Source: an uncultured Anaerolineae bacterium
GTDB taxonomy: Bacteria > Chloroflexota > Anaerolineae > DAOTYC01
Length of the DNA: 33,205 nt
Direction: 5' to 3'
Assembly: GCA_964589015.1 (NCBI GenBank)
Contig: CAZPTF010000005.1
Coordinates: 1-33,205 of the forward strand
Shown here piece by piece: positions 1 to 33,205 of the stretch. A program made the translations under genes and the position numbers. The notes beneath the pieces were generated by a model. It ran no database searches. It was not told the DNA's origin and was given only the letters and a program-made list of their open reading frames with translations. How positions within the stretch are numbered: the first letter of the stretch is position 1; each line of letters begins with the position of its first letter.

Positions 1-882
1 CAAGGGCACATCGTCACGAATCACCATGTCATCAAGGACGCAAGTACCATTGAGGTGACGTTCGCAAACAATACGGTTCTCGAAGCTGAGCTCGTCGGGT
101 CCGACCCCCACAGCGATATCGCAGTTCTTCAAATCGATCCCAATGGCACTGACCTGCACCCTGTGTCACTTGGAGATTCGAATGCACTGGCAGTCGGACA
201 ATTCGCCATTGCCATCGGCAACCCGTTCGGTCAGGTGGGGACGATGACGCGGGGTATCATCAGCGCCCTCGGGCGGACCTTCAGGGCCAGTGACAGCCAG
301 TTTTCCATCACGGAAATGATTCAGACCGATGCCTCGATCAATCCCGGCAATTCCGGCGGCCCCCTGCTGGACAGCCAGGGACGAGTGATCGGCATCAACA
401 CGCTGATCCTATCCCAAACCGGCAGCAGTGCGGGTGTGGGTTTCGCAATCCCTATCAATACCGCGAAAAAAATCGTCCCGGACTTGATCAGTACCGGCAA
501 ACACGAGTATGCCTTGCTGGGAGTCACTGGCACCGACCTGTCGCCCTCCATCGCCAAAGCCATGAATCTACCCACTAACACACGGGGTGCGCTGATTACC
601 GAGGTGAGTCCAACCGGGCCCGCCGCTCTGGCAGGGTTGCAGGGCAACTCGGGTCAGGTGGAGATAAATGGCATACCGACAAGTGTCGGTGGGGATGTCA
701 TTGTGGCGATCGACGGGAAAAACATGGACAAGATGGCCGATGTGCTCGACTTCCTGGTGAACGTGGCCACACCAGAGCAAACGATCACTTTGACGGTCAT
801 CCGCGACGGGACGCAGCAGAACATCGAGGCCAAACTGGGCACGCGTCCGTTCGAGAGCCAGCAGGGCTACCCGATGCGCTAG
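1..882 (+). CDS. htrA: HtrA/DegP-family trypsin-like serine protease with PDZ domain (5' truncated by window edge)
   Basis: Frame +1 is open from base 1: ...IVTNHHVI (catalytic His), SDIAVL (Asp), IQTDASINPGNSGGPL (Ser), then a PDZ-like region; TAG at 880-882. Confidence 0.95.
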   Translation, partial: QGHIVTNHHVIKDASTIEVTFANNTVLEAELVGSDPHSDIAVLQIDPNGTDLHPVSLGDSNALAVGQFAIAIGNPFGQVGTMTRGIISALGRTFRASDSQFSITEMIQTDASINPGNSGGPLLDSQGRVIGINTLILSQTGSSAGVGFAIPINTAKKIVPDLISTGKHEYALLGVTGTDLSPSIAKAMNLPTNTRGALITEVSPTGPAALAGLQGNSGQVEINGIPTSVGGDVIVAIDGKNMDKMADVLDFLVNVATPEQTITLTVIRDGTQQNIEAKLGTRPFESQQGYPMR

Positions 883-888
883 GTGAAA

Positions 889-944
889 TTCTAACATAAT
901 CCTAATATTCATCTAACGTTATTCTAACAAGCCTTTGTTATGAT
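889..944 (+). promoter_or_regulatory. hsp20 promoter: four CTAA(C/T) direct repeats at 11-bp period plus extended -10 TGtTATGAT
   Basis: CTAAC 891, CTAAT 902, CTAAC 913, CTAAC 924; TATGAT at 939-944 preceded by TG at 936-937. The same layout occurs upstream of lon. Confidence 0.8.
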
Positions 945-1005
945 GTAATCAAGGATTGCGGAAATGTGTAGACCACTTCTTGATGAATCATAGCGAGGTG
1001 AGGAA

Positions 1006-1440
1006 ATGAGTAGTGTATGGCAACCAGTCAGTCTGAGAGATGCAATGAATCGGTTGATGGAGGAGAGTTTCGTAAGGCCGCGATACGGCAGAGGTGTGCA
1101 AGCAGAATCCGACGTTCCGGATCTTCCACTCGACGTTTTATCCACTGAGGAGGCGCTCGTGATCGTGGCCAACGTCCCGGGACTGAACGTCGACGAAGTG
1201 GACATCAGTATCGAGGGGGACATTCTGACCATTCGCGGCGAGTTGAAACAGACGGAATCTGAAAATGGCAGTTGGGTCATGCAAGAACGCTACCATGGTC
1301 CTTTTCGCCGCGTGCTGACGCTCAACGTACCGATTCAAGCGGACAAAGCTGAAGCCCGCTTCAAGGACGGTGTCTTGACTCTGACGCTGCCCAAGGCTGA
1401 GAAAGTGCGTCCGAAAGTGATTAAAGTCAAGAGCGAGTAA
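1006..1440 (+). CDS. Hsp20/alpha-crystallin small heat-shock protein
   Basis: 144 aa; SLRDAMNRL N-terminus, ERYHGPFRRVLTL, ARFKDGVLTLTLPK, C-terminal IKV motif; RBS GAGGTGA upstream. Confidence 0.95.
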   Translation: MSSVWQPVSLRDAMNRLMEESFVRPRYGRGVQAESDVPDLPLDVLSTEEALVIVANVPGLNVDEVDISIEGDILTIRGELKQTESENGSWVMQERYHGPFRRVLTLNVPIQADKAEARFKDGVLTLTLPKAEKVRPKVIKVKSE

Positions 1441-1452
1441 CGACACCAAGAC

Positions 1453-1486
1453 TTTGGGGAGAAGCGGTTATCGTCTTCTCCCCAAA
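1453..1486 (+). terminator. Stem-loop downstream of hsp20 (terminator-like, no U tract)
   Basis: Perfect 12-bp inverted repeat TTTGGGGAGAAG (1453-1464) / CTTCTCCCCAAA (1475-1486) just after the stop codon. Confidence 0.65.
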
Positions 1487-1642
1487 ATCCGGCTTACAGG
1501 AACCCGCGCGAGGATTGCACGCTTAGAGCGAACGCTCCGACTTACCTCCGGAAAACAGCCATTTCGACGCAATCTCACCGAATCCCCCCTTTACCCACCC
1601 CGATAACAGACCGTGTAATCGATCGGCCCATCTCTTGGGCAT

Positions 1643-1698
1643 TTCTAACAAAAGTCTTATACTACTCTAACGTTACTCTAATGCAGAGCCGTTATGAT
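1643..1698 (+). promoter_or_regulatory. lon promoter: four CT(A/T)A(C/T) direct repeats at 11-bp period plus -10 TATGAT
   Basis: CTAAC 1645, CTTAT 1656, CTAAC 1667, CTAAT 1678; TATGAT at 1693-1698. Aligns without gaps to the hsp20 promoter (offset 754). Confidence 0.8.
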
Positions 1699-1844
1699 AT
1701 GTGATAGAGAACCAAGTTCATTGTCGCAGGAATCCTCATGCCTCTCGCGCCCAGGAATCATCGGGCGAGCAAGAAGTTGGATCGCACAAATCTACACTTC
1801 GTGGGTTGGAGATTGAGGGATTTTGCATCAGAGGAGGAACTAAA

Positions 1845-4343
1845 ATGTTACCATGGCTGAATCTACTGGGTGCAGCCCATGAGATTGACATCGCCAACAT
1901 TCCAGACGAACTGCCGATACTGCCACTGAGAAACATCGTCGCTTTCCCATTCATCGTTGTTCCTCTAGCGGTAGGCATTCCTCGTTCTGTTAAGCTCATT
2001 GAAGAGGCAGCAGAGGGAAACCGTCTTATCGGTATGGTTGCTATGACCGACCCCTCCGTGGAAGAGCCGGGAATCGGACAAACCTATGGAGTCGGCACCG
2101 TGGGCATCATCCACAAAGTGGTCAGTACGGACGACGGGTCGTTGCAGGTCATCGTACAGGGTCTTGAGCGATTTCGGATCAAGGAATGGATCACCGAGCA
2201 ACCCTATCTCAAGGCGAAAATCGAGTTGATCCCGGATATCATTCCTCAACCGATTGACGGTGAAAAGGACAATGACTCAGGCCGGTTGCTCGAAATGGAA
2301 GCGCTCAAACGCAATTTGCTGGACTCTTTGCGCCGTCTGGTGTCTCTGACACCGCAGCTTCCGGAACAGATTGTGGATTTCATCAATAAGCTGGATGACC
2401 CACGGTACATGGTCTATCTCACGGCAGCGAACATCCGGATGACAATGGAGCAGGCACAGGAGATTCTCGGTCAGGATGATTTCGTCGAAAAGATGCGCAG
2501 TCTGATCACGATCTTGACCAAGGAACTGGAGATTCTCGAACTGGGACAGAAGATCAGGACGGAAGCGCAGTCGGAGATGGAAAAAGCGCAGCGCGAGTAC
2601 TTCCTGCGAGAACAGCTCAAGGCCATCAAGAAAGAGCTGGGGGAAGGCGACGAAGAGCAGGTCGAAGTAGAAGAATACCGCGAGAAGATCCTGAAGGCCG
2701 GCATGCACAAAGAGGCCGAGAAGGAAGCCCTGCACGAGCTCGCGCGTATGGAGAAGATGCCACCACATGCCGCCGAGTATGGCGTGATCAAGACATATCT
2801 GGACTGGCTCGCGGAGCTTCCGTGGCAGACGCGCAGCGAAGACAACCTGGACATCGGGCATGCGCGTACCGTGCTCGACGAAGATCACTACGACCTTACG
2901 GAGATCAAAGACCGGCTGTTGGAGTATCTGGCCGTGCGCAAACTCCGTCAGGAACGTAGCGAAAATGGGGAGGACCAGGAGACAGGCGATCGCAGCTTCG
3001 AGCCGGCGGTCGAAGGCCAGGGCACGATCCTGTGCTTCGTCGGACCACCGGGAACGGGCAAGACGTCGCTTGGCCGGTCTATCGCGCGAGCGCTGGGTCG
3101 TGAATTCACCCGCATGTCGCTGGGGGGAGTGCGCGATGAAGCCGAGATTCGCGGGCACCGGCGGACCTACATCGGAGCGATGCCCGGGCGCATCATCCAG
3201 GCGATCAAACGTGTCGGGACGATGAACCCGGTGTTCATGCTGGATGAGGTCGATAAACTGGGCGCAGACTGGCGTGGCGATCCATCTTCCGCGCTGCTGG
3301 AAGTGCTGGATCCTCAACAGAACCACGCGTTCAGGGATCACTACCTGGACGTCGATTTCGATCTGTCGGAGGTGATTTTCATTGGGACCGCCAACCTGCT
3401 GGATCCGATCCCTGCGCCACTGCGCGACCGGATGGAGATCCTGACGCTGGATGGATACACCGAATACGAGAAGGTTCGGATCGCTCAGGATTACCTGCTG
3501 CCCCGGCAGCTCAGAGTGAACGGGCTGCGACCGGGCGAGGTGGAGATCGACGAGGAAGGACTCAGAACGATCATCAGAGACTACACCCGTGAGTCCGGTG
3601 TTCGTAACCTAGAGCGAGAGATCGGGCGCGTGTGCCGCAAGGTCGTGACCCAGATCGCCGCGAACCAACCACCGGCATCACCGCTGGTCACAGCGGACCA
3701 GATCCGTGAGTATCTGGGCAAGCCGCGTTTCTTCTTTGAAGCGGCGTTGCGCACGGAGAAACCGGGCGTGGCTACCGGCCTGGCGGTGACCGCTGCGGGC
3801 GGCGAGGTCCTCTTCGTCGAGTCCGCGATCATGCCGGGCAAGGAGAGCCTCACATTGACCGGACAACTGGGCGACGTCATGAAGGAGTCGGCCCAGATCG
3901 CGCTGAGCTACGTGCGCGCTACGGCAGAGCAGTTGGATATCGAACAAAAGTCCCTCAATGGGAAAGACATCCATCTGCACGTACCCGCAGGCGCAACGCC
4001 GAAAGACGGGCCGTCAGCGGGGGTCACGATGGTAACATCGCTCGTGTCACTGCTGACCAACACACCCGTCCGCTCCGAAGTGGGCATGACCGGTGAGATC
4101 ACCCTGCAAGGCCAGGTGCTTCCGATTGGGGGCGTGAAACAGAAAGTGCTCGCCGCGCATCGGGCAGGGTTGAAGACCGTCGTTGTCCCGAAGCGAAATG
4201 AAGTCGATCTGAAAGATGTCCCCGACGACATCCGCGAGTCGATGTCCTTCGTCCTGGCGGAAACCATTGACGATGTGCTGGAAGCAGCGCTCCTGCCGAA
4301 TGCCGTAGCTGAGTCGGTGGAAGCCGCTGCCGAAGCTGCCTGA
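1845..4343 (+). CDS. lon: ATP-dependent Lon protease (endopeptidase La)
   Basis: LPILPLRN N-domain, Walker A GPPGTGKT, Walker B FMLDEVDK, catalytic PKDGPSAG and IGGVKQK. Start placed at ATG 1845 after the strong RBS GAGGAGG (1831-1837), not at the ORF-track GTG 1701. Confidence 0.97.
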   Translation: MLPWLNLLGAAHEIDIANIPDELPILPLRNIVAFPFIVVPLAVGIPRSVKLIEEAAEGNRLIGMVAMTDPSVEEPGIGQTYGVGTVGIIHKVVSTDDGSLQVIVQGLERFRIKEWITEQPYLKAKIELIPDIIPQPIDGEKDNDSGRLLEMEALKRNLLDSLRRLVSLTPQLPEQIVDFINKLDDPRYMVYLTAANIRMTMEQAQEILGQDDFVEKMRSLITILTKELEILELGQKIRTEAQSEMEKAQREYFLREQLKAIKKELGEGDEEQVEVEEYREKILKAGMHKEAEKEALHELARMEKMPPHAAEYGVIKTYLDWLAELPWQTRSEDNLDIGHARTVLDEDHYDLTEIKDRLLEYLAVRKLRQERSENGEDQETGDRSFEPAVEGQGTILCFVGPPGTGKTSLGRSIARALGREFTRMSLGGVRDEAEIRGHRRTYIGAMPGRIIQAIKRVGTMNPVFMLDEVDKLGADWRGDPSSALLEVLDPQQNHAFRDHYLDVDFDLSEVIFIGTANLLDPIPAPLRDRMEILTLDGYTEYEKVRIAQDYLLPRQLRVNGLRPGEVEIDEEGLRTIIRDYTRESGVRNLEREIGRVCRKVVTQIAANQPPASPLVTADQIREYLGKPRFFFEAALRTEKPGVATGLAVTAAGGEVLFVESAIMPGKESLTLTGQLGDVMKESAQIALSYVRATAEQLDIEQKSLNGKDIHLHVPAGATPKDGPSAGVTMVTSLVSLLTNTPVRSEVGMTGEITLQGQVLPIGGVKQKVLAAHRAGLKTVVVPKRNEVDLKDVPDDIRESMSFVLAETIDDVLEAALLPNAVAESVEAAAEAA

Positions 4344-4362
4344 ACACCTACCGCAAGAAACC

Positions 4363-4409
4363 GAGCGCCCTCTACCGGCCAAATACCGGCATGAGGGCGC
4401 TCCCTTTCT
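4363..4409 (+). terminator. Stem-loop between convergent lon and kinase genes
   Basis: GAGCGCCCTC (4363-4372) / GAGGGCGCTC (4393-4402) followed by a pyrimidine run. Confidence 0.65.
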
Positions 4410-4432
4410 CGTCGGTTACAGTTGCCTGCGAC

Positions 4433-6535
4433 TTATTTGAACCAGACGGGTTCCCAATCTTCAAATGAATTGTTGCTGATGTTGGTCTGCCCGGTGCCAT
4501 CCAGATTGATGACATAGATCTGCCGCCGCCCGTCGTCCCGATCGGAACTGAAGGCTATCTGCTTCCCATCGGGTGACCAGGTGGGGTGCTTGTCCAGCGC
4601 ACCGGCGTTGAACGTCAATTGGCGATCGTCACGCCCGTTCGGGCTCATGACGAATATCGCATCCTTGCCATCGGTACGCAGCGAGACAAACGCGATCAGC
4701 GCATCGGTGGGAGACCACACCGGGTCGTAGTCCGCAGCGGCGTGTGAGGTAATGGCCATCGCCGCCTTGTGCTCGTCGGCGGGCACCATATAGATGTCGT
4801 AGTTCCCGGAATTATCCTGTACACGGAGGCGTTCCTTCCCATCTGGGGACAATGATTCGCGATCGACCGCCTGCGCATGGGCCGCGAGATCGGTCAGCGG
4901 ATGGGGGTTCGAGCCATCCGCGTTCATTACATAGAGCGACTCCTTCCCATCCCGATCGGTTTTGAAGGCGATCTTTCCGGTGAGGATTTCGGCGGTGGGC
5001 GTAGGCGTCGGCCCGAGCACACGTGTCAGTGCGGCGCTGGGCGTGCCCGGCGCCGCACTGGACGACGTGGGAACTCCCGCAGTGCGGCTCGGACCTGGCG
5101 TCGGATCGGAATCCGCGGGCGACGTGCCTGCGGACAGAGCCGTTTCCGCTGTCACCTCCGGCGTCGCGCGCAGTGGCTCCAGGATGGACGGCACCGTCGA
5201 CGCTGCGGCGGTGCGCAAGGCGCTCGCCTGGAGCGTCTCCTGCATACTGGTGGAAGCCGTCGCAGTCGGTTGGGCGGCCACTACCTCGTTCCCTTCGCGC
5301 AACGGCCATAAGAAGACTACCGCCAGGACCAGCGCAAGCACGAGCAGGAGCAGGGCGGCAGAGAGCGCCAACCATACCCGCCCGGGCGACCTCTTCAGCG
5401 GTTCCTCGCGCTTCGGAAGGAGCGCAGGATTGGTTGCTTCCGGCGGCGGAGGCAATCGCATCGCACGCGCAGGCGTCCGCCACGCCCGTGGAGAAGCACC
5501 ACTATCGTCGATCACCGAAATACCCGCCGGGACACCGACCGGCTCCGGTAGATAAGGGAACTTCGCACCGTCCACACCTGGCGGCACGCCCAGACCGACG
5601 TGTGCCCCACACCGCGCACAGAATCGCTGTCCAGGCTCGAGTGGAAGATGACAGCGCGCGCAGGACAACAGCTCGTCGTCGGCAGCGGCGGACGAGTCCA
5701 GCAGCGGGGCAAAAGCCGCTTCCAGGCTCTCGGCGAATTCCATGGCGCGATAGTAGCGTTGCTCCTTGTCCTTCGCAGTGGCTTTGACGATCACGTCTTC
5801 GACAGCCTGAGGGAGATCTGGCCGAATCTCACGCAGCGATGGCAGCGGACGTGTCACGTGCGCCATAACGACAGCGAAAGGCGTATCGTTGCTGAACGGG
5901 ACCCGATTGGAGAGCATTTCGTAGGTCACGATGCCCAGCGAGTAGATATCGGTACGCTGGTCGATCTCCAGCCCCTGTCCCTGCTCCGGCGACATATAGT
6001 TGGGCGTTCCGACCAGACCACTCATCGTGAGGCGCGAGCTTTTGACCATCTGCGCGATGCCAAAGTCGCTCAGGACGGCCTGCCCATCGGCTGAGAGCAG
6101 GATGTTGCCCGGCTTGATGTCGCGATGGACGATTCCGCGCTGGTATGCGTAGTCCAACGCACTCGCCATCGCCCAGACGATGCCCAACACTTCCTGAGCG
6201 GGTAGAAACTTGCCACCGGCGCTGGAAACTTTCAGACGGTCGCGAAGGGACTGCCCATCCACGTATTCCATCACCATGTAATACATATCGTCAACGTTAC
6301 CGAAATCGTAGATCTGGACGATGTGCGGATGACGCAGCAAGGCCACGGCCTGGGCCTCACGCTGGAAACGTGCCAGGAACAATTCGTCGCTGGATATCGT
6401 CGGATCCAGCACCTTGACGGCTACATAACGTTTCAGAGCGGGTTGGTAGCCCTTGTAGACTGCAGACATGCCACCACGGCCCAATTGCTCCACAATGTTA
6501 TATTGTCCAATCGTTGTCCCGACCAGTTTAGGCAT
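4433..6535 (-). CDS. Hanks-type Ser/Thr protein kinase with zinc ribbon, one TM helix, Pro/Thr/Ala linker and extracellular TolB/PD40-like beta-propeller
   Basis: GRGGMSAVYK, VAVK, HRDIKPGN, DFG, GTPNYMSPE; CARC...FCARCG; hydrophobic segment; WSP(T/D)G-type repeats and IYVINLDG. Confidence 0.93.
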   Translation of the reverse strand: MPKLVGTTIGQYNIVEQLGRGGMSAVYKGYQPALKRYVAVKVLDPTISSDELFLARFQREAQAVALLRHPHIVQIYDFGNVDDMYYMVMEYVDGQSLRDRLKVSSAGGKFLPAQEVLGIVWAMASALDYAYQRGIVHRDIKPGNILLSADGQAVLSDFGIAQMVKSSRLTMSGLVGTPNYMSPEQGQGLEIDQRTDIYSLGIVTYEMLSNRVPFSNDTPFAVVMAHVTRPLPSLREIRPDLPQAVEDVIVKATAKDKEQRYYRAMEFAESLEAAFAPLLDSSAAADDELLSCARCHLPLEPGQRFCARCGAHVGLGVPPGVDGAKFPYLPEPVGVPAGISVIDDSGASPRAWRTPARAMRLPPPPEATNPALLPKREEPLKRSPGRVWLALSAALLLLVLALVLAVVFLWPLREGNEVVAAQPTATASTSMQETLQASALRTAAASTVPSILEPLRATPEVTAETALSAGTSPADSDPTPGPSRTAGVPTSSSAAPGTPSAALTRVLGPTPTPTAEILTGKIAFKTDRDGKESLYVMNADGSNPHPLTDLAAHAQAVDRESLSPDGKERLRVQDNSGNYDIYMVPADEHKAAMAITSHAAADYDPVWSPTDALIAFVSLRTDGKDAIFVMSPNGRDDRQLTFNAGALDKHPTWSPDGKQIAFSSDRDDGRRQIYVINLDGTGQTNISNNSFEDWEPVWFK

Positions 6536-6608
6536 TTACATCTCCGCAGCAGTTGATAAGCATCAGAGGACAGATGAGCGCTGCATGTCCAAGCGTGGAT
6601 CTGCCATG

Positions 6609-6637
6609 AGCATATCACAAGCAAGATATGATGTCAA
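6609..6637 (-). promoter_or_regulatory. Sigma70-type promoter of the kinase gene
   Basis: Minus strand: TTGACA (6637-6632), 17 bp, TGa-TATGCT (6614-6609). Confidence 0.65.
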
Positions 6638-6669
6638 AAGCGCAGGCACACCTCACCGGCGAACTTGCT

Positions 6670-6698
6670 TTGCCGCCCCATTCTTTCTGTGTTAAACT
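6670..6698 (+). promoter_or_regulatory. Sigma70-type promoter of murJ
   Basis: TTGCCG (6670-6675), 17 bp, TGt-TAAACT (6693-6698). Confidence 0.5.
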
Positions 6699-6763
6699 GG
6701 GACATAGACAGGGCTCACACATTCGACAAGCCACGAGGCGAGAGGCCACGGCGCTGTCACGTT

Positions 6764-8344
6764 ATGCGAAAACGGAGAACTCAATCATTGTCCACAGACC
6801 AGAGGCAAATCGCTCGCGCTGCCATGATCGTTATGGGCGCTTTCGTGCTCAGCCGTGTCCTGGGCCTGGCGCGTGAAATCATCATCAGCAACTACTTCGG
6901 CACCAGTGCCGACCTGGGCGCCTATCTGGCAGCGTTTCGCATCCCCGACATCATCTTTCAGGTCGTAGCCGGAGGTGCTTTGGCCTCGGCATTCATCCCG
7001 ACATTTTCAACGCTTCTGGCTCACGACGATGAGGTCGGCGGCTGGAAACTGGTCAGTGCAATCGTCAACTGGCTTTTGATTGTCCTGACCTCACTCGCCC
7101 TGTTGGGGATTCTCTTCGCACCTCAACTGGTGAAATACGTGGTCGCGCCAGGGTTCGATGCCGGACAACAACGCCTGACTGCGGAATTGATGCGTTACAT
7201 GCTTGTATCCACCGTGATATTCGGCCTGAGCGGGGTGGTGATGGGCATTCTCAATTCATACCAGCATTTTCTGTTGCCCGCCTTGGCCCCCGCAATCTAT
7301 AACCTGGCGATCATCGCGAGTGCACTGCTGTTTGCACAGCGGTTCGGCGTGCGCAGCCTGGCGATCGGCGTCATTGCCGGCGCCATCTTGCATCTCATGA
7401 TCCAGATCCCAAAACTGCTGGGGGTCGGCCTCAAATACACACCGCTCTACCTGGGTCCGCACAACTCCAGCGTCCGCGAAGTGGGTTGGCTGATGTTACC
7501 GCGTGCCATCGGCCTGGGTGTCGTGCAAATCAACTTTCTGGTCAACACCATCCTGGCATCACACCTCGGTGCCAACACATTGACCGCACTGAACTATGCC
7601 TGGCTTCTGATGCTGTTGCCTCAGGGTATTTTCGCACAGGGCATCGCGACCGCTGCCTTTCCCACGTTTTCCAGGCTGATTGCCCAGCGAAAGCACGATG
7701 ACATGCGCAACACTTTGTCGGCAACCATCAGAGCGATTCTGTACATCAGCATCCCGGCCAGTGTCGGTCTTGTCATTCTGCGGGTTCCGCTCATCCAGCT
7801 GCTGTTTCAGCGCGGCGCTTTTGACTTCCAGTCCACAGAGGCCGTTGCAGCCGCACTGCAATTCTACGCCCTGGGTCTGTTTGCCCATGCCACCGTCGAG
7901 ATCACGACGCGAGCTTTCTATGCAATGCACGACACAGCGACACCGGTAGCCATCGGCGTAGCAGCGATGGGCGCAAACATCATCCTCAGCCTGTTACTGG
8001 TACACCCTATGAATTATCCGGGGCTCGCGCTGGCAAACTCACTTGCTACCATCGGCGAAATGCTGGCGCTGATCTACATCGCCCGAAAACGGTTGGGTGG
8101 GCTTGGAGGCAAGGCGATGTGGGTTTCCATCTCGCGGATGCTGGTGGCGGCGGCGTGCATGGCGGCAATCGTCTGGGTGCTCCGAGATGGCCTCGCCACC
8201 TACGGAATCATCATCCAGTTGGGTGGATCGATTGCCGTGGCCGCGTTCACCTATGTCCTGATATCCGCCGCCCTGGGAAGCACAGAGATCAGAACGTTGT
8301 GGGGCTGGACGAAACAGCGCGCCGCTTCCTCAAGAAACAGATAA
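6764..8344 (+). CDS. murJ: Lipid II flippase MurJ (MviN)
   Basis: LSRVLGLARE, AFRIPD, GGALASAFIP, RAFYAMHDTATP motifs; many TM helices. Start uncertain; ATG 6764 chosen because it lies downstream of the promoter. Confidence 0.93.
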   Translation: MRKRRTQSLSTDQRQIARAAMIVMGAFVLSRVLGLAREIIISNYFGTSADLGAYLAAFRIPDIIFQVVAGGALASAFIPTFSTLLAHDDEVGGWKLVSAIVNWLLIVLTSLALLGILFAPQLVKYVVAPGFDAGQQRLTAELMRYMLVSTVIFGLSGVVMGILNSYQHFLLPALAPAIYNLAIIASALLFAQRFGVRSLAIGVIAGAILHLMIQIPKLLGVGLKYTPLYLGPHNSSVREVGWLMLPRAIGLGVVQINFLVNTILASHLGANTLTALNYAWLLMLLPQGIFAQGIATAAFPTFSRLIAQRKHDDMRNTLSATIRAILYISIPASVGLVILRVPLIQLLFQRGAFDFQSTEAVAAALQFYALGLFAHATVEITTRAFYAMHDTATPVAIGVAAMGANIILSLLLVHPMNYPGLALANSLATIGEMLALIYIARKRLGGLGGKAMWVSISRMLVAAACMAAIVWVLRDGLATYGIIIQLGGSIAVAAFTYVLISAALGSTEIRTLWGWTKQRAASSRNR

Positions 8345-10706
8345 GCCCGAGCAGCACGAGACCACCTGCCGTGGCGCTGGCGATTGCCACACCCAACCAG
8401 AACATGGGCTGCGCAAAATGGAATGTGACTGTGTGCCGCCCGGGCGTCACGAATACTGCCCGGAAAATGTGGTCCGCCCGATAGATCGGGACAGGTTGGC
8501 CATCGATTTTTGCCTGCCAGCCGGGATAATAACTGTCCGTGAGCAAGAGGAACCCCGCTGAACCGGTCTCGTACTCCACGGTGACATCGTTGTACGACAG
8601 AGAAACGATGTCCACTGTCTCTTCCGTGGACATACCATCCTGCGCTTGGTCCAACAACGCCACAGCGTCCGAATCCGCCAGCAGCACGACCCGCTCAAAT
8701 GGAAAGGTTGGATCTTCGAGCCGCTCAGGGGTCTCGGGCAACGCGTCGTGGACAATGAAAGCACGCGGCAACACGTGCGGATTCTCCCAGATGTGTATCG
8801 TGGGCGACGAGAACACCTCCTGCAACGGCCCGCTGAATCCAGCGGGTTCGCCTTCCGTCTGTTCGAGCACGTACTTGATGCCCGCGAGGTCATATAGCCG
8901 GGGATTGACCCTCGCCGCATCTCTGTATTCTTGCGCCCAGCGCAGCGTGAGAGAAGACGAGCCGCCGAAACTGGGTATGTGGTAGATCATGGGGAAATAG
9001 TGCCCCAGCATGTCGTTGGGATCCGCATCCTGATTGGTCGGATAGATTCGATAGCGCCCCACGTTTTCCTGGAGAAAGGCCGTGGATTCTCGTTTGTCGA
9101 AATAGGCGGCTGGCGCAACCGGATTGATTGCACTACCGCTGACGAGACAGAGATCGAAAGCAATGAGCACGATGGCAGCGGCTCTGAACCAACGACCGGA
9201 CAATCTACCGAATAGGAACAGGTATAGCAGCACGGCGCTCAGGTCCAGCACGAGCAGGAAATGGACGAGCGGGTTGATGAGAAACGGGACGGCGTTCAGC
9301 AGCAGATTGGAGGGTGGCACGTCGGGAAAGCGAACCAGGGCTTTCACCACCGTACGCAGGGTGAAGATCGCATAGCTGGGATACACATGGTCGACAAACC
9401 AGCTCGTCACGTCCATTATCTGGGTTTTGAGCACGAACACCCAGGGCAGCAACCCGGTCGCCACGGCAGCGAGGGCCAACAGGCCCCGTCCCAGGCGCCG
9501 CATCCCGCGTGACTGCTGCGCGCTCAACAGATAGTCGAACCCGAACCCGGCCAACATCGCCAGAGCGAGTGTCATCGGATACAGCCAGCGGGCCGGCACT
9601 CTGAACAGATTGTACAACGGGATATGCGCGATGAGGTGGTAGAGCGGAACCGCACGGCCCCAGGCCAGTACGACCGAGACGGGGAGCAGTATGCCGTAGA
9701 ACAACACGTCCTTCTCCCGCCGCCGGAACCAGGCCAACACGACCAGTACGAGTGGCAACAGCCCGATGTAGTTGTGATGTTCTTCGTAGAACGCCGGGCC
9801 GCGGTAGCCAATCGCCTGATTGCCCAAAAAATCGGGCACGAGGAACGACACCATGCGATACGGGGAGAGGGAATAAGACGTGACGAAGTCAAACCCCAGA
9901 CTCTCCGACAGCACGGAGAGCGACTTGAGTTGGTATGCCGGCAGCAATTGTGGCGCAGACAAAGCAACACCGATCCCCAGAGCCACCAACAGCAGCACAC
10001 TATAGCGCAGGCCCATCGCGACCGTTTGTTCTCTGTCGCCGCTACCCAGCAAACAAAACAGGCTATAGAGGTAATAGAATCCGACTACGGTCAACGTCAA
10101 CAGGATGAACTGGGGATGGGCGGTCAAAATAAACAAGGCGATGACGACACCCGTCAACACAGCGTAGACGTAACTGCATCGACGCAGGGCGATGAGAAAG
10201 AGCAACAGAATCAGCGGGAGCCAGATACTGGCAGTCAGGATACTGAAATTCGTGAGCTGGGCCATCAGGTAGCCACTGCACGCATAGACCAGTGCAGCAA
10301 CCACGGCGCCCGCTCCACTGATCCGCTGTGAGCGTGCCAGAAGATAAGTAAAGAGCCCTGCCAACACGTAATGGAGCACCACGAAGAGCGTCTGCGCGTA
10401 GTAGGGAGGGATAGACAGCAGAAACAGCAGATTGAACGGGTACAGCGGTCCTACTTCAGGCTCGGCCTGCAGGGGGTAACCGGCGAAAATATACGGGTTC
10501 CAGAACCCGTAGTCCCCCTGCCTCAACGTGTCCATAAAGTATATCTTTCCAGGGTAATGGAGAAACTCGATGTCCTGGTAATAGAACGTATAGGGCAAGA
10601 ATATGACGTCCCCGAAACATACAAGAATGGCAAAGACCACCAGGGCCATCAGTACCAAATCTTTACCATGTCGTTTCAGGAAACGCTTCAAACCTGAACT
10701 CGTCAT
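8289..10706 (-). CDS. YfhO-family multi-pass membrane protein (GT-C-like putative glycosyltransferase)
   Basis: N-terminal QDI..HYP, WNPYIFAGYP, LYPFN, FRVPARW; C-terminal LLLTDSYYPGWQAKIDGQPVPIYRADHIFRAVFVTPGRHTVTF is typical of YfhO proteins. Confidence 0.85.
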   Translation of the reverse strand: MTSSGLKRFLKRHGKDLVLMALVVFAILVCFGDVIFLPYTFYYQDIEFLHYPGKIYFMDTLRQGDYGFWNPYIFAGYPLQAEPEVGPLYPFNLLFLLSIPPYYAQTLFVVLHYVLAGLFTYLLARSQRISGAGAVVAALVYACSGYLMAQLTNFSILTASIWLPLILLLFLIALRRCSYVYAVLTGVVIALFILTAHPQFILLTLTVVGFYYLYSLFCLLGSGDREQTVAMGLRYSVLLLVALGIGVALSAPQLLPAYQLKSLSVLSESLGFDFVTSYSLSPYRMVSFLVPDFLGNQAIGYRGPAFYEEHHNYIGLLPLVLVVLAWFRRREKDVLFYGILLPVSVVLAWGRAVPLYHLIAHIPLYNLFRVPARWLYPMTLALAMLAGFGFDYLLSAQQSRGMRRLGRGLLALAAVATGLLPWVFVLKTQIMDVTSWFVDHVYPSYAIFTLRTVVKALVRFPDVPPSNLLLNAVPFLINPLVHFLLVLDLSAVLLYLFLFGRLSGRWFRAAAIVLIAFDLCLVSGSAINPVAPAAYFDKRESTAFLQENVGRYRIYPTNQDADPNDMLGHYFPMIYHIPSFGGSSSLTLRWAQEYRDAARVNPRLYDLAGIKYVLEQTEGEPAGFSGPLQEVFSSPTIHIWENPHVLPRAFIVHDALPETPERLEDPTFPFERVVLLADSDAVALLDQAQDGMSTEETVDIVSLSYNDVTVEYETGSAGFLLLTDSYYPGWQAKIDGQPVPIYRADHIFRAVFVTPGRHTVTFHFAQPMFWLGVAIASATAGGLVLLGLICFLRKRRAVSSSPTTF

Positions 10707-10883
10707 CAACTTCCTTTGGTCTCTCGCCGCGCTACGGGTATTTGGAGACAGAAAAGCCCGAGATCAGCAGCAGAAACACCATAGATTCGACTCATCGCGC
10801 CGCCTAATCGCGCAGACTGCCCTGATGCGGAATGACGCTTGCTCGTGCGCGAGCGTGTGCCGAGGCACCGGCACTCGCCCGTG

Positions 10884-10915
10884 GGCCTTCCCTTGCAGCG
10901 CCGGTAGGGAATGCC
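10884..10915 (-). terminator. Stem-loop right after the signal peptidase stop codon
   Basis: Imperfect inverted repeat GGCcTTCCCT...AGGGAAtGCC with no clear U tract. Confidence 0.35.
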
Positions 10916-10918
10916 GTA

Positions 10919-11458
10919 TCAGGAAGCCGGCCTCGTCGGCCATACCGAGAACTCGACCCGCCCGATGATATTGCCCACGGGTACCCCACCCCATTCGCGT
11001 GAATCGTTGCTCACGGAACGATGATCTCCCAGCACGAAGACGGTCCCATCCTTCACCGCAGCCGGTCCATACTCCTCCGCAGTCTGTTCGACCAGGTAAG
11101 GCTCCTCAAGGCGGGCATCGTTGACTGAGACGACCCCCTGGCGGATAGCCACACGCTCCCCGGGCAGTGCAATGACGCGTTTGACCACGACAGCCGCGGA
11201 GCTATCGGGCGATTCGAGGACAACGATATCGCCACGTTGCGGTGTCGCGAATCGATAGGCCAGGCGATTTACGAGCAGCACCTGCCCATCCTCCAGCGCA
11301 GGGGCCATACTGTCACCCTGCACGCGCACGAGCCGAACCACCACTGGGACAGCAACCAGAGTGGTCACGCAGATCACGGCAATCAGCGCCAAGTTGATTA
11401 AACAGCCACGACGTGATTTCCGAATGCGGGATGCTTCCTTCAATTCATAGTCCGACAT
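10919..11458 (-). CDS. lepB: Signal peptidase I
   Basis: One TM helix, VQGDSMAPAL (catalytic Ser), VKRVIALPGE (catalytic Lys), VLGDHRSVSNDSR. Start at ATG 11458 with RBS AGGAG; the ORF-track extension overlaps the upstream gene. Confidence 0.93.
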   Translation of the reverse strand: MSDYELKEASRIRKSRRGCLINLALIAVICVTTLVAVPVVVRLVRVQGDSMAPALEDGQVLLVNRLAYRFATPQRGDIVVLESPDSSAAVVVKRVIALPGERVAIRQGVVSVNDARLEEPYLVEQTAEEYGPAAVKDGTVFVLGDHRSVSNDSREWGGVPVGNIIGRVEFSVWPTRPAS

Positions 11459-11474
11459 GGCGCGACCCTGGCTC

Positions 11475-12320
11475 CTACCCGCTCTTCTCGGTCTTGATTT
11501 CTTCGTACACTTGATTGATCCCTGCCCTGAACTGCTGCTCCAATTTATCCTTCTTGCTATCCCGCACAGGAAAGGTGTCGAGCAGCTCGAGCAACTGGCT
11601 GTACGTTTCCGCCTTGCTGTGCCCGGCATTGTAGTGACGGCGCACGCCAGAGCGCACACTGCGCACAAATGCGGAAACCGGGATAGTCAGAGATCTATCC
11701 CCCGGCTGCCCATGCCCCGGCACCAACGTGTCAAAAGCCATACGGCGGATGCGGTTCAACGCACTGAGCCAATCCCTGGAACTGGCGTGGGACAGAATCG
11801 GGTACACCCCTTGAACCACAACGTCCCCTGTAAACAGAATGCTCTCCTGTGGCAAGTAGACGAGGACGGAAGACGAAGCGTGCCCACCGACATGCACGAT
11901 CTGGATGTTCTTGTCTCCCAGGAAAAGGCCCATGCGATCGGTGAGGGTCAATTTCGGCGGAATCAGACTGACGCCCTTCAACTCAGCATCACGCACCGCG
12001 TCACCCACCTGCATCGAATCGAGCAGCCGCTGGCGGAAGGCATCGCTATACCCGGTGATCTCCTTCCAACCGAGTTCGTGCCCGATAATCAAGCCCGCGA
12101 AAAACTGATTGCCCAGACAGTGTTCAGGATGATGGTCAGTGTTGATCACAAACCGGATCTCCCCGCGGACCACGTCTTTTATCGTCTCGGCCCACGCACG
12201 TGCGTCCCACGGCATCATCGGCGGGTCAATCAATACCGCCCCTTCGTCTGTGACAATCAGTCCGACATTTCCACCCGGAAAACCGGTTTCGACATAAACG
12301 CCAGGCCCAATTTCTTGCAT
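11475..12320 (-). CDS. MBL-fold metallo-hydrolase (cyclase-like subgroup)
   Basis: GNVGLIV, LIDPP, variant metal motif TDHHPEHCLGN, GGH, FTGD, VPGHG. Confidence 0.85.
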   Translation of the reverse strand: MQEIGPGVYVETGFPGGNVGLIVTDEGAVLIDPPMMPWDARAWAETIKDVVRGEIRFVINTDHHPEHCLGNQFFAGLIIGHELGWKEITGYSDAFRQRLLDSMQVGDAVRDAELKGVSLIPPKLTLTDRMGLFLGDKNIQIVHVGGHASSSVLVYLPQESILFTGDVVVQGVYPILSHASSRDWLSALNRIRRMAFDTLVPGHGQPGDRSLTIPVSAFVRSVRSGVRRHYNAGHSKAETYSQLLELLDTFPVRDSKKDKLEQQFRAGINQVYEEIKTEKSG

Positions 12321-12343
12321 TTTAGCGATTTCTCCTCCGGACG

Positions 12344-13561
12344 CTATTGAGAAGGTGCCATTTTCAGCGATAGAACGGCCTGATCCAGAGCCGCTTCAAC
12401 CTGATCGGTCCGCGAACCGCCACCCTGAGCCATGTTTGGCTGTCCTCCCCCGCCACCACCGATGAGCCGGCAGGCTTCCTTCAGGATGGGACGCACATCT
12501 ACCGGTACATCGTCGGAGCGGGCCACAATCAATTGGACACTGTTGCCATCCACATAGGCCAATACCACAGCGGTCGCGGGATACCCCATCAGCCGGACCG
12601 CCAGATGTTTTGCCAGCAGCGGACCCCCATCGTCCAGCACCGTCCGGACTATGCGGACTCCCCCCGCCACCTCGGCGCTTGCGCGGAGTCTTTCGGCCTC
12701 GAACTCCAAGAATCGCTCGTTAGCGCGCCGGAGCGTTTGCTGGCACTCCTTGAGCTCGTCCTGCAAGCGAGACACCGCCTCGGCCAACTCAAAATCGCCC
12801 ACGCTAAGCCCCGCAGAGACTGCATTGACCAGCTGGTTCTTTCTTCGCGCATCACGCAACGCGCGCCCACCGCAGACGAAATCGACGCGCATAGCGGTGC
12901 CCTTCCGCTCGATCTTGCGCATCAGAATGAGCCCGACTATCCCCGTGCTCCGTCAGTGCGTCCCTCCGCAGGGCGAGTAGTCCACATCTCCGACCTGCAC
13001 GATGCGAATGGGCCCCGAGACTGCGGGCGTCTTGCGCAGTGGCAGGCGCGCCACGGCATCCCGGTTCACGAAGCGCGCTTCCACCGGTAGATCGGCGAAC
13101 ACCAGCTCGTTGGCGCGCTCTTCGACCGCCTCCCACTCCGCGGGCGTCAGCGGCCCATGCGCAATGTCGATGGTCAGTGCATCCTCGGTCAGATGGAACC
13201 CCACCGTCTCGGCATCGAGCAACGCCTCGAAGACATGCGAGAGAATGTGCTGTCCGGTATGCTGCTGCATGTGATCGAACCGTCGGGTCCAATCGACTTG
13301 ACCCACAGCGATTTCACCCTCCAGTTGCCGGCTGAGCACGTGAACGACCGCCTTGTCCTCTTCCCGCTCCACCACATCCACGACGGGAAGGCCATTCAAC
13401 GTGCCGGTATCATGCGGCTGTCCGCCAGAAGTCGGGTAGAATGCCGAACAATCCAGCACCACGCCCCAGTTCTCGCCCATTGGGAACTGCTCGACGATCC
13501 GTGCTTCGAACGAAGTCAGGTCTGCATCCCGATAGTACAGCCGGCTCTGTGCCACATCCAT
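12344..13561 (-). CDS. AlaX-type alanyl-tRNA editing protein with C-terminal DHHA1 domain; one in-frame TGA (candidate selenocysteine, otherwise a nonsense pseudogene)
   Basis: ORFs 12953..13579 and 12344..12922 are one reading frame: RLYY, FYPTSGGQPHDTG, QHTGQHILS (HxxxH), SPCGGTH-TGA-RSTGIVGLI, FVCGGRAL, GGGGGGQPNMAQGGG. About 405 aa if read through; RBS GGGAG upstream of ATG 13561. Confidence 0.88.
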
Positions 13562-13592
13562 CACGACGATTTCTCCCAAACCAGTGAGCGGA

Positions 13593-15497
13593 TCAACCTG
13601 TGAAGTGGGGCAAGAAGCCGGAGATCAGCCACACCCCCAAACCCAAGAACAACAGGGCGGTCAACAGCTTGACAGTGGCCGTATGCCGTTCAACAACACG
13701 TGCCAGATCGCCCGAAGACACGCCAAAGAAGGCCAGCAGAAATACGGCGATCAAAGGCACCACAAAGGCCACATTATAGATGAGCAGATAACCGAACGCC
13801 TGCCCGCGCAACGTCGGGTGGCTCAAAGCGGATAGAATAACCACGTAAACCTGTCCGGTACACGCCAATTCGATCAGCGACACGACGAAACCGGTCGCAA
13901 ACGACACGAGCACAAACGCCTGCACGCCGGATCCTTCGCGAATCACACGGTTGATCTGGCGGCGCATGGCTGCCGGCAGTTTGAGCTGCATTTGCTCGAC
14001 TTTGCCACGCCGCGCCTTGAAGTAATCGGTCAGGTTGATCGCAGCCAGCACCAGGCAAAGCACAGCCACGACTATGTAGAAGTAACGGCCCCACCTCGTG
14101 ATGTCAATCGCTTCGAGCACCTGCAACAGGCCAAGCCCCAACAGGAGATAAGCCAGGAAGACACCCAGTGTGAATGCAATCCCGCTAAAAACCAGCTCCC
14201 GTCCCTTGCGCCCAACGAACGCCAGGTAAGCGACGAAGAACACGATGGTCGCGAATGCACATGGGTTCACCCCATCGACCAGACCGGCGCCGACAACGGC
14301 TGCCACACTGATATTCCGGAACAGTCCCGCAACCGCATCGCCGCTCTTGCTGGCTTCGAATTGTTCCCAGGTCGCCTCCGCACCCGTCTCTTTGAGTTTA
14401 TCGAGAATCGGTGTGAGATTCTGCACGGTGATGGCGCTTTCGAGGAGATAGTCGGTGCCGACGAACACAACCGGCGTGACGAGCAGCTCCGATTCCGGGA
14501 GACCGTACTTCTCGCCCAGCCATTTGGCCAACGCGGCCTGCTTGACTACATCGAATTCAATGATAGCCAGATTAGGATAATCGGTCTGCTGCAGGTAGTT
14601 GAGCACATACTTGGCCCGGTCACATTCGGTACAACCCACTTCGTAGAAATAGGCCATGTGGATGGGCCTGGCGGAATTCACGTTAGAGGCCAGTGCGGTC
14701 GTCACAGTGGCCGAGGTCGCCGGAGTATTCGTGACCGGCACCACGGGAGATGTACTTGCAGCCACGGTACTTACCGGTGAAGCCGCCGGCGTGACGACCG
14801 CGGTTGCAGTCGCCTTTGCCGTGTTTTCCGTCTCGTCTGTGGCCACTGCATCGGTCACAGTCGTCGGGCGCGCTGTCGCTACGACTGTAGAGTCATCCGT
14901 GGGCCCCGCAGACGGCGGCTCGTTGGTCGCGGTAATTGTGTCCGTCACTATTGGGGCTGAGGCAGCAGCGGTGGCCTCGATATCGGCGGGGGTAAAGACC
15001 GGAGAGTTGAGCGTCTCCGTGAACGGCACCGTCTCGGTAACGGTCGCATTGGTCTCTGCGGCCGGCTCCTCCCAGACAATCATCTCCAGCAGTTGTTCTT
15101 CGGTCGGCATCAGAAACCCGCCCGCATCCAGCAGTTTCTGTACCTCTTCCTCGAGATAATCCCCAATGGAGTTGGATCCGATCAGAACACTGTTACCGAC
15201 AAAGATCTCCGGCACACCGGCTTTTTCCGGAGGCACCCGGTAAATCGCCTCCAGCACCAGGCCGGTCTTGAAATCCTCCGGGATCGAAAGATTGAGGGGA
15301 ATGACATTGAGCTGATCGCCGAACTTCTCCTGAATCGGCGGAAGTATCTCTGTCCTGACCACGTGACAATGGGGACAGGTTTCGGAATAGAGCAAGTATA
15401 TATCGACGACTGGTTTGTCTGCAAACACGATGGAAGGGAGGGATAGAACTGACGCCAGCACCACAGTGAACAGGCATTTTGTGATTCTATGAGACAT
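13593..15497 (-). CDS. Exported double thioredoxin-like domain protein fused to a CcdA/DsbD-type transmembrane redox domain
   Basis: Signal peptide; CPHC and CTEC motifs separated by a Thr/Ala/Pro-rich linker; membrane domain with DGVNPCAF and ELACTGQVY cysteines; GGAGG RBS before ATG 15497. Confidence 0.85.
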   Translation of the reverse strand: MSHRITKCLFTVVLASVLSLPSIVFADKPVVDIYLLYSETCPHCHVVRTEILPPIQEKFGDQLNVIPLNLSIPEDFKTGLVLEAIYRVPPEKAGVPEIFVGNSVLIGSNSIGDYLEEEVQKLLDAGGFLMPTEEQLLEMIVWEEPAAETNATVTETVPFTETLNSPVFTPADIEATAAASAPIVTDTITATNEPPSAGPTDDSTVVATARPTTVTDAVATDETENTAKATATAVVTPAASPVSTVAASTSPVVPVTNTPATSATVTTALASNVNSARPIHMAYFYEVGCTECDRAKYVLNYLQQTDYPNLAIIEFDVVKQAALAKWLGEKYGLPESELLVTPVVFVGTDYLLESAITVQNLTPILDKLKETGAEATWEQFEASKSGDAVAGLFRNISVAAVVGAGLVDGVNPCAFATIVFFVAYLAFVGRKGRELVFSGIAFTLGVFLAYLLLGLGLLQVLEAIDITRWGRYFYIVVAVLCLVLAAINLTDYFKARRGKVEQMQLKLPAAMRRQINRVIREGSGVQAFVLVSFATGFVVSLIELACTGQVYVVILSALSHPTLRGQAFGYLLIYNVAFVVPLIAVFLLAFFGVSSGDLARVVERHTATVKLLTALLFLGLGVWLISGFLPHFTG

Positions 15498-15560
15498 TAA
15501 GACCTCCGACAGATTCACAGAGTGTATGTCTGGCCGAGCAGAAGGCATCGTCCATTTTTC

Positions 15561-15607
15561 ATTATACTACACTTTCGCTTTTGTTGAAACTCAGTTTGTG
15601 GTATAAT
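15561..15607. promoter_or_regulatory. Divergent promoter pair
   Basis: TATAAT on the minus strand at 15566-15561 (ccdA-alaX-MBL-lepB run); TGgTATAAT on the plus strand at 15599-15607 (GT4 operon). Confidence 0.65.
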
Positions 15608-15613
15608 CGAATT

Positions 15614-16810
15614 GTGAGCGAAACGAGCAATCCTGCGGGAACATCACATCGGTTGCGACGCATTGGTTTGAATGCACAGCTTCTCTCGCTGGCACCCAAT
15701 TACCGAAGTGCCGGGATCAACCGCTACATCTACAATATTCTGACCCACTTGTCCAAACACGAAGGGGAGTACTTTTTCAGCGCTTTTCTGAGCGACAAGC
15801 ACTTCCAGAGTAGCGGAAGTCTGGAACGGTTGATATCACGGTGGCCGACAGCTAAACCTCCAGTGCGGATCTTCTGGGAGCAAATCGTGCAACCGTGGAT
15901 AGCCGTGCAACAGGGACTGGACTTACTACATTCGCTGGCATTTGCAGTGCCGTTTTGGGCACCTTGCCCGTCGGTGGTAACCATATACGACCTGAGTTTT
16001 TTGCGTTACCCGGAAAAATTCCGCCGCGGCAACCGGCTTTATCTCAGCCAATTCGTACGGCTTGCCGCCAAGCGGGCCAATCACTTCATCGTGATCTCGC
16101 GGAATACTGCGCGGGATACGTCCGAGCTGCTGGGCGTGGCCCCCTCCAGGATAAGTGTGACTTACTGCGGAGTGGAGGATCGCTTCCACCTGTGGCCAGC
16201 GGATGAAGTGGACCAGTTTCGGCGCAAGAAAGGGTTGCCGCAGCGGATGATCCTGTACCTCGGCACGATAGAGCCGCGTAAGAACATCGGCACGCTCCTC
16301 AAAGCATACCACCACCTGTTGTCGAAGACGGGCTCATTTGAGTCTGCGGATGAAAACACGCCACGACTGGTGATCGCTGGAGGAAAAGGCTGGGAGTGGG
16401 AGGAGGTTTTCGCCCTGGTGGAAAAACTGGAACTGCACAAGTTGGTTGTGTTTCCGGGCTTTGTACCAGACAGCGAGTTGCCCCTGTGGTATAATGCCGC
16501 CGAGTGCTTCGCCTATCCGTCCCGATACGAAGGCTTTGGACTTCCGGTGTTGGAAGCGATGGCTTGCGGGACGCCGGTCATCGCTTCTGACGCAGCATCG
16601 CTGCCGGAAGTAGTCGGTGATGCCGGGTTGCTCCTTCCTCCGGACGACGTCGAAGGGTTAGCCGATGCCATGAGACAGGTACTGACCGATGACGCATTTA
16701 AGGAGCAGCTGCGCCAGCAAGGCTTGTACCGCGCGTCGCATTTTTCCTGGGAGGAAACAACGCGCCAGACCCTGTCTGTCTATGACCGTGTACTGGCCCA
16801 TGGAGGTTGA
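15614..16810 (+). CDS. Glycosyltransferase family 4 (GT-B)
   Basis: [49 protein letters not shown]. Start uncertain; GTG 15614 lies just downstream of the -10. Confidence 0.93.
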
Positions 16811-16813
16811 TGA

Positions 16814-18247
16814 GTGTTCCGTCAATACAGGCGGTGGCTCCTTTTGAGTCTGGTATTATCCGACATCGTACTGATCAATGTGGCATTCGCCATCGGATAC
16901 TGGATTCGCTACGAATTACAGTGGATTCGCATCGTCGATGAAGCGAACTATGTCCCCTATTCGGAATATTTGCCGATCGGTCTGCTGCTGACCGTCATCT
17001 TGATCGTCGCCTATTGGCTGGATGGAGTCTACGAGTTTCCACGAGGGCGGTCCTGGCTCAATGAAGTGTACCGCATCATCAGGGGCACGACCACCGGCGT
17101 GATCATCATGGTCGTCGGCCTGTTCTTCTACCGCCCGTACTTCTACTCCCGACTCATCTTTATCTACGCCTTCGTCCTGATCGTGTTTCTTTTGGGTTTC
17201 AGCCGGCTTCTAAAGAACCTGGTCCTGGTCCAATTGCGCGAACGCGGTATCGGTGTGCGGCGCGTTCTGATCGTGGGTGCAGGGGAGACCGGCCGGATGG
17301 TGATGCGCACGATCGTTGCGCAACCGGAGCTTGGCTACCAGATCCTCGGCTTCATCGACGACGACCCCGAAAAATCCAATTCCGAAATCGGACGTTTCAA
17401 AGGTCTGGGTACTATCGACAATTTGCGGAACCTGATCCAGGCAGAAGACAGCAATATCGAGGAAGTCATCATCACATTGCCCTGGATGTACCACCGCAAG
17501 ATCGTTAACATCATGGCGCAGTGCGAGCGACAGAACGTGACCGCTCGTCTCGTGCCAGACCTTTTCCAGATGAGCCTGAGTCGCGTAGAGATCGAGGACC
17601 TGAACGGCATTCCGTTGATCGGTATTCGCGAGATCACCTTCAGCCGTTGGGGGCTGATTGTCAAGCGTGCCATCGACATCATCGCCTCTGCCACTGCCCT
17701 GATCGCCCTTGCACCGCTGTTGGGGTTGATCGCCTTGGCTATCATGCTCGATTCACCCGGACCGGTTCTTTTCCGTCAGACAAGGGTGGGAAAAGACGGT
17801 AAGACTTTCACGTTGCACAAATTCCGCTCGATGCGCGTAGGCGCGGAACAGGAGCAAGACAAGTTGGCCGAAAGAAACGAGGCGACCGGTCCGCTCTTCA
17901 AGATGAGAGACGACCCCCGCCTGACACGAGTTGGTAAAATCCTGCGGCGATTCAGCCTCGACGAGTTGCCTCAGCTCCTCAATGTGCTGCGCGGTGAGAT
18001 GAGCCTGGTCGGGCCGCGCCCGCCTCTGCCCAAAGAAGTAGATGAATATCAGGAGTGGCACAAAAAAAGGCTGGCGATCGCACCGGGACTGACCGGTCTT
18101 TGGCAGGTCAGTGGGCGCAGCGATCTGACCTTCGACGAGATGGTGTTGCTCGATATCTACTACATCGAGAACTGGTCACCAGCGTTGGACACCATTATCA
18201 CTTTGCGGACGATCCCGCGCGTCATTTTCGGTGATGGAGCCTATTAG
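16814..18247 (+). CDS. Undecaprenyl-phosphate sugar phosphotransferase (WcaJ/WbaP/CpsE-type priming glycosyltransferase)
   Basis: Four N-terminal TM helices, IVGAGETG Rossmann-like domain, KRAID, KFRSM, DDPRLTRVG, SLDELPQL, SLVGPRP, PGLTGLWQVSGRS. Confidence 0.95.
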   Translation: MFRQYRRWLLLSLVLSDIVLINVAFAIGYWIRYELQWIRIVDEANYVPYSEYLPIGLLLTVILIVAYWLDGVYEFPRGRSWLNEVYRIIRGTTTGVIIMVVGLFFYRPYFYSRLIFIYAFVLIVFLLGFSRLLKNLVLVQLRERGIGVRRVLIVGAGETGRMVMRTIVAQPELGYQILGFIDDDPEKSNSEIGRFKGLGTIDNLRNLIQAEDSNIEEVIITLPWMYHRKIVNIMAQCERQNVTARLVPDLFQMSLSRVEIEDLNGIPLIGIREITFSRWGLIVKRAIDIIASATALIALAPLLGLIALAIMLDSPGPVLFRQTRVGKDGKTFTLHKFRSMRVGAEQEQDKLAERNEATGPLFKMRDDPRLTRVGKILRRFSLDELPQLLNVLRGEMSLVGPRPPLPKEVDEYQEWHKKRLAIAPGLTGLWQVSGRSDLTFDEMVLLDIYYIENWSPALDTIITLRTIPRVIFGDGAY

Positions 18248-18393
18248 GATTTATCGAAACCTTCTGATCAACCCAGGGCGGCAATCGGGAGCGAGATGAC
18301 CCGGCCCATTAGTTCCGGCAGCGTCTTTCAATCTGCGGGACATCCGGTACCGCAGGAATTTACGACTACACTAACTGAAGGAGATTAGCCATC

Positions 18394-19578
18394 GTGTATC
18401 AGCTTTCCAAAGAGGATCAGCAGGCGGCAATTCTTTTTCTCCAGGATCTGATCCGGACGCCCAGTTTCTCGCACCAGGAGGGAGACGTAGCCAAGCGGAT
18501 CGCCACCGAGATGCGCAAAGTGGGATTCGATGCCGTGCGCATCGATCGCGTGGGGAATGTCATTGGCCAGTTAGGGGATGACAAAGGGAAGCCTACGCTG
18601 TTGTATGACGGGCACATGGACACTGTGGGAGTCGGTGATCCGTCAGCGTGGAAACGGGACCCCTTCGGGGCAGAGATTGCCGATGGCGTGCTCTATGGCC
18701 GGGGGGCGTGTGACATGAAAGGAGCTCTCGCTGCGATGGTCTATGGCGCCAAGATGCTCAGAGACCGTCGGGGCGCGCTGTCGGGCACGTTGTACGTCGT
18801 TGGAATCGCCCAGGAGGAGCCTTGTGAGGGGCTTTCCATGCGCGTTCTCGTTGAAGAGGAAGGGATTCGACCTGACTTCGTCGTGTTGGGTGAAGCCACG
18901 AACCTGCAGGTAAGCCGGGGGCAGCGCGGCCGCATGGAGATCAAAATAACCACCAAAGGCAAGGCGAGCCACGGCTCCGCACCACATCGCGGGGACAACG
19001 CCATCTACAAGGCCGCCCGCCTGATCCAACAGATCGAGAATATGGCAGCAGAGCTGCCGGCCCACGACTTAATGGGACAGGCAACACTCGCCGTGACCTA
19101 TATCGAAAACACCGGCGGCAGCCGCAACGTGATCCCTGACTCGTGCAGCTTCTTCATCGACCGGCGACTCGTGTTGGGCGAGACGGAAGAAAGTGTCCTT
19201 ACTCCCATCAGGACACTCGTGGCAGAATCCGGCATCGACGCCGACGTCACGCTGACGGAACACAGCTCCACGAGTTGGACCGGGTACGCATGTCGTACGC
19301 CGGAATACTACCCTGCGTGGCTGATCGACGAAGACCACCCGTTGGTCCAGGCCACTGTGCAGGCGATACGGAAGTCACTCGATTTCACACCGGAGCTGCG
19401 CCAGTGGGATTTCTCGACTGACGGAGTCTATTCCCAGGGTACGGCCCATATCCCGACGCTTGGCTTCGGCCCCGGTGACGAACAATTCGCGCACACCATC
19501 AACGATCAGATCCGGATAGAGGATGTTTTCAAAGCTGCCGCTGTCTACGCCCAGTTGGCAGAAGACGTCTTGAAATAG
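18394..19578 (+). CDS. M20/DapE-family metallo-hydrolase, YgeY-like
   Basis: DGHMDTVGVG, GRGACDMKG, QEEPCEG, GQRGRMEI..TKGKASHGSAPHRGDNAIYK, FSTDGV, GFGPG..AH; these resemble the YgeY subfamily as I recall it. RBS AAGGAG. Confidence 0.8.
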   Translation: MYQLSKEDQQAAILFLQDLIRTPSFSHQEGDVAKRIATEMRKVGFDAVRIDRVGNVIGQLGDDKGKPTLLYDGHMDTVGVGDPSAWKRDPFGAEIADGVLYGRGACDMKGALAAMVYGAKMLRDRRGALSGTLYVVGIAQEEPCEGLSMRVLVEEEGIRPDFVVLGEATNLQVSRGQRGRMEIKITTKGKASHGSAPHRGDNAIYKAARLIQQIENMAAELPAHDLMGQATLAVTYIENTGGSRNVIPDSCSFFIDRRLVLGETEESVLTPIRTLVAESGIDADVTLTEHSSTSWTGYACRTPEYYPAWLIDEDHPLVQATVQAIRKSLDFTPELRQWDFSTDGVYSQGTAHIPTLGFGPGDEQFAHTINDQIRIEDVFKAAAVYAQLAEDVLK

Positions 19579-19632
19579 ACATGCCGTTAAGACCGGCGGT
19601 TTCAGAGAAACTTCCCTGAAGGGGGTGGAATC

Positions 19633-20193
19633 ATGCGTGCAACAATCGGTCGCAGCACTCTCGAGTTGGTCGAGGGTGACATCACCAAGCAGCACGTGGA
19701 TGCGATTGTCAACGCCGCCAACGAGGGACTGCGTGGAGGCGGAGGTGTCGATGGGAGTATTCACCGTGCCGGCGGCCCGGAGATCATGGCCGAATGCCGC
19801 AAGATCGGTCGATGTCCCACCGGCACAGCCGTCGTTACCGGTGCAGGCCGTTTGCCTGCCCGTTTTGTGATCCATACCGTTGGGCCAGTTTGGCGCGACG
19901 GCACCCGCGGCGAACCACACATGCTCGCCAGTGCCTATCGCTCTTCGTTGCAAGTCGCCGAAGAAAACGATGTGCGAACCATCGCCTTCCCCTCCATCAG
20001 CACCGGAATATACGGTTATCCCATCGATCAGGCCGCACGCGTGGCATTGCGCGCGGCATCCGAGTATCTCAAGGGCGAAACGCGCATCCAACTGGTCCGT
20101 TTCGTCCTGTTCGGTGGCTTCGCATTGAGCGTCTACGAAAAATCTCTCGCGGAGCTGGCGAACCGGGATACGGCCATTCGCCTCGAGCAATGA
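19633..20193 (+). CDS. ymdB: Macrodomain O-acetyl-ADP-ribose deacetylase (YmdB-like)
   Basis: GDIT, DAIVNAAN, GGGGVDGSIHRAGG, VIHTVGPVW, AFPSISTGIYGYP. Confidence 0.93.
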   Translation: MRATIGRSTLELVEGDITKQHVDAIVNAANEGLRGGGGVDGSIHRAGGPEIMAECRKIGRCPTGTAVVTGAGRLPARFVIHTVGPVWRDGTRGEPHMLASAYRSSLQVAEENDVRTIAFPSISTGIYGYPIDQAARVALRAASEYLKGETRIQLVRFVLFGGFALSVYEKSLAELANRDTAIRLEQ

Positions 20194-20288
20194 ACCACTC
20201 TGCCGGCGGTAAAGATGCATGCGAGGCCAGCGTCGCCGTTCAGGGGAAGCTGGTTGCTGGTCGTGGGGTTCATTCCTCTCTCGCGCTC

Positions 20289-20317
20289 TTGGATTTAACC
20301 TCAATCTGTGATAGAAT
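20289..20317 (+). promoter_or_regulatory. Sigma70-type promoter of the aminotransferase operon
   Basis: TTGGAT (20289-20294), 17 bp, TGa-TAGAAT (20312-20317). Confidence 0.6.
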
Positions 20318-20373
20318 CTCCACAGTCATGCAGCAACCAAACCTGAGTTGATTAGGGAGGCGGAGCCATCACG

Positions 20374-21657
20374 ATGTTCATTGGCCAGCAACCGCAGTCG
20401 GATATTCTCAAGGATTATGCCACCTACGTGAATCGAGGTCGGGTCGAGACCTTTCAGCGGTTGGGAATGGATTTTATCCCCGGTAAGCGTGAGGGAGTCT
20501 GGATTTGGGATGTGGCGGGCCAAAAAAGGCTGCTGAACTGCCGCTGTTCCGGAGGAGTATTCAACTTCGGGCATCGTCCGGCTCTGTTCGTCGACACGCT
20601 CAAGAAAGCATTGGACGAGGTCGACGTCGGCGACCACATGTTGTTGAGCGAAGCCCGCGCCAATCTGGGCAGATTGCTGGCGGCGGTCACCCCCGGCGAC
20701 ATCCAATACAGCACTTTTTCGCCGGGTGGGGCGGAGGCGATCGAGATCGCACTCAAGCTCGCGCGGGGCTACACGAAACGCCCCAACGTCATCTCGGTCG
20801 AGAAGGGTTACCACGGGCATACCGGGTTTGCCCTGGCGACGGGCGATGACGCGTTCCGCGGCAAATTCGGCCCGATGCCGCCGGGCTTCACTAAAGTGCC
20901 CTTTGGCGACGTCGAAGCGCTGGCGGTTGAGATCGACGAAGATACTGCCGCCGTCATCGTGGAGACCATTCCGGCTACCGCTGGGATGCTCATCCCGCCG
21001 CACGAGTATTATGCGGAAGTCAGAAGGCTTTGCGATCAATACGGCGTGCAATTCATCATCGACGAAGTGCAATCCGGGCTGGGACGGACAGGCCGGATGT
21101 GGGCCATCGATGAATGGAACGTTGTGCCCGATATTCTCGTGACCGGCAAGGGCTTGAGCGGAGCCGTGTATCCGATCTCCGCCACATGCCACCGCCCACA
21201 TCTGGACGGCTTCTTTCAGGAGAATCCATTCATCCATCTCGCGAGTTTCGGTGGTGCGGAATTGGGCTGTATCGTCGCACAGAAGGTTGTGGAAGAAACG
21301 GCTCAACCCGCGTTTCTGGCTCACGTACGGGCAATGGGTAACCGTTTCGCGACAGGGTTCCAACAACTGCAAGCCAAATACCCGCTCATCGCCGGTTGGA
21401 GGCAGAGAGGGTTGATGATCGGCCTGGAGATGATCGAGGACGGGTTGGGGCCGTTGATGAGTATGGGCTTGGCGCACAACGGCGTCATCGCCGTATTCGC
21501 CAACCACCGTCCCAGCACAGTCCAGATCATGCCTCCACTGGTCATCCAGGAGGCAGAGGTCGATTTCGTGCTGGATGCACTAGACAAGACATGTGCTTGG
21601 GTCATGAACACGGGACTGGCATCTCAGCCATCCTTATCCGACATCGTAGTCCATTGA
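20374..21657 (+). CDS. Class III PLP-dependent aminotransferase
   Basis: GVFNFGHR, GGAEAIEIALKLAR, GYHGHT, IIDEVQSGLGRTG, PDILVTGKGLSG (PLP Lys), SFGG; RBS GGGAGG. Confidence 0.93.
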   Translation: MFIGQQPQSDILKDYATYVNRGRVETFQRLGMDFIPGKREGVWIWDVAGQKRLLNCRCSGGVFNFGHRPALFVDTLKKALDEVDVGDHMLLSEARANLGRLLAAVTPGDIQYSTFSPGGAEAIEIALKLARGYTKRPNVISVEKGYHGHTGFALATGDDAFRGKFGPMPPGFTKVPFGDVEALAVEIDEDTAAVIVETIPATAGMLIPPHEYYAEVRRLCDQYGVQFIIDEVQSGLGRTGRMWAIDEWNVVPDILVTGKGLSGAVYPISATCHRPHLDGFFQENPFIHLASFGGAELGCIVAQKVVEETAQPAFLAHVRAMGNRFATGFQQLQAKYPLIAGWRQRGLMIGLEMIEDGLGPLMSMGLAHNGVIAVFANHRPSTVQIMPPLVIQEAEVDFVLDALDKTCAWVMNTGLASQPSLSDIVVH

Positions 21658-21702
21658 CTTCACTTCAGATCGTTCGGCTTGCCGTACAACGGGGACAACT
21701 CG

Positions 21703-24420
21703 ATGACCTTCGGGCGTAACGTTATCAGTTTTCACGATTTTCGAAAAGAAGATTATCCGGTGGTTGGCCAGAAAGGCGCGCGACTCGCCGAGCTGACCCA
21801 GGAGGGACTGCCGGTTCCGCCGGGCTTTTGCCTGACCACCACCGCATATCAATCTCTGCTGGCTTACAATGGATTGGCGCACGTTCTGGAGACGCAAGAT
21901 ATCGCAGCCATCCGCCAGGCTGTGTTGGAATCCGAATTGCCGGCTGCGCTCAATGACGACATTGCGCGAGCTTATCTGGCTCTGAGCAATGGGACCGAAC
22001 CCGGTATTCCAGTCGCCGTGCGTTCATCGGCGACATCGGAAGATATGGATAACGCATCATTTGCCGGGCAGTACGATACATTTTTGAATGTCATCGGGCT
22101 TCGTCAACTGCTTGACAGCATCCGCGCCTGCTGGGCCGGCCTGTGGAATGAGCGGGCACTGACCTATCTGCAAGAGCACGGGATGGAGCATCTCGTGGGT
22201 TGCATGGGAGTAGTCGTCCAGAAGCAGATCCAACCTCAGGTAGCCGGCGTGCTGTTCACGCTGAACCCGCTTACGGGCCGCGAAGAGGAGATGATGGTGG
22301 AGTCCGCATGGGGCCTCGGCGAAGCCGTGGTCTCGGGACGGGTCACTCCGGATACCTACGTAATCGACGTTGACGAGCCGGAAATCATTAAGCGGCAGAT
22401 CGCTCACCAGCACATCATGTTCGCACATCAAGAGGGGGGAGGAATTCAAGAGATCCCGCTTCCTCCGGAAAAGGGCAGCTGTCCCAGCCTGACGGACGAG
22501 CAATTGCTGCGCTTGAGCAATCTGGGTCGGCGCGTGCAGGCGATCTACGGATACCCGCAGGACATCGAATGGGCTTTGGAAGACGGTGGGGATTTCGTCA
22601 TCTTGCAGGCCCGTCCGATGACGTCCTTCAGCTTCGATCCTGCTATGGGGCAATGGACGTCGGGCAATCATCGAGAGGTTTTTCCCGGATTTCCAAGTCC
22701 CCTGTCTATCTCGCTGAGTCTACGCCACGAATACGGCGCCGCGCTGAGCAGCTTCTTTATCAAATTGAAAATGGGCAAGACGCCACCCAAAGTGGAGTGG
22801 GGCCGGCTGTTCTTCGGACGACCCTACTGGAATCTGAGCGAAGTCAAACACCACCTCGCACTCATTCCAGGATTTCGGGAACGAAACTTCGATGCCACAG
22901 TAGGAATCGAGCCCACATACGACGGCAACGGAGTGAGCACCCCCTGGACTCCGCGGACCGTCATGCGGGCTATTCCCATCCTGCTCGCGTTCAGGAAGCT
23001 CTACCGTACCTACTGGCAGGAAGCGAAGGCTTACCAGGAACGTTTCATGGAGCGGATCGAGCCGGAACTGGATGCCGTCGACCCCACAAAATTGACGGAC
23101 ACCAGTCTGGGCGAGTGGGTCAAACGCGTCTTCGATGTACACTGGAACACCAACATCGTCGCGATGTGCGTCAGCTTCCTGTCCGAACAGGCTCAGGAGG
23201 GTTTCGAGCCGGTCATGGGCCGCCTCAATGCCGGATTGCCACCTGACGAACAGATCGCCGAGGGCGACCTCATCACGGGGCTTACCGGCGTCCGTACCGC
23301 GCAACTCGGGTTGGAGATGTGGAATCTCTCCCGCCAGTCATTGGAGAATCCGCGCGTCGCCGACATCGTGATGAACACAGATCCCCGTGTGATGGCTGAT
23401 GTGCTCCAGGCAACACCCGCAGGGAATGCCTTCTGGAATGAAGTCCTGCTTTTCATCCAGCGTAACCGGTACATGTCCGAAGTGGATGAGGATCTATCCA
23501 AACCACGCTGGGACGAAGACGCCAGCTTCGCATTAGCGACCTTGCAGGCCTACGCCAGGGCCGATGAGTCACTCAATCCCGCCAGGCAATTGGAGATCCA
23601 GCGTCAGGTTCGCCAGGCCGCAGAGACACGCGCGTTGAGTATCCTGTCGCGTGGCTGGCGACGTATATGGCCGTTCAGCAAGAGGACTTTCCTCCAGCAA
23701 CTGGATACGGTCCGGAGATACGTCTGGTGGCGGGAAGAGCTGCGCCTCATCGCGTCACGCGCGTTCTATCACACGCGCCGTTTCGTCAAAGAGCTGGGGA
23801 AACGCTGGTCAGCGCAGGGTTTGCTGGAATCGCCGGACCACATTTTCCTGCTCTATCGCCGGCATGTCCTCGCCGGCATCGAAGGGAAACTCACGTCGCA
23901 GGAGGCCAAACAGTTCATCGACCGCTACCTGCGCATGAAAGCCTGTTATTCCAACTTCGACCCGCCGACCACCATCGGACAGGGCATCCGTCTCGAGACG
24001 CGCAGACCTTCCAACCGGTCGAAGAAAGGACAACTCCTGTTTCGCGGCGTCCCGTGCAGCAGCGGACAGGTAGAAGCTCGTGCTCGCGTCGTCCACAACC
24101 TGGAGGAAGCGCAGACCTTCCAGCGCGGCGAAGTGCTCATCGCCCCCTACACCAACCCTGCCTGGACCCCCCTGTTCAACCTGGCATCGGCCATCGTTAT
24201 CGAAGAGGGCGGCTTGCTGTCGCACGGTTCCGTCGTCGCTCGTGAATACGGCATCCCGGCCGTCGTGCGCGTCGAGGGCGCTGTCGAGACGTTCCACAAT
24301 GGGCAGCGCTTGCGAGTGGATGGCACGGCTGGTACTGTGGAGATACTGAATGATGCGCCCGCAAGCCCCAAACCGTTGAGCATCCTGGGGCTGGAGAAGC
24401 TGGTCGCCAGCGCGAAGTAG
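21703..24420 (+). CDS. PEP-utilising/dikinase-like phosphotransferase (ATP-grasp, central substrate domain, C-terminal swivelling phospho-His domain; RPH/PigC-like architecture)
   Basis: GQKGARL, VPPGF, VAVRSSATSEDMDNASFAGQYDTFLNV, WGLGEAVVSGRVTPD, PQDIEWA, LQARP; C-terminal TNPAWTPLF and GGLLSHGSVVAREYGIPAV; no pyruvate-binding TIM barrel. Confidence 0.88.
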   Translation: MTFGRNVISFHDFRKEDYPVVGQKGARLAELTQEGLPVPPGFCLTTTAYQSLLAYNGLAHVLETQDIAAIRQAVLESELPAALNDDIARAYLALSNGTEPGIPVAVRSSATSEDMDNASFAGQYDTFLNVIGLRQLLDSIRACWAGLWNERALTYLQEHGMEHLVGCMGVVVQKQIQPQVAGVLFTLNPLTGREEEMMVESAWGLGEAVVSGRVTPDTYVIDVDEPEIIKRQIAHQHIMFAHQEGGGIQEIPLPPEKGSCPSLTDEQLLRLSNLGRRVQAIYGYPQDIEWALEDGGDFVILQARPMTSFSFDPAMGQWTSGNHREVFPGFPSPLSISLSLRHEYGAALSSFFIKLKMGKTPPKVEWGRLFFGRPYWNLSEVKHHLALIPGFRERNFDATVGIEPTYDGNGVSTPWTPRTVMRAIPILLAFRKLYRTYWQEAKAYQERFMERIEPELDAVDPTKLTDTSLGEWVKRVFDVHWNTNIVAMCVSFLSEQAQEGFEPVMGRLNAGLPPDEQIAEGDLITGLTGVRTAQLGLEMWNLSRQSLENPRVADIVMNTDPRVMADVLQATPAGNAFWNEVLLFIQRNRYMSEVDEDLSKPRWDEDASFALATLQAYARADESLNPARQLEIQRQVRQAAETRALSILSRGWRRIWPFSKRTFLQQLDTVRRYVWWREELRLIASRAFYHTRRFVKELGKRWSAQGLLESPDHIFLLYRRHVLAGIEGKLTSQEAKQFIDRYLRMKACYSNFDPPTTIGQGIRLETRRPSNRSKKGQLLFRGVPCSSGQVEARARVVHNLEEAQTFQRGEVLIAPYTNPAWTPLFNLASAIVIEEGGLLSHGSVVAREYGIPAVVRVEGAVETFHNGQRLRVDGTAGTVEILNDAPASPKPLSILGLEKLVASAK

Positions 24421-24494
24421 GCCGCGGCAGGCGCAGGTGTAGGCTCCACACCATCCGGCAACGTTCGGCCGTTGGTGGGCCTCTGGGAGTGATT

Positions 24495-25451
24495 ATGGAC
24501 AACCCCTCGACAGCTTTCCAAGACTTTTTCGTGCGCGAAGGCAGGTTACACCCGGCATGGAGAGCGGTGCTTTACATCGTGGCTTATCTTTTCTGCCTTT
24601 TTTTTATTCAGGTCCCATTGATCCTGGCCTGGCTCACGATTCTGTTGCGCAGCGGGAACACCCTGGAAGCAGCGCTCACCCACCTCGAAACCGACATGTT
24701 GTCGCTAACCTGGATGCTCCCATTGGCCGTCTTTCAGACAGGCAGCATCGTCGGGGTGACTTATGTGTTCCGGCGCTTGCTCGACCGCAGATCATTCGCC
24801 GGTTTGGGGTTTAGGACGCTGCCGGGATGGGCTGGGGAAATTGTCCTGGGGTTGCTGTTGGGTTTTGGTGTCATGGGCGGCATTTTCCTGGTGGAATGGA
24901 TCACTGGCTGGGCGACCATCGCTTTCGCAACCACCTCGTTTTACCAGCTCGCTGGCAGCCTGATAGGTTATGCGCTAGTATACATGTCCGCAGGTATTGC
25001 CGAAGAGCTGATATTCAGGGGCTACCTGCTCCAAACATTGCAGGAATGGCCAGGCACGCTCGCCGCCACCGTCATCACCTCAGTGCTCTTCGGCCTCGGC
25101 CATGCCTGCAATCCCAACGTCAGCCCTCTGGCGCTGTTCTTCTTGATCGTAGCCGGTTTCATATTCGCGTATGCGTACCTGGCGACCGGCCGTCTGTGGC
25201 TGCCCATCGCCTTGCATTTCTCCTGGAATTTCTTCCAGGGGCCGGTGTTTGGCTTTCCGGTCAGCGGGGTACCGCCACAGGGGATATTCAGCGTTCAGCC
25301 AACGGGACCGGCGCTGTTGACCGGCGGAAGTTTTGGTCCTGAAGCAGGGTTCATGGGATTGGCTGCATTGGCGATCATCACAGTGACCATCCGGCTCTGG
25401 AGTCGAACAACAACCAAACAGGCGCTGCGATATGCAACCCCGGCAAATTGA
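24495..25451 (+). CDS. CPBP (CAAX/Abi) family intramembrane glutamic endopeptidase
   Basis: EELIFRGY, FGLGH, LWLPIALHFSWNF, TGGSFGPEAG; multi-TM. Confidence 0.92.
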   Translation: MDNPSTAFQDFFVREGRLHPAWRAVLYIVAYLFCLFFIQVPLILAWLTILLRSGNTLEAALTHLETDMLSLTWMLPLAVFQTGSIVGVTYVFRRLLDRRSFAGLGFRTLPGWAGEIVLGLLLGFGVMGGIFLVEWITGWATIAFATTSFYQLAGSLIGYALVYMSAGIAEELIFRGYLLQTLQEWPGTLAATVITSVLFGLGHACNPNVSPLALFFLIVAGFIFAYAYLATGRLWLPIALHFSWNFFQGPVFGFPVSGVPPQGIFSVQPTGPALLTGGSFGPEAGFMGLAALAIITVTIRLWSRTTTKQALRYATPAN

Positions 25452-27753
25452 CCTGGGTGGAGGTCAATGGGAGGTCGGCGCCGTTCCCGACCAGGCGACG
25501 CGCGCCGTCACTACACGAGACATCGGTGCGGTCGAGGCATGGCTTCCGGCCACGGTCCCCGGCAACGTGCGCGCCGACCTGCTCGCCGTGGGGTTGATCC
25601 CAGACCCATTCGCCGGCAGGAACAACGAAGCGAGCCACTGGGTGGAAACGCACGACTGGTGGTACCGACGCGAGTTCCTGCTCTCTCTCGGCGAAGGCGA
25701 GCGTGCGTTCCTCGTGTTCGACGGCGTCGATTACTTCTCTGCGGTCTACCTGGACGACGAATTGCTGGGTACTCACGAAGGGATGTTCTCGCGGCAGGTT
25801 TACGAGATTACGGCCCGTGCACGTGGCGCAGCGGGAGCACATCGCCTGGCCGTGCGGCTCCTCGGGCCGGCGCACTTCCCGCGCCGGGACCTGAGCCTGT
25901 TCGAGCGGGCGTGGGATTATCTCTCACGCCACCTGTCCGCCCACAACAGTGCATTCACCGCGCGACTCGACTATCTGAAGTGCCAGATGGGTTTCGGTTG
26001 GGACTTCGCGCCACGCATGCGCACGATTGGCATCTGGGATCAGGTCACGCTGTTCGTGTCGGGCACGGTGTGGATACGGGACATCCGCGTCCAGACCGCG
26101 GTCGAAAGCGACGGGGCCGCGCTGGGGTTCACCGTCCAGCTGGACAGCGCGGGTGACGTGCCGGTCAGCGTGCAGCTCGATATCCGCGAGCGCGACAGCG
26201 GCAGCCTTGTACTGTCCGGAACTCGCGATGCGGCGTTACATGCAGGGCAGCAGAACATCGAGACCACATTGGTTTTGGAGAATCCGCACCTCTGGCAGCC
26301 CTGGGACAGGGGCACGCCCCACCTGTACGACCTGACAGTGCGGGTTGTCCGGCATGGAAGTGCCGGTGGCGATGTCCTCGATTGCCGCAGCCATCCGTTC
26401 GGCATCCGCGCAGTGGCTATGACGCACCTGCGCGGTAGCCCACGCAACAGCGAGCCGTGGCTCCTGACAATCAATGGGCAGCCCGAATTCATACGCGGCG
26501 CCAACTGGGTGCCATTGGACGCCTTGCCGGGAAGAATCCAGGCAAGCGATTACGAGCAGATGTTAGATCAGGCTATTGGTGCCGGTATCAACATGCTCCG
26601 GGTGTGGGGAGGGGGATTACGCGAAAAGGCGGCATTCTACGACTGCTGCGACCGGAAGGGGATGCTGGTCTGGCAGGACTTCCCATTCGCCTGCGCATTC
26701 CTGGGGCACTTCCGGCGTGACGCACTCTATCTGGAGCTAGTGAGGCAGGAATGCGCGGAGATCGTCCGCCAGTTGCGGGATCATCCCAGCGTGGCGTTGT
26801 GGTGCGGCGGAAACGAGTTCAGCCCACGGCGCAACCACCGACTGATCGCTGAGCTGCGAAATGTGGTCACACAGGAAGATGGTACACGACCGTTCAAGCG
26901 CGTCTCTCCGGACCGTCAGGAGAACCACAATTGGCGTGTGTGGCACGGCAGACGCCCGGTCGCGGACTATCGCAAAGAACGGTCCAGTGTTCTGGGAGAA
27001 TTCGGGCTGCAAGCCATTCCCAATTTGGATTCGTTGCGGAAGTTTATCCCCAAACAGGATCTTTGGCCACCAGGCGCAGAATGGGAATACCACAACGCGG
27101 AGATCGAAAAGCTGTTGCAGTATGCGCGACCGTTGCTGCCCGCTGGCACGGACTTGCCGGAATCCGACGCACACGACACAACCACCCTGGAGGCACTCAT
27201 CGCGGCGTCCCAACAGGCCCAGGCCCACGGCCTGCAAGTCGCGGTGGAGCACATGCGCCGGCGCAAGGGGCGGACGAGCGGGATCCTGCTGTGGCAGCTC
27301 AACGAGCCCTGGCCGGCGATTTGTTGGAGCATCATCGATTACTACCGGCAGCCGAAGGCGGCGTACCAAAAGCTGTGCACCGTCTACAATCCCGTACTGC
27401 TGAGCGCTGCGTATCCCTTGCGACGTTACGAGCGCGGTGACCGGCTCAGCATCGAGCTGTGGACCATCAACGATCGGTTGGAACCGCTCGAGTCCGCTTT
27501 CGCGGAGGCCGTGTTGGACGGCGAGACGATCCTCCGCTGCGCGGTCAGCGTGCCCGCCGATAGCAGCCGGCACATTGCCCACACGCTGTACACGTTGGAC
27601 CACACGCCACAGAGGCTCTGTCTCAGCCTGACAGGGCGGTCGGGCGAAGTCCTTTCCGCTAACGAGTACAACCTGACCTATGCGGAGACGCACGGACTAC
27701 ACTGGCGGCCCTACCTGACCGCCAGATTGGTCGAGTTGCTGATGAGATGGTAA
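25432..27753 (+). CDS. Glycoside hydrolase family 2, beta-mannosidase-like
   Basis: VPGNV, FDGVDY, FGWDFAP, GANWVP, NMLRVWGGG, WQDF, WCGGNE (acid/base), GEFG (nucleophile), WQLNEPWP; no signal peptide. Confidence 0.88.
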   Translation: MQPRQIDLGGGQWEVGAVPDQATRAVTTRDIGAVEAWLPATVPGNVRADLLAVGLIPDPFAGRNNEASHWVETHDWWYRREFLLSLGEGERAFLVFDGVDYFSAVYLDDELLGTHEGMFSRQVYEITARARGAAGAHRLAVRLLGPAHFPRRDLSLFERAWDYLSRHLSAHNSAFTARLDYLKCQMGFGWDFAPRMRTIGIWDQVTLFVSGTVWIRDIRVQTAVESDGAALGFTVQLDSAGDVPVSVQLDIRERDSGSLVLSGTRDAALHAGQQNIETTLVLENPHLWQPWDRGTPHLYDLTVRVVRHGSAGGDVLDCRSHPFGIRAVAMTHLRGSPRNSEPWLLTINGQPEFIRGANWVPLDALPGRIQASDYEQMLDQAIGAGINMLRVWGGGLREKAAFYDCCDRKGMLVWQDFPFACAFLGHFRRDALYLELVRQECAEIVRQLRDHPSVALWCGGNEFSPRRNHRLIAELRNVVTQEDGTRPFKRVSPDRQENHNWRVWHGRRPVADYRKERSSVLGEFGLQAIPNLDSLRKFIPKQDLWPPGAEWEYHNAEIEKLLQYARPLLPAGTDLPESDAHDTTTLEALIAASQQAQAHGLQVAVEHMRRRKGRTSGILLWQLNEPWPAICWSIIDYYRQPKAAYQKLCTVYNPVLLSAAYPLRRYERGDRLSIELWTINDRLEPLESAFAEAVLDGETILRCAVSVPADSSRHIAHTLYTLDHTPQRLCLSLTGRSGEVLSANEYNLTYAETHGLHWRPYLTARLVELLMRW

Positions 27754-27773
27754 CAGTGACGGACGAGGGGTGC

Positions 27774-27802
27774 AAAAAAAGAGGAGCGTCGCTGCACTCC
27801 TC
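27774..27802 (-). terminator. Rho-independent terminator of the tRNA gene
   Basis: Minus strand GAGGAGTG-cagcga-CGCTCCTC followed by T7. Confidence 0.85.
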
Positions 27803-27813
27803 CGTCCATGTGA

Positions 27814-27886
27814 TGGGCCTACCTGGACTCGAACCAGGGACCAACCGGTTATGAGCCGGCCGCTCTAACCGCTGAGCTATAGGCCC
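27814..27886 (-). tRNA. tRNA with CAT anticodon, most likely tRNA-Ile2 (lysidine); CCA not encoded
   Basis: Minus strand GGGCCTATAGCTCAGCGGTTAGAGCGGCCGGCTCATAACCGGTTGGTCCCTGGTTCGAGTCCAGGTAGGCCCA folds into a cloverleaf. Paired 1:72 and no triple G-C initiator stem, so not fMet; resembles bacterial Ile2 sequences. Confidence 0.93.
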
Positions 27887-27911
27887 AATCCAATTAAGTT
27901 GGGTAACGTCT

Positions 27912-27940
27912 ATTATAGCGCACTATTCGAGCTGAGTCAA
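27912..27940 (-). promoter_or_regulatory. Near-consensus sigma70 promoter of the tRNA
   Basis: Minus strand: TTGACT (27940-27935), 17 bp, TATAAT (27917-27912). Confidence 0.8.
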
Positions 27941-27943
27941 TCA

Positions 27944-27952
27944 TGGTATAAT
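27944..27952 (+). promoter_or_regulatory. Extended -10 promoter, probably giving a leaderless mRNA
   Basis: TGgTATAAT, 6 nt, then ATG 27959; no Shine-Dalgarno. Confidence 0.65.
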
Positions 27953-27958
27953 CGTGAA

Positions 27959-28645
27959 ATGAAGTCGAATCGCCTGGTCCGGATGTTGTTCGTACCCATC
28001 ATGCTGCTGCTAGCGGGATGCGCGGTCCACGGCACCGCGCCGCGGCTCGCTATCCCCGCTTCGCTGCTAAAGGACAGCGAGACAGCCGCGCAGCAGGTGC
28101 AAGACTGCCATCTCAGAGTGGGGTTGGAATTCACCAACACATTGCTGGAAGACAAGCAGGTGCTCGAAATCTGGTATGCGCGACCCGATAAGATGCGTCT
28201 GGAGATCCTGCAGAGCTCTCATCCAGGCTTTCAGGACATCATCGCGGCATCCGAAGGAACACTGGGGTGGATGTACCAGCACCACAATAATCGGGTCGAT
28301 GCCGGTCCCATCGAAACGGTGAAACCGGCCATCGTGTTTGACCTGGTCCGTTCGGCACTGGAACTGTTGTGGGAATCTCGGAGCATTCAGGTTGACGACA
28401 TCGCGGTCGACTACGTAAACAGAGAGTGGGTATTCCGGCTCTCCAGCCGGACAGAGCAGGTCACATGCACGTTATGGCTGAACACCGCTTCCCTGCTCCC
28501 TGTCAGACTGCACTATCGAGACCCCAAACTGGGGCAATACACCATGACCATCTCCGAGGCCGAATACAATCTGGGGCTCACAGCGGAGTTGTTCGACCTT
28601 ACGCTTCTGCCCACCAACGACTATACGGTCCGGTCATTCGATTGA
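27959..28645 (+). CDS. Lipoprotein with LolA/RseB-like (lipoprotein-sorting) fold
   Basis: Lipobox LLAG-C; IWYARPDKMRLE, SEGTLGWMY, TLWLNTASLLPVR and YNLGLTAELFDL are patterns typical of LolA-like folds. Confidence 0.7.
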   Translation: MKSNRLVRMLFVPIMLLLAGCAVHGTAPRLAIPASLLKDSETAAQQVQDCHLRVGLEFTNTLLEDKQVLEIWYARPDKMRLEILQSSHPGFQDIIAASEGTLGWMYQHHNNRVDAGPIETVKPAIVFDLVRSALELLWESRSIQVDDIAVDYVNREWVFRLSSRTEQVTCTLWLNTASLLPVRLHYRDPKLGQYTMTISEAEYNLGLTAELFDLTLLPTNDYTVRSFD

Positions 28646-28683
28646 CCGGCGACGGAGATCATCTTGTGACAGGAGCATTCGCC

Positions 28684-30255
28684 ATGCCGGGTCCGAAGGC
28701 AGAGACCAGCTTTGCAACCGGTGAACCCATGCCGGCTGATGAGTTCAGTAAGGTGTTATCTGCAGCCCGCCAGGCCATCGAAAGCGGGGGGCTAACCGCA
28801 GCACAAGCCCGGCAGGTCGCCTCCCTGGCGGTCAGCCAATTCTGGGCATGTTACCTGACCGACGGCTCTTATACGCCGGATGCAATCCGCTTGCTCTGTG
28901 AGATCGTCGTGCACGCAGACCCAGGAATCGCACGCGCCGGTCAGCACACGTTGTTCACAGCGCTCGTCGAGCCGCTCAGCGATGCGTTCGATCCTGCGTT
29001 CTGCGAGTTGTACGACCACACCTTCGCCCAGATCATCGACTGCTGCCGCCGCCAGCCAACTGGTAAGGCGTTGGACGATACCTTGCGACGTTTCGGACTC
29101 TACAGCATTCAAGACATTCTCCAGCGGCGACGGCGCTTGGAGGAATCGGTAGTTCGCTGCCAGGTTAGTCCCGAACGCGCCCGGAAAGTCTTCCTGCCAT
29201 CTCGGGTCACGCTTGGTGCAGAAGTCGCGATCACAGCGACGCTGCTGGCGCGCATTCGGAACGTCTTCCATCATGCGCAATGCGTCCTGCTTGCCGCTCC
29301 CGCTATCCGGCAGATCTTTGCAGAGGATGAACGGATAACCATCCGCGAAGTACGCTACAGCCGGGCGCAGGGTCTCATCGAGCAACTCGGCAGTTGGCTC
29401 GAGATGTTACATATCATCCGCGAGGAGACAGAAGGTCTCGCACCAGACGAGTTTCTCGTCGTCGACCCTGACTCGCGATTGACACAGTTGGGCTTGCTTC
29501 CAGTAGTCGAAGATCACTCCCGGTACCTGTTCTTCCCCAGCCGGTCGATTGGAGAGGACGAGCCGGAATCGATCGGAGCGTTGGCGGACCGCTGGGCAAG
29601 CCAGGTATTCGGAGGACCCGCTCGGCTCTACCCCACGCTCAGCTTGCCGCACACCGACCGGGACTTTGCTAAATCCCTGTGCCAACACATGCGAAACGCC
29701 GGTGCATCTTGCCTCGTCGTGATGAACTTTGGAGTGGGCGGCAATCTGGAGAAACGGCTGCCGGAGGAATTCGAGTTTCAACTGGTTCGCAGGCTCATCG
29801 AGAACGGCAGTACCATCGTCCTGGCGAAAGGGATCGGTGAGGAGGAGATTGCCCGGTCGGAACGGCTGTTGGTGCAGCTCACGAGCAGCGGGGAAGTCAC
29901 ACGGGAATTGGATACCACTCAGACGCTTGCCGTTCCGCCAAACGAGGTCCTGCGATGTGCCGTGTTGGCCTGGCAAGGCCAGGTCGGCACGTATTGCGCG
30001 CTGATCGAGAACAGCGACGAATACATCGGCTATGACTCCGGAGGGCAGCACATCGCGGCAGCGTTGGGGACGCCGACGATAGACATTTTCGCGCATAGCC
30101 CTTACCCGCGCTTCATGCAGCGCTGGCGCCCGTATGGCCCTGGAAGTGTCTGCGTCATCGACGCCACACAATCCGGGCGGGCACAGCTACATGATCTCGA
30201 TTCGACCATCGAACAGATCCTGGACTGTCACCGGGCGAAACGGCGGGATGTGTAG
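28684..30255 (+). CDS. Glycosyltransferase family 9-like (heptosyltransferase-like) protein with N-terminal helical extension
   Basis: SRVTLGAEVAIT (corresponds to the GT9 ..LGD.. motif), GVGGNLEKRLP, YIGYDSGGQHIAAALGTPTIDIF, RWRPYG; AGGAG RBS before ATG 28684. Confidence 0.7.
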   Translation: MPGPKAETSFATGEPMPADEFSKVLSAARQAIESGGLTAAQARQVASLAVSQFWACYLTDGSYTPDAIRLLCEIVVHADPGIARAGQHTLFTALVEPLSDAFDPAFCELYDHTFAQIIDCCRRQPTGKALDDTLRRFGLYSIQDILQRRRRLEESVVRCQVSPERARKVFLPSRVTLGAEVAITATLLARIRNVFHHAQCVLLAAPAIRQIFAEDERITIREVRYSRAQGLIEQLGSWLEMLHIIREETEGLAPDEFLVVDPDSRLTQLGLLPVVEDHSRYLFFPSRSIGEDEPESIGALADRWASQVFGGPARLYPTLSLPHTDRDFAKSLCQHMRNAGASCLVVMNFGVGGNLEKRLPEEFEFQLVRRLIENGSTIVLAKGIGEEEIARSERLLVQLTSSGEVTRELDTTQTLAVPPNEVLRCAVLAWQGQVGTYCALIENSDEYIGYDSGGQHIAAALGTPTIDIFAHSPYPRFMQRWRPYGPGSVCVIDATQSGRAQLHDLDSTIEQILDCHRAKRRDV

Positions 30256-30347
30256 CAATAAATCGACGCGGCAAAGTAAGAGGAGTGGCTTGGGAGGCGT
30301 CAGAAAGGCAGAGCGGGGCAAACATTGTGAGAAGGGGGAGATGACTC

Positions 30348-31523
30348 ATGCCAACCAATTCATTGCTCGAACTGACCAAACTTGGACAGAGTATCTGGTA
30401 CGACAACATCAGCCGCGAGCTACTCGATTCCGGAGAACTCAAGCGCATGGTCGAAGAAGATGGCGTGACCGGCGTCACTTCTAATCCGACTATTTTTGAC
30501 AAAGCCATCGCCGGCAGCACTGCATACGACGCTGAAATCAGAAGCCTGTTACAAAGGGGCGCAACGCCTCACGACATATACGAAAGCCTGGTCGTGAAGG
30601 ATGTGCGCACTGCAGCGGACATCTTGCGCCCGGTCTTCGATGCAACCAGTGGTGCAGATGGCTACGTGAGCCTGGAGGTCTCTCCACTTCTGGCAGGCAA
30701 CACCGAGGAGACCATTTCGCAGGCCAGACAGCTCTTCTCCCTGGTCGACCGGCCCAATTTGATGATCAAGGTTCCAGCCACCCAAGAAGGTATTCCGGCA
30801 GTCGAGGCCCTGATCGGAGAGGGAATCCATGTCAACGTCACACTGATCTTCTCCCTGACCAGTTACCGGCAGGTCGCCGATGCCTACGTCAGGGGACTCG
30901 CGCAGCGGCGCGCAAGCGGACAACCGTTGAATCGCGTGACGTCAGTGGCCAGCTTCTTTGTCAGTCGCGTGGACACGGTCGTCGATGCACGACTCGCGCA
31001 GCGTATTGCAGCGGAGAGCGATCCCGGAAGGAAGCAGGCATTGAAGCGGCTGTTCGGAACAGCTGCCATCGCCAACTCCAAGATGGCGTATCGGATCTTC
31101 ACCGAAATCTTCGGTCGCCCATTCGACTCGCTGCATGCGGCAGGCGCACACAAACAACGCGTACTGTGGGCGAGCACCAGCACCAAAAATCCGGCATACC
31201 GTGATGTGCTTTACGTCGAAGAGCTCATCGGCCCCCACACGGTCAACACGATGCCTCCAGCCACACTGGTTGCCTTCCGCGACCACGGCATAGCGAAACC
31301 CACGCTGGAGACAGATGTCGAGCAAGCCGAGGCGAATCTGAAAGCGCTGCAAGAGGCCGGTATCGATCTGAACGAAGTAACGGACGAATTGCTGGACGCC
31401 GGCGTCGCTGCGTTTGCCAAGTCCTTCGAAGAGCTCATGGCTTGTATCACGCAGAAACAAACACAGTTTCTTGCCAACCGCGAGCAAGGTCAGGATGGTG
31501 GGTTAGGAACATGTGCACGCTGA
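30348..31523 (+). CDS. tal: Transaldolase (long type)
   Basis: GQSIWYDNISR, GVTSNPTIF, GYVSLEVSP, NLMIKVPAT (Schiff-base Lys), NVTLIFS, SVASFFVSRVD, LWASTSTKNP. Confidence 0.96.
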   Translation: MPTNSLLELTKLGQSIWYDNISRELLDSGELKRMVEEDGVTGVTSNPTIFDKAIAGSTAYDAEIRSLLQRGATPHDIYESLVVKDVRTAADILRPVFDATSGADGYVSLEVSPLLAGNTEETISQARQLFSLVDRPNLMIKVPATQEGIPAVEALIGEGIHVNVTLIFSLTSYRQVADAYVRGLAQRRASGQPLNRVTSVASFFVSRVDTVVDARLAQRIAAESDPGRKQALKRLFGTAAIANSKMAYRIFTEIFGRPFDSLHAAGAHKQRVLWASTSTKNPAYRDVLYVEELIGPHTVNTMPPATLVAFRDHGIAKPTLETDVEQAEANLKALQEAGIDLNEVTDELLDAGVAAFAKSFEELMACITQKQTQFLANREQGQDGGLGTCAR

Positions 31524-31573
31524 CCGATCAACGCCGGAACCTGCCATGAAGGCTCCGCTTGGCGATCGGGCTG

Positions 31574-33121
31574 CTAGCTGTCCACGGCACCCTGGTCCCT
31601 CAGCAGTCGATTCATGAGGGCTTTCTCCACGGCAGCGTGTTCGCTCCACGGATATTCCGTCGTACCAAAACACATCGATTGCTCATGTCCTTTGCCGGCG
31701 GTCATCACCAGATCGCCCGGTTGCGCCAGATCGACTGCGAACTGGATGGCCTCGGCGCGATTAGCGATGCGCCAATAGCTCTCCCCCTCACGTTTGCCCT
31801 CCGCCTCGCAGCCGGCCGCGATCGCCGCCATGATCTCGTCCAGGCTCTCGGTACGCGGATCTTCCGCGGTGATCACCACCCGATCCGCCAAGCGCCCCGC
31901 GTGCCGGCCCATCATGTCCCGCTTGTACACATCGCGAAGCCCCGCGCAGCCAAAGACCACGATCACCTGCCCAGTCGTCATCGAGCGGGCGGCCTGCAAC
32001 GCACGTTCCAGAGCGTTCGGTGTGTGCGCGAAATCGATGAGCACCGTAAAATCCTGTCCGCGCTCGACGCGCTCCATCCGTCCGATCACTCCGCGCACAC
32101 TCTGAATCCCCTGCTGGATCCGCTCCAGCGGTACATGCTGGGATATCCCGACCGCTGTAGCAGCCAGGATATTGTACACGTTGAACTGCCCCACGAGCGA
32201 CGTCCTTACCTGAAATTTCCCATCCGGTGTGAAGACCCTAAATGAGCTGTATTCGTTCTCGCACGCGATGTCTTCAGCCCAGACGTCAACACCCGCGGAC
32301 AGCCCATAAACGAGCCGGGCATCCGCAGGGATCGGTTCCAGCAGCGCATAGGAGATGTCATCTCGGTTCAACACGGCGATCTTCGGCACATCCGGCTTGC
32401 GAAAGGCGGTCGAGAGTCCGCGGAACAGCATGGCCTTGGCCGCGCGATACCCGTCATAATCGCGGTGGTAGTCCAGATGTTCGTGAGTGATATTGGTCAC
32501 GACGGCCACGTCCTGTTCCGCGCCGGTCACGCGATGCTGTGCAAGCCCATGAGACGTCGCCTCTAGCACCACATATTCCAGGTTGGCATCGACCATCTGC
32601 GCCAAGTATTTCTGGAGATCCGGAGCGTCCGGGGTCGTCGTGTGCAGTCCGGTATCGAGCATGAGCTCACCGATCCGCGCGTTCACCGTGCTGATCATCC
32701 CGGCGCGATGCCCGGCGGCCTGCAGGATAGACCAGATCAGGTTCACCGTGGTGGTCTTGCCGTCGGTGCCGGTCACACCGATCACGCGCAGCTTTCGGGC
32801 CGGGTAGCCGCAAGCTGCCGCTGCCATCCAGGCCAGTGCCGCACGTGTGTTCTCGACCTGGACGACCGTCGCCGAGGATACGCACTGCGGATCGAATGAG
32901 CCGCCGCGCTCGACGACCACAACTCGGGCCCCGTGCGCGAGCGCAGCGCCGATGAAACGATGTCCATCCGTATTGCCCCCGCGCATAGCAACGAATACAT
33001 CGCCCACTTGTACCTTTCGTGAATCGCTGGTGAGCGAAACCACCTCGATATCAGCATCCCCGGATAGAAGCCGGTAGTCCGTATCCGCCAGTAGTTGAAG
33101 AAGTCTCATTATCTTATCCAC
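31574..33121 (-). CDS. murE: UDP-MurNAc-L-Ala-D-Glu:diamino-acid ligase MurE
   Basis: DSRKV, DGH, GVTGTDGKTT, TTPDA, EATSHGL, TNITHEHLDYH, DFAHTP, AEDPR, AGKGHE. Start is GTG 33121 or ATG 33109. Confidence 0.95.
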   Translation of the reverse strand: MDKIMRLLQLLADTDYRLLSGDADIEVVSLTSDSRKVQVGDVFVAMRGGNTDGHRFIGAALAHGARVVVVERGGSFDPQCVSSATVVQVENTRAALAWMAAAACGYPARKLRVIGVTGTDGKTTTVNLIWSILQAAGHRAGMISTVNARIGELMLDTGLHTTTPDAPDLQKYLAQMVDANLEYVVLEATSHGLAQHRVTGAEQDVAVVTNITHEHLDYHRDYDGYRAAKAMLFRGLSTAFRKPDVPKIAVLNRDDISYALLEPIPADARLVYGLSAGVDVWAEDIACENEYSSFRVFTPDGKFQVRTSLVGQFNVYNILAATAVGISQHVPLERIQQGIQSVRGVIGRMERVERGQDFTVLIDFAHTPNALERALQAARSMTTGQVIVVFGCAGLRDVYKRDMMGRHAGRLADRVVITAEDPRTESLDEIMAAIAAGCEAEGKREGESYWRIANRAEAIQFAVDLAQPGDLVMTAGKGHEQSMCFGTTEYPWSEHAAVEKALMNRLLRDQGAVDS

Positions 33122-33155
33122 GCCTCAATTACAGATGATGAAATCGACATCCTAC

Positions 33156-33184
33156 ATCGTAGAACGGGGGGACTGGATTGTCAA
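33156..33184 (-). promoter_or_regulatory. Sigma70 promoter of murE
   Basis: Minus strand: TTGACA (33184-33179), 17 bp, TACGAT (33161-33156). Confidence 0.7.
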
Positions 33185-33205
33185 AAGAAGCAACCCCTCG
33201 GAGCC

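Follow-up and report, generated by a model that had tools for sequence, protein, structure and literature searches.

How are the hsp20 and lon genes, which lie side by side near the start of a 33,205-nucleotide stretch of DNA from an uncultured Anaerolineae bacterium (GCA_964589015.1, contig CAZPTF010000005.1; here called the window), switched on? Heat-shock control is a textbook case of regulatory diversity, with sigma-32, HrcA, HspR, and CtsR as its familiar representatives, and most known bacterial heat-shock regulons outside Proteobacteria are under repressor control. Chloroflexota form a large phylum found in abundance in sludge, sediments, and hot springs, and to our knowledge nothing is known about heat-shock control in its members. 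Our search of the open-access literature found no paper on the sequence element described here and none that deals with the regulation of heat shock in Anaerolineae or Chloroflexi.

A shared repeat box at the hsp20 and lon promoters

The hsp20 gene (1006..1440, forward strand; 144 aa; Pfam HSP20, E = 3.9e-19) is preceded on the same strand by four hexamers at an 11-bp period in positions 890..928 (890-895 TCTAAC, 901-906 CCTAAT, 912-917 TCTAAC, and 923-928 TCTAAC; 59.1 bits with the weight matrix introduced below), followed 10 bp past the last repeat by the -10 sequence TATGAT at 939..944, from which a start near position 951 is predicted. Upstream of lon (1845..4343, forward strand; ATP-dependent protease La, 832 aa; Pfam LON_substr_bdg, AAA, Lon_lid, and Lon_C), four hexamers with the same period occupy 1644..1682 on the forward strand (1644-1649 TCTAAC, 1655-1660 TCTTAT, 1666-1671 TCTAAC, and 1677-1682 TCTAAT; 56.1 bits), with TATGAT at 1693..1698, a predicted start near 1705, and hence a leader of about 140 nt. 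The initial annotation had described four TCTAAY-type repeats 11 bp apart at both promoters, 10 bp between the final hexamer and an identical TATGAT, and no -35 element; rereading of the sequence found the repeats and the spacing as described, and the best match to the -35 consensus at a 16- to 18-bp spacing was 2/6 for each of them.

An ungapped alignment of positions 889-944 with 1643-1698 has 39 of 56 positions identical, and a degenerate pattern drawn up for the shared box matched the window exactly twice, against 0.00 matches expected from 100 shuffles. The lon box of a relative, G001, is the same, including TCTTAT as its second repeat. The repeated TCTAAC box before hsp20 and lon is thus confirmed as a genuine conserved element and not a product of chance. 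A generic sigma-70 scan called no promoter at either TATGAT, and an Rfam search of positions 850-1900 returned a single sub-threshold chance match. The generic scan also reported TGGGCA-16-TATACT at 1636-1663, inside the lon box, a match at chance level (0.8 expected).

The window begins within htrA, whose 3' part (1..882, forward strand; trypsin-like protease and PDZ, Pfam Trypsin_2 and PDZ_2) encodes a protein with 66% identity to the HtrA encoded after dnaK in G001. The 5' part of htrA lies on contig C7, directly downstream of a box-driven dnaK, and the end of that contig, in reverse orientation, overlaps the start of the window, so that dnaK is the gene upstream of htrA; the order dnaK-htrA-hsp20-lon was also found in a relative. 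Two expectations of the initial annotation therefore failed here: dnaK occupies the place upstream of htrA where a two-component system had been anticipated, and in this genome htrA lacks a box of its own, the dnaK-htrA gap holding a hairpin instead, although a box precedes htrA in two relatives. Between hsp20 and lon, a G+C-rich hairpin read from the sequence at 1456..1483 is a possible terminator that would part hsp20 from the lon promoter; a simple terminator scan did not call it.

In one metatranscriptome run, a contig spanning 965-4363 had a depth of 21, versus 3.5 to 4.8 for the upstream contigs (about 4- to 6-fold), and the letters at its 965 end are what we take to be sequencing adapter. 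The other three runs yielded short pieces of low depth, one of them with its first position at 1672, ahead of the lon start predicted here. Since assembled metatranscriptome contigs cannot define starts, these data are a weak hint at best as regards hsp20, and for lon they are silent.

The box marks a probable heat-shock regulon

A weight matrix trained on 47 sites, all from other genomes, was used to scan the 4.68-Mb source genome (G000) and found 11 sites with at least 14 bits, versus 0 windows in the reversed genome. Sites at 56 to 60 bits precede dnaK, clpB, hsp20, lon, and a small Cys-rich gene, and sites at 22 to 39 bits precede a MoxR operon, two ABC-2 transporters, and a peptide-binding protein; the matrix matches in this genome included no pst or pho gene. 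A CRP-family gene on contig C2 with two repeats fell under the matrix threshold and was treated as a chance occurrence.

Among 21 Anaerolineae genomes, a strict pattern (at most three mismatches) matched at 77 places in 16 genomes, and its reversed control matched at none. A known chaperone or protease gene follows at 42 of the 54 heat-shock-type sites (hsp20, 15; dnaK, 11; clpB, 6; lon, 3; grpE, 2; dnaJ, 2; htrA, 2; groES, 1). The prediction that the motif would be conserved upstream of orthologues was thus borne out in the relatives, as was the idea that the box is an element common to proteostasis genes, to which the matrix scan adds dnaK and clpB beside hsp20 and lon. The proposed extent of the regulon held only in part: it is a proteostasis regulon, but one far wider than had been proposed, taking in dnaK, clpB, grpE, dnaJ, and groES.

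The 11-bp period is present in both window promoters and in 74 sites from relatives, with four and elsewhere up to six TCTAAY-like hexamers on one helix face. The -10 element that starts 10 bp past the proximal hexamer has the form TAnnnT, and no -35 match exceeds 4/6 at any of the 74 sites. The box also occurs in Thermogemmatispora, Thermoflexus, and Dehalococcoidia records, it precedes groES in genomes of other classes, and degenerate forms are present in Chloroflexota classes other than Anaerolineae. A sister box, distinguished chiefly by the base that follows the hexamer, accompanies a different gene set. Hexamers also vary between genomes, G114 having a TCCAAC/GCTTAY type.

It could be argued that such phased, A/T-rich repeats act mainly through DNA shape, as intrinsic curvature or a contact resembling that of an UP element, melting or straightening as the temperature changes, and need no dedicated sequence-specific regulator. 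The 11-bp phasing is near the helical repeat and the spacers between repeats are often A-rich, as this explanation would have it, but each hexamer position carries 1.5 to 2 bits across distant genomes whereas the A-rich spacers carry little, the sister box pairs with different genes, and gene-specific variant repeats are conserved (TCAAAT at clpB, TCTAGC or TCTATC before the Cys-rich gene). We consider an effect of shape very improbable. Rather, the boxes are probably the operators of a heat-shock regulon whose conservation spans Anaerolineae and is looser in other Chloroflexota, with an OmpR-family response regulator, introduced below, as their binder.

Known heat-shock systems and the case for activation

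HrcA-CIRCE, CtsR, HspR-HAIR, and sigma-32 control the same target genes (dnaK, groESL, clpB, hsp20, and lon). These four systems rely on inverted repeats or a dedicated sigma factor, and all but sigma-32 repress. The source genome has hrcA on contig C40, within an hrcA-grpE-dnaK-dnaJ operon. A scan of this genome for CIRCE-like sites (at most four mismatches to the consensus) gave three poor matches, none of them on the window's contig, C5, in keeping with the earlier statement that the hsp20 and lon promoters lack CIRCE; membership in an HrcA/CIRCE regulon thus finds no support. The same holds for a CtsR regulon, given no PF05848 match in the source genome (91% complete); the TCTAAY hexamer is also unlike the CtsR heptad. 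Nothing in the source genome exceeded the TIGR02392 cutoff for sigma-32, the matches being two sigma-70-like genes, and this result together with the missing -35 speaks against a sigma-32 (RpoH) promoter class.

A dedicated sigma factor was also considered in the form of a 363-aa sigma-70-family protein whose gene lies behind a box in G012. This candidate was dropped, as its source-genome orthologue (contig C326, 59% identity) has no box and has ordinary promoter-like sequences; the G012 protein is more likely a housekeeping-type sigma factor with a heat-shock promoter.

The repeats might alternatively be the operator of a heat-inactivated repressor that coats the DNA upstream of the -10 element, following a logic like that of CtsR. 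CtsR does use tandem direct repeats, repressors dominate heat-shock control in many phyla, and OmpR-family proteins are able to repress. Yet promoters without a -35 element should be weak when unoccupied, and the fixed distance of 10 bp to the -10 element, through a spacer that is itself free of information (0.0 to 0.2 bits per position), fits recruitment of polymerase rather than its occlusion; moreover, no CtsR gene was found in the source genome. We therefore regard repression as unlikely and activation as the preferred reading.

An OmpR-family response regulator is the best candidate binder

The best candidate for binding the boxes and activating their promoters is, we infer, a single-copy OmpR-family response regulator encoded at 5907-6620 on contig C11 of the source genome, behind the gene of a soluble GAF-PAS histidine kinase (4253-5830) that has no membrane segment. 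The regulator retains its phospho-acceptor Asp as well as the signature residues of the receiver, and its nearest solved relatives are MtrA, PhoP, KdpE, and RegX3. It has exactly one orthologue per genome where present (56 to 86% identity, versus about 50% for paralogues). Of 20 relatives, 16 have the orthologue, and a phylum-wide sample of 120 other Chloroflexota genomes contains it in 46 (47 of 121 with the source genome). This candidate, an OmpR-family protein accompanied by a histidine kinase, agrees with the earlier assignment to the OmpR/PhoB family, and the 11-bp repeats, the 10 bp to the -10 element, and the missing -35 agree with it as well.

The proposed link between regulator and box draws on gene neighborhood and family resemblance. 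In 7 of 39 neighborhoods examined, the orthologue lies directly upstream of a heat-shock gene on the same strand: dnaK in G011 and G051, hsp20 in G026, G063, G039, and G075, and groES-groEL in G071; four of the seven come from one family (f20) and are thus not independent. Among 65 loci fetched via the Cys-rich gene, two have the orthologue directly upstream of a box and that gene, and one of these two (L167) reads kinase, regulator, box, Cys-rich gene, BON, hsp20. Further, paralogous regulators in G019, G010, and G097 (43 to 50% identity to the C11 regulator) have the sister box immediately before their own genes, which indicates that the subfamily of the C11 regulator does use such box architecture.

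Other observations leave room for a different factor, either another OmpR-family member or an unrelated protein, with the neighborhood of the C11 regulator reflecting co-regulation. Boxes occur in two genomes that have no clear orthologue: G017, which is 100% complete and has hsp20 boxes, with a best match of 47% identity, and G035, which has a perfect box and a best match of only 44%. In the source genome, the OmpR-type DNA-binding domain is matched 18 times (17 to 18 OmpR-family regulators), and three genomes (G026, G075, and G096) have a NarL-type regulator in that cluster as well. Against this explanation, no other regulator gene was seen adjoining box genes across several lineages, the C11 regulator is the closest source-genome paralogue of the autoregulated sister-box regulators, and the sole other recurrent unknown, the Cys-rich protein, is present in just 9 of 21 genomes. 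Some other factor is therefore a possibility that we hold to be fairly unlikely, and the C11 regulator is retained as the candidate.

The Cys-rich protein was itself tried as the DNA binder and rejected, given its presence in 9 of 21 genomes versus boxes in 16 of 21, and was kept as a member of the regulon. Its gene heads box-driven dnaK operons; the protein matches no Pfam family, and in the ESM atlas it matches only Chloroflexota hypothetical clusters.

In the source genome, the C11 regulator is unlinked to any heat-shock gene, and its kinase-regulator operon has no box even at a relaxed score, so that the predicted motif upstream of a response regulator/kinase pair, a sign of autoregulation, was not seen there. 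In 11 further genomes of the same class from the phylum sample, the regulator is present and the strict pattern has 0 matches; five of them, inspected by eye, contain only degenerate boxes. Because boxes degenerate beyond the closest relatives, co-occurrence of regulator and strict-pattern box across the 121 Chloroflexota genomes is uninformative.

Proposed mechanism and parallels in other two-component systems

We envisage two dimers of the phosphorylated C11 regulator, of the OmpR/PhoB family, binding the hexamers head to tail, with the protomer on the proximal repeat standing in for the -35 contact and recruiting RNA polymerase as PhoB does. Proteotoxic stress would raise the activity of the regulator, through the GAF-PAS kinase in the source lineage; in many other lineages the input may be a neighboring Ser/Thr-kinase, PP2C, FHA, and J-domain-VWA module, which could couple the regulator to the availability of DnaK. 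Such a system would operate beside HrcA, which would keep the second dnaK operon.

The model has precedents in E. coli PhoB with its pho boxes and in B. subtilis PhoP, whose core sites have four phased hexamers. In these promoters the direct repeats have a 10- to 11-bp period, four of them accommodate two dimers, the one nearest the -10 element lies about 10 bp upstream of it, and there is no -35; in repeat period, proximal spacing, and missing -35, the box promoters show this OmpR/PhoB geometry. The regulators would also be of one family, the C11 protein being only a candidate here. The systems differ in the hexamer, in their targets (phosphate uptake versus core cytoplasmic chaperones and proteases), and in the kinase, which is a membrane protein of the PhoR type in PhoB/PhoP systems and a soluble GAF-PAS protein here. 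The envelope- and secretion-stress systems CpxAR, CssRS, and MprAB similarly combine an OmpR-family regulator and tandem repeats with an HtrA-type protease as target, and in the case of MprA also an Hsp20. However, they use membrane kinases, respond to envelope stress, and do not drive dnaK, clpB, grpE, groES, or lon, whereas the kinase considered here lacks a membrane segment and htrA belongs only to the periphery of the regulon.

A functional parallel is offered by cyanobacterial Hik34-Rre1 and Hik2-Rre1 (Kobayashi et al. 2017, cited in PMC9321951), a two-component system that reportedly activates heat-inducible chaperone genes directly, alongside HrcA, though in a different phylum; no box of four 11-bp repeats is known to us for it. 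The orphan response regulator MXAN_4468 of Myxococcus is encoded upstream of groEL2, a response-regulator gene directly before the chaperonin gene under its control; unlike the regulator proposed here, it is a negative regulator that acts together with HrcA and has its binding site within the gene that encodes it (PMC9040617), with no phased box and a different architecture.

Implications

Taken as a whole, the box points to an undescribed route of heat-shock activation via a two-component response regulator. We tentatively put forward, as a possibility somewhat short of even, a previously undescribed Chloroflexota activator circuit for core heat shock, in which a single-copy OmpR-family regulator would act on four to six phased TCTAAY repeats that replace the -35 element before dnaK, clpB, groESL, lon, hsp20, grpE, and dnaJ, with a soluble GAF-PAS kinase or a conserved Ser/Thr-kinase, PP2C, FHA, and J-domain-VWA module as input, possible feedback by DnaK titration through that module, and the Cys-rich mini-protein, confined to Chloroflexota and heading the dnaK operon, as an extra component.

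The analysis yields an alignment of more than 50 examples of the cis-element, a regulon with defined members, and one named candidate regulator with two alternative inputs. With element, regulon, and candidate in hand, protein-damage sensing in these bacteria becomes directly testable, and cultured relatives could be used for such tests, as Thermogemmatispora records contain the box. In practice, the box can also serve to flag stress genes when the many genomes of uncultured Anaerolineae are annotated. If the proposed circuit is true, it would be a rare instance of an OmpR-type activator governing cytoplasmic chaperones.

Promoter architecture and the dnaK-htrA-hsp20-lon locus

Pfam searches of the window confirmed the identities of HtrA (partial), Hsp20, and Lon. 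The hsp20 gene (start at 1006, forward strand; Pfam Hsp20) is preceded by four hexamers with an 11-bp period, TCTAAC (890-895), CCTAAT (901-906), TCTAAC (912-917), and TCTAAC (923-928), and ten unconserved bases separate the last of these from a -10 element, TATGAT (939-944). The lon gene (start at 1845, forward strand; Pfam Lon), which has a GAGGAGG ribosome site in front, follows TCTAAC (1644-1649), TCTTAT (1655-1660), TCTAAC (1666-1671), and TCTAAT (1677-1682), with the same ten-base interval before TATGAT (1693-1698), all on the forward strand. The initial annotation had described a shared four-repeat box lacking a -35 element, a description that stands as written: its coordinates hold, and the two 56-base stretches are identical at 39/56 positions, ungapped. 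A degenerate pattern for the box gave two matches across the window, both at these promoters, against 0.00 expected from 100 shuffles. No -35 element was found at either promoter (best match, 2/6 at 16- to 18-bp spacing), and a generic sigma-70 scan called no promoter at either TATGAT.

Six RNA runs contain part of the stretch, and the four examined were all assembled contigs. In one, a contig covers 965-4363, from hsp20 through the end of lon, at a depth of 21 versus 3.5 to 4.8 over htrA; the letters at its 965 end are presumably sequencing adapter. As contigs cannot show transcription starts, this is a weak hint that fits an hsp20 start shortly before 965 (predicted near 951). A low-depth piece from another run begins at 1672, before the point where lon transcription is predicted to start.

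The assembly of the source genome (G000) comprises 4.68 Mb in 672 contigs, and the window corresponds to positions 1-33,205 of contig C5. In reverse orientation, the end of contig C7 encodes the N-terminal 144 residues of HtrA, and the final ones of these are the first residues of the window; contigs C7 (C7:1-2651, locus L001) and C5 (window positions 1-60) overlap inside htrA, giving the order dnaK, htrA, hsp20, lon in one locus split by the assembly. The same order occurs in G001. A two-component system had been proposed as possibly encoded upstream of htrA; C7 places dnaK there instead. The dnaK-htrA interval of G000 lacks a box and contains a G+C-rich hairpin. At C40:12900-19048 there is a second, canonical hrcA-grpE-dnaK-dnaJ operon, with hrcA broken off at the contig end, short of where a CIRCE site would lie. 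G000 contains no CtsR gene and no sigma-32 above the cut-off, and no Cpn10 gene was found in its assembly (91% complete).

A heat shock regulon marked by the box

A whole-genome scan of G000 found the same architecture before dnaK (C7), clpB (C31), and an open reading frame (ORF) for a 74-residue Cys-rich protein (C46). Weaker boxes precede a MoxR-type ATPase operon (C133), ABC-2 transporter operons (C77 and C4), and a family-5 solute-binding protein gene (C378), and a further site on C101 is interrupted by the contig end. With a weight matrix trained on 47 sites, all from genomes other than G000, five G000 sites scored 56 to 60 bits, four scored 22 to 39 bits, and two were weak, while the reversed G000 genome gave 0 windows of at least 14 bits. 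The box is a regulon marker, and local duplication is not the explanation for it. In the weaker boxes at C133:1233-7230 (a MoxR-DUF58-VWA-like operon), C77:4361-8414, and C4:91-3401 (the ABC-2 transporter operons), the proximal repeat is YTTAAK; G012 and G020 likewise have the ABC ATPase gene with a box in front.

In G000 and 20 relatives, a strict 55-base pattern (≤3 mismatches) matched 77 places in 16/21 genomes, and its reversal matched 0. The gene downstream of each fetched site was taken as the first long ORF and then assigned by Pfam. Heat shock-type sites made up 54 of the 74 distinct sites, and 42 of the 54 precede hsp20 (15), dnaK (11, five of them via a small Cys-rich ORF), clpB (6, one a fragment), lon (3), grpE (2), dnaJ (2), htrA (2), or groES (1). 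A stand-alone Cys-rich ORF follows two more, and the remaining ten have other genes or nothing readable downstream: ABC ATPase (2), M50-CBS peptidase, MoxR, solute-binding protein, sigma-70-family gene, NPCBM/CARDB protein, two unknown ORFs, and a contig end. The consensus reads TCTAAC plus an A-rich spacer, TCTAAC-AYTCC, TCTAAYG..., TCTAAY, ten information-free bases, and TAnAAT. Gene-specific variant repeats are kept across genomes (third repeat TCAAAT at clpB; TCTAGC/TCTATC before the Cys-rich gene), which argues for selection on individual sites. The box is very probably real, far beyond chance, and the mark of a conserved heat shock regulon. In G012, a perfect box precedes a sigma-70-family gene (363 residues; regions 1.2, 2, 3, and 4; L040:1187-2278) that is itself closely followed by box-driven grpE; the orthologue of this sigma gene in G000 (C326) has no box.

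The Cys-rich protein has 66 to 87 residues and an invariant core, CxxC ... YCCxGC..GGPCxC; its gene comes first in box-driven dnaK operons or stands behind a box of its own. The G000 copy (C46:15730-15954, reverse strand; L002:6731-6955) has dnaA about 625 nt downstream in the same orientation, and relatives occur at L034, L042, L046, L052, L059, and L077. No Pfam family was found for the protein, and in the ESM atlas it matches only Chloroflexota hypothetical clusters; the nearest named cluster, prokaryotic metallothionein (0.87), is a lead only. The 65 loci with this gene span Anaerolineae, Chloroflexota, Thermogemmatispora, Thermoflexus, Ktedonobacter, and one Dehalococcoidia MAG, and 39 of them carry a box by score, mostly 50 to 100 bases ahead of the gene. 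Three Thermogemmatispora records have six phased repeats there, and Thermoflexus records have two strong and two weak ones.

Across 121 sampled Chloroflexota genomes, the strict pattern occurs in only 9. Inspection of upstream regions in genomes missed by the pattern revealed degenerate hsp20 boxes (G015, G005, G014, G017, G105, G026, G063, and G114) that retain the proximal TCTAAC, the 10-bp spacer, and the -10 element. In other classes, a box precedes groES in G131, G047, G059, and G071. In G008, a MerR/HspR-like gene precedes hsp20, and both the box and the regulator orthologue described below are absent.

A candidate regulator and its possible inputs

The OmpR-type DNA-binding domain has 18 matches in G000. 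One of these, a 238-residue response regulator on contig C11 (5907-6620), is the closest G000 paralogue (48% identity) of the autoregulated regulators described in the next section. One clear orthologue per genome was present in 16/20 relatives (63 to 86% identity versus about 50% for paralogues), and 47/121 Chloroflexota genomes, including G000, had a single match at E ≤1e-75. Invariant positions are the acidic pocket, Asp58, Thr85, and Lys107, and conservation is very high in the DNA-binding domain; among proteins of solved structure, MtrA, PhoP, KdpE, and RegX3 are the closest relatives.

Regulator neighborhoods were annotated in 39 genomes, in 7 of which the ORF picker missed the regulator, making the neighbors less certain. 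A heat shock gene lies directly downstream on the same strand in 7/39: dnaK in G011 and G051, hsp20 in G026, G063, G039, and G075, and groES-groEL in G071 (another class). The four hsp20 adjacencies count as one event, as all belong to one family. A box stands between the two genes in G011 and G071, and the proximal hexamer plus -10 element in the four hsp20 cases. Independently of these neighborhoods, an orthologue (72% and 62% identity) is directly upstream of the box at 2/65 Cys-rich-gene loci; one of them, L167 from a Dehalococcoidia MAG, has the order GAF-PAS kinase, regulator, box, Cys-rich gene, BON protein, hsp20. On the other hand, no orthologue was found in G017 (100% complete) or G035, though both carry boxes, and the box expected upstream of a regulator/kinase pair did not appear at the G000 kinase-regulator operon. 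The C11 regulator is the best single hypothesis for the binder, and we moderately favor it. In relatives of family f20 (L222, L223, L234, and L238), a stem-loop followed by a T run ends the regulator gene; its arms vary between genomes yet stay complementary, and the structure shares sequence with the proximal hexamer of the hsp20 promoter that follows.

A GAF-PAS-HisKA-HATPase kinase is encoded ahead of the regulator in G000, G001, G002, G003, G009, G012, G016, G019, and several genomes of other classes; no membrane segment was found in the G000 kinase. Across Anaerolineae, a conserved row encodes a Ser/Thr kinase with a PQQ-like beta-propeller, a PP2C phosphatase, a J-domain-VWA protein, and an FHA protein, and the regulator lies instead behind all or part of it in G004, G010, G011, G014, G015, G026, G039, G051, G075, G096, G105, and G132. 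Loci with the row include L219, L234, L235, L237, and L238; the G000 row is on C141 (L262:3-3514), where the regulator is absent. The J-domain protein would link the regulator to DnaK; that this module passes chaperone status to the regulator is speculative and rather doubtful.

A sister box before other genes

The same architecture precedes genes of other kinds at 19/74 sites: those for glycosyltransferases, sugar transferases, FG-GAP and TSP3 proteins, a P-type ATPase, an NRPS, a UbiD-family decarboxylase, and a membrane histidine kinase (HisKA_7TM), as well as ORFs without a Pfam match, one contig end, and, in G004, a hybrid kinase gene that immediately follows the gene of a fourth paralogous regulator. 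Such loci include L055, L062, L063, L068, and L073. Also among these sites, the sister box lies directly upstream of genes for paralogous OmpR-family regulators in G019 and G010, and a further site from the phylum sample does so in G097 (L054, L064, and L258). Two-component autoregulation usually shows itself in this way, as a box directly ahead of the regulator's own gene. A pyrimidine follows the hexamer at 60/76 positions in sister sites, and a purine does so at 204/216 in heat shock sites, counts that are descriptive only and partly circular, since the groups were sorted partly by eye. The third repeat is often TCTTAC. No sister-box site was seen in G000. These sites suggest a second regulon, for the cell envelope or exopolysaccharide.

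Comparison with known systems

The geometry is that of class II activation by OmpR/PhoB-family regulators, with four repeats for two dimers, and the Chloroflexota box is probably an activator site in place of the -35 element. The hexamer sequence differs, however, as does the setting, with a soluble kinase or a Ser/Thr-kinase neighborhood here; the main difference is that this regulon consists of core cytoplasmic chaperones and proteases. Two-component control of chaperone genes has precedents in cyanobacterial Hik34-Rre1, which activates them directly (PMC9321951), and in a Myxococcus response regulator adjoining groEL2 (PMC9040617), neither of which apparently uses a TCTAAY box. The open-access papers and preprints searched contained nothing on this box or on heat shock control in Chloroflexota. 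The finding would extend OmpR-type tandem-repeat activation to the core heat shock response of a whole phylum.
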